From Podarcis bocagei (Eukaryota), in the NCBI GenBank assembly GCA_964188305.1, contig OZ076885.1: a DNA stretch of 64,000 nucleotides. The stretch is one strand, 5' to 3'. How positions within the stretch are numbered: the stretch's first letter is position 1; each line of letters starts with the position of its first letter. The notes below the pieces were generated by a model. That model made no database searches, was not told the origin of the DNA, and saw only the letters and a list, made by a program, of their open reading frames with translations. Positions 1-64,000 of the stretch are shown in pieces. A program made the translations under genes and the position numbers.

Positions 1-277
1 CACACTCACCCTGAACAGCTAAAAGAGGCTCCTGGGAGGCCATTGCTGGAACAACTCTTGGGTTGGGGCAACTGGGTAAAATGTTCTAAAATGTTTTAAG
101 CGGTTTTAATTTTGGTTGCTCTGTTTCATTTTTGTCGGGTTGGTGTTGGTTAAATGTTTAGTTGGGGTTGGCAGTTACTTTAATTTGGTTATAATTGTAA
201 ACTGTTATTATTGTTATCATAATTCTCATTGGTTTTATCAGTTTACTGGTTTGTTTGTTGCTTGTATAGGATATCTT

Positions 278-690
278 CTCGGTAGTGGCGCCCACCCTGT
301 GGAACGCCCTCCCATCAGATGTCAAAGAAATAAATAACTATCTGACTTTTAGAAGACACCTGAAGGCAGCCCTGTTTAGGGAAGTTTTTAATATTTGATT
401 AATTGTTGTATCTTAATCTTTTGTTGGAAGCCGCCCAGATTAGCTGGGGACAGTGGCGAAGCTGCATGCTCTGGCACTGGGGGCAGAGAGCAGGCAGGGG
501 CATGGCTGGCGTGCCCCCGGGGTTATGGCACCTGGTGTGGTGGGGGTTTGTGGCACATGTCTGGGGGGCAGCCACGATGGTACCCCCCTCCCTGATGGTG
601 CCAGGGCGGTGCTCTCCCCCCACTCCCCGTTCCTCTGCCAGTGGCTGTGGAAACCCAGCCTGATGGGCAGGGTATAAATAAATAAATAAT
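278..690 (+). mobile_element. L2-type LINE 3' fragment, interrupted by a hAT MITE
   Basis: Matches the 3' ORF2/3'UTR of the L2 copies at 18688 and 23741 (CTGTGGAACGCCCT...AGACACCTGAAGGCAGCCCTGTTTAGGGAAG...GGAAGCCGCCCAGA...GGGTATAAATAAATAAATAAT). Confidence 0.8.
451..643. mobile_element. hAT (Tip100-like) non-autonomous DNA transposon nested in the L2 tail
   Basis: Termini CAGTGGCG.../...CTGCCAGTG; 8-bp target duplication GCTGGGGA (443-450) / GCTGTGGA (644-651); removing it restores the L2 tail. Confidence 0.7.
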
Positions 691-832
691 ACCTTGTTTT
701 TTAATGTTTTGTTGTGTTTTATATGTTGTAAGCTGCCCAGAGTGGCACTTCCCCTGCAAGTGTATCTAGGAGCATAGGATATTATTGTCTTATACCGGGT
801 CAGGCTGCTCCTTTGCCTGGTTTTATCTGTAC

Positions 833-972
833 CAGAGGTGGGTGAACCTGTGGCCTTTAAGATGTTGTTTGGGCTCTGAGTCTTATCAGCCCTAACCAGC
901 ATGACCAATAATGTGGGATGATGGGAGCTGTAGTTGAGCAATATTTGGAGGGCCACAGATTCCTCATTCCTG
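833..972. mobile_element. Short hAT MITE (URR1/MER5-like)
   Basis: Imperfect terminal inverted repeats CAG..GAACCTGTGGCC / GGCCACAGATTC..CTG; internal GATGGGAGCTGTAGT motif. Confidence 0.55.
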
Positions 973-1177
973 GTCTACACCAACTGACATTGACTGACCA
1001 GGGTACAACAGAAGTCTTTTCCAGCTGCACCTGAAGATGGCAGGGATTGAACTCATCTACAGGCAAAACATACGTTCTACCAACAAGCTTCTGCATCTCC
1101 CCCCCCCCCAAGCTTTAAGATGGACATGAGATATATAGCCACACAAGTTGGATCAGGGTTGGGCAACCATATCAAAG

Positions 1178-1240
1178 AATCATAGAACTGTAGAGTTGGA
1201 AGGGACCACAAGGGTCATCTAATCCAACCCTCTGCAATGC
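1178..1240 (-). mobile_element. CR1-type 3' tail fragment
   Basis: ATCATAGAACTGTAGAGTTGGAAGGGACCACAAGGGTCATCTA is near-identical to the tail at 21946-22008. Confidence 0.65.
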
Positions 1241-4200
1241 CTTGTAGCCTGGGATCTGAGTATGTAATGGGCTAGTAATGTTAGTTTTTGTGAGTCTTGT
1301 TGGCCAACAAGTGGCTCTCCCCTTTTGGAGTAAAGGATGGTGTGATTTTGGTTACGCCACCATTCTGCTCTTTGCTTTGCCCAGAAGCTAGCAGGCAGCA
1401 ATCTGAATTTCTGCCATGGAATGGTTGACATTGTCCTACATATCGGAACGATTTCCTACTTGTGAAAAGAGACTGTCCAAATTTGTGATATAGCTGCTGT
1501 GTTCTCCCCACCCCCCTCCTAATGGAGGAGTTGGGTACACAGTTACTTTTTCTGGAAAGCCTACCACAGGCATATGGAGAATTACACTTTGCTGTTTGGC
1601 ATTTTAAATATCTGTGAACAGGATGGGATTGGGGAGAAAGATTTCCTTCTGTCCGTTTTTCATCTTTTGGCAATACATTCATGCTTTGCAACTAGATTAG
1701 CCAGTAGGCCAACTGGGAGCTGAATGCTGCAACTACCTTCCAAAGCTTGCCATTGCCTCCCTTTATTGTGAAATCCGCTGAGCCATAAACTACTCTGCTT
1801 GTAAGAAACATGCAGGTAAATATTCTCCCCCCTCCACCCACTGATTTGTCAACTCATTTCCCTCCCCTCCCCTCCTCTTAAAGACATGGTTTGGGACATT
1901 TGCAGATTTATATTTGTGGATCAGGCCCAAGACTTGCATACTTGATTCCAACTTAGTCTGTAGTACCACTCACTTAAGCACACACTTGCCTCTTATGGTT
2001 TGCCCATTAAATTTTCTTGCATTCCTACTTAGCTTGACTGATGGAAGAGACTAGCACTGTGCAACACTCAAGCGAGCAAATCTTTTTTTCCACCTGAGAT
2101 TTGGAATGAACTTGTGTGCTCCATAGTACTAGTGAGTGAGCAATGGCTCATGGTCTCCCCCTAGCAGAGAGACAGTGTTCTGCTGTTTGTTTGTAAAAAT
2201 ATGGATGAACCTGTGTTCTTTTTCTCTGCCTGCTTGGGGAGTAATGTGTGTATGTGGAAGGGAATATGATGGATTGTCTGGGATATGATGGATTGTCTGG
2301 ATACAATTCATTGTTACCACAGATTAACAGTTTTTGACAGCTTTCTTTATTATTAACTGATTTCATATCTTCCATTACTTCCCCTTTAAAAGTAAGCTTT
2401 TGTTGAATGTAAGATCTAGTATACTTCATATAGGAGTGCATTGTTTCAGTACTGATGGAACATTTTTTCTTTTAGCTGTTTTTTAATAAATAAATAAGAT
2501 TGTTCACAAGTGGAAAAATGGTATGCATTCTCATAATTTGGTCTTAATCTGTACAACATTGAGTTGCTTCACCAAGGAAACCTGTGCTGGTATTTGGCAT
2601 CTTGGCAGAGAATGCTTTTAGTTTTGTCTAGGCATTAAGGTTGGTGTCCTGATATCTTACTAAATAGCTAGAAATAATACTGTATTTCATGAATGGGTTA
2701 AGTTTGAGTTGGTTCAGCTATGACCACTACTACTGTCAAAGTTCTTCAGGTTAGATTTTCTACTGTAGCAGATTTAAAATAAAACTTTTTTTGTACATGT
2801 CAGTGTCATTGAAAACTCTTCACTTTGCTTTGAAGAAAGTGAGGTGTTATGTTCATTCACAGATTTCATATGCTATAGGTAAATGGAGGAACAGGTTTTT
2901 TTTAAAAAAAAGTGGGCAGGGGGATGATATTGTCTTGGCATCTGTATGTTAACTTTATTAAGAGACTATGATAGCAACAGCAAGATTTTTTGCCCTAAAG
3001 TTCCCTGGAGTGCGTAGGCTGCTTAGTAACCATCCCCATTCATGTGAAAGGTAGTTCATATCAATTTGTCTATAAAGTGTTCATTGTTAACAGATAAATT
3101 ACTCAGATAGTGACTCTTTCAGACATCATACCTAACCATGGTTTAGGTTTTAACTGCTTTGAGATTTTAATCACTTTGAGGTGTGTGTGTTTTTAAACAT
3201 CAAGTGAGTGGTATATAATTTTTTATGAAATAAAATAAAATGAATAACCTTACCTCTGACTGAGCTTCCAGCATGCAACAAACCATGGTTTGGATCTGCT
3301 TGTCCACTTTCATTTTCTGTTCTCTTAGTTCTGCAAGTTCATAGCTGCATTTGTGGTACAGCAACCTAAAGAGTGATGACTGCATAATTTGTCAGTTTGG
3401 ATACCATGCCAAACCACATGGTTTCAAAGTCTGGTTTGCCAGATAATTGTAAACTATGCTTTATCAGTCTGGCATCAAACTTGAAAATGTGTGCATGTAA
3501 CCATCAACAGTAGTTACAATAAACTAACACTTTTTCTAAAATCAGCATTTTTCATGTAAATTATTTAATAGTTTTATTGTTGGAGCTTTTTAGGGGTGAT
3601 CGTTTCTGGACAGGTTTCTCTACCTATCCTGTCTGTGATACTGAATAAGGCTGGAAAACACCCCTTGACTTCCTTATGTGTAGCTGAGATCACTTTCTTT
3701 CTCTGTTCTACCTAAGATTGGGGCAAGTGCGGCTCCCCAGATTTGTGGATTAATTACCTTGAGTTGGAGAAGCAAACTCTTCTGGTTACTTCCAGGCAGA
3801 GCCCAATCTATTGTTCGCTTTCACCTCCTCTTTTTGAGCACGTAGCCTGGACACAAGTTCAGACATGCAAGGTAGAGAGATCTTTGGGTTATGCAAAATA
3901 CCCAGTAAAATCCAGGTCCCTAATAAAAATGGCTTATTTAATGTTTATAGTTGGAAGGAGGGGGAATAAGTTGCAGCCTAAAAAGAAACAACACATTTCT
4001 AGATTTGGAACCTAGTCAAACTAAAAGAAAATTGACCAATTTGCTTGCAAAGTGCAAGAGTCTCTCCTATATTAGATGCTAGATGACCTTTTGGAGGAAA
4101 GCAGCTGAATTTTATCTCCCTAGAGTCAAAGTAGGTGGGTAGGATTGACAGGTGGAGGGGAATTTGCTACGGGGAGCTCCAGGTAAACAACACATAAGCT

Positions 4201-6661
4201 GGAAGCCTGTGATTTACACTTGCCAACAGCCCAGTTAGGTGGGATGAGGAAGTGTGAATCAAAAATGTTTCCTTCTGATCCCTGACAGACAAGCTCACTG
4301 TGGGGGAAATACTATCCTGGGATGCTTTGTATGTAAGAGAAGAGAATTTCTGAGATGGCAAGGCTATCTTATTGGGGCTAGGTAGAGAGATTCGTACATA
4401 GGCAGGTGTAGTGTGTTCAGCCTGTCATCAAAGTGCTTTATAAAGGTTTATAATAAAAATATGAATCAAGATTGCGTAATAACCCTATGTGTGTATATTC
4501 TGTATTCATGGATGTGGAATATTGCTTAACTCGCAGTCCTTATATACAGAGTATGGAATTAACTGCTTTGTTTCTGTTTGCTGAAAAATGTAGTGGAAAC
4601 CATGATCACTGGATTTTGCAACTTCCTTACAATGCATAGCTGTCCTTATGTACAGTTTAGCTAGAAACTTCAGAATGGCAAAGAGAAATACATAGAGGAG
4701 TGGTAGTGTTCAGTGCTTCTTATGCCTCATGCAGTATTTTATTGACTTTTTAAAGGTATTTGAAATGGCTTCTTAGAGCAAAAAGCCAAAGGGACATAAC
4801 TGAATAAAATAAACTGCTCTGTAAAAATATTAGCCTGCAGAATATGAACGCTATGTGTGATAGTGTAAAGGAGGTAAATCTTACTTGGTGCATCAACAAA
4901 TATACAGTTGCCAGGCATGTATACAGAACATTGTTGCTAGCATAAAATTGTAATTATGACCTTAATACTGTGAAGAGGCTTGCATGTACATGGTTTTTAA
5001 AAAATCATTTTTGCAATATTGTGAAATGTCTTGTGGAAGTATGAGAACTACAACTTTGGGAATATGTTGCATGGTTTCCAGGATATCCCTTTTATGGCTT
5101 TGCTTCTTAGAGGGAATTGCAGATGAACAGAATCTGGGTTTAAAATGTACTGTACTACAATTGCTGAAATATTGTGCTATGTGAAATTATATCTGCATAG
5201 GGTCATCATAACATTTGGTAAGAGAATGTATCATTGCTTATAATGTAGCCTCAGAGTTGCGGAACCTGTAGCTGAACTCTGACTCCCATAAGCCACAGAA
5301 ATTTTGCCCAATGGTCTGGTTGATTGGAGTTGTAGGTCCACAACATAGGGGGATCCACAAGGTCTCCACTCATGCAGTATGACTTCTTATCAGTCGGGGG
5401 AGGGGGGATCTGGTCCTAGCTGCAGCGCAAGGAATTGCCTGTTCTGACTCCTCTCTGGAGGAATTCAAACACTGGGTTTATGCGGTGGTTTATTTGTTTT
5501 GTTTTTAATGAGGTGCCAGTACTCATGTATTCCAGCTTTTAAGGAAACAACTTTTAATAATTTTGTGCCATTCAGCACTGTGCTGTTTAGTATACTTATT
5601 TTACATAATTTTAATTCTGTTATAGTTTAATTATTTTCTTCTATTAACTATTAATTATTTTCTTCTATTAACTATTATCTTCTATATGTTTTTAGCTATC
5701 TGTGTTTAACCCATGTTGTTTTAATTTTTGTGAGCCATCTTGAGTCCCAGTTCTGGGGAAAAGGTGGAATATAAAATAAAAGTGCTATGGGTGCCATGGG
5801 AAGCAAAAAAAATGAGATGCTGGAACTCGGTACTGCTGAGTAAAAAGAAAGAAAAACAATAATATTGGGCTTATATCCATATAGGAGTGTCATTTTTTTA
5901 AAAAGTTATTCTGAATCCCTCAAAATTAGTAGTAGTACTTAGACATTTGAAATAGTTTTTTCCATCTCTGATTTGAGGACTTGTATTATATCAGAACCAT
6001 GGTGTGGCAGATGTTTAGATTGTTCATATAAACCTTCCTGCCACTGAGAATATGAAAAGTGCCATAAATTGGGGAGGGGGTGGGAGGTTGCATTTTCTAT
6101 GAGACTTCATGTCCCTTTGGCGTCTGGTGGCTGACACTTTTAGGAGTGATTCTTCTTCTTTTGCCCGGCATGTAGACCTGTGGTCTTCTACGTTTTCAGA
6201 CTTAGGACCCACTTCTAACCCAAACATACATTTGGGGACACTTTTCCTAACTTGTTACCATATATTTATATGGCAGTACTGCTGCTATTGTGACCCATCT
6301 GCCCATGACCGGGTTGTGGTTCCTGGCCCACCAGTTAAAGATCAGTGTTATGGACTGCAAAGTTTTCTTAGCCTTTTCTCTTAAAACTCATTGCTTATTT
6401 CCCATAAAACTCATAAAATTAATAAAATTCCCATTTTACTGTCTCCCAGACTTAAGAAGCCAAGGACCATGCTTTCTTCTTTCAGGAATGGGAAGTTGCT
6501 GAGCCTGCCAGTTAAACGCAAAGCCAAACTTTCATTTTTGTTGCAAGAGTCACCTCTTAAAGTAGTAACGGGCCACTTTTGTTTTAGTGGTAATAGATAG
6601 GGTGATGTAAGGGAGAAAAGTAGATGACTAGATGGCTGGGGAAACAGATTGCATCTCTGTA

Positions 6662-6892
6662 GAGTGGTACCTTGGGTTACAAACACCTCGGGTTACAAAC
6701 ACTTTGGGTTACCGACTCCGCTAACCCAGAAGTAGTGCTTCAGGTTAACAACTTTGCCCCAGGATGAGAACAGCAATCGCACGGTGGCAGCAGGAGACCC
6801 CATTAGCTAAAGTGGTATCTCAGGTTAAGAACGGTTTCAGGTTAAGAAAGGACCTCTGGAACTAATTAAGTTCGTAACCAGAGGTACCACTG
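6662..6892. mobile_element. Tc1/mariner Tigger-like MITE
   Basis: TIRs (G/C)AGTGGTACCTTGGGTTAC / GTAACCAGAGGTACCACTG flanked by TA at 6660-6661 and 6893-6894. Confidence 0.8.
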
Positions 6893-9522
6893 TATTTACT
6901 TTCTTGTCAGGGTGACACTCAAAGGTTATATAGCCTCTTAGTTTTTACTTTGCACAGTGCTGTCATCGTCTGTATTAGCTTGTGAAACTTAAGGCGCAAA
7001 TTAAGTGATGGTTTAGATGGCTGCATGCATGTCTGTATAAAATAGCTTCAGCTGTGTTAGGAATATTATTATCATTATTATTGATTTATTAATTGCCTTC
7101 TGAACAACCATCTCAAGGTGATACACACTAAAGATAATTCCACAGAAAAGGGGCAGCCAAACTGAAAGCCATTCCCTGAGTTACTGCAGAGTGGGCTTTT
7201 GAGATCTTTGGAACTTGCATGAGAAACTCTTAAGTAGTTTCTCAAGTAACCTTGTCCTGACTGTACAGTATATGTTTGTACCATCACCTTGATTGGCCTG
7301 GGAACAGATTGGCAGCCTGTGCAAATCTCACAAGCAGAGTGTTATATGTTAATGGTAGTTTACCTCCACATGCAACCTAGTCACTGTGTTCTGCATCAGC
7401 TTCAGTCTCCAGACCAACCCCAAGGGCGATTGTCAATGCATGGAGAAGTGTGGTCCAACTTTCTCATTTCAATAATGGCCATAGCTCTCTTACCAACTGA
7501 AATTTTAAAAGGCACTGGGCTGTTAGAAGTTGTAGCTGAAAACATCTGGAGGTTGGGGAAGGCTGCACTAGCCATTAATTCCCTCTGATGTAACAACTGT
7601 GGGTTGTATCCTACTTGGAGTTAGACCCACTGAAATTACTAAAACTACGTTAGTCATGTTTATTTCATCAGGTCTGTTCTGAATAGAACTAGCATTGAAT
7701 ACCACCCTATAACTGCTTCCGGAATTGCAGTAATCCCATTAAAATCAGATCCCTAATTCATGTTGTTTCCAAGCAGGATTCTACTCTTTAAAGATGTCTC
7801 TAGACATTAATTCTTCAAGTATGATAGCAAAAAGATGAATAATTGTGAACAGAGTGCCAGAATAACTATTTTAAGATGCCAACATGAAGACTCCTTAAAT
7901 TTTTATTTCTTTTTAGGCTGCACCTTAAACTTGTAGAACAGCCGTAAGGTTTTTCAGGGTGTGGGGCTAAGAACTGAAATAAACCTAAAATGTTGTGTCA
8001 ATAATTTAATGTGTTGCTGTTAATGCACCCTGACTTCTTTTGGTAATTCTGTGTAGGCTGATGAATGATTTTGTTCTTGTGCAGAAAATGTGGAATGCAT
8101 AGTTTAGCATTATGGGCTAGGAGTGGTGAGAAAGCTTGTTATAGCAGGTGCCGGAACCTAAAAACTTAAAAAAGTCTGTTTTTGGTTGCAAAGAGGGAAG
8201 TTACAAAAGTTTGATTTAATAAGTGAGTGAGTCGAGTATGGGTGACAACATAGCTGTTGGAGAGCATCTGTACAGCATAGAAATGAACACACAGGGAGAA
8301 GGAAATATAAAACCAGTTGAATCAGAGTTGAATCTTCACTGAATGCAAGAGGGGGGGAAACTAATTTTGCCATGTCTGGCAGCCCAAATGTTAGTCAGAA
8401 CTCCAGACTAGGAACTCATTCTCATTATCTTCAACAGTGTAAATGGAGAGAGCTGTTCTGACTTGTTCACACCTAGTGATAACATGGGGAGACCTCTAGT
8501 AGCTCAGCAGGTTTGTTGCATTTGGAGTGTGAGCAGAATGTATGCAGGAGGCCGCATTGTACTTTTTTAACTTCTAGTGCTAAGAATTTCTAAGCGATTC
8601 TTACTTGAATCTTGAACAGTTATTTAAATTTCATGATTCTAAGTAGCCCAAATGTTTTCTTTTCCTGTTTCAAATACTGTTTCTTCTTTTTTACTTAAGA
8701 AAATTAACTAGACCAAGAAAAATATCAGAATTCACAATACTGCAAAAGCAAATGTTAAATTGAAAAAGACACCACTGTTTAACCTACATTTTGTGCATCA
8801 GTATATGTGTTTATAAGTGATATGTATATATAAAAAAACCTTGATAGAGAGCTGCTTTAACAAAATTTTGTGGTTTTGAACTAGTTCATATGTAACATTT
8901 AACCATAGTTTTAAATTATAGCTTAATGTACACATGTTGTTTGTTGTTCCCCTGCTGGCTGCAGGGAGGAAACAAGCCCAAATAATTCAGAGTCTGGTTT
9001 GTCCTGATATGCGAACCCAAGTTTGCTGCTCTCTATAAACTATGAGTAGTATGCCAATGACAAACCCAAATAATAGCAGGGGATTGTATGTTGGTTTACC
9101 CTCTCTCTTTCAAATTGTAATACCCAATATGACTTACAAATAGTTTTTTTAAAAAAATTATTAAATATATATTTAATAATAAAACAAAACAAATATTCTA
9201 CCATACAGCCAAATACTACTAAAGTTTAGTCTCTTCCCCCCTCCTCCGGTTGTCTCTAATTGGTTTAATTTGCTTTGGATTGGGTAGTTTGTATATATGG
9301 TTTTATTGTTCTGTACAGTGCCATGAAGTTTTATGAAAGCTAATATAAAAATATTTTAATCAGATAGAATGACAGCAATAGCTCAGAGACAGCACCCATT
9401 AAAAAACAAAAACAGAGAAGTTTTTGCTTGTTGCTTATCTGATTTTTCTGAGGTAGCATTCCAGAGGTGGAATACCACAGCTGAAATGGTACCATTCACC
9501 TCTGAACACAGAAGCACTCTGC

Positions 9523-9748
9523 AGGGCCAGTGTGGTGTAGTGGTTAAGAGTGGTAGACTCATAATCTGGTGAACCGGGTTCGCGTCCCCGCTCCTCCTCA
9601 TGCAGCTGCTGGGTGACCTTGGGCCAGTCACACTTCTTTGAAGTCTCTCAGCCCCACTCACCTCACAGAGTGGGGAGAATGTTAGCCGCTTTGAGACTCC
9701 TTCGGGTAGTGATAAATCGGGATATCAAATCCAAACTCTTCTTCCTCT
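9523..9748 (+). mobile_element. tRNA-derived SINE (Squam3/CORE-like)
   Basis: Pol III A box TGGTGTAGTGG, B-box-like GGTTCGCGTCC, CORE-like GGGTGACCTTGGGCCAGTCAC, CTT-rich tail. Confidence 0.75.
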
Positions 9749-9938
9749 TATTATTATTGATTATCATAGTGAATAGGCAAGATCATATGGGAAGAGATGG
9801 TACTTCAGATACATGGTCCCAGATTGTTCAGGTCAAAGCCAATATTTCAAACTCTACTGATCTACAATCAGTGTAGATTTTTCAGTGTTGGGTTAGTAAC
9901 TTTACTATCAATTTTTGAATTGGTTAGCATTTAAGATA

Positions 9939-10890
9939 CAGTGGTACCTTGGTTCTCAAACTTAATCCATTCCGGAAGTCTGTTCCAAAACCAAGGCACA
10001 CTTTCCCATAGAAAGTAATGCAAAATGGATTAATCTGTTCCATACTTTTAAAAACAACCCCTAAAACAGCAATTTAACATTAATTTTACTATCTAACGAG
10101 ACCATTGATCCATAAAATGTAAGCAATAAACAATGTACTGTAGTCACACAATCAATCAATCAATCAATCAATCAATAGCTAAACTGGGTTCCACACAGTC
10201 ACAAAAAAGAGCCACAAAACAAAAACGGAAAATAAATAGCAAAAAACAGACAGACCTCAGCATAACACTCAAAATGGAAATGTGGCACTCAAATTGGAAG
10301 CGTAACACTCAAAACGGAGCACGTTCGGCTGCCGAACAAAGTTCGCAAACCGGAACACTTACCGTATTTTTCGCCCTATAGGACGCACTTTCCCCCCTCC
10401 AAAAATGAAGGGGAAATGTGTGTGCGTCCTATGGGGCGAATGCAGGCTTTCGCTGAAGCCTGGAGAGCGAGAGGGGTCGGTGCGCACCGACCCCTCACGC
10501 TCTCCAGGCTTCACACACCTCTCCGCAAGCAGCGGGAGCCCAGCACTGGGCTCCCGCTGCTTGCGGAGACTTGCCTGCATGCCGAAGCCTGCGCGCGCTG
10601 AGCTCAGCACGTCCAGGCTTCGCGGACCTCTCCGCAAGCAGCGGGAGCGCTCCCACGGCTTGCAGAGAGCTGCCTGTTTGGGGGCTGGGGTCGGGGGAAG
10701 CTCGAGCTTCCCCAGTCCCGCACCTGGGGGGGAAAAATAATTTTCCCCCCTTTATCCCCCCCAAAAAAACTAGGTGCGCCTTATGGGACGGTGTGTCCTA
10801 TAGGGCGAAAAATACGGTACTTCCGGGTTTGCAGTGTTTGGGTTCCAAGTTGTTTGAGTACCAAGGCACTTGATAACCCAGGTACCACTG
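9939..10890. mobile_element. Tigger-like MITE carrying a nested Tc2-like MITE
   Basis: TIRs CAGTGGTACCTTGG / CCAGGTACCACTG with TA duplications at 9937-9938 and 10891-10892; internal (ATCA)n. Confidence 0.85.
10362..10817. mobile_element. Tc1/mariner Tc2-like MITE (CCGTATTTTT termini)
   Basis: About 27-bp TIRs CCGTATTTTTCGCCCTATAGGACGCAC / GTGTGTCCTATAGGGCGAAAAATACGG; TA on both sides; GC-rich internal hairpins. Confidence 0.9.
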
Positions 10891-11722
10891 TACATCACAC
10901 TTTAGGAATCTAACCATAACACTGCAGATCACTGTGGCAAAATGATATTTATTCAAGAGGCTATATGGTTGGTGCGCTAAATTAGATTGACGAAAGATGC
11001 AGGGCTTTTTTTCTGGAACCTCTCAGGTGGGCACCACTGACATTCTATGAGGACAAAGAACCATAAAGGTGGCCTATATAGTAAAGAAAAGCAGAGTTTT
11101 AGTAAAGGAGTATCACAGAATACATAAAGGGATAAGGCTACTCGACTGAAAACCAAAACCTGGAATTCAGGTTAAACCTATAGTAGACAAGTAGAAAGGG
11201 GCCTAATCAGATGTTCCTTTATCCCAATAATTGTACTTGGAGAGAAACTGGAAGTGGGCCATAGCCTTGTACACTTCCTGCCCTATCCCCTATCACTGTG
11301 TGGAAATGAGCAAATGAACCAGGAAATCCTGCATTCAAATAAACTTGGGATTGCCTGATTCATTTGTGCAGCTTCGGAGCTTTTCCTAGGTATAATGAAA
11401 CAAGCACTAGATATTATTTGGTTTATTATGTGTGTCACCTTTTGGGGTCAAACCATCCCAATGTGGCTTCCAACAGTTATATGCCAATGATATATGATGC
11501 ACAATAAATTTAAAACCAGAAAAACACAATTACAGGCAATCACCGATAGTATTAAAGCAACACTCAGTGTATTTGGTTTCCATAAGACCACAAAAACAAA
11601 GCAACACAAGAAATACAGCATAAAAGCCCTAACTGCTGAGTATATGTATGTCTGTGTTTTGGCAGATTAGTGCACTCTGATTACAGTATCTAGCAAATAT
11701 GTATTTTGCATGGAGTAATGCA

Positions 11723-11838
11723 GCATGAGTATGACCAAACTGCGGGAGGCAGTGGAAGACAGGAGTGCCTGGCGTGCTCTGGTCCATGGGGTCACGAAGA
11801 GTCGGACATGACTAAACGACTAAACAAACAAAACAAAC
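11723..11838 (+). mobile_element. RTE/BovB LINE 3' end (5'-truncated)
   Basis: GCCTGGCGTGCTCTGGTCCATGGGGTCACGAAGAGTCGGACATGACTAAACGACTAAAC tail; AATGCA flanking repeat; nearly identical to the copy at 54388. Confidence 0.85.
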
Positions 11839-13844
11839 AATGCAACTAAACCTAAAATGTTTGAACAAAGAAGCTACTAGTGATCTGAATATTAGTTTTG
11901 TCTATGTATGACATCACTGAAGATCTTATTAAACAGTGACATTATTTGATTCATGTGTAGAAGCTGAAACCTGTTTTAAAAGTGTAACTACCACCATCCA
12001 TATACGGTAATGAAAATTGTAAGTTTTCTCAGATCTTTGCATTATTGTTCTCACTTGAGACTGCTGTCCTCTACAGAGAGAGCTTGCAAGATCTAGCCCA
12101 CTTTTACTACTAGTTTGTAATGTATAAAAAGGAATGTTTAGTAATTTGGGACCAGGGTAGTCATGTTATTAATTTAAGAATGTCTCATTATCCTGTCAAT
12201 TTTATTTGTAACAGAAAATACTTTTAGATATAAATTCATCCATTTAACAGGTATTCATTTAAATGTGTTTCATTGTATTTGGTTTCCATGGAAATGGTGT
12301 ACAGCTAATGTTATTTATAAGGTGAAAGTAAAATAGGGTGTCTAATGGGACCCCCTGCTGCTCTGATGAGGAGACTTTGGGGGGGTGGGAAATAAAGGCT
12401 CGTGGGATTTTGAACAAAGTTTAATGGAAGTCTCTTGTAACTGCTTGTAAAAGACCAGCATTAGCAGTAAACAAATACTTCATGGTGATTAGGAAAACAT
12501 ACATTGAGTTTCCCTCACCACTTATATTCCTCTTCTTTATTTTTCTAAACTTTTATTTTGTATGTATAGGACTAAAATGTTAATGGAAATTAAGAAGAGC
12601 TTTCAAAAACCTCCATGCATAGCTGAAAGTTAAGATTATGAGAATCTCCATTACAGTCACTTGTTTTCACATGTATATAATTGTCTTAGGTATTTGTTTC
12701 TGCTGACATCCTCAATTATTGGCTTCCTTCTTAAATGGCTTTTTAAAAAAACAGGCAAAACTTTCAGTCATCAATTACATACATGAAAAATGCTTCTGTT
12801 GGAGTGTTTTTGCTGCTTTCTGCTTTGTCAGCCTTACACCAAAGGGTTTTCTGAATGTAGAAATTTCATTTGGCTTGCTCCTACTTCCCAAACTTGCTTA
12901 CCACTTTGTTCAACAATGCATACTTTAATACAGATGTATAATATAGTGGGTGTAGCAGGAAGGAAGCATTGTGCTGTTCCTATTCGAGCCTCTGGGTTTG
13001 TTTTGCTTTCATTTTGAGACTTTTTCTTGTCCTTCATACAATTTATTAATTTTTGTTTAACCTTTTATCTAACACCACAATTGAAGAAGCAAAAGGGTTC
13101 CCACTCTGCTTTTCATTTATATGTTCCTGTATCACCTCTCCCTGTTAATATTTGCATTTAGGATTCTCCCCCCCCCCCCACATCCTGAATTGGTTGGATG
13201 TTTCTGGCAGGTGCTTTGTTGAGATTTATATATTCTTGGCAAGAAGAATGGAATCGCAAAGTGCAGTGGTAGCACTCTTGATGTTTTCTGCCCCAAAGAA
13301 GGCACAAGCTCTGATGTGATTCCTTTGTGGCTACCTATCTAAATTGCCCTCCTCACTCAGGGACTGCCTTGAGATTCCCAGTGCAGGGATATATTGGAAA
13401 ACATCACGGCAGGCATGGCCTGTTTCCTCTCAACTTGTTTAATAAAGGAAGAATGCCAACTCTATGGGCCTCCCATAAGCTATGCTATTATTCAGATGTT
13501 TGTGATCAGTTCCATTCCTGGGGTATCCATGCTCCTATATGGAACTTTGGAATCATTTTAAAAAATAAAATAAAAAATAAGTGTATCCCCTTGGAGTTGA
13601 CACAATTGGGAACTCTCTATTCTTAATTTGCTTTTGTTTTCGCTTTTAAACTGTTTAATACTTGTTCTTAGTTTCTAGGTATTGATGCGTACCACTTGTT
13701 GGTAGATAGATGGATAGATAATGCACACTTCGTAGACTCTTGGGTCCTTTCCAATGGCCCCATTGAATCAGAGGTAAATCATCTGTGGCCATGTTCAGAG
13801 TTTTACTTTTGCTTGGACAATGTGGTATCTACAACAGCAATATA

Positions 13845-14268
13845 CTGTACTCTTCCATGTATAAGATGAGGTTTTTTATTGAAAAATTATGTTAGAAATT
13901 GGGGGTTGTCTTATACACAGATAGTGCATAGGGGGAACGTGGGATTGGTTGCTGCCGCAAGCCAGAGATTGTCAGCGGCTATTGGGCGTGTTGTTGTTGG
14001 CTGTGGCAAGAGCTGGTGTTGATTTGCTGTTGCTGCAGCAGTTGGGCAGGCGATTGTCTGCTTCTGCTGGCGAGGGGACAGATGATAGGTGGCTTTTGTG
14101 ACGCGTGTGCGTGGCAGTGTAGGTCAGGTGGGTGAGTGATTGTCAGCATTCCCCCCTAAAAAAAAGCTCAACAACTCTGGGCAATCTCCCCCCATTTTCT
14201 TAGTTTGGAGCCCCCCAAAATAGGGGGCGTCTTATACACGGGGACATGTTATACACAGAAAAATAGGT
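13845..14268. mobile_element. Older, diverged Tc2-like MITE
   Basis: Degenerate termini CTGTACTCTTCCATGTATAAGA / GTCTTATACACGG..TTATACACAGAAAAATAGG, similar in layout to the MITEs at 10362 and 50401. Confidence 0.55.
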
Positions 14269-15016
14269 TAATTTGCATGTAGTTAGTCTTCCTCTCTTGT
14301 GGATAAAGCATGCAATATCCATTCTTATTAAATTCTGATGCTGAACTATTATTAGAGTAGTTTTGTGCATTGGTGAACACTTTCTCCATGATTAGATGAA
14401 CTAGATATTAAAGGAAACACATGATTACTGCTAAAAACAGCAACCCCTGTCCTAATAGTTCAATTTATAATTTATTTTCCACTTTAGCACAGTAGTCTGT
14501 GCCCAAAGCAGCACACAGTAAACATCAGCTTACTGTGTTAATTGTGTTTTATTTTGATAAAACACAATTTTGTTTTTAAAACATCAATTTATTGCATTGT
14601 AGTGAAGTTTTCCCCATCCCATGATGCTTCAGTGGCTTCTGTTTCTAGACAGTATTACTGTGCATTATTCCAACAACAGAAGCTTGAGAGATGATGTCTG
14701 AACTGTACACATGAAATAAGTAGCAACCGTGCAGTTGTTGTACTGAAAAGCCAAGTCCTTAAGCTTTGTATGGGAGCCACTATCTTCACTGTCTTCCTTT
14801 CTGATCACACAGCTTGAGGATTTCAAGTCCATATTCTTAGTAAAGAGATTCAGGCCATAAAAAGTTGAATAGTACCACATGTTTGTTAGTGATGGTGTAG
14901 CAGTTCAGCAAGAAAAGGGAATCAGACTTTTTATCATGTGCATGTAACCTCCACCTTTTCTCATGGGGCACTGTTCTCTGTTTGGGGGTACTGAGGATTA
15001 CAAACATCTTCTAGAG

Positions 15017-15419
15017 CAGGGGTGTCTAACTCAAATTCATCGGGGGCCGCATCAGCAGTTTGGTCACCCTCAAAGGGCCAGTTGTATCTGTAGGACTTAC
15101 AGTACAGGAGAGAAGGGTTCAGGCAGCCGTTGGATCTGTCACATCACAGGATGGCATGCGCTCAATATAAAAACAAGTGGGGGTTTCCTGAATGCATGTA
15201 AAGTGGAGGTTTCCTGTGTAGAACGGCCGGCGCCGCTAGAGGGCAGACATTCTCTGGCTTGTAGGCTGCCGCGCATGCGCTGAAGAGGCGGCTTTCTTGT
15301 GTCAAAAAAAAAAACAAGAATAAAAGGTGAAGGCTGGCGGCCGGTGGCAGCTACATGGGCCACATGGCGAGGTCTGGCGGGCCGGATTCGGCCCGCGGGC
15401 CTTGTGTTTGACACCCGTG
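15017..15419. mobile_element. hAT-Charlie-like MITE
   Basis: TIRs CAGGGGTGTCTAAC / GTTTGACACCCGTG; perfect 8-bp TSD TTCTAGAG (15009-15016, 15420-15427); subterminal GGCCCGCGGGCC. Confidence 0.9.
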
Positions 15420-16849
15420 TTCTAGAGGGTATTGATGGCTGCACCTTTACATGTAATGTTTTTCCTGCACAGAAACTAGTATTGGTATAGAGCAAAATAT
15501 ATACACATGTGTCTTATGTATACAGTTTATTCATTTTCTTATTACTACAAACTCTTGTGTGTGCATTGGCTTATCCCTGTGAAGGTAAAAATGTATGTAA
15601 AGTAGTCTTGTGCTATTGATATGATTATTTCTCTTCTACTCCTATGTCTGATCCAGGATGCTGGAGGAAGCAAGAGCATATGTCTAGTAGATACTAATCC
15701 TTCAGCTTTGTCAATCACTATGCCCTCAGTCATATTCTTACCATATGGCTGTATCTTATTGGGAGTTAAGTTTACTTATGGATTCCAATTCTGATCTCAA
15801 AGATCCCTATCCCCGTGTTTTTATCGTTGCTCCGACTTCAAAATCATCCTCATGCCTCTGTAACATTATTTTGACATGCCTACTGCCCTTTCTCCAAGTG
15901 GCTCTAGTAATATTTTCAGAACTGTCTAGAAGACAAGTAGAGGCACTGCAATAACCCATGTGTGGCTTCATAACAAGGGACAGTTTCCCTTTTGTTTCTG
16001 AAAAGAATATTTTTAAGGATTGACTGTATTCCAGAAAACCAAGTTTGAAGATTAGGTCTTCTGACCCTCCTGATAACCACAGCTGCAGATATCACAGTAT
16101 ATTGGTCTCTTATCCAAGGAATGTTCTGGGGAAGGAGTAAACAAATACAGTGCCTGAACTTCAAAGAGCATTTCCTGATGGAAAACACGTTCAGAACAAA
16201 ATAGAAACATATTACAGAAATGTGGAGTACTTTGCTTTTTTCAAATAGAATAGCCATGTGACTATTTCGTAATGTATATTGGATTTGTGATTATTGCTCG
16301 TCTGGACGATGGCTGGGCATTTTTGCTGTTGTAGCACACGGAGTGGAATGGACATGGTGACTTTCCTGTCCCTTTTTAGTTGCATGGTTTTGTTTTCCTG
16401 CTCAGCCCAATCTTGTTCATGTTTCTTAGAAGAAAGTTCCACTGTGTTCAGTATGACTGTAAGATTATGTAAACTTTCCTTGGAATGTGATGGAAAGTAT
16501 GGAAATGTCTGAAAAGTAGCATCACTCCTGTGTAGTGAAGCCATCAAATGCCTGCTTTACTATCCTGCCAGCTGTAAATAAATGCATACTGGATTTGCTG
16601 CATGATCAGAATTTGTTTTCAAATCCTACTTGTGAATTCTGGCTCAAAACCCTCTTTTGTGTACAGAAACCTTCAGTGTTAGTTTCTTCATCATAAGTAT
16701 GAAGCCAAGCTAACTGAAACTGCAAAACTTGAAAAATTCTAGCTGTAGTAGAAGAATCTCCTGCAATATCCAGAACCATCAGTTTCATCTTCCCTTAGGT
16801 GCTAGAGGGCACTTTCATTTGAACAAAGGTAAATAGGTGGTTTTCAGGA

Positions 16850-17802
16850 ATCTACATGAAACCGCTGGGACAGATCATCAGGAGTTTTGGGGCTGGGTGT
16901 TCACCAATATGCGGATGATACCCAGCTGTACCTCTTGTTTAAATCAGAACCCATGAAGGTGGTGAATGTCTTCTGTGAGCGTCTAGAGGCATTTGTAGGG
17001 TGGATGGCAGTCAATGGATTGAGGTTGAATCCCGACAAGACAGAAGTACTGTTTCTGAGGGATAGGTGGCGGGCAGGTGTGGGGGACTCCTTGGTCCTGA
17101 ATGAGGTTACTGTGTCCCTGAAGGAACAGGTACGCAACCTTGGGGTCATTTTGGACTTACAGCTGTCCATGGAAGTGAAGATCAATTCTGTGTCCAGGGT
17201 GACTGTCTACCAGCTCCATCTGGTATGCCAACTGAGACTCTACCTCCCTGTGCACTGTCTTGCCTGAGTGGTACATGATCTGGTTAACTCCTTACACCAC
17301 TGAAATGCACTCTGCACAGGGCTACTTTGAAGGTGACTCGGAAACTACAACTAATCCAGAATGCAGCTGCTACACTGGTGACTGGGAGCCGCCGCTGGGA
17401 CCATCTAATACTGGTTTTGAAAGATCTGCATTGGCTGCTAGTATGTTTCTGAGTGTTGGTGCAGACCTTTAAAGCCCTACATGGGCTTGGCCCTGTATAC
17501 ATGAAGGAGAGTCTCCACTCCCAGTGTTCAGCCTGGGCACTGAGATCCAGCTGTGAGGTCATTTTAGCAGTTCCCTCCCTGCAAGAAGTGAAGTTACAGG
17601 GAACCAGGCAGAGGGCACAGTGGCACCTGCCCTGTGGAACACCCACCCGTCAGATGTCAAATAGCTAAATAATTACACAACTACACATCAGAAAACGGTC
17701 CTGCATCAGGAAGCTTTTAATGTTTTATATCTCACTGTTTTAATATTATGTGGGAGACCACCCAGAATGGCTGGAGGAATCCGATTGGATGGGTGGGGTG
17801 TA

Positions 17803-17833
<31 letters not shown>
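16850..17833 (+). mobile_element. L2-type LINE, 5'-truncated and degraded
   Basis: RT motif QYADDTQLY and RLNPDKTE in ORF 16887-17267; collinear with the L2 at 23741; (AAT)n tail; frameshifts. Confidence 0.9.
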
Positions 17834-17834
<1 letters not shown>

Positions 17835-18526
17835 CCAACTTCTGCGCATTTTGCACAGGTAGTTGCACTCAGTGATATCATGCAATGATATACTAGAGTT
17901 CCTCTCAGATAGTCTTCCTGTAGAAAGGAAACAAGCTGCCTTTCTGAAGTGTACACGGACACTCTGAAAAGGTATGCTATGAGTTCAAAGGAAAGTTCAG
18001 AAACATTGATAAGTTTTTTTTAAAAAAAAAAATCTGCACTCCTCCTTTCTTATTGTGTTTGTTGAGTTGTCCATTGAGCAGATTTCTCCATGTTTTTATT
18101 CACAGCAGCATGGAAATAAAACTGATTTTTGAAGTAATATCTTTGTTTTAAGCAGAATTATTTCATATTGAATTTCAGTTAGAGTATGTGTCCTTTCCCT
18201 GGCTTAAAGTACCTAAATCTAATCTGAACAACTTTGTCTGCATTCATAATGCCTTAAAAACTCACTGACATTTTAGTAAACCCTGCTTTTTATGTAAAAG
18301 AATAAATCAGGACAAGAAAGTAATCTTAGGTTGTGCATTATAATTATGCCATTGTGGGTCTCTTTTGTAGTATTGTTCAGACGATGAACCTTTGGACTGT
18401 TGATTAAATTGCATGGACATTTATTTTCTATGACATTGTGAAATGCTCTTCTGCAGAGGAAGTACCTGCTTTTCTTCCTGTGTAGTTCCAAGCACATCTT
18501 CACATATAATGGGTGTGCTTAGTGTC

Positions 18527-18685
18527 ATAAGAACATAAGATGATCTTGCTGGATCAGGCCAATGGCCCATCTAGCCCAGTATCCTGTTCTCACAGTGGAT
18601 GACTAGATACCTGTGGGAAATCTGCAAGCACAAGAACACTCTCCCCTCCACAGTTTCTAGCAGCTGGTATTTGGAGACCATACTT
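18527..18685 (-). mobile_element. CR1 LINE 3' fragment
   Basis: CATAAGAACATAAGA...CTGGATCAGGCCAATGGCCCATCTAG is a typical CR1 3' end read on the minus strand. Confidence 0.6.
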
Positions 18686-18687
18686 GG

Positions 18688-19001
18688 TCTCCACCCCCAT
18701 CGTTCTACCCGGAAACTGAGGTCCAGCGCCGAGGGCCTTCTGGCGGTTCCCTCACTGCGAGAAGCAAAGTTACAGGGAACCAGGCAGAGGGCCTTCTCGG
18801 TAGTGGCGTCCACCCTGTGGAACGCCCTCCCACCAGATGTCAAAGAGAACAACAACTACCAGACTTTTAGAAGACATCTGAAAGCAGCCCTGTTTAGGGA
18901 AGCTTTTAATGTTTGATGTACCACAGTATTTTAATATTCTTTTGGAAGCCGCCCAGAGTGGCTGGGGAGACCCAGCCAGATGGGCGGGGTATAAATAATA
19001 A

Positions 19002-19068
<67 letters not shown>
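18688..19068 (+). mobile_element. L2-type LINE 3' fragment with a long (ATT)n tail
   Basis: Encodes LHPHRSTRKLRSSAEGLLAVP...FRRHLKAALFREAF, homologous to ORF 23767-24570; ends in about 22 ATT units. Confidence 0.9.
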
Positions 19069-19069
<1 letters not shown>

Positions 19070-19166
19070 TACTATATACTGCCTCTGATTGTGGAGGCAG
19101 AGCATAGCCACCAGGGCTGTGGGAGCGAATTCTATAGTTGTTTTATGTGCTGCACGAAGAAGTACT

Positions 19167-19167
19167 T

Positions 19168-19222
<55 letters not shown>

Positions 19223-19230
19223 GCGCGCGT
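19167..19230. repeat. Compound (CT)n(GT)n microsatellite
   Basis: Seen directly. Confidence 0.95.
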
Positions 19231-21255
19231 ACAGAGCCAAATAGAAATACTTACTTTCATAATTGCTTCCCTAAGCAGAAATAAATTCTGTGGCTCAAAG
19301 GCTATGAAGGTTGAATAAACAGGGGTCTGGGGCTATGCTCCTGGTATTGTAAAAGCTTACTTTTGTTGCAAACACAGATTTCATTTATTACAGCAACCAA
19401 TCAGTAACTACATGAATTAGAAAGTTGGAAACTTGCTTTTATCAATCACTTTCAATCCAGCCTTTTTCTTGGCGTTTTAATTTGGTTATAAAAATGATCC
19501 ATCCTGTATAGGGACAACCTAACATGCGAGTTGTACTTTCCAGCTGTGTTATTATTTGTGGTGTAGGAGCAATTTTCTGATCTTTTTAGAAAAATAATCC
19601 TTTTTTATGATTCACTTCTGAGTACTACTTAGCACTTCTTTTTTAGACTGATTCCTGCACTTCATTCTTGCTCTTATGGTAGACTTCTCAGGAGGAACTA
19701 TTGATAATATTTGGGAAGAGGGGAGAGAACATTGTTGCACTGAGCTAAGGTTATAGATGCAACTAGAAGTGTGTTTATAGGAAATACAGGGTCTAGTGCC
19801 TGTACTTTACCACTTCAAACTAAATGTGACTTGCATGTCAAAGGAGAGAGGTTCAGCCTATCCTTTTCCCTAATGTGCACTCCTCTCATGTGCAGAAGTA
19901 TGTGTCCATGGAAGAGCATTTGATCATGCAAGCACTTACCTGTAGTCTGAAGCCCAATCGGAAGCCTGCCGCCTCCATGAAAACTAGTCTTTCGTGTGTC
20001 CACAAAGGAGATTGCTCCCTTGTAGTATAATCTCAGCTTCTTTGCCCATAGCCCAAGATGGATGAGATGAAAAGAATTAATTTTATTCTGTCTCTTTATT
20101 TTAGAGGAATATAATAGGTTTAAGCTTTATTACAGAGAGTCAATTTAAAATTCATATTTTTTTAAACTCCTATTTTTGTCATTGTTGAAAATGCATTGCT
20201 TGTTTGCTAGATAATTAGCTTTTAACTTAGTGTGGTTTTTTATTTTTTTGAAGCTGCACTTGCATAGAAATCGAAATTCAATTAAAATGCTCAAAAGCAG
20301 CATTTTAAAATTTGTTGCTATTAAATAAAATTACATTAAATGTGTTGGATTGTACACAAATGAAAGGAGAAATGTTTCTGTTAAGCAGGAACTGACAGTA
20401 GTAATTAAGGGAAAAGCTTTTTCTGCACAAGGAAAAAATGCAGTCCAGGTACCTTGCAGATGGAAACATTTTAATATCATGGCATTTTGTTGTTTTTGAG
20501 AGAAAAAGCTAGGTGACTGATTTTCACTCATCTGTCTGGACTCAGGGGGCCACTCTTAAGGTGGTGATAGCCTACTTCCTCTCCCTGCCTAAACCATTTT
20601 TTGTTGTTCTTTTGCCCAGTTTGCCATAGCCTTATTTACAAACAGGGCTAGCTGTCTAAAAACCTCTATGCATTTCCAATTCCTGACTGACAGCAACCTT
20701 GCTGGACACTAGACTGAATATACGTACATTCTGAACACACAAGAATAGTATAGCCACAAGCTTGACAAAATCTATACCATTTGACCCTGTTCACTGTGAC
20801 CCAGAACAAGCACATTACATGTGACTCAAAGTTTTTCTGAATTAAAGCTTTCTCCTCTTTTAAAGTAGCTGCTATATTTCCGTTACTAAGCCGTGCTGGC
20901 TAGGCTACTGATGTTTGAAAACTGATCTCTGCTGCCTTGGAGTTTAAAAACTTGTTCTGCTAAAATAAAAAGCAGATCTTTATCCATGCTAAATTGATTA
21001 ATTTCATTAAACAGATCCATAGTCAAAATGCTTCTTCAGACAAATAGAGATACTAGAAGAAAACACCCAGCTGGGTGGTATTGTGCTTCTCAGAGAGGTT
21101 GTGGATGTACAAGAGGGAAATAGAAAAACACATTTTAATAAATAATATCTTCCTCCTGAAGAATATATCCAGTTCTGGAATGTTTTGGGACTTATTTTAT
21201 TAAACAATACAATAATTTCACAACTATTAGTTTTAATCTCTGTATTGTTTGTTTT

Positions 21256-21392
21256 CAGTGCTGTGTTTCTAGAAAAAGAGGTACCAGAACTCACCATGAA
21301 CCCCTCCCTTGTTCTCTTAGAATGGCAATGGCACCCACCTGAAAGGTGCCAGAACTGAGTTCCAGTGAGTTCCAGCTGGAAAAAAAGCCCTG
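21256..21392. mobile_element. Short hAT-like MITE
   Basis: Termini CAGTGCTGTGTTTC / GAAAAAAAGCCCTG; internal GAACTGAGTTC; related fragment near 11000-11050. Confidence 0.5.
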
Positions 21393-21945
21393 GTTTGTTT
21401 ATTTTTAAAATGTTTCAACATGAGCATTTGAATGTTCTCTGAGTACAGAAATATGCAAAGTTTGCTTTCTAGTATGTGAGAGCTTCTTGCTTAGTGGCAC
21501 TTGGGTCATCTTGATTCTTGAGTCTTGCTTCTATAGTAACTACATAGGTGAGGTTGCATACAGAACTGATGTAGAAGGCATTGATTTTTATTGGCATCTT
21601 TGGCAGTCTCATGTATGCTGCTTTGATTTACATGATTGAAGAAAGAAAAATATATAAGTGGAATAACAAGCATGTGTGTCAATGAATACCTCAGAATTCC
21701 ACTCTTCAGATAATTTTAGCTCTGAACTACTTATCCTGAAATAGATTTTTGTCACTTCATGTGCTTAAACATGACTGTTACAGGTATTTTGAGACGTGCA
21801 ACAAAGTTTGGTAGAAAATATTCTGTTCTCCCCTGGTTCAAAAAGTATTAAATTTGAACTGCAGAACGAATATTGGGGGCCAAAGTTGGATTTAATAGTA
21901 ATAAGTAACTCACACCATGCAGGGGGAAACACTTTCTAAAGGTAT

Positions 21946-22083
21946 ATCATAGAACTGTAGAGTTGGGAGGGACCACAAAGGTCATCTAGTTCAACCCCCT
22001 GCAATGCAGGAATCTTTTGCCCAACGTGAGGCTCGAACCCACAACCCTGAGATTAAGAGTCTCATGCTCTACAGACTGAGCTA
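21946..22083 (-). mobile_element. tRNA-Lys(CUU)-headed SINE with a CR1 3' tail
   Basis: Minus strand TAGCTCAGTCTGTAGAGCATGAGACTCTTAATCTCAGGGTTGTGGGTTCGAGCCTCACGTTGGGC is close to vertebrate tRNA-Lys(CTT) but lacks the 5' acceptor strand; it is fused to a CR1 tail ending TTCTATGAT. Confidence 0.8.
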
Positions 22084-23740
22084 TATGATTTAGTTTGTTG
22101 TCTTTCTGTAAGGTGCATAAATTGTTTGCCATATGTGATACATATGTTTTCTGCATAAACACGCAGTTACAGTATCTGCATCCCCTCTAACTACATAAAC
22201 CACAACAGGAAGGGGTTGTCAGGTGCCTGAGCCGGCACTGTGCCCCAAGAGTCTGACTGCATTCATTCAAATTCATACCTGACCCTTTAATCTAGTTATC
22301 AGGGCAGTTTGCATAAAATAAAGTACAAAAAAATTAAAACATGCACAGAGTAAAGCTGAAAGCAGATCTGTAAAGCAGCACAAGAAAAAAGTTGTAAGTC
22401 TGAAGCTACCTGGCAAATCTGTCTTTGGAGCTTTCCAGAGCTGGGGTGCTACCACTTCAAAACCCATTCTCTATCAACCCACTATACTGCAGATGGTGGA
22501 GGAACTCTGAGAAGTCCCAAACTTTAAACGACAACATCAACATCTTGATTGGGGTCTAGAAACCTGCAATTGTGTGGTAGAAGATCCTGAATTTGCTGCA
22601 GGGGGAGATAAGCAAGTTTGAGATAGTGTGGAGCTCCACAGTCCAGCTGCTTTCCTGCTCTTGTGTACATGAGCTTCCTCAAGTCTCTTACTTTTTTGTA
22701 GGGTGGAAAAAAATGAGAAGCATATAAGCTATACCTATATGACATAATGCTTATGTGATAAGATAGTCAAGAAACAAAGTGGCGGTGTCTTGTTGAGAAT
22801 ACTATGCACCCATGTCTCTTGGTTTAAATTGTGGATTTTTACATTTTTAGATTAGCTGCTTCCAATTCACTGTTCTCTAGATCTTGGGTAGAAATTGCCA
22901 CTATAGAATGGGCTATGTTGCCTTCCCTGAAGTCGTTAGGTAATGCCTCAAGTTGAAAAAAGAAGCCAATCTCAAAGATTCCAGTATTTTCTTCCTGTTG
23001 TATTTGTTTGTTTTTAAATAGTACTGGCTTTGTTCAGAATCTGAGTTATGGAGAAATAAAAGTCCAAACCGGCAAGTAGAGTCAATGAACAATAAGCACA
23101 CAAAATATCATTAAGAATAACTGTTTGTGGTCTTTATTTAGCATCTTATGTTCTCATGCAGATAGGTCCTTAACTTTGAATGTAGGAGCAATAGAAATTT
23201 AACTCCCTTTCTTTGATGTTGGCTATTTCAAACTATGAGTAGTACTTGTGGGGTGGAGGCTGTGGTCTTAAATACAGTACTATGCCTATACATGGTCCCT
23301 AGCAATGCCAGGACCCAAGTTCCATTTAGTTTTCCTACCTGGATGCTTTTCAAACAGGCAGAGCAGACAGGCACAGCAGCCAGGACAACCATGGAGCAGG
23401 CAAGCTGTTTTGTTGTCATCTGGTCCAAGCTCTACATTTGTTTCTACACTGCCATTTTGTCTGCCATTTGCTTGGCTGGAGAGATGTCCCAGGCATATTG
23501 TAACTGAATACACCCCCCAATTCTGACATCTGCTGGCTGGGAAGCCTTTTAGCCAGGCCAACATGGGTGGCATCTCTCCAAAGGGAGGAGTTGCCTTTTG
23601 GAAACTGCTTTAAGTGTGCCACAAGGCCAAGTGTGCCACAAGGCCAAGTGTCATCCTAATGTTTGGAGGATAGGTAGGATCTTAAGGGTGTGGTTGTGGC
23701 AGGTTTTGTGCAGCCTAGGATAATTTGTAGACATTTGGCC

Positions 23741-24679
23741 TCTACCTCTCTTTTAAATCAGAACCAGTGAAGGCGGTGAAGGTCCTGTGTGAGTGTCTGG
23801 AGGCGGTTGGAGGATGGATGGCGGCTAACAGATTGAGGTTGAATCCTGACAAGACAGAAGTACTGTTTTTGGGGGACAGGAGGCGGGCAGGTGTGGAGGA
23901 TTCCCTGGTCCTGAATGGGGTAACTGTGCCCCTGAAGGACCAGGTGCGCAGCCTAGGAGTCATTTTGGACTCACAGCTGTCCATGGAGGCACAGGTCAAA
24001 TCTGTGTCCAGGGCAGCTGTTTACCAGCTCCATCTGGTACGTAGGCTGAGACCCTATCTGCCTGCGGACTGTCTCGCCAGAGTGGTGCATGCTCTGGTTA
24101 TCTCCCGCTTGGACTACTGCAATGCGCTCTACGTGGGGCTACCTTTGAAGGTGACGCGGAAACTACAACTAATCCAGAATGCGGCAGCTAGACTGGTGAC
24201 TGGGAGCGGCCGCCGAGACCATATAACACCGGTCTTGAAAGACCTGCATTGGCTCCCAGTACGTTTCCGAGCACAATTCAAAGTGTTGGTGCTGACCTTT
24301 AAAGCCCTAAACGGCCTCGGTCCAGTATACCTGAAGGAGCGTCTCCACCCCCATCAGTCTGCCCGGACGCTGAGGTCCAGCGCCGAGGGCCTTCTGGCGG
24401 TTCCCTCACTGCGAGAAGCAAAGCTACAGGGAACCAGGCAGAGGGCCTTCTCAGTAGTGGCGCCCGCCCTGTGGAACGCCCTTCCAGCAGATGTCAAAGC
24501 GATAAACAACTACCTGACATTCAGGAGACATCTTAAGGCAGCCCTGTTCAGGGAAGTTTTTAACGTGTGATATTTTACTGTATTTTTGGTTTTTATGGAA
24601 GCCGCCCAGAGTGGCTGGGGAGGCCCAGCCAGATGGGCGGGGTATAAATAATAAATTATTATTATTATTATTATTATTT
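23741..24679 (+). mobile_element. Young 5'-truncated L2-type LINE with an open ORF2 C-terminus (23767-24570)
   Basis: 267 uninterrupted codons with the L2 motifs LNPDKTE, SRLDYCN, LHWLPV; CpGs retained; (ATT)n tail. Confidence 0.92.
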
Positions 24680-24978
24680 AGGTGTTTTCTTCCTTCTTGG
24701 GATTCTGATTCTGATTTAATTTAGTTTTAATAAACATACAAGAATGAGGGAGATTGAATAGTTTCTACTTCACATCATTTTTGTCCATTTGGCAAAGGAA
24801 TTTGAACTCCTTTCTGGTTTAGCACAGACTGTAATAGAGCTTTTCCTTGATATATTAAACTTACTTCTCTCTTTTTTCTGACTTGCCATAATTTCTTTAA
24901 AAATATTTGTTTGCCAGTCTGAATGCATTTTTTGTTAACTGTACTATCTGCTGATTCCTCCTTGTTTCTTTTTTGTAG

Positions 24979-25020
24979 GGGGGAAACAGAGCTGAAGAGA
25001 ACACTTGTTTTCCAAAACTG
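24979..25020 (+). other. PHF21A: Probable PHF21A 5'-UTR exon
   Basis: Strong polypyrimidine tract + TAG acceptor, GTAAG donor; GGGGG..AGAGCTGAAG..TTTCCAAAA resembles the mammalian PHF21A UTR exon as recalled. Confidence 0.65.
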
Positions 25021-26011
25021 GTAAGCTATTTTCTTTCTCCCCTCCCCCTTCTTTGGTTATGTTGAACTTATAGTCAGAATAAACGTTTTGTTTAGTGAAA
25101 TCCCTAAAATAAGCAATGAAGATTTATTGTGTAAAATGTTCATTTCTTATTCTAGTGTTTTAGATAAGGGACTTGAAGCACTTTCTGTCACATTCATGTC
25201 AAACTTGACCAAATAAATCAAAACATGATAGGTACAATGTTCATTATTACAGTCGACTTGCAACTTGTGTGCATTTAACCAGCATGTAGTTACACAAATT
25301 GAGCACATGCTTCCAGGGCCCTGGGAAGTTCTCACGCAGGCTTTGTGAGGTTCCTGCAAAATATTGTGGGAGCTTCCCAGAGCCAGTGCAAGAGCCTTCA
25401 AAGCCTTGTGGAGTGTTTGTGTGTGTGGTAAGGCCCGCTTAGTGTGACGGCTCCAGAAAGGTTTTGTGGGGGTGGTTCCTGGGTTGTTCTGGCTATATGC
25501 AATTTTGGCTCCATGTACAATCCCCAGAACCTAACCCCACTCAAGTTTCAAGTCAACTGTATAGTTTTGTTTTGTTTTTAGTTAACTGATTTGTATGACC
25601 TGCTGAGCATTTTGATTTTGAAAGTCGTTCTAACTGCCTTATAAATTAGATGTAAGAAGAGCTGTTCCTGTTAATCTACTCATTCAATGCCATTTTATTT
25701 GCACGAAGTACACTAATATTAATATACATCTGCCTAATTGCTGCTTGTGAATGTATATATTGCCTGTTCTCATTTGTGTAATTTAATAAATCACTGTGAA
25801 ATTAAGTTGCTTGGTCAAAGTTGCTTCGGAATTAACATGTAGTTCTTAGCTCTTGAGCTTTTTAACACAGATATGCTGCAAGGGGATCCACTGTGTTGGG
25901 CACGTGCCCTCCATTACAAAGCCTTGAGATAAAAGACAAGAATCTTGTATAATATATGACAAGTTGATGTCCCCACCCCCTTTCCTGATAAAAGTAACAT
26001 ATATTTTGCAG

Positions 26012-26115
26012 CTGCAGCGTAAAGAACAGAATATTTCCTTTACTCTGAAGCAAGTGTCTGAAGGTGGTGGGGATTTAGTAACCTCAACAGCTCAAGAAAG
26101 TGGAGAAGGTAGAGA
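26012..26115 (+). other. PHF21A: 5'-UTR part of the first coding exon of PHF21A
   Basis: TTTTGCAG acceptor at 26004-26011, leading to GAAAGTGGAGAAGGTAGAGA-ATG. Confidence 0.6.
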
Positions 26116-26169
26116 ATGGAGTTGCAGACTCTACAGGAGGCTCTGAAAGTGGAAATTCAGGTTCACCAG
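26116..26169 (+). CDS. PHF21A: PHD finger protein 21A (BHC80), coding exon 1: MELQTLQEALKVEIQVHQ
   Basis: Translation matches the recalled PHF21A N-terminus; 54 nt, phase-0 CAG|GTAAAT donor. Confidence 0.95.
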
Positions 26170-26857
26170 GTAAATTGCATTCTCTGCCCTGTGTATCTTA
26201 CTTGAAATAGTAAAAGGGGTTGTTCGACTTCAGAAGTTCAGACCAAATACTAATAGTTGCTTGATTCTTAAGTTCTGGTGTGCTTGTAAGTATCATGCTA
26301 TAGTGCAAATTTTATCTGTTTTAATTTATTGACTTCATAGCCCGTCATATATTGTGAGCTCAAAGTGGTTTTCATCTGCTTTCCCCAGACACGACACAAA
26401 TACTTCTGTCCCCACGGTGCTTATAGTTGGAATAATTTGGATAATTAAAAGCTTAGGGTATAAGAGAGCTAGAAGAAATTAAAAATTACAATTCATAAAG
26501 ATAAAAAAGTGATTAAAGGGCTTAGTTGTATTTGTTGTCCCAATATTTTCTAGTCTCTCTAACTCATAGTTTTCTCTATTAGCTGAACTCACAATCCAAG
26601 TTTTCCCAAAGTTTGAGAAACAGAGCAAGCATACAACAAACGGGCCCTTTGGAGTAGCAGCAACAGGTCTTACAATCTTTCTCCTCCCTTTCAGCTCATA
26701 AATTGCAACTATTGAATCTGAATTTATCATCTCCAATCCTTATACAACATTAAAAAGAAATGTGGACTATATTGACTTCATTTCGTTTATGAATTGTTTT
26801 CCATGAACAACACCCTGAAGAACAGAAACTTCACTTACAAATATCAACTTTACAAAC

Positions 26858-27265
26858 TGTCAGGGAACTGCCATCAGAGCATCAGGTGGTGGAGGGACTC
26901 AGGCAGGATGAAAGAGACTCAACTGCTGAAGCAGGGACCAGCAGGGGGAGGAGTGATTCTCTGAGGGAATGTGAGCAGGAGGGAGGGCTCAGGGACGCTT
27001 CCAGCGAAAATAGTGGGGAGGTATCTGAGTCTCACATAGGGAGACCCATACCTCGCAGGAAACTGTCACGCCGTGAGTCCAGGAGACGCGTTTCCGTTAA
27101 GGAACTTCTTTGCTGGAAACGCTTCCGCAGGCAGCCACTGTCGGACTCTACTAGTGACTAGAGCAGACATGTCTGAGGAGCTCCGTCACACACGGAGGTT
27201 TGTGGGGGCACACAAACTCTGAGGGAGCACGTTTTCACGCACAAGCAGCTAATCAAACCCTCACA
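26858..27265 (+). repeat. 5' LTR
   Basis: TGTCAGGG...CCCTCACA; no differences from 31920-32327 found by eye. Confidence 0.97.
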
Positions 27266-27267
27266 GC

Positions 27268-27278
27268 AGTCCGACAGT
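27268..27278 (+). promoter_or_regulatory. Self-priming primer-binding site (Tf1/sushi type)
   Basis: AGTCCGACAGT is the exact reverse complement of ACTGTCGGACT at 27137-27147; there is no TGG tRNA-type PBS. Confidence 0.8.
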
Positions 27279-27310
27279 CTTTGTACGCTGCCTGTGCAAG
27301 AGAAGGCATC

Positions 27311-28324
27311 ATGAGCGAACCAACCGGAACCGGAGGAGCAGGGGCTGGAGCTGGTCCAAGCTTGGAAGATAGATACCGAGCGTTGGAGGTTCAACTGGCC
27401 CTGCAGACGGCGAGGCTGGAGGAGAGAAGGGCTCAGGATGCAGACAAGAAGGGGAGAGCCACTCAATTCCCCAGAAAGGTACCAGGATTGGTGCAGAAAT
27501 TTGGGGGGGACCCCAAGGACTACCATGCTTTTAGGACAGAGATGCAATATGCCCTTAATGTGCAGTTCGATGAGTTCCCTGATGAGGAATCGCGAGTTGC
27601 TTTTGTAATTGGGCATCTTGAGAAAGGGGCTAGAGACTGGGTTCGACCCCTAATGGCAACGCACAATGACATACTAAAGGACACAATGAAGTTCTTTCGT
27701 GCAATGGATATCATGTTTTCCAGCGATATTGAGGAAGGGGTGGTGCGCAGACAGCTAATGGCTTGTAAGCAGGGGAGTCGATCTGTCCGTGAATATTGGA
27801 CTGAGTTTACCATGCTGATTCACAGACTGAGTTGGGATTTATCGGCGGCACCCGTTCAAATGCTATTTGAAGAAGGTCTTTCTTCGGGGGTGAAAGACGA
27901 GCTGGCACGGAGCCCCAGGGCGGAGTCTATGGATCAGCTGACCAAATCTGCGCTGACCATAGGAGCGCGGCAGGAGGCAAGAGCCTTGGAGAGGCGGGAA
28001 GGGAGAGGGGAACGTTGGAAGGAGTTCCGCATTCCAGACATTCCTGAGCCAGCTTTCCCGCCGGCAGAGCCGATGGAAATCGGAACAGCGCGCGCGCGCG
28101 CATTTTCAAAAACCAGCGAGGGAGCTAAGAAGGAGGGAAAGGGCCCCCGGAAATGCTATCTCTGCCAACAGCCAGGCCACTTTGCCAGAGTCTGCCCCCA
28201 GAGGAAGGAATGGCAAGGGATGGTGGGAGCTGTTGAGGGGGGAGAAGAAGGGGGAGAGGAGCAGGTAAAAGCCAACGCCTGGTTGCCACAATTGGGGCAC
28301 TGCAGCCAGGCCAAAGAGCAGTGA
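27311..28324 (+). CDS. gag: Gag (337 aa from the first ATG)
   Basis: N-terminal coiled coil, KFGGDP capsid motif, EPMEIG, CCHC knuckle CYLCQQPGHFARVC. Confidence 0.92.
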   Translation: MSEPTGTGGAGAGAGPSLEDRYRALEVQLALQTARLEERRAQDADKKGRATQFPRKVPGLVQKFGGDPKDYHAFRTEMQYALNVQFDEFPDEESRVAFVIGHLEKGARDWVRPLMATHNDILKDTMKFFRAMDIMFSSDIEEGVVRRQLMACKQGSRSVREYWTEFTMLIHRLSWDLSAAPVQMLFEEGLSSGVKDELARSPRAESMDQLTKSALTIGARQEARALERREGRGERWKEFRIPDIPEPAFPPAEPMEIGTARARAFSKTSEGAKKEGKGPRKCYLCQQPGHFARVCPQRKEWQGMVGAVEGGEEGGEEQVKANAWLPQLGHCSQAKEQ

Positions 28325-28332
28325 AAGTGCCC
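28264..28332 (+). promoter_or_regulatory. -1 ribosomal frameshift signal (G GTA AAA + pseudoknot)
   Basis: pol is in the -1 frame; 6-nt spacer; stem1 28277-28286/28302-28311; stem2 28295-28301/28326-28332. Confidence 0.8.
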
Positions 28333-31300
28333 GTGCCAGAAGCTCCTCGACCTGCTCTAGTGATTGAAGTGTCGCTAGAGCTGCAGAATGGGCACCCCCT
28401 AAAAATAAAGGCGCTATTGGACTCAGGCAGCTCCTGCAATTTTATGAGCAAGGAGTTTGCTGCTGAACACCAGATACAGACCATCCCTTTAAGCAACCCC
28501 CTGCAGGTGACCACGATTGATGGCAGGGAGTTGTTGGGAAGAGGAGTCCGCTTGCAGACTGTCCCAATGATAATGAGGGTGGCAAGGCACACAGAACTGA
28601 TAGCGTTTAATGTGGCCACCCTGGGAGGCGCTCCCATTATTTTGGGAATGAGCTGGCTAGCTCTACATGATCCGCTGGTTGGCTGGCATCAAAGAGTGGT
28701 GTCCTTTGGTTCAGCACATTGCCTAGAACACTGCAAAGGGGAGAAGGGTTCAGTAGGGGCCCAAGCCACCCTAGCAGGGACTGAAGTAATGGGGAAGGTG
28801 AAGGTACCACCACAGTATGCAGATCTCAGCGACGTGTTCAGTGAGAAGGAAGCTGACCAACTACCACCTCATAGACCCTTTGATTGTCAGATCAATTTAC
28901 TCCCTGGAGCACAGCTTCCCGTGGGCAAGGTGTATGCCATGTCAGACAGGGAAATGCAGGAGTTGCGAGGGTTCATTGACAAGAACCTGAAGAGAGGCTT
29001 CATCAGAGAGTCCAAAGCAGCAGGGGGGAGCCCAGTGTTCTTTGTGGACAAAAAAAATGCGGACAAGCCGAGACTTGTATGTGATTTTAGGCGGCTGAAT
29101 GCAGTGACTGAACCGGTGGCGTTCCCTATGCCCAGAATTGATGATATTTTGAACATGGTGAGGAAGGGAAAGATTTTCACAAAGCTGGATCTAAGGGGGG
29201 CGTACAACCTGATACGCATAAGGAAAGGGGATGAATGGAAAACCACCATGTTTACCCCTTTGGGGGCGTTTGAATACCTCGTTATGCCATTTGGATTACA
29301 AGCAGGCTCCGCGTGTTTTCAATCTTTTATGAACCACGTGCTGGGCCCTTTGCTCTACAAGAATTGCGTTGCCTTTCTAGATGATGTGTTGGTGTATTCT
29401 GAGAATGAGGAGCAACATGTGAGAGACGTCAGAGAAGTGTTGAGCAGACTGCAAGCCAACAGGCTGTGGGTCAAACTGGAGAAGTGTCGGTTCCATACCA
29501 AGGAGGTGGAATTCCTGGGGTACCGCCTGTCAGACAAGGGATTGGCCATGGATCCCGGCAAGGTACAGGCAGTGCTGGAATGGAAAACACCCAAAACCAA
29601 GAAGGATGTGCAGAGGTTCCTAGGGTTTGGAAACTTTTATCGTAAGTTCATCCGCAACTTCGCCCATCTGACGGCGCCCATCACTGACTGTCTCAGCAGT
29701 AAGAAGAAGTTTGTATGGACGGCGGAGGCGGAGCGAGCGTTTGAGGAACTGAAAAGGGCCTTCGCCTCTGAAGAACAACTTCTGCATGTGGATTTACGAA
29801 AGAAGCTAAGAGTGGAAACAGACGCATCTGACAGAGCCATAGGGGCGGTGCTTCTTCTGCAGCCGGGGAAGGAGGAGTCGGAGTGGCGTCCGTGTGCCTT
29901 CTTCTCGCGGAAGCTGAACAAATCCGAGAGGAACTACACGGTGTACGACCGAGAACTGCTTGCTATTCATGAGGCGTTCCGGAGATGGAGGCATCTGCTA
30001 GTTGGTGCACAACATAAAGTGCAAGTGTGCACGGACCATAAAAATCTAGAGTACTGGAGAACGGCGCGAGTGCTCAACCAAAGGCAGTTGAGATGGGCCC
30101 AAGAGTTCTCCAAATTTAACTTTGAGATTTGTTATGTGCCAGGCCCAGAGAATGTTAGGGCGGACGCTCTCTCACGCAAACCTGAATATTTGGAGGGGGA
30201 GGGAGCACCCGAAGAAACCCATATCATTCCAGAGGACCGCTGGGTGTGTGGGGCGACTTTGGTGGGGCAAAGGGAATTGGTAGAGGGTACGGTGCAGGAT
30301 GCATACGCCCAGGGGAAACTCAGGGATCTCAGAGGGGAGGAAGACAAACCCGGTGGTTTTGAGGAGAGAAATGGGGCATTGTATTATAAGGGAGCGTTAT
30401 ATATACCTGAAGGGGAATTGAGGGAGAAAGTACTCAAGCAGCTGCACGATAGCCCCACAGCAGGGCACTTTGGGCAACACAAAACCATGTGGCTGGTTAC
30501 CAGGGAATTTTGGTGGCCCAAGGTCAGGGAAGATGTGCGGGAGTATGTGAGAGGGTGTGAACAATGCCAAAGAGCCAAGGGGGAGAGGCAGGCGCCGGCT
30601 GGTTTATTAGAACCACTGCCCACACCTGAGAGACCGTGGGAAGCAGTGGCAATAGATTTCATGACTGATCTGCCAAGGTCTAGAGGGAAAACAGCCATCA
30701 TGGTTGTAGTAGACCTGTTAACTAAAATGGCCCACTTCATAGCCTGCTCACATGCGGTTACAGCAGAAGAAACCGCCAAATTGTTTGTAGAGAATGTGTT
30801 TAGGTTGCATGGCGCCCCCTTGAGGGTGGTTTCAGACCGAGGGAAACAATTTACTTCCAGGTTCTGGAGGAAGCTCATGAGCTTACTGCATGTAGAGGTT
30901 AATTTCTCGACGGCCCGTCATCCTGAAACCAACGGGCAGGCGGAAAGAGCAAATGGGGTTCTCCAACAATATTTGAGGTGTTATGTTAATGACAGGGAGA
31001 ATGATTGGGTGGAGAAGCTGGCGTTGGCAGAATTTGCCTACAACAATGCAGAGAACGTGTCCACGGGGATGAGCCCCTTTTTGGCCAATCACGGGTGCCA
31101 TCCCAGAGCCTTCCCAGGGGGGGAGGGGGAGAACTGGAGCGTTCCAGCTGCAGAACAGTTCGTGGAAGAAATGGAAGCGATCCATCGCCAGCTCCAACTC
31201 AACTTAAACAGGGCTAAGGAGGAATATAAGAGGCAAGCAGACAAAAACAGAAGGGAAGGTGAAAGCATCAGGGTGGGGGACCAGGTGTGGCTGTCTACCC

Positions 31301-32223
31301 AAGGGTTGCCATTCAAAGGAGGTTGTAAGAAATTAAGACCCAAAAGGCTGGGTCCGTTTGAAGTCATACAGCAGGTCAATCCAGTGGCTTTCAGGCTCCG
31401 GTTACCGAACCACATGAAGCTGCATCCAGTTTTTCACAGGTCGTTGCTGTCACCGTATAGAGGAGACAGTGAGGGGAGGGTCACTAGGGGACCAGCAATG
31501 GAGGAGAAGGAACACAGCTACCATGTAGCGGAGATCCTCGATTCCAGGTGGAAGGGAGATCAAGTAGAGTATTTGGTAATGTGGGAAGGGGAACCGGAGT
31601 CGGAAAACACCTGGGTTAGGGCAGAGGATGTCAATGACGAGGTTTTAATAGAGACTTTTCATCAGAGGTTCCCACGTAAACCTCAGCCTGTAGCGAGGTT
31701 CCGAAGGGAATACTTTGCCACCACCGACGAGGAAGAGGAGTTGGAGGGGTTCCCAGATTCTGAAGAGGAGGAGGATTCAGCTGGCCAGGACGACGATCGA
31801 TGGAGAGAATTGTTCGAGACGTCAGAAGATGAGGAAGATTCGTTTCGGGGTTTTAGCCCTTCACCTCCCAGGGGGGAGGAATTGGGAGGGGGTGAGGGGG
31901 GCCCTGGAGGGGAAGTGGATGTCAGGGAACTGCCATCAGAGCATCAGGTGGTGGAGGGACTCAGGCAGGATGAAAGAGACTCAACTGCTGAAGCAGGGAC
32001 CAGCAGGGGGAGGAGTGATTCTCTGAGGGAATGTGAGCAGGAGGGAGGGCTCAGGGACGCTTCCAGCGAAAATAGTGGGGAGGTATCTGAGTCTCACATA
32101 GGGAGACCCATACCTCGCAGGAAACTGTCACGCCGTGAGTCCAGGAGACGCGTTTCCGTTAAGGAACTTCTTTGCTGGAAACGCTTCCGCAGGCAGCCAC
32201 TGTCGGACTCTACTAGTGACTAG
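28264..32223 (+). CDS. pol: Pol: protease, RT, RNase H, integrase, chromodomain and extended tail (made as a Gag-Pol fusion)
   Basis: LLDSGS, MPFGL..AFLDD, VETDAS, H..H..CEQC zinc finger, D-D-E core, GPF, chromodomain YHVAEILDSR..YLVMWEG..NTW; no stop codon in more than 1300 codons. Confidence 0.96.
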   Translation, partial: GKSQRLVATIGALQPGQRAVKVPVPEAPRPALVIEVSLELQNGHPLKIKALLDSGSSCNFMSKEFAAEHQIQTIPLSNPLQVTTIDGRELLGRGVRLQTVPMIMRVARHTELIAFNVATLGGAPIILGMSWLALHDPLVGWHQRVVSFGSAHCLEHCKGEKGSVGAQATLAGTEVMGKVKVPPQYADLSDVFSEKEADQLPPHRPFDCQINLLPGAQLPVGKVYAMSDREMQELRGFIDKNLKRGFIRESKAAGGSPVFFVDKKNADKPRLVCDFRRLNAVTEPVAFPMPRIDDILNMVRKGKIFTKLDLRGAYNLIRIRKGDEWKTTMFTPLGAFEYLVMPFGLQAGSACFQSFMNHVLGPLLYKNCVAFLDDVLVYSENEEQHVRDVREVLSRLQANRLWVKLEKCRFHTKEVEFLGYRLSDKGLAMDPGKVQAVLEWKTPKTKKDVQRFLGFGNFYRKFIRNFAHLTAPITDCLSSKKKFVWTAEAERAFEELKRAFASEEQLLHVDLRKKLRVETDASDRAIGAVLLLQPGKEESEWRPCAFFSRKLNKSERNYTVYDRELLAIHEAFRRWRHLLVGAQHKVQVCTDHKNLEYWRTARVLNQRQLRWAQEFSKFNFEICYVPGPENVRADALSRKPEYLEGEGAPEETHIIPEDRWVCGATLVGQRELVEGTVQDAYAQGKLRDLRGEEDKPGGFEERNGALYYKGALYIPEGELREKVLKQLHDSPTAGHFGQHKTMWLVTREFWWPKVREDVREYVRGCEQCQRAKGERQAPAGLLEPLPTPERPWEAVAIDFMTDLPRSRGKTAIMVVVDLLTKMAHFIACSHAVTAEETAKLFVENVFRLHGAPLRVVSDRGKQFTSRFWRKLMSLLHVEVNFSTARHPETNGQAERANGVLQQYLRCYVNDRENDWVEKLALAEFAYNNAENVSTGMSPFLANHGCHPRAFPGGEGENWSVPAAEQFVEEMEAIHRQLQLNLNRAKEEYKRQADKNRREGESIRVGDQVWLSTQGLPFKGGCKKLRPKRLGPFEVIQQVNPVAFRLRLPNHMKLHPVFHRSLLSPYRGDSEGRVTRGPAMEEKEHSYHVAEILDSRWKGDQVEYLVMWEGEPESENTWVRAEDVNDEVLIETFHQRFPRKPQPVARFRREYFATTDEEEELEGFPDSEEEEDSAGQDDDRWRELFETSEDEEDSFRGFSPSPPRGEELGGGEGGPGGEVDVRELPSEHQVVEGLRQDERDSTAEAGTSRGRSDSLRECEQEGGLRDASSENSGEVSESHIGRPIPRRKLSRRESRRRVSVKELLCWKRFRRQPLSDSTSD
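31906..31919 (+). promoter_or_regulatory. Polypurine tract
   Basis: GGAGGGGAAGTGGA directly before the TG of the 3' LTR. Confidence 0.8.
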
Positions 32224-32327
32224 AGCAGACATGTCTGAGGAGCTCCGTCACACACGGAGGTTTGTGGGGGCACACAAACTCTGAGGGAGCACGTTTTCAC
32301 GCACAAGCAGCTAATCAAACCCTCACA
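31920..32327 (+). repeat. 3' LTR
   Basis: Copy of the 5' LTR, followed by the TSD CAAAC. Confidence 0.97.
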
Positions 32328-35300
32328 CAAACATATATAAAATCCAAAATAAAACCTTCACTTAAAAGGCTTATGGGGAGCGGGGGGAGTAAGATCTTCC
32401 ATAGTCACCAAGAAGATAATAGAGATGGTGCTTGTCTGATATTACTGAGAGGGCATTCTAGTGGGTAGGTAGGTGTTGCTAAAATGATTTCACAGGAAGT
32501 TTTGTGTAGAACTTTTGAAAATAGTAAATACAGCATATTTGTAGATGAAAGAGTGTGTTTTTTATTTATTTATTAAAAAATTGAGTCTTATTCGTGTTTG
32601 GATTTTCAGAGCTCTAAGGACATAATCCTGCTATGTTAACAAGCTTTTCCTCTGAAGAAACACCTTTAAGACAGTTCTTATAACTTTAGAAAAGAGCCAT
32701 TAGAACCAACCTGGCCTGCATTTATTATCAGGACCTGGGCAGTTGAGCTGTGAGGAACATTTTCAGCTGTGTCAATTGGGTTTTCGGTGAACCCCCAGCA
32801 TAGGTTAGGTAAGATTGCTATAGTCTATAGGGGTTCTAGGTTCCCTCCAGGATCTAATTCTGGTTGAGTCCCAATTTTAAGTGTTTGTAGCAGGTGTGGA
32901 ACAGTAAGGACAGATGAGAGAATTCTGTGAACTGACCATCTTGCTGTCTGCTATCTCCCTGCCTGAGCTGGTGTGAAATGGTCTCTAATTCAAGTGTTGA
33001 GGATCCTCTAAGCAATGCCAAGGCTTAGGGTGGTGGTTTATTATTTTCAGGGTGGTGGTGTTGTTGTGTTGTGATGGTGGTTAGGATTTGCTTCCCCTGA
33101 GTTATCCCAAAGCAATTTGCAATATAATAAAAACATATATAAAACAATTATATGTATAAAAACAGTTAAAGCAATTGCATATGTAAGACATTAAAAACAA
33201 CAGCATCAATTATAAATATAAAAACAGTCTCAAAAAGCAGCACATACATAAAAACAATTCAGATCCAGTACAGTTACCAACTGGGATAAAGATCTCTATT
33301 TAAAAGTATTGTTGAAAGAGCCACTGAAAAGGCAATAAGAGAAGGTGCCTGCCTGATATACAATGGCTTTAACTGCCACCCTCACAATTGTGGTTTGTTG
33401 AAACATGGCAACAGCCTATACATGTTATAGGCTACATTCCAGATTTTTTAAAAAAGATGATATGCTTCTCATATGTGCTGCATAGCATGGCAGGACAGAA
33501 TCTCAAACAAAGATATACTCTGAATTTTCTGTCTTCCAGTGTGAACAGTTCATTCAGTGCTGATGACCGTGTTGAAAATATATTATAAGCCAGTGGATCA
33601 GTTATATTTTACACTGGGTATATTTCAAAGTGGTTTACTTCTAGATTTCAACATGGTTAACTCTAAACAATAGATGGCAGGCATGGTTTACTTATTGTAC
33701 AGTGTACTTGTTTTAAGATCTCAAGTTTGACAATTTCCAACCTGTTTCTAATGTGAAAGCAATAAACCAGCCTCTATTTCTGTGTTACTTGCTAGTAGGT
33801 TCAATTTTTGTGGAACTTTTATGTAATTTAAGCAAGAGCTCAGTACAAAAATAACTTGAACGGAATCTAACATAGCGCTAAATGAACATTCCACCCGTGC
33901 AAGAATTTCTCCTTGCATGGTGGGACATTCTACCCCTCTCCTCCTCCCTACGCTGTGGAGAACATTTATGCACATGGAAACTTGCAAATTGCTCAGAAAG
34001 TGCACAGTCCTACACCCCAAATGGAGCAGGTGAGGCCCACTAAGGTCAGTGGGAACTAGTCACGAGTAAATTTGTATAGATTTTTGTAATTGTGAAAGAT
34101 CCATCAGACTTGGGATATTCATTGAGCATATTTTATAGCAAATAATCTTTGCTAGACAGATCCTGTCATTGATTGCATTGTTTGTATAGACATTGCTAAC
34201 AACATTGTGGGTATCTCTGAATGTAAATTCAACTGCACAGTCAACTTTATCCTCTCAGACCTGAGTTCTTTTCAGACTAAATCAAAGCTCTTGTAGACAA
34301 TTCTGACACCATTTTCTAACATTAAGGTAGATGCTGTGGGTCTGTACATAAATAAATATTTCTCTCATGTAGTTGACCAGCTCACTGGTAACACTGACTC
34401 ATATGCAGACTGAGAAAAATGGTTGTGTGGAATTATTTACAAAAGTGAGACATTTACGACAAAACAAAATATGGAGAACAGTTCTTCACAAGTTGTGCAT
34501 GGCTTGCCCTTACGCAGAACATGTAAATATAAAGGCCAACAGCTCTTGCCATCAGATTACTAAATCATGTCAAACTTGTCCAGGATAATCTCTTAAGAGT
34601 TTGGGTTTGCATTTGAAGTAGTAGAATTAGCACTGAAAGAACAAGGCTTTTTGGGGAGATGTAGTTGATGGATCTTTCACATAGTTGTAATCATATACAC
34701 GTTTATTTGGGACTAGGTTCATTTGAACTCTGTGGGATTATCTGGTTTGTATGTGCTGTATGAGACTATTGTGTCAGTGATCTGCAAGCTTTCATATATG
34801 CAGATATAGCTGGAACCGAAATCTTTTGATTCTAAATATAGTCTGCAAAAAACAGACCATTTTCAGGGAGCAACATATGTATGCGTCTGAAAACAATTAT
34901 CCACCCATTATATGGTTTGTCAGGTCAGCTTGATTGTGTCAGTCATCATCTCCAACTGGAGATCAGCACTACAAAGCTGATAGCACTAACTATGTGATTG
35001 TCTTTTATGCATAGTTCCAGCTCAGTAACCAAGGCAATACATATAGCTCTGGATACTGGATATAGTGAAACAGCAAGTGAAAGCCTCAGTCTTTCACATG
35101 TATACGACTCTTGCTGGGTTGAATCCATGACTTTGCTTGCACAAACGTAAGCACCACTCATGTACAGGTTGTGGGTGAGACACTCATTCCCTCACATCAT
35201 GACATTGCACACAATTTGGAAAAGCCTGACTGTCCTGGGGCAGTTTTCCAGTGGGCACAAGTGGCTGTGGGATAGGGAGACAACTCCCCGCCCCCCGGTA

Positions 35301-35370
35301 AATGAATATTGGAAGCACTTCCACTCATGTGGAGGTAAGTATTGGGTCTAAGTCTTTACGTATAGGTTTA

Positions 35371-35901
35371 TGTACTGGCCCCACCCCAGCTAAGGAAGGC
35401 ATATGTCTGATACTTAAGTCTTTATTGACAAGAGAAGCATTTACAGCATCTTCCACGGTACTCCAGGTACACATGCGCTTCTAGCCTCTAGGCAGTTGCC
35501 CACACGTCTGGGCCCTGTGGAGCGTTGCAACAACAGTGGGACCATGTACTCCACTTCCCCGCTGGCTTATATACCCTTCTCTGACGGGTTGCACACACAT
35601 AACCTGAGACATCTCCTGCATGGAAGTCGTTGTGTCTCTTCCCTCTTCAAGTTCCTCCTGTTTCTAGGAGACAATGGCATAGAGGATGGTGAGGCCTGAT
35701 CAGCCTCTTCCTCCACCTCTGGCAGGTCCTGTGTCGCCCCCTGTTCATCCCTAACAGCCGTGCTCCTCCTTCTTCCCCCTGCTCTGGTTCCTGCCTCATG
35801 AGTAGCACTGAACCGCATAATTGCTGACACCCTCTCCCAGGTCAATCTCCTCCTCCGTTGCTTTGGCCACACACTCATCAGAGCGCTGTCAGCCCTTGAC
35901 A
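35371..35901 (-). mobile_element. Probable older Gypsy solo LTR
   Basis: Minus strand starts TGTCAAGGG, has TATATAAG and then AATAAAGAC, and ends GTACA; flanks GTTTA/GAATA are only a 3/5 TSD match, so the left boundary is uncertain. Confidence 0.55.
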
Positions 35902-37402
35902 GAATAATAAACAGAGTTCACATGCTCATTGCCATTTTTGATCCCTTAGCATCTTTGTCACTTTCAAACAAGAAAGATGGATAGAAACGAAAACAGAAAG
36001 AAAGAAAGCTGCAAATCTTCTAGCAAGTGACTGTGGGGTGATGAAAAATGCATCTCAGGTTTATTTTGTCCATTCCTGCAATTTTGGTAATTCAGAGTTT
36101 GTGTCCCTCTAAATTCAAATTATTAACCTACAAAAGAAAGTATTCTTAAATACATCAAAAGCAAATTTTGACAGACTTTGCTCACCCCAGAATTAGAATA
36201 ACTTCAGCATTAAATAGTTGTGGGAATGTAATGGTCAATACCTTTTTGCTTAAAAGCACAAGCCTGTCCTTTGAATTCAATGGTACCTGTGTTCTTTGCA
36301 TGAAAGTGCGTTCTGTCAGGCGAGACATGAGGAGACTATTATAGATAGTGCATTTCTGCATCCAAAAACTTCTCTCTGTGTGTGCTCATGTGTTGGGGAG
36401 AAGTAACCAAATAGGAAATCAGTCCCCCCCCCAGCAGTATGCCGTTTTATTTAGAATGATGTTGTCGTGCTGCTCCTAAGTACAAAAAGTATTTGTTAGG
36501 AACTGTGGGAAAGATCACTAAATCCTCATATAGGTATAGTGCAAAATTGTTTACTAGTGCCAATTTAATTAATTTTAATAGATCAAACACATATTCTATA
36601 TGTATTAACCTAGCAGATTTATAGTGCTATGAGAAGTTAATTTATCTATTCAAGCCATTAGCTCCTGTAATTTAGCTGGATTACACAGTTTAATTCTCAA
36701 GCAAGCCTTTTAAAATCACTGAATAAGCTTCGTATCAAGACCAAGAATCAAGTGGTCAGAGGGAATATTTCTAATGTGCTCTCCAAGATATGACAAACAT
36801 CCTATGCCACTTGGTTTTTATACTGACTTTTTAAAAATATCAAAAAGTACCCAGAGAAGCAGAATACCTGAGGAATTTATTAGGTTCTTTGGAGATTTTT
36901 TTTGTGTGAGGCAGGAAACTTAACCTGAAGTGCCAATTCTTACAGAATTGTTGTTTTCATTTATTTGTAAAACACCAAAATACTAGGTGCTTTTTCTAAC
37001 CCCAGTAACAAGCCCCTGCTTTCTGACTTACAATTTAAGTATAGAAAAGTAGCACAAAGAAGCAGGGCAAGGGATGCAGCAAAGTTTCTTCTTTGACTTC
37101 TGTCCCTCAACCAAGACCACATGAAGGCAATTCTGTAGTTTTTGATTATATAGATAGCTTTTTTTGCAACCGAACTGATTGTCTGTGTTGCTTTTTATAT
37201 TAGTTTAAGATTGTAGTTTTAGTTTAGCTTACCCAGCTTTATCCCTAGTAGCAGCATACTTAAACATGTGAATAAGGGTGGCAGAAATAAGCAACACCTT
37301 TTATGAAAAATCCAGTTTTAGTCAAGGACAACTGTATAGGTTTTGCTTGCAGAACGTTCAGTAAAGCACATGCAATACTAATACCACTGTCTTCTATTTT
37401 AG

Positions 37403-37435
37403 AAATTGGTTGCCCAAATGAAGCAGGATCCACAG
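37403..37435 (+). CDS. PHF21A: PHF21A coding exon 2: KLVAQMKQDPQ
   Basis: TTTTAG acceptor, CAG|GTAAA donor, 33 nt, continues the PHF21A sequence in frame. Confidence 0.95.
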
Positions 37436-38152
37436 GTAAATATGTTTTACACTCTTCAGCATGTTTATATACACTTTTCATTCCTGAAGTCAGAATACAA
37501 ACATTTCTCTTGGTGCATTTTTCACAAAGTGAAATAGAAAAATTCATCAGATTATATATTAAGTATACGGTCTCAATATTATTTCTGACAATGTTTTATT
37601 CACAAGAAGATTCTTAAAAACCATACCATGAGGAAGGTAGTGGTTTGTTTATTTAGTTCACCAAAATTGTAACATTGGAGGTGCATTCATTTTCTTTTCC
37701 CTCATGTATACTATAGACACATTCTGGGGCAAAAGGTTTTAAGTGTGAAATAGCCTTTGGAGATGGGGTGGTGGTTTAATGTTAGATGTATCTTTAAAAA
37801 TAATTTCAGTTTTCTTTAGTGGAGCACATGACTGAAAGAAAATGTGGAGCATATTGTAGGGAACTCCTTGATGCCCTTGTTAATTAAGTCTTAAATGGCA
37901 TTTCATGTCTTCATGAAATACATGAAAATGCCACCCAAATGATGCTAAATATTGAAAAGAGCCATAAAACTGTAGCACCAGGCACTTCAAATAGGCTTCA
38001 CTGTTGTGCTGTTTAAGCAATCCCATTGGTTACAACCTAGAGGCGCTTTATTTATAGCATTCCTATGAGTTTTAAAGTCCTCCTACTTTTCTTTATTAAG
38101 AATTGAAAGAGCTTTCTCACAGATACTTTTTTCCCTCTCTCTTTCTAAACAG

Positions 38153-38218
38153 AATGCTGATCTGAAGAAGCAGCTTCATGAACTCCAAGCCAAAATCACA
38201 GCTTTGAGTGAGAAACAG
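38153..38218 (+). CDS. PHF21A: PHF21A coding exon 3: [22 protein letters not shown]
   Basis: Polypyrimidine tract + CAG acceptor, CAG|GTAGG donor, 66 nt; no later exon found in the window. Confidence 0.95.
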
Positions 38219-38689
38219 GTAGGGAAACTGGTATATTTTTAATAGCATCTTCTAAAGATACGTCTTCTCCCAGCTACCACGAAAACTGTTGTTTTTTTTC
38301 CATGTGTGAAAGTAAGTGTGGGCATCCAACACTTTTTGGCTCTGGTTTGATGTATATAGCAAAACAAAAATAAATATTGGATGCACCAGTCATAGATAAA
38401 GTTTATCTCGTGCAATGTGGTGCTGGAAATTTGTGAGGCAGACTAATATAGAAGTAGGAAGACATTGGAAATAATCACGGTTGTTACAATGTGCCTGTCA
38501 AAATAAGATACTAGGTTTAGTTATTGAACTCCAGATGTATCTGATTCTTTTTTTAAAATCCCACTTACTTCCACATGGTGGGAGGTGGAAGTTGCTGGCC
38601 TTAACAGCTGTGGCTGGATGCCCCCCTTTCTCTCAACTTTTCCTCCTCTGCTGGCTGTGTTGTATGCTGGAGCTCATCTGTGGCTGCGA

Positions 38690-39335
38690 CCAGTAGCAGG
38701 TGTATTATGAGGCATGCCTTGGATGTGGACCAGAAGGAAAAAAGTTTTCCCTCTGGTCCGCTCCTTGACTATAAAAGCCAGCTGCGCCATGGTCCCAGCC
38801 TCAGTTCAGCTTGGGATTCCCTGCTCACTCTTCCCTTATTCTAGATGTTTGTGGGCTGCCCAATAGTATGCAAGCATGTCCCATGGGGTTGCTCTGTTGA
38901 GGAAGCCTTCGGTCACTGTATTCAGGGCCAGGCAGACTCATTTGCATTCAGATTAATTGGGCCTGTCTGGGGGCTTCGCCTACCTCATAGCAACGGTCAC
39001 AAATTATGGCAGATAAGGCATTGGGTTGAATTCTTAGCTTTCATTGAGCAAGGGTGGGCGGACCTCACCCTGCTCCACAGTATCAGAGTATCCCTTTAAT
39101 GGGATCCTTGGGCAGGGGGGTTAGCCCAATTTGATGTACATCATAGGGCAACCTTCAGCCTTGGTTAACCCTGCTAAGCATCTGCCAGGAGTCAGGCTAG
39201 TTGATATTAGGATACAAAACCAATGCCGGCACCAAAAAGTTCTGATATCTGTAAAATTGTGGCCTCTTTAAATCCCAATACTGTTGTCCTGTGTTTTGTT
39301 GCAACTAATGTCACATCTGCCCCACCTTACCCATG
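38690..39335 (+). mobile_element. Possible terminal-repeat remnant of a DIRS/Ngaro or LTR retroelement
   Basis: GC-richer block with TATAAAAG, GGTTAACCC and AAATTGTGGCC..TAAATCCCAA motifs; no ORF or TSD. Confidence 0.3.
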
Positions 39336-42300
39336 GCTCCATTGTGCCTAGGCTCGCAGTTGAAAATCTGGTTGGTTATTGGTTAGATTCAAGGTGCTGG
39401 CCATTGTTTGCCACTTTGGTTTTCATTCCGATGGAGTAGGTGATGGGGGAAGATGGGAGTGCATGACTCCTGAGGTTGCCAAATTGTGGTTTTGCATTGT
39501 GCCTTTTAAATATTTAACAATGGTTCAGTTTAGAACAAAAGTTCTATATGTGCATGTGCATTATAGGCTAAGAGGGAATTTCTAATGAAGTTCCATTTCT
39601 GACTTGAGCCAGTAGAAGACACAAATAAATGTCTTGTGACCTTTTGTAAATTGTATTTCCTCGTGCTTTCCCACCTAAGATATTTGTCATGGCCATTTTG
39701 AAAGTTATACCAAGTGTCATGTACAGATTTTTATTTTTTTGTGCTGAATATAACTACTGCTTTTGCATTGTGAATGGTGGTACTTTACTTTTTAACTGTG
39801 TTGGTATCTGGCTAGGGCATAGGTTTAATTATTTCTGTGCATAAAGCCTTTGTGAATCGAGCTGCTGTTTAGAAAAGGTAGTTAGGAGTACTTACTATTT
39901 CTATCCAAGCTGGTGCACTAGAATTATAGGTAACATTACTGTGGAGTTGCAGCTGTTTATATGCTGTGGGGAGGTTGTTCATAATGTAATACAATTATTT
40001 ATACAGTATCCCATCTTTAATGATAAGGATCCTTCCAAGGCAGTTTACAAATAACAACAACAACATTACCATTAGATGACAGTAAACCTTACCAGCTCAT
40101 CAAGATTCGTCCCACAGGGCAGTTGGTGCCAAGTGACCCTGTGCAGGAGGAGGGGACTGCTCAGTTGGAGCAGGCTGTAATGTTACCTTTGCTTCCCTCC
40201 CTCCCTGTCCTGTTTCCTTCCCCATTTCCCCCTAATGAGGGTGAACTGAGTATCCATGCACCAGTGGAATTGGGAGAACCTATGCACATCAAATCACTGT
40301 GTGTTGGAATCAGCTTCACCTTCTCTCAATATTCAAAGAGTTCTGAACCCCTCCAACACTGTTTTTACTTTCGGCCTCCCAGATGCTGAAAGAATCAAAC
40401 ATAATAGTGTAACAGATCTTCTACCTTTCCATTGATGCAAGATACAATGGTTGCATTTGGGAAAGAGGTATTTAAAACAAACTTGCCTCGCTACTAGAGT
40501 TGTTCAGCAATGGAATAACATTTTATGGAAGGCAGTGAAATCTCCTTGTATGAATGTTCTTAAGAAAAGTGTGAACAGTCATCTGTGGAAAACTGCTTTG
40601 TCATAGAATCACTTATAACAGGGCAGAGGGTGGCCTAGAGTGCTCACTGGGTGAAGTTCAACTCTATTGTATTGCAGTAGTGGAGGGAAAATCCTATAGT
40701 GTTATTTTCCTACCTGCTCTCCCCCACTCCCCACACTGTAAACCACTGCCTGTTTATCTTACCAAAAACTTAATATCCTCAGTATGGAGTAAAATATTAA
40801 ATTAAGGCACTCCCAAGTGTGTACCAATGCCCATGACTATACTGGATCTTTCTCCCTGGGGGTTCAGATATTGAGAGCTCAGTGAGAAGCAGAGGGGGAA
40901 GACAACAAGATAATGTATTTATCGAGAAGTGGAGCCTTTTTATAATGTACTGGAATAATAAGGTACAGGATAATGTAAACCCATTTGTGTTCCTTGGAAC
41001 ATTGTGATATTAATTTATTATGGTTGATTTTTGTATGGAAATCTGTTCCTATATGTACATAGATACTCCAAACCGAAGTTTTTAACTAAAGTATGCTCTC
41101 TTAAATTCAGCTCAACCTAGCGCATGTGGTGGTGCACTGATGGGGACAAAATCCACTGTAGTTCTACATTGTGGTTAAACTTCCTAGTTACAGGAGATGG
41201 AGCTCAAGGAGGCATCATGTTTCTTTTTAAAGAACTGAGTTCAACAATTTCTGCTGCTTACTACTTGAAAAGTAACTGAATCAAGCTGGGTCATGGTCAC
41301 TGTGGCCTGAATCCAATACTGTCAGCATTAACTTTGTTTTTATTTTAAAAGAGGTTGAAATGAGATGGAACATGGTTAAAAGCAGAATGGCAAATGCTTT
41401 ACCTCACAGAATCCTACACATCATAACATTATGCTGATATGTCTGCCACTTCAGTCTCTGTCCTAATTTTCTTCAGTAAAGGTTGCTTTGTTTCTTAATT
41501 CTGTGTCATGAACTATGCAAGTCCCTAGGAAACAGCCAGCAAGAATTGGCTAACATTCTTTCTGAGACTTTAAAGAGGCAACAGCTTTAACTTGTGTTTC
41601 TGAATAATTACCAGGCCCCTAAAATGCAACTGAGTGTTCCAGTGAATGAATGATCAGAATGTTAGCAACTAGTTGTGCACTGAAGGCAAATCTAGTCGGT
41701 TACTTAAAAGTTTTTAAGGTTAATATTGGTGATTTGTTCTCTGAAGTTTGCATAATAATGTGTGTGTCAGTAAATTCTTTAGCTGGTGCAGAGGGCCCCT
41801 GATTGTTTCATGGCAAGTCTGTTGCAATGCCAATAGATGAGTCATACTAACTTACCAATTCATATGTTGAGCCAGGGAGAGAAGGCTGTATATTGATGGA
41901 GAGGCTGTGGTATTAGGTGGAGCAAATTTTGTCTAAAGCTTGGTTTTCTGGCCTGATTTGACAGTCTTTTTAAAAGTCATGTAAGAGGAAAATTAAAAAC
42001 TTAATATTGCTGTGCAGAAATAGATTATAATGGGTAGTAGCTGCTAGTTCTTTCTTCTTACAGAAGTGTTTTCTGGATAAATCACAAGTGTTCTGTACAT
42101 AGGGGAGAAGCATAATTTGGCTATTGTGATGAATTTTTATCTTTTCATTGAGTTGCAGTTTCTAGTATTTTTGTAAGAGCTGTTTTAAAAAGTGATTAGC
42201 TTGCAAATAACATGCAGATATTACCATGCAGCCAGCGTAGAAACACAAGCAGTTGGCATCTTAACAACATTTACCTTTTATCAAGCAAGACTCATGAAGG

Positions 42301-44601
42301 AGGGACAGTCCTCACTCTGCCTGCCCAGTGCCCACTGTGTCTACACCACAACTAGCGTGGAAGTCTAGTGGCTTGGCAGAGAAGGGATGGAGTGATCTGA
42401 ACTCATCCACCGGCCTGCTCACTTGGCTGCATGGAATTCCATGCATTTGCCTATGACTAGCAGGCTACTTTCTTAAATACAAGGCTGATAATAGTAAATG
42501 CTCAGCTTGCTAAATACGCTTACTTAAGCTTTGGAACTTCTCCTATACTGACAGCGTGTCACTTAGGAAATGTGCACTTCAGTGTCAGAAGCTGCAAACC
42601 AGCTTTAGATCATACTGCAGGATTATTTTTGAGGTACTGTTAAATATCAAAGCAGTCAAGTTTTCAATCCCGGGGGCGGGGGGGAGAGGACCTGAAGAAA
42701 GATGAAAACTGTTATTAGGATCGTCGTTCCTAACTTTCAAAACTTTATTGCATTTTGAGATGGCCTACTTTAAGTGTGAAACAAGATGGGGAGTTAGGAA
42801 TTTTAATAACTTTACAACAATATAGTGCACAGTACGCTTTGAGATAGGAAGTCTTCCTCTTTAGTAGATAAAGTTATGTAACTAGAGCGGTTTTGTTTAC
42901 CGTCCCTTTGAATTTCTAAATATCTGCTGCTGACACGAACAGCAAAAAATTCATGTTTATATAGAAAGTGTTTTCTGATGGGCGCTCTTTGTTTTTATAT
43001 TATGTTTTTATACCATAGGGCCCCAATCTTATGCGCTCTTACTTCAGAATAAGCTCTATGAAATTCAGGGGGACTTAACTCAGAATACACATTCACAGGA
43101 TGAGACTGTAAATTGCAAGATTAATCCTTTTACAGGGGAGTGAAGTATGTGTTTATGTCATCCACTGAACCAAATTCTTGTGTGCGCCTCTCTTCCCCGT
43201 TTTCAGAATGCATTTCGGAACTTAAGTGCTCCTTGCTATAGTAAATGTGATTACCCTTCCGCTGCCTTTCTGAAAGAATAGATTTTTCAGGCAACAGTAC
43301 TTAAAGTACTAGCTAGAGGGAGGCATTACTCCCAGTTACAACTGTAGCAAGAATAAGGAAACACTGAAGTAAGCCATTCTCTCTCCCTCCCCCACTCTGT
43401 GATTTCTAACACAGAACAAAAACACAGTAGGAGTTTTTTTTTGGGGGGGGGGGCAGGGATGGTGACAGTTCCATACTGCAAAACACCTCAACGCAATAAA
43501 GGAATTTACTCCCCTATCTTGTTTCTTGCTTTTCTGGCTGTATATGTGACTGTATATGGTACAAGCTGGACTGGACAAGCAATAGTGCATGTAGCAACAA
43601 CTTTGAGATTTGATACCGGTGCATAATGGCCCCTCTGGCAGGTTGGAAAGCTGATTGTAAGGGAGGTTGATTATAGGAAGCCTTTGATCCCACATCTAAA
43701 TATATCTTGAGGAACAAACCAAAACTTCCTATTCTAGTCTCCACCTACTGTTTTTGTGTTTAATATTAGAAAAATGTTCAGAATTGAAGTAGATCCATAG
43801 GATTCATTCCAGGATAATACAACCTATTCTGAATGCCAGTATGCAGAATTTATTTTTACTTTATTTGGGAAGAAGTAAAATATTGTGATACAGGACTTTT
43901 ACCTACAACGCCGCTTCCTTTGCAGGCAATAACATACAGATAATTAATAAAAGTTAATTCTTTTAGAGAGCATATCAGTTGATTTACTTTCATTTGTGAG
44001 TCCTAGAAAACAAGATTTTCCCTGCCATAAGATGTACAAGATCTCAAAAACTGCTGTCAAGTGTAAGCTGCACTTGCAATCCTCCCCGCATCATAAAGCA
44101 GGTGGCAAGGAACTTTTTTGGTTCTGGGGGTCAGGTCTTTATCGGGCTTCACCTTGCAGGCCATCTTTGACAGGTGGGTAGGGCAGTTCACCTGTCAATC
44201 ACATAATGTCACTATGATGCCACATAAAGCAGACATTGGCTCTGGCAGGGACTGTTCCATTGAGCAGCAATGAAGAAAAAGGGGTCTGCTTGCTGTATGT
44301 GCAGTGAAAGAAAGCAAACTCAGTTTTTTATCTGATGCTGATCCTTTTCAGATGCTGAAGAAATCAGTGCAGGACAAGCTTTCCAAGAAGATTCCGCCCA
44401 CCAGCTGATGAAATCCTTGGCATCATCAGATAGGCGGGGTGTGTGGTTTAGAGCAGATATCTACAGACCTTTCAGATCCTGGATCCACTTTTGACCTAAA
44501 CATATATTTGGGGACCCATTTCTTAATCTTTTACCATGTATTTGCATGGCAGTAGTGTTCTTTTTATTACCCACCTTGGGTCAGACTGCGACCCACTAGT
44601 G

Positions 44602-44807
44602 TGGAACTTTCTAAACTTTTCATGTCGGTGACACACTTCTTAGACATGCATCATTTTGTGACACAGTAATTTTGTTTTACTATCAAACTGGAGGTTAAAC
44701 TAACCTCTTTCCAGTCCCTGGAGGAGCATGGGGAGCGTTTGCACCACACACCTACATACTGCAGCCGACACACTAACGTGTCGTGACACACAATTTAGAA
44801 TGCTCAG
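44602..44807. mobile_element. hAT MITE nested in an older hAT-like element
   Basis: Perfect 8-bp TSD CACTAGTG (44594-44601, 44808-44815); removing it restores the palindrome GACCCACTAGTGGGTC. Confidence 0.7.
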
Positions 44808-45204
44808 CACTAGTGGGTCCCAATGCACCAGCTTAGGGGAAATGGTTTCACAGTTCAAATGGGATCCCCTGGTGGGGCCAAATTGGCCCCTGGGTTGGAA
44901 GTTCCCCAGTTCTGCCATAAACCAAACTCAGTTCTTAGTTGTTAGCTTTCTTGGCTGAACTTCAGGCTTTTACTAAATTGCATAATAAAAGTTGCATCCT
45001 CAATAAAACCTTGTATAGAGAGTGCGCTTCTAATTTTCAAAATGCCTTGTAGTGCTAATTTGTGTTTTGTTCTCACAGTCATGCTATTATTTCCTTCTTT
45101 TGGATATGGAAAATTCAGACTGAGAGTTAATGATTTGACCAAAGTCTGACAGAAGTGAGACTTTGATACGCATCTCTCTGACCAGTGTTAGAAACTCAGA
45201 TATA

Positions 45205-45431
45205 CAGTCATACCTATTGTTACATTCAGTTCAGGTTACGTCTTTTCAGGTTGCATCCCACGGCAACCCGGAAGTACCGGAAAGGGTTACTTCCGGGTTT
45301 CGCCGCATGTGCAGACGCGCAATATGACGTCACATGCATGCACAGAAGCGGCAAATCGTGACTTGCGCAGACGCGGGTTACGTTCCTCTCAGGTTGTGAA
45401 CGGATCCTGTTCACAACCAGAGGTACCACTG
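45205..45431. mobile_element. Tigger-like MITE
   Basis: TA-CAGTCATACCT / AGGTACCACTG-TA; internal hairpin AACCCGGAAGTA/TACTTCCGGGTT. Confidence 0.8.
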
Positions 45432-45748
45432 TATAAGCTAATCACCAAATAAGCTAAGCACCTTAAAGCTAGGTTGTGGTTGCCACAATGGAATGTTTAG
45501 GCACCTTTTTTGCAATGTGATTTGTTGTTATTGTTGTTATCCATTTCATTTCTATGCCACTTTATATTTTAAAGAAAAAATATCAAAGCAGTTTGCAATA
45601 CTTTAAAACGTCAAATAAAACAACCCAGAATAATAGAAATTTAAGCTTCAAGGAAAATACTTCATGTCTTTCTCTCTAACTAATTTTGCTTCCCTTATAT
45701 TTTATTTACCTACTTAATTTATATAGCTGCTCCATAAGTACTCTTGGA

Positions 45749-45905
45749 AGCCAGTGTGATGTACTGGTTAGAGTGTTGGACTAGTGCCTGGGAGATCAGG
45801 GTTCAAATCCCCTCTTAACGTACTTCACAGGGTCGTTGTAGGGATTTACTGAGGATGGGGTGAACCACATACTCCTTTGAAAAGAAGGTGGGATATAAAT
45901 CAACA
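45749..45905 (+). mobile_element. Degraded tRNA-derived SINE
   Basis: A-box-like TGATGTACTGG, B box GGTTCAAATCC, GGGATATAAAT end. Confidence 0.55.
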
Positions 45906-47249
45906 AATGAGCTCTTCGGCTTACCTGCTTAAGAAAGCTGGAGGAGTTAGCCGGATGGAGATGTCAGTTGCCATGTGGTCGCAATTGGACCTGCACCAGT
46001 CACAAAACACGCCGGGAACCTGGAGTTTTTTGAATGCTGCCTCTGACTGAACTTCAGCTCTCCTGGAGTGTACTGATTCACTTAAGCCACTGTCTCTTCT
46101 GAGTTTGTACTTTTGTAAAGCTCAGGGCATCCCTCAACCCAAATGCAGTTTAGTGCTTTTTCAGAACACTTGCCCTAGACAAGAAATAAGTTAATTACTT
46201 TTTAGTTGCCTCAAAAGGCCTGTTCTCTCTCCCCTCTCCCAGGAATTATGCTTTAAAGGAAACTTCTTGATCCTAGTATTTAAGAGATATATTACATTGG
46301 TAAAAGGGGATGCAGTTTTTAAGTAATACACATCAACTTTTTAGGAAGGAAGAAGGAAGAATTAACTAGTGTGAAAGCTTGAACACTAAGGGCCAAACTA
46401 GATGTGATGTAGTTGCATGAATTGCAACATGCACCTTTTTAATGATGTGAATAGGAGAAACCTGAGCAGCCACTGGTGGCTTTTCTTGAAAAGCAAACAG
46501 CATCTTTAGAGATGCATGTTTATAGTCAGGAACAAGCAGGGGGAGAAAGAGTTAAAACTCTCCTTCCCACTCCCCATAGTCCCAGTGCTGCTATTTACAC
46601 AACAAAAAAATGCTGATGTCTAATAAGAAACATACCACTGCACCACTTCTGTATGTCCGTAGAGCTGACTCACATATAAGAGGCAATGAATATAATCAGG
46701 GAAGGCAGGTCCACTGGGGCATAGCCTTCCCAGGGAAAATGTAAAGCTTTTAAAAAAAATCCTCAAAATTTCAAAGTCACACACTCTTTCCTGTCCCAAA
46801 CACATTTTTTGCTCCCTTTAAAATACAGAGGCATTTCTGTCAATCAACTCTCTATCCAGCACAGGAGTCAGAATTGCTTCAGAAACAGCCCAGTGGGGTG
46901 GTGGCATTGGCCTAACAGAATCATAAATTGGTTCTAAGTATGCTCAGACCTGTTTTCTTGAAGGCCCAAGAATTAGCAGGGGGTGCTTCTTACTCTGAGG
47001 GTCTTTCTTCTCATTTAGTCCAGTATTTGTTTTGTGACCTTGCTAGAAGAACAAGCAAGCAACAGTGGGTCTCTTTCTGTTATAAATATCCACTTCTTTA
47101 CTTAATTATCTTGCTTTTTTTAAATTGGAGAATTGGAAGTAGAAATGGTGGGATGGCTTGTGTATGTGTTGCAACGAGCTCTATATTAAGCATTTTCCCA
47201 AATTCACTTATTAAAAACTGCAGCAGATGTTGTGGGTGGGACAGGGCAG

Positions 47250-47337
47250 GTAAGGTTGTTGGAAGCCACCCAGAGTGACTGGGGAGGCCCGACCAGATGG
47301 GTGGGGTATAAGTAATAAATCATTACTATTATTATTA
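47250..47337 (+). mobile_element. L2 extreme 3' tail
   Basis: TTGGAAGCCACCCAGAGTGACTGGGGAG..AGATGGGTGGGGTATAA plus an ATT tail, as in the other L2 copies. Confidence 0.75.
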
Positions 47338-50300
47338 AGGTAGGTCTGGGCCATGTCCAGTTCCAGAGTATTTCCAGAAAAAGCATTTGGGAACCCCTGG
47401 CAAGGAATACATATTGAATGCAAAGGAACCCTGCCACTATTATTTCTGCCTTGCTCTTTTGTGAGTTTGTCAGTGAATTTCTAAAAGAAAACTTTTGGGC
47501 TCTGATACTGTCTGGATATGACTCCACATCCTTCCCTACACCTGGAAGATGCTCTCCTAAATCTCAGACATAATAGAGGTTGAGTATAATAAGTCTGGTG
47601 TGATGAACTCTGCACATGAGCAGGACTGAGCCATGCATGCAGATATGTTCTGATGTGCTCTGGCTCAAATGAAACCAAATTCAAAACCTTGTGTCATGTG
47701 ATATGGCTTAATTTCTAAACAAGAGGTATGGAGTCAGTCTTGCCTGAAAATCATACATGGGTCTTCTTACATGGAATCTCATTCCCTTTCCTTAGATGTG
47801 CAGAGAATAATGGATGTGTATGTTTGTTTTTAGAGAGGAGGAGGCAGTGGCACTCTGCACATGTGTAATTGCAAGTCAGAATGTTACCAGTTGCCACTGG
47901 GTAGAGTTCCCCTCTGTTCTGGAATTCTTACAAGTGGTATTAGCCACTGACGTGAAAGACACTCGTGGCAAGGTTTCTCCCTTGAATTTTTACTGCTTGT
48001 ATTGGCCACATTTGAGGAAAAAACAGCACCCTTGCTGTGCATATCTACCTGCCTTGTTCTTTTTCTGTTTGTACTCTAATTATTTTTAAAGATTTGTACA
48101 CAACAAAAATGCATACGAACATCTCACCTCTTTAATAATAATTCAGAGCAGCATATATAGGTTTCCCAGGTGCTCTGTCATCTTTGTGCACTAAACAGAC
48201 CTGCTTAGCTTCAGAAAGGTTGCTGCACTACGTGCCTTTAGACCACTGCCTTGGCCCTTGTAGGGAAGAACAGTAGCTGCCAGATGTAGCAACATTTTTT
48301 GCCATGGGTGATCATGTTCAGATAATTATGAGATACAGAAACACATTCACATGACTAGCACAGCAGGAACAAGCATTACTCTTTCAATATGCTTTCAGCT
48401 GTAGCTGTTGCTGTCTTTGCGCTTTAAATCAGCAAAAGACAACTTGTATGCTGTGTTTTCTGTTTGGTCTAATGGTGTTTGTCTGTTTTGTCAGTGGAGA
48501 CTATGACTAGGGAGAAAATAATACAGATTTTGCCTGGGTTAAGTTTTGTCTGTCTGAAAATTAATTGTAAATATTTGCTTGTTACTTGTACCTGCAGTGA
48601 TGCAATAAATGTTGGTACTAAAAGCCTCCCAAAATTTCCACGAATGTAAATAGAAACATTACATTGCATTGGATCCAAAGGGTGCCTTTGCAAATGCCAT
48701 GTGTGCAACGTAATTTTCCCTCTCCCTCTGAATGCGTTGCCTGTCACAAGCACCTTCTGTGAGAGGGGAGAATTACCCAGATTTGGGTGGAAGTATATGG
48801 GCTGTTTGAACACTGTTTGAGACTCCATTATAGTATTTCTTCTTGATTAAAAATGTTCTATGCAAGAAAATTCATAGTTTTAGATTTGCAGTGATCTCAT
48901 TTTCTAATACCCACCTTTTCAGGTTTGCTTATCTGGGCAAGATGTTTTAGACCATCACTATTAATCATGATGGTATTTAGTGACTCTAATCAGGTATTGC
49001 GAAATTCATTAACAGGTCATTTTTCCTGAAGAAGAAAGGGGAAAAGCAAATGAAGAAACAGGCTACTCCCTCACTGGAAGCATTTGGGAATTTCTGGTCT
49101 CAAAAGCAGAATCATAATAAAGAAAATTCTGACCTTGAAGAAAAGGAAGAGCAGCAAATAACAAGCTATTGCAATGGAAAGGCTGAGAGAGACCAGGGCA
49201 GTTATTGGAACTGAGTGGGCTACTTTTTTGCTTTTTTCTTTGAAAGCACAAAGCCTGTAGAAAAGCCATGTGTTCCAATGCTTTCTGACATTCTGCCCCC
49301 TAAGAGAACTTTTCTTATGGAAAGCACTTCGAACAGTGTTGCTTGTATTTAACATTGTTGGAATTATATACTGTTGCCCTGGTTTCCATAAACCAAGTAG
49401 GGCTGGTGGGGCCCATAACTACAGTTAGCTTTAGGAAGAGTCATAAGGTCTCTAAAGCTTTCACTTTACTGGTTAAAGATCAAGGTCAGTATAGTATTTA
49501 GTTCAGAGTTCTCCCTTCTGTAAGAAATATGGGTCAGGTAGACTGCATGAGGGAACATAAAGTTGACTGTTCATAGGATCTGATTGAGGCACTGGATTGA
49601 AGTAACATAGGCTTTTGTAATTCTATCCAAATACAGTATTTATTATAGCAATTAGGGGGTTTTGCTGTCGTCTTTTAAGAGAGGGGAGGCTATTCTAATT
49701 TTTTTTATTTCTGAGTTCTCTCGTGTGTGTCTCTGAAGTGTTCCATGCCAGTAAGTTGACTGCATGTTGTTTGACAACGTTGATACTGTTGACTATTCCA
49801 TGATGCCAAGAATGCCAGTGTGTCTCAATGGCAACTTACTTTTTACATTTCATTATGGTATTATTTATCAGCAGGTGAGGGCTGCTTACACCCTACTCTG
49901 TAGTGGTCAGGCAAATTTAGCACCAGAGAAAACTTCTCTTATTGGCTGCCATCAATAACTACAGGCATGCTCAAATAGGAACGGTCACCTGTTACATGCC
50001 TCACTATTTAGGAGCACCTGTGATTCCACCATGCTTGCAGTGGGAAGCAGGAAGTGCCCCCTTTATTTATGCATTTCATGGAGAAAGTAGATAGAGATTT
50101 TATTTATTTTAAAAATCTATTTCAAAACGCTAGATGAATGGTATGGATTCTGCCTTACTAGAGTGGAACTCTGCTAACAGAGTATGCTTCTGTTGGCAGA
50201 GGAGAGGTGGCGGTTTCACCAATTGCCCCTTCCCCCTGCAATTTTATAAAATCTGCTCTGGAGGGTTGGCATGGGGTGGCGGCACTGTGGGTTGCATGGG

Positions 50301-50561
50301 GAAAGACCTCCATTTCCGTAAATGGGAACCTCTGCTGGATCTGCTTTGTGGAACAAAATGTCTGGCTTTTATTCTGTTTTAAATATTTATTGTGTATGCA
50401 CCGTATTTTTCGCCCCATAAGACGCACTTTTTCCCCTCCAAAAATGAAGGGAAAATCTGGGTGCGTCTTATGGGGCGAATGCAGGCTTTCGCTGAAGCTT
50501 GAAGAGCGAGAGGGGTCGGTGCGCACCGACCCCTCTCGCTCTCCAGGCTTCAGGAAGATAT

Positions 50562-50893
50562 CCGCCGCCCAGGCAGCCCTGTGGGAGGTCCCACAGGGTT
50601 GCCTAGGCTGCGGATAGCAGCCTGCTTCTCGGAGCGTCGGGCGCCCTGAAGGCAGAGCGCCCGACGCTTCGGGAACAATTCCGCCGCCCAGGCAGCCCTG
50701 TGGGAGGTCCCACAGGGTTGCCTAGGCTGCGGATAGCAGCCTGCTTCTCGGAGCGTCGGGCGCCCTGAAGGCAGAGCGCCCGACGCTTCGGGAACAATTC
50801 CGCCGCCCAGGCAGCCCTGTGGGAGGACCCGCAGGGATGTCTAGGCTGCGGATAGCAGCCTGCTTCTCGGAGCGTCGGGCGCCCTGAAGGCAG
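50562..50893. repeat. 119-bp tandem repeat, about 2.8 copies
   Basis: CCGCCGCCCAGGCAGCCCTG recurs at 50562, 50681 and 50800. Confidence 0.92.
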
Positions 50894-51441
50894 GGTGCGC
50901 AAGGCTTGGGGCGGCAGCGGACTGCTTGCGTGCACCTAGAAGCTTGGGGCGTGCTGAGGTCAGCGCGCCCCAAGCTTCTGCATGCCGGCAAGCAGTCCGC
51001 TGCCGCCCCAAGCCTCCCGCACCCGGCAGGAGGTCCCGCCGGGTGCGCAAGGCTTGGGGCGGCAGCGGACTGCTTGCGCGCACCTAGAAGCTTGGGGCGT
51101 GCTGAGGTCAGCGCGCCCCAAGCTTCTGCATGCCGGCAAGCAGTCCGCTGCCGCCCCAAGCCTCCCGCACCCGGCAGGAGGTCCCGCCGGGTGCGGGAGG
51201 CTTGGGGCGGCAGCGGACTGCTTGCGCGCACCTAGAAGCTTGGGGCGTGCTGAGGTCAGCGCGCCCCAAGCTTCTGCATGCCGGCAAGCAGTCCGCTGCC
51301 GCCCCAAGCCTCCCGCACCCGGCAGGAGGTCCCGCCGGGTGCGCAAGGCTTGGGGCGGCAGCGGACTGCTTGCCGGCACGCAGAAGCTTGGGGCGCGCTG
51401 AGCTCCGCACGCCCCAAGCTCCTGGTGTAGCGCAGCGCACC
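50893..51441. repeat. 148-bp palindromic tandem repeat, about 3.7 copies
   Basis: GGGTGCG..AGGCTTGGGGCGGCAGCGGACTGCTTGC recurs at about 50893, 51041, 51189 and 51337. Confidence 0.92.
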
Positions 51442-52921
51442 TGGGGGGAAAATAAAAAATTTTTCCTTCATTTCCCCCCCTAAAATCTAGGTGCGTCTTA
51501 TGGGCCGGTGCGTCTTATGGGGCGAAAAATACGGTAGTTAGCTACCTCAAGAGTCTTTGAGAAATGGGATAGAAATATTTTAATAAATGATTCAATCTGA
51601 GGTTTTACAATTGGGCAGGTTGTTACATCTTTACTTGTTTTAGAAACCTCCTTATTGTTTCCAAGCTAAACTTATTTAATATATTTATTCTTCTACCATG
51701 GTCACTTTCAACTTAAATAAACCTTCCCTCCAGTATATTATTGTCTCCTCTGCTGTGTTTGTATAGTAATTTTGCTTTATTTTTTGCTGTGGTTTTAATA
51801 AAGTTAAACAGACCTGACTTTTTCAACCACCACACCTGAGATGAGTTTTCAATTTCTGTGCTTCTTTTAATTGCTTTTCTTCACTTGTGTTTGACTACTG
51901 TATTTTGAGAGAAATGAATTCTAAGTTGGATGGATCTTTCCCAATGAAGTCTTGTCAGTACATTCTGTGTACTGTCAGTGCACAAGAAATGCAATATGAA
52001 TACTACTTGTGACTATAGATTTGCTTATTCAAGACCATGTTAATTTGTTGGTTTAGGACTTGCTCAATGTAATGCTTTCTGAATACTGTAATATATTTGT
52101 GTTGAGGCTGTCTACTATACACTTGATTAGGAAAATAAATTGAGGAAGGATTAATAATAATGTCTGCAACATTGGTTCTTCATATGCTACAGAATATAAC
52201 TGACAGTTTCCACAGTCAGGAATACTGAGCTTGGAGGGAATGGTTGTTCCAGCTGTGAAACCGCTTAGTTTAATTATGAGCTGGAAGCTCCACCCCTTTC
52301 TGGCTCTGACAGACCCTGATCTAGGCAAATGAGCATACATGCCCCTCCCACTTCCTAAGTGCAGCTAGATCCTGCCTATTCCTGTTATTAGGGGATTGGG
52401 ATGGTTCCCAAATGACTGATGTTGAGCCCTCTGGTTCTAGGACAGAGATGTTTGGATCCAGTGGCTCCTCAGTGCCACTGGCAGTGCAGAGATATATACT
52501 AGTGGCATATAATTATGCACAAAAATAACTTAGTGACTTAAAAAACAACAACTTGCAAAGTTCCCCACAAAGTTTGTTGACACAAATAAAGTTAAACAGC
52601 TTTACCTTCTCTAAACTGTCAGTGAATACCTATGATTGTTTAATCTAAATATAGACATTGAGGGGGAAAGAATACATCACTACATAAATTTACAATATAA
52701 TGATGAAATGGGGAAGTTTTCAAAGATTGCAGCTTCTATTTGTCTCAAGCTTCCCCTCTCCCCTTTTTAGGGGGGGAATACATTATTTTTCTACAAAATT
52801 GTCCTTTGTCCCCTATATGAAAGTGGCAAGTACCCAAACTTATTTCAGGTTTGAATAATATTGTTCAGAATTGGATTTGATCTTATGAAATTGGGACTTG
52901 CAAATTGGGGTGGATGGAAAG

Positions 52922-53381
52922 AATAATAATAATTTAATAATTATTATTTCTACCCTGTCCATCTGGCTGGGTTTTCCCAGCCACTCTGGGCAGCTTACAA
53001 CAGAACATTAAAAACAGAATAATACTTCAAACATTAAAAACTTCCCTAAACAGGGCTGCCTTCAGATGTCTTCTAAAAGTCGGATAGTAGTTTATTTCCT
53101 TGACATCTGATAGGAGGGCGTTCTACATGGCTGCCTGGTTCCCTGTAACCTCACTTCTTGCAGGGAGGGAACTGCCAGAAGGCCCTCGGAGCTGGACCTC
53201 AGTGTCCGGGCTGAACGATGGGGATGGAGACGCTCCTTCAGGTATACTGGGCCAAGGCTGTTTAGGGCTTTAAAGGTTAGCCCCAACACTTTGAATTGTG
53301 CTCAGAAACGTCGGGAGCCAACATTCAAGGTCGGTGTTATATGGTCTCGGCGGCCACTCCCAGTCATCATCTAGCTGCCGC
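52922..53381 (-). mobile_element. L2-type LINE 3' fragment
   Basis: Minus strand encodes LTFKALNSLGPVYLKERLHPHRSARTLRSS, same family as 23741. Confidence 0.9.
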
Positions 53382-54387
53382 TAGAATGTATATAAGAATG
53401 GTTTGAAAGCAGGAGAAATTCCATCCTTATCTGCCATCACATTCTATGCAACCTGCAGTTGATCTGTGGGACCTATTTTCAAAAGCCCACAAGCAAAGGC
53501 ATGTGGGATAGGTAGAAGGTTGAGGACAAAGGGAGGAATTAAAGTTTTGCTCCTCCTGCCCTTAGCCAAGATACATATGTATGCTGAATTCACACAGAGC
53601 CACACATTCATAGATGAATACTCTCAAGTATGTGCTCATATCAACAGATCACACCTGCACATCATTGTATGCATGGACACATAATCCTGTTTACCTATTA
53701 ATCTCCCTGACCAATGTCAGGTGACCATGTGTGGCCATAGGCAGATTCCTATTAAGCTGGTGGAAGTTGTGAGGTGGGGGTGCGTGAAGAAACAAGGATC
53801 ACTTTGCTTGGGGAAGTTGTTTTCTACTGTTGTTTCTTGGCAGAGTGTGTGTGCCTGCCCACTTTGGACCCTACTGCTGTGGACTCCTGGCATATGGCCA
53901 CTCAGTATATTATCTCTGAGGAAATCCAGCCTTTGACAGAAAAAAGATTTCCTACCCTGGCTTAAGGGAAGTGGCCCTGCACTATCCTTTGGTTACATCA
54001 GTTTTGGGAAATGGGGGCAATAGAGGTGTTGCTTTGACACCCTCATGTTCTATTTATCTTTGATAGAAACCCTTTCCTGCACTGGGTGACTTAATCTCCA
54101 TGATTGTCTGGATGCAGACAGACCAAGATGCTATGTTGTCAAGATCATTTGGGAAATCATTATCTCCATTTCCCCTTTAGAGTGCTACTTTCTAGAATTC
54201 ACTGTGCTGGGCCAGAATATTACATTTTGAAGGCTTTTCTTCAGCATCTGTAAACATAATTAGTGCAGTTCAGTTGACCTAAAGTATCTACATCTATTTT
54301 TTTGTATCTACAAAAAAAGCTCCATATTTTTTCTTGCGACATTAGGATTTTTTAAATAAGATAATAGTTCCTAAATAGGTTTTGTAC

Positions 54388-54508
54388 CTTGAAGCTACAA
54401 ACATGAGTCTGACCAAACTGCGGGAGGCAGTGGAAGACAGGAGTGCCTGGCGTGCTCTGGTCCATGTGGTCACGAAGAGTCGGACACGACTAAACGACTA
54501 AACAACAA
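54388..54508 (+). mobile_element. RTE/BovB LINE 3' end
   Basis: BovB-type tail ending (CAA)n; 11-bp TSD AGGTTTTGTAC (54377-54387, 54509-54519). Confidence 0.9.
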
Positions 54509-55698
54509 AGGTTTTGTACATTGGGCCCCAAACATATGTAAGCAACATAAATTCATTGAAATTACTGAGATTGCATGTATTTAAGTCTTGAAAGAAGTGA
54601 CGTTATATATATAAATTGATGGGCTAAGACAAGCCAAAGGAACTTCTTTCAGCTTCTGGTGTATTAAGAATTGGTACAGTGAATCACACCTTTTCTTTAG
54701 CATAATATAATAGCATGGCTGATATTTGAAATAAACTACATAGAAGTTAACTTGACATATTTATTCTGGCGACACTATGAGTGTAGATCTATACAGAATT
54801 CGTTTACACGAATCAGTGACCTGTATGACATTTGGCAAGTGAAAAATAAATTTCTCCTTACAGCTTCTATTTGCAGTTTAAAGGAGTATTATCATTTTTA
54901 TTAGATTTTTCTACCATATACTTCAAGAGAAGTAATGAATGAACTGTAGCACTATGCAGAAAGCACTTACTTTCTGGCCATGATCTCATGTGTGCAAGAA
55001 GGGGGTGAACTATTTTCAATGAGGAGTAAATATTACAATTTTAGTTTTTGAAAACTCTATCTGGTCAAAAACTCTAACTGGTCAAGTGTTTCAAACATCA
55101 TCTCAACCTTTTGGTGCTTAATTTGGCTTCTCTGTGAGCAGAACATTACAGAAGGAACATATTGAGGACTCATTTCATCAAATTATAGTATGTTGGAAGA
55201 GAATGTGTGTGTCTATTAAAAGAATCTCTTTCTGAAAATGAAATAATCTCAAAGTGATCCATTGACTTGCATAAAATGTTAGTAATCAAGCTCTTCATGG
55301 GAGCTCATAGTGAATTCTTCTGAAGAAAACCTGACCTGAACATCCTAGCTAATGCTGCTCTTGAGTTCATAGGAACATAACGTTTTGTCAAAGCTGTTTT
55401 TCCCCTTTAGGATTAAATTGAATTTCGAGTAGATTGCTGCAAAAGAAAGTATATTTGGCAGAACTTTCATTGTTCTCTGCGGAGCAGTTATTGACGTAAC
55501 AAATGGACAGAATTTGTCTCTGCATGGGAACATGTTATATACATGGACTTGTTGACTGAGTCACAAGTCAAGGCTCTCTCTTTGAACTGTGTTTTTAGGA
55601 AGGAATTACATTTTTAAAACCTGTCTTTTGACTAAAGTATTTGTGGGAAATGGATTTGAACAAGTAGTTCATTATTTGGGCCCATCTATTCCGTAGTT

Positions 55699-56055
55699 GG
55701 GACGCAGGTGGCGCTGTGGGTTAAACCACAGAGCCTAGGACTTGCAGATCAGAAGGTCAGCAGTTCGAATCCCCGCGACGGGGTGAGCTCCCATTGCTTG
55801 GTCCCTGTGCCTGCCAACCTAGCAATTCGAAAGCACATCAAATTGCAAGTAGATAAATAGGTACTGCTTCGGCGGGCAGGTAAACGGCGTTTCCGTGCGC
55901 TGCTCTGGTTCGTCAGAAGCAGCTTAGTCATGCTGGCCACATGACCTGGAAGCTGTACGCCAGCTCCCTCGGCCAATAAAGCGAGATGAGCGCTGCAACC
56001 CCAGAGTCGGTCATGACTGGACCTAAGGGTCAGGGGTCCCTTTACCTTTACCTTT
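55699..56055 (+). mobile_element. Full-length Sauria SINE
   Basis: GGGACGCAGGTGGCGCTGTGG A box, GTTCGAATCC B box, (ACCTTT)n tail, TSD TTCCGTAGTT/TTCCATAGTT. Confidence 0.92.
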
Positions 56056-59000
56056 TTCCATAGTTAGTTTTCCAGTCTGGGACTTTACCTCTGTATTTTA
56101 GACAGTATTGTAATTTGGCACTTGCCATTATTACCTGTGACCACTTTCAGTTTACTGCTTAGAGTGCTGCTCCTGACTTTTTCAGCTGGTCCAGTTGCTA
56201 CTATAATTGCCTGATACTGACTCATTAAGACCTGCTGGGAAGTGGCAGCAGGAATAGAGCACCACACATAGCCACCCTGTTCAGCACAGAACAAGCACTA
56301 CGATGGCAGCATGTGTGGATGCTTTTTAGATTTAGAGCTTTTAGCTATTTTAAGGCTAGAAAAGGGGTAGAAAGGAAGGGGAGAGTGAGTGTGTGTGAGC
56401 ATCTCAAGTTGCACATTCAGCTTTGTCCCTTCTCCCATGGGAGAGGGCAACTTATAGTAGCAGCATTGGCGAAGAGAGGCGGAGAAGGGCAATTGCAGCA
56501 GCAGGGAGTCTGTCACTGTTCCTGGAGTAGTTATTCATAATGCTGACTTTAGAGATGAAGGACATGACCAAACTACACTACAGTTCAATCAAGGAGGCTG
56601 TATGGCTCAGTCTTGTAGTAACTGGGAGGATGGTTCCATCAGAGGAAGGCCAAGGAATCCAACAGTAAGGCAGACACGGTCCAGAGCTGGTGTGAAGACA
56701 TTGTTCTAGCAGATTTAGTGATGGCTGGGCACTTCATAATCAATTTTGATTTTCTGAACCACCTTGAAACATGCTGGGACTCTTTCTAAGCACTTTCCAT
56801 AACAACTGCAAAATAAAACTTTGAGAAACTTACCTCAGCATCTAGCCAGCCCTCTAACCCACAACCTACCTTAGTGAAGAGGGGTAATAGAGTTGCTGTG
56901 ATGGCTTCTGTAGCTAAAGAAGCCTCATTTTTTGAAGGCATAGGCATTCCTGGATCCTTCTGAGTGTGCTCAAATGATCCATTCTGCTTGGGAACTCAGG
57001 AAATAGTTCCCAATGCCTCTCTGCTTAACACATTGGGTGATGATGGATTAGGAACTCATTTATCAGCTGCCTAGCAGTAGTGGAACTCATTTGAGCACTG
57101 ACCAGGTCCAGATGCAGCCAAGGAAGTAGTCGATTGGGAACCAGGCCTGACCTTCAGGAAGCATTTGAGTGTAATGGCTCGATTCCAAATTTTGGTGCCA
57201 TTGCTGCTTTGGTTTGTTCTATACTTCCAGGAGACATTTTATAATCGGTAAATTTAGGTAAACTATTTCATAGCACTAAGCTGTGGGAATTCTGCATACA
57301 GAAGGGTCTCAGTGCTGAAGACTTAGAAAATGGTGGTTTCATGACCTGATAATAGCTGGTGTGAGGTGTGGCATGTTCTTAATAGGACAACAGAGTGCCA
57401 TATACAAACAGAAACTTAATCAATAAAAAATGTTTCAAGCATGTTATACTCTGGTTCATTATTTTCTGTTTAGTTTCTTGAATATTGTCAGTTGAAAGAA
57501 AATTGCTTGACCACCTAGGGACTACCTTCTCCCATGTCAACTTTTCCCTATGATCAAGTGGAAAGATGTTGCTTCTCTCTCTTTATTTGTGCAGGGTGGA
57601 GAGACACAATTGATGACATTCTTGCTACAATCTGTCATCCTTGCTTTTTTACCAACGTAACTCCTGTCTCCCCATTTGTAGACTAAGAGTAGGTTACATT
57701 ATTAGTATACTGTCCTCCGAGACTCCTAAGTGAAACATTAATGTCAGGGCTGTTGTATGGCAGTGCAATCTTTCCAGATCAGCAGTACATGAGCAATATA
57801 ATATGCAGACTGGATTTTCTGAAGTCATCATTTTGATTTAAATATTCATACTTCAACAAAAGGGGAAAGCTGCTGCTGACTTATGAAAGTGGGTCAAGGT
57901 TTTGTTTGTTTTCAAATGGCCCCGTTTGGTCGTTTGTGATGCGTGACTGCTATTCCAGGCCTGGGAAATGGTTTGTATTTATATATACTTGTGCCTATAT
58001 TAACTTTAAGTCAATTTAAATATATATCTAATACTGAACTTCTTTGTAAGTGTGAAATAAGTTGCAAATACTGTTTTATCCATTCTTCTTAGAGCATGCG
58101 AGTTGTGTTAGTCTGTTCCAGGAAACAAAAACCAAAGAGGCACTTTCAACAAATGCATTGTGACATAAAGTGGGCCAAAGGGGTCATAAGACTGTTGGTT
58201 GATTTTGAATGAGAGGCAACACCAACCAATAATTTGCATCATATATGTGCAGAAAAGATACAGTGTTGGAAGTCACATTTCTTTGACAAAACTGGTAAAA
58301 AGAAAGTTGCAAGTGCTTGCAGTTGCTTTCATTAGGCACTTTGGATTTTTTGACTCACTAAACCGACTTTGTTTGGAATGTGTTTTTGCATTCATTCATT
58401 TACTGAAAAAGCTGTATCCCACTGCTTCTGCTCCAAAGAGTGAGATTTCCAATGTTCCACCTAGCTTTTCTTTGTAGGATTGGTTTCAGTTTTTGCAAGC
58501 TGGTGACACTGACAAGGGGCATGTCAGAATGTGCTTTCAAAACCTTTGCATTTCATGGCTGATTAAAGCTAGCTTTGGGTTCTATTGAGCTTGCACTTTT
58601 TGGTACATAAGAATCTACATTTGCTGAATAAGTTTTCCATTAGTATACAGCAGGGATGAGGAACATCCAGCCCATGTGCAAAACTTTCTAGTTTGGCCCA
58701 CAATACAGTTTCCCTCAAATCATGCCCATCTGTCAAATATGGCCCATCACAGCCAGAAGAGGTTCCCTACCCTGGCATATAGGATGTTCTTTATATTTAA
58801 AAGTATCTAATGTTTGTAATGATTTTAAAAACACAGTCACTTTGCAATATGATAGACACAGTACAAAAGGAAAAAGTTATGAGGGAAGAGAAAACAAACA
58901 AATTCAGGTACTAATTCTTCATAAAGGCACATTGGTCTTTGTGAGCAAATTTCATCCCAGAAATGTTATATACCAGATTGTCTGAAAACTTTCTTACGGC

Positions 59001-59812
59001 AGTTCAAGTAGTACTTTGTCTCCATTTATCTATGACTGTTAAGTAATTTGGTATACCTATTACTCATGTGGCTGCCTTTCTCCTGAGGCCATTATTTTAA
59101 AATTGCTGTCAAAACAAATTAAAGTAAAATAACTTAAGCTCAAGGGGCCAAAGATTTTTCTTATTAGTCGAAATAGAGGTAGATATATTTCTTTCAAGTA
59201 TGTATCATAGGTGTGGTTACTTGGAATGATCCTAGGTAGGAAGTCAGGGATTCCAAAATGGAGCATGTTGGGAGCTGAGTTGTTGAAAACCATGAATTGC
59301 CTAAGAACACCACACAGTGTTGATGTACTTAGGTGGGTGTGGTCCTGCTTGGTAGCCTGAGAAACCACTGAAAAGTCTCAAGTTTGTGTAGTAGTAATAG
59401 TAGTAGTTGTTGTTGTTGGTATTAAAGTTATCATCGATTTGTCATGATGATCTGCATCTGAATTCCAAATTCTTTGGAGGAATGCCACAGAAATGAGTTT
59501 TTAAGCTTCACATAAGATGGCATGGATTTTCCAATGCCTCCTGATGGGTTTTAGAAACTTTAGCAAGAAAAGGGAAAGCCACACATATTGTATCAAGTGA
59601 CTAAAAGTGTCAGCTGGGAAGTTCCCAATTCACTTACCCCTCAGCCACAGATTACTAAGGTCTCAACCTCAGGGCCTCACTAGCAATATGAGGATAACAA
59701 TTTTAAAAATTATATACACTCTATTTTGACAACAGGGTTTCAAAGGCCTGCAATACACAATAAGTAACACAGATATTGCAAAGTTTACAGCTGAAAGCTT
59801 ACAGACGAAAGC

Positions 59813-60201
59813 TAGGATGGGTAACCTTTTTGGCTTGGCAGGCCAGTTTTTTTAATCTCTCCAGCACTGTGATCCAACCTTGATAGATGGGGTGGGACAA
59901 AATCATCTGACATCCTAGTGACACCCAGTGATCAATGCCTGTCAAGGTCCCTTATGCAAAGACTTCCAAAACCCTGAGTATAGGGCTGGTGAAGTGCTTT
60001 ACACAGTGGCTCCCAAGCACCTGACAACCAGTTTGTTCTTGGTTGCTTGGAAAATGCTGATAAATATAGCACTGCCTGCAGCTCCTTTACCTGCCTGCCC
60101 CACACCAGCTGTCTGATGTGGGGCAGGTGGGCTTGGCTTAGCCAAAATGACCTGGTGGGCCAAGCAGGGAGGTCTGGTGGGGCAGAAGGTCCACACTCCT
60201 G
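59813..60201. mobile_element. Degraded hAT-like MITE
   Basis: Termini TAGGATGGGTAACCTT / AAGGTCCACACTCCTG; no clear TSD. Confidence 0.35.
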
Positions 60202-61955
60202 GGTCAAAGGAGTGAGATAATTATTTTGCTAAAACAGCAAACTTTCTAAATTAGAGTGAATACCATCTAGAACATATTTGCAGCATATTTTACGGGCTTG
60301 GAGTACTTCACATAAATTCTCTGCAATCATTGCAAAAGCTCTACACCATAGGCCTGCATTTCTTGTTCTGTAAGAAGAAGATAGGGTGAAGGGCTATGTG
60401 TGATTTTTTTTTCAGTGAGAGAACAACATGGGGAAAGGGATTAAATTTTATTTCCTTGCCTGACTTATCCTGTAGTTCTGATCAGGATTAGGAGCCCCAT
60501 GGTTGATTTTTATGAAGAAAACAACAAGAAAATCCCAAGTATGTAGTTCAGATATGTCTTGTTTAAAGTAACATGTAGTTTGAGCCTTTGTTACTGTTCT
60601 AAAAAGTTTCTGCTTTCAATAATTGACTGGTCTAGTGCCAACCCTGTACTGTACATGATTCATTTGACGTGATCTATCTTTAGTGAGCCCATGCTGCTTT
60701 GCATTGTCTTTGCTATTTTCTTATATAACTTTTTGTTCTAAGACTTCATCTGACACTTAAGTTAAATCTAACAGAGCCTGTAGTTACCTGGATAGAGTTT
60801 ATTCTCTTCCTTGAATATAGGTAAAATATTGGCTGTAATCCAACCACTGGGTTCCTTACCCCCTCCAGAGTTAATTGACGTGTTACAAATTGTTTTTGGA
60901 TCTGCTATTGCACATGCAGGCTTCTTTCACTATTTTTGGACAGCGATTGCGCAGCACTTGAGATTTGAATACATTTGGAACTGTAAGCTTCTCAGAACCT
61001 GGTGGCGTTGTGTGTTTTATTTTATAACAGTGGTTTTTTCCACAAAAGTTCAGATTATCCTGTGGTAGCAATGTAAAACTTACCTGTTTGGATGAATGTT
61101 TCTAGTAGCTTGTGATGAGATGGTGCCTTTAAATGGCAAATGCAGTTTTTAATATAGCTTTTGTTTTGTTTTAAAAAAAATCTCAGTTGTACTTTCAGAA
61201 ATGAGACATATTAAAAATAAAACTTGCAAAACCTGCTGCTTATCTGTTCATAGTCTCATCTTGACATCCTCATTTTCTTAGTTGAGATAAAATAAACACT
61301 AACGAATTGAAGCATATCCGTATGTGTATTTGCCATCATTTGTATTAAACTGTGGTCCCGCTCACTAAAATAAACTCCTGGAAAATTATATTTGCTACGT
61401 AAGTAATTTTCAGTAAGCATAATATTGGAGTCTATTGAATGAAACTTACTGAGAATTTAAAATCCTTCCATGATGAAAGTTGTCATTAAAAACTGACACA
61501 TATATAATACTTTGTTAGATTTGTTACTACACTAGGTTTGCTATGGTCAGAAAAAGGGGGGGGGGGGAATGAGGGGAAACAACCATTACAGGAAGTGAAA
61601 TTCTAGAACAGGCCGAGTAATGACATTTAATATGCAGCAAACAAGAAAATAAAATATGAGCCACTTTACTTATTAAGCATTTTCATGGAATGAATTATAT
61701 GCTGAAACTACGAAAAAAGACAGGAATAATTCTTTAAAATGGATATTCTTTGAATGCTAATTATGGTAGGTGGTGTTTATTGCATTTCAACATACATAGG
61801 GCTGCAAGAACCAATGCTTAATCATAGTCTTTTAGTGATGAAAATATAAAATGACAAACGCTTCACACTTGGCTTCATTTTACTGTTTGCAAATTCTTAC
61901 GCAAATCAGTTCACCTCATTGGTTTGTGCTACTGTTAAATAAAGAACATGAATTT

Positions 61956-62155
61956 NNNNNNNNNNNNNNNNNNNNNNNNNNNNNNNNNNNNNNNNNNNNN
62001 NNNNNNNNNNNNNNNNNNNNNNNNNNNNNNNNNNNNNNNNNNNNNNNNNNNNNNNNNNNNNNNNNNNNNNNNNNNNNNNNNNNNNNNNNNNNNNNNNNNN
62101 NNNNNNNNNNNNNNNNNNNNNNNNNNNNNNNNNNNNNNNNNNNNNNNNNNNNNNN
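61956..62155. other. Assembly gap
   Basis: Run of N. Confidence 1.
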
Positions 62156-62726
62156 TCTCTCAAGAATGTCCTGTTAGATATATAACATAATATGGTCTCA
62201 GACATATTGGATTTTGGAACAGGAAGCATTTTTCTGGTTTGGCTCTTTGCCATATGAGAATGGATCTGTAGAAGTAAAAAGAGAATGTGTTCCACCTTAC
62301 TGGCCTAAGCTGCTCCTAACCTTCAGTTTTGCACTAAAAATATTTTATTAACTAGCTAGAACATATTGCGTGCATAGAGAATATGATATCCAAATTAGCT
62401 ATTCACAAGTCGAGAGATGAAAGTGAAGTGCTAAATAGGAAGGAAAGGGCTTGTTGTGGTGGCTTATGAAGAATCTCAGCCAAGATTGCACAATGGCATC
62501 TCATCTGTGGCTTTGATGCATAGCGTTGTTGGTTTGGAGCATGATAAAGTTTTCTGTTTCTTCTGTTTTCTTGTTGAAAAATCCAACTTGTGTTACACCA
62601 GTCTTACGTATTTGAAATCTGGTCAGTGATCTTGTTTTGGAAAATATATGAAAGAATGTTGTTTAAATATCTAAGGTGTCTGGTGACTAGAATTGCAGGT
62701 ACAGTATTTAAACTGTTTATTGTATC

Positions 62727-62755
62727 ATGATGATGATGATGATGATGATGATGAT
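62727..62755. repeat. (ATG)n microsatellite
   Basis: Seen directly. Confidence 0.95.
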
Positions 62756-63098
62756 TACTATCGTTTCCATGCTCAACAATGTTGTTGTTGTTTGGTGTAT
62801 GAAAGTGTTCACTCTACTTTGTTTTTGCATCCACCATGCAAAAATGTTTCATGAAACCATTAGAACATTGGCCTTAGCTCAGTGTGTGGAAGGCTGGAGA
62901 GCTATGACCTGCTTTTCATTAATATTTGCCGCATCAAGTTTCCTTTTTGAGATGGTGACTGACCCTCTCTTCAGCAGATTCTAGCAGGCTAAAACATACC
63001 TTGAACAGAAGGTATCGTCTGATGACTCTTCCATTTCCAAACAATGTTTGGATGGTAGCTGGAAGCCAGATTTTCTAGATTACTAGATTAGTGCCTTG

Positions 63099-63285
63099 NN
63101 NNNNNNNNNNNNNNNNNNNNNNNNNNNNNNNNNNNNNNNNNNNNNNNNNNNNNNNNNNNNNNNNNNNNNNNNNNNNNNNNNNNNNNNNNNNNNNNNNNNN
63201 NNNNNNNNNNNNNNNNNNNNNNNNNNNNNNNNNNNNNNNNNNNNNNNNNNNNNNNNNNNNNNNNNNNNNNNNNNNNNNNNNNNNN
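63099..63285. other. Assembly gap
   Basis: Run of N. Confidence 1.
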
Positions 63286-63608
63286 CTCCCTTTATCCATA
63301 GAAGATCACAGGGCAGTTCACAACAAATTAGAAAATGAGAACTTGTGCCTGGTTTTCAGAGTCCATGCTAAAGAGGGTTTAGCATTAGATTCAGTAGTTC
63401 AAGAATCCTTTAGAGGAGGCATTAGCATGAATAAGCATTGGTGTTGCATTATAAAAACTTCAGTAATTCAAAAGTAATGTTGTGATCACTTTCCCACATT
63501 TTAAAAATCAATAATTCATACAAACTCCAAGTTGCACTTATACACACATGGTCAGTTTCTTGGGATTTACCGAGGTAATTTATCATTGGCAGTTGCATTT
63601 TAGCCTTT

Positions 63609-63654
63609 CTGAGGGTAGTTATGCAGTACTTTCTTACTGCATAACTACCCTCAG
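63609..63654. repeat. Perfect 20-bp inverted repeat with a 6-nt loop
   Basis: CTGAGGGTAGTTATGCAGTA-CTTTCT-TACTGCATAACTACCCTCAG. Confidence 0.95.
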
Positions 63655-64000
63655 GTAGTTATGGGTTTTTTTACAGGGTGGGGTTTTTTTTTTTTAAAAA
63701 AAAAAAGAGTTGGGGAAGCCATATTCAAGTAACTATTCATTCACCTTAAAAAAATAATACCCCTAGAAAGTCCCAAAGCTATTATTTTAGAAGAAAGCTG
63801 TCCATTCATCAAATAGCAAGGCATTGTTGCAGATGAAGTGGTATGTCCTTGCTGATGTCTGCCACATTTTTAAAGGAGTTTTATACTGCAGTTGTACAGT
63901 GTGTGAGCAGCTTGACTTCGTACAAAAAATTAAGCAATTTTCAAAGGTCACAAAACAAGGCAGCCATGGGGGGGGGGGAGGAGGTACTGTTTACCTAGTG

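Follow-up and report, generated by a model that had tools for sequence, protein, structure and literature searches.

The integrase of an intact Ty3/Gypsy chromovirus in the lizard Podarcis bocagei carries, shortly behind its chromodomain, two tandem (F/L)xGF motifs which are very probably selected functional elements, as judged from their conservation in related subfamilies. Their layout is that of the TND-interacting motifs (TIMs, also IBD-binding motifs or IBMs) of host proteins which bind LEDGF/p75 and HRP2. The sites at which retroviruses and retrotransposons insert are decided by the tethering of integrase to chromatin factors of the host. That a peptide in the integrase tail can serve as the tether is a known principle (the MLV integrase tail binds the BET ET domain, Ty5 integrase binds Sir4, and Ty1 integrase binds AC40). 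To our knowledge, only a handful of integrase tethers have been described. Full-text literature searches returned no paper on a LEDGF/TND-type motif in the integrase of an LTR retrotransposon.

The Element and Its Surroundings

In the window, which is the whole 64,000-nucleotide stretch of DNA that was analysed, the element is made up of the following parts.

5' LTR: 26858..27264, + strand; 407 bp with TG...CA ends, identical to the 3' LTR; a 5-bp target-site duplication (TSD), CAAAC, flanks the element
gag open reading frame (ORF): 27200..28324, + strand; Pfam Retrotrans_gag (capsid-like region) and zf-CCHC (CCHC zinc knuckle)
pol ORF: 28321..32223, + strand; 1300 aa with no interruption, in the order PR-RT-RNaseH-IN-SH3-chromodomain-tail
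3' LTR: 31920..32326, + strand; 407 bp with TG...CA ends; pol ends 300 nt into it, and the 100 residues encoded there close with an Arg-rich basic stretch

Pfam recognized a protease, reverse transcriptase (RT), RNase H, the integrase zinc finger and core, a Tf2-type SH3-like domain and a chromodomain (residues 1067-1116) in Pol. The element is a Ty3/Gypsy chromovirus and is intact: TG...CA LTRs, a TSD, gag followed by pol, the PR-RT-RNaseH-IN order and a chromodomain at the integrase C-terminus are all present. Taken together, the 100% identical LTRs, the TSD, the open gag and pol frames and the Pfam domains mark a very recent chromovirus insertion. The nearest database proteins were Podarcis muralis models named 'Gypsy retrotransposon integrase-like', and near-identical sequence was found in sequencing runs from at least 10 organisms. 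One further P. muralis model (P0011, 'vomeronasal type-2 receptor 26-like') opens with a piece of an integrase of this family (72 residues, 81% identical); the gene model is probably chimeric, or else a piece of the element has been exonised.

Among the ORFs of at least 110 aa in the window, no clear exon of a host gene was found at the insertion. Two ORFs elsewhere (16887-17267 and 23767-24570) have the string RLNPDKTEVLF in common and, by the look of their sequence, resemble RT fragments of a non-LTR (LINE) element. The GC-rich stretch at 50200-51500 has overlapping ORFs on both strands which repeat one Pro/Ala/Arg-rich peptide, resembling a tandem repeat array. Runs of N are located at 61956-62155 and 63099-63285.

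Two Motifs Behind the Chromodomain

The C-terminal part of Pol, as far as the start of the 3' LTR, contains these features.

Integrase chromodomain: 31519..31668, + strand; Pfam PF00385, modelled with a pLDDT of about 90, aromatic cage incomplete
Motif 1, FRREYFATTDEEEELEGF: 31699..31752 (residues 1127-1144), + strand; helix FRREYF, linker ATTDEEEE, then LEGF
Acidic inter-motif spacer: 31753..31800, + strand; variable among subfamilies
Motif 2, WRELFETSEDEEDSFRGF: 31801..31854 (residues 1161-1178), + strand; helix WRELF, linker ETSEDEEDS, then FRGF
Purine-rich stretch: 31855..31919, + strand; ends in the polypurine tract, adjoins the LTR start at 31920 and is translated within Pol

Translation of 28321-32223 (+ strand) gave both motif strings exactly as the first-pass annotation had quoted them. 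The pair starts 10 residues past the chromodomain and stops 66 nt short of the 3' LTR. In both motifs the helix anchors are spaced i, i+4 (F1127 and Y1131 in motif 1, W1161 and F1165 in motif 2). The linkers that follow are acidic and, at 8 and 9 residues respectively, lie within the range of TIMs. As a pattern match only, CK2-type sites (S/T-x-x-D/E) fall within the linkers at T1134, T1135, T1167 and S1168. The annotation had taken both sites as (F/L)xGF copies. Motif 2 (EEDSFRGF) does contain FxGF, with D where the strict consensus D/ExExFxGF has E, whereas motif 1 of this copy (EEEELEGF) has L in place of the first F of the consensus. The two motifs align with each other and, from their sequence, clearly appear to be a tandem duplication.

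In the 64-kb window, read in six frames, a loose form of the pattern (an acidic run, then [FL]xGF) was found at these two sites only. When the 80-residue tail was shuffled 200,000 times, one full motif (aromatic helix, acidic linker and hydrophobic-xGF, a pattern set after the motifs had been seen) arose in 0.25% of shuffles and two in 0.001%. Since the pattern is post hoc and the copies are duplicated, these chance figures are not to be multiplied and the weight of the evidence lies on conservation. The AlphaFold2 model gave the tail a pLDDT of about 45-55, against about 90 for the chromodomain, as expected of a disordered stretch after a folded domain. Within it, short helices were placed exactly on ARFRREYF and on REL of WRELF, as a prediction only.

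Past motif 2, Pol continues through the polypurine tract and 100 codons (300 nt) into the 3' LTR (31855-32223). A C-terminal motif which likewise extends into the 3' LTR is described in plant CRM elements, and the lizard Pol C-terminus resembles them in this respect. The LTR-encoded end is Arg-rich (RRKLSRRESRRRVSVKELLCWKRFRR), and the same end was found in P. muralis P0001 and P0002. It is nearly invariant among subfamilies, a conservation which is confounded because the segment is itself LTR sequence. This basic end could be a second contact with chromatin or DNA.

Conservation of the Motifs in Related Subfamilies

If the motifs matter, FxGF should be kept in related families against a variable background, as the first-pass annotation had proposed, and this is what identity by segment, codon comparison and the tree all gave. 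The relatives with a named source are all Podarcis, a single genus. Both motifs are kept in three Podarcis subfamilies whose identity to the window copy is 69-89% across this region. The inter-motif spacer, by comparison, differs among close subfamilies by an 8-residue indel and many substitutions, and the best-supported differences between species are located in this same spacer (31753..31800). Among five sequences in which both motifs could be aligned, mean pairwise identity was 0.79 in the chromodomain, 0.75 in motif 1 and 0.67 in motif 2, but fell to 0.31 in the spacer and 0.23 after motif 2. The 12 anchor positions scored 0.85 and the remaining columns 0.47 (permutation p = 0.0005).

FxGF of motif 2 is invariant in the relatives, with R or L at the x position. 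The first hydrophobic position of xxGF in motif 1 is L, M or F (M in one subfamily). P0004, from a sequencing run, has FWEEQFATTDEEEEDFVGF and WEAVFESTDDDSSSFRGF, and its sister subfamily P0016 (Podarcis) has FWEEEFGTTDDKEDFVGF. Motif 1 of these two sisters provides the sole matches to the strict D/ExExFxGF in 97,055 residues of retrieved proteins. The most divergent bearer of motif 2 is P0005, from an ENA assembly and 51% identical, with WKTVFESDENEDTDFLGF; a search for its relatives returned P0005 alone, as a single sequence. Further away still, P0015 and its kin (Podarcis, 44% identical) carry FFDDWLFTPTLSASTFQGF.

Codon comparison with two relatives revealed that the key F, G, F and W residues are retained despite synonymous codon changes. 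The constraint therefore acts on the protein and not on a cis-acting nucleotide signal beside the polypurine tract. A maximum-likelihood (ML) tree was built from the SH3-like and chromodomain region of the 70 best-scoring rows; P0016 was among the sequences omitted for too short or too weak a match. In this tree all 13 motif bearers fell into one clade with 100/100 support. The sole member of the clade without motifs is P0022, a decayed copy whose motif region is deleted. The window copy and the P0015 group are separated by about 1.8 changes per site in the SH3-like and chromodomain region, a distance over which a neutral disordered segment would not be expected to survive.

Database searches were also made with the tail. 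A phmmer search of the PDB with the 70-residue tail returned no match at E <= 10. With a profile of the 13 motif instances, hmmsearch of the PDB (E <= 10) retrieved no IBM-containing chain, the only matches being chance ones to CylK at E of about 7; this search is a weak test, because short motifs carry too little information. An ESM Atlas feature search with the tail returned no usable match.

A Second Lineage with a Non-acidic Linker

The second lineage consists of seven subfamilies (P0015 and P0156-P0161) which are 68-81% identical. Their motif peptide is DWLFTPTLSASTFQGF. In these subfamilies DWLFTPTLSASTFxGF is invariant except at x, which is Q, R or H, and the sequence past it is variable. 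The linker TPTLSAST is rich in Ser and Thr and has no acidic residues, which come only after FxGF; in this respect it departs from the acidic linker of TIMs. Any binding to a TND in this lineage would thus rest wholly on phosphorylation. About 25 residues past FxGF a further invariant aromatic block (SYWW, then PE..W) was observed, and further downstream of it a recurrent xGFEH.

The Chromodomain Cage and the Post-chromodomain Segment

The chromodomain itself has also changed in these elements. Alignment to HP1 (1KNA) gave Y, W and then E, where HP1 has Y48, as the cage residues of the window copy, so that its chromodomain lacks the Y-W-Y cage of group I. The first cage position varies among subfamilies. 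In the second lineage the W is lost too, with R, E or K at the second position and T or F at the third, and Pfam calls no chromodomain. The third position is Y or F in 113 of 117 representative relatives in which chromodomain and tail could both be recognised. E is found there in three only, the same three that have acidic FxGF tails, and since the motif bearers are one clade this association of cage loss with tail motif counts as one evolutionary event.

Elements targeted by a chromodomain (those with a group I chromodomain, such as MAGGY, and Tf1) belong to the same class and have it at the same position, the integrase C-terminus. The Y-W-Y cage of group I reads H3K9me, in contrast to the cage of the lizard clade. 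The latter resembles the group II type, which has reportedly been described in plants only. From its sequence, the loss of the cage fits a shift of targeting from the chromodomain to the tail.

The segment behind the chromodomain also differs widely among relatives. A basic, AT-hook-like RGRP (for example RPRGRPRR) directly follows the chromodomain in 39 of the 117 representatives, many of them fish-type (P0012-P0058 and others). As these tails occupy the position of the FxGF tail, the post-chromodomain segment looks like a slot for exchangeable chromatin-contact modules. Two other squamate chromoviruses, Rhineura P0019 and Vipera P0049, have acidic tails without FxGF.

Comparison with TND-Interacting Motifs

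TIMs are defined by an obligate short helix anchored by F, V, L or I, a linker of 8-16 residues which is acidic, rich in D, E, G, S and T and phosphorylated by CK2, and FxGF (PMC9987994). FxGF is present in, and required by, all known LEDGF and HRP2 partners, and several host proteins have two or three TIMs each (PMC9987994). The consensus was given as D/ExExFxGF, and the MLL1 helix has its anchors at F129 and F133, an i, i+4 spacing (PMC8022399). In the fly, DFxGFDE of JIL-1 binds the LEDGF-type domain of JASPer. The FxGF mode of binding LEDGF-type domains is therefore old and widespread in animals, from flies to humans.

The first-pass annotation had recognized this layout in the integrase tail, and the comparison bears it out: a short helix is followed, as published, by an acidic linker of 8-9 residues with Ser/Thr and CK2-type sites, and then by (F/L)xGF (PMC9987994, PMC8022399). 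The likeness to host LEDGF partners (MLL1, JPO2, POGZ, IWS1, ASK and MED1, and fly JIL-1) further includes the disordered context, the aromatic helix anchors at i, i+4 and the tandem copies. There are also differences. The lizard carrier is the integrase of a mobile element instead of a host transcription factor. Moreover, the window copy is off the strict D/ExExFxGF by one position in each motif.

Some other motif classes were compared as well. The G3BP-binding FGDF was rejected since its G is misplaced, and FFAT (VAP) since it requires two adjacent aromatics followed by D-A. The spacing of the AP-2 WxxF-acidic motif does not fit. An MDM2-type FxxxWxxL is not found in the first lineage, and the basic-hydrophobic ET-domain ligand of MLV integrase gave no fit.

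What the Motifs May Bind

Selection on the motifs has to be separated from chance and from the identity of the partner. The tail is encoded by a GA-rich stretch immediately ahead of the polypurine tract, and the tails of Rhineura P0019 and Vipera P0049 are acidic without FxGF. The E, D and G residues might thus be filler encoded by a purine-rich region, with the likeness to FxGF arising by chance. This is highly improbable and already disfavoured by the sequence comparisons: TTY (F) codons within the purine-rich stretch have been kept over about 1.8 changes per site, with synonymous changes, while the flanks fall to 0.23-0.31 identity, and shuffled tails produced one motif in 0.25% and two in 0.001% of cases. 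An acidic tail could also act within the protein, by folding onto the SH3-like domain or the LTR-encoded Arg-rich tail as an autoinhibitory or DNA-mimicking segment with its aromatics as contacts. The strongly acidic residues 1133-1174 do lie upstream of a strongly basic C-terminus (RRKLSRRESRRRVSV), and both are conserved among subfamilies. We nevertheless think such an arrangement improbable. In the AlphaFold2 model the tail, at a pLDDT below 55, is not confidently docked on the chromodomain, and the second lineage is without any acidic linker. Moreover, the acidic residues vary while F, G and F are fixed, which fits binding in a pocket better than the masking of charge.

The motifs could, on the other hand, be functional and selected yet bind something other than a TND, such as another host factor (for nuclear import, for histone or chaperone binding by acidic-aromatic contacts, or for stability control) or a protein of the element. 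Conservation proves constraint but names no partner, the PDB profile search retrieved no IBM, and the second lineage, with its non-acidic linker, does not conform to the definition of TIMs. Against these points, all parts of the pattern fit one published class (the i, i+4 aromatic helix, the linker length, the CK2-type sites and FxGF with a free x), and FGDF, FFAT, WxxF-acidic and the MLV ET ligand do not fit. A partner outside the TND family is for these reasons held to be rather unlikely.

The reading in which the partner is a TND such as that of LEDGF or HRP2, and the motifs tether integrase to transcribed chromatin, is the leading candidate on the strength of the comparison with host partners, which we rate just short of evenly balanced. 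Patterns as short as these are degenerate, and this counts against it. The motifs would then act as TIMs/IBMs, as short linear motifs under selection at the disordered C-terminal end of integrase. The short aromatic helix would enter the first hydrophobic pocket of the TFIIS-N-terminal-type domain (TND) of the H3K36me3 readers LEDGF/p75 or HRP2. The acidic linker, whose Ser/Thr residues would probably be phosphorylated by CK2, would lie on the basic patch, and FxGF would fill the second pocket. The integration complex would thereby be tethered to transcribed chromatin, with the two tandem copies providing avidity, as in host proteins with several TIMs. With the chromodomain cage lost, targeting may have passed to the tail motif or been redirected by it. 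Partner, phosphorylation and integration-site effect are what we infer.

Relation to Known Integrase Tethers

The first-pass annotation had drawn a parallel with HIV-1, which needs correction in one respect. The target proposed for the lizard element is the same as for HIV-1 integrase, but the mode of binding would copy the cellular LEDGF partners and not the structured interface of HIV-1. The likeness lies in the proposed outcome, which is integrase on H3K36me3-marked transcribed chromatin by way of the LEDGF IBD/TND (PMC9987994). HIV-1 integrase binds LEDGF at a pre-formed, structured site on its catalytic core, independently of phosphorylation, whereas in the lizard element a linear motif in a disordered segment would take this part. 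If this is true, the two converge on one target by distinct mechanisms. A likeness in form is found in MLV, Ty5 and Ty1, where target choice is set by a short peptide, located within or close to the C-terminus of integrase, that binds a protein of host chromatin or transcription. These systems differ in partner and in motif chemistry, and none of them has an acidic FxGF motif.

Implications

Put together, these comparisons lead us to propose, tentatively and as a possibility more than an expectation, that a clade of active vertebrate LTR retrotransposons has gained tandem host-type LEDGF/HRP2-binding motifs in the integrase tail and lost its methyl-lysine cage. Heterochromatin reading would thus have been exchanged for tethering to H3K36me3, with a target convergent with that of lentiviruses and reached by mimicry of a host motif. 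If true, this would be the first retrotransposon to copy the docking signal of its host's own LEDGF partners, and the LEDGF pathway would have been exploited at least twice by distinct molecular means. It would also make available a vertebrate system, natural and apparently still active, for comparing the gain of the motif and the decay of the chromodomain with insertion landscapes.
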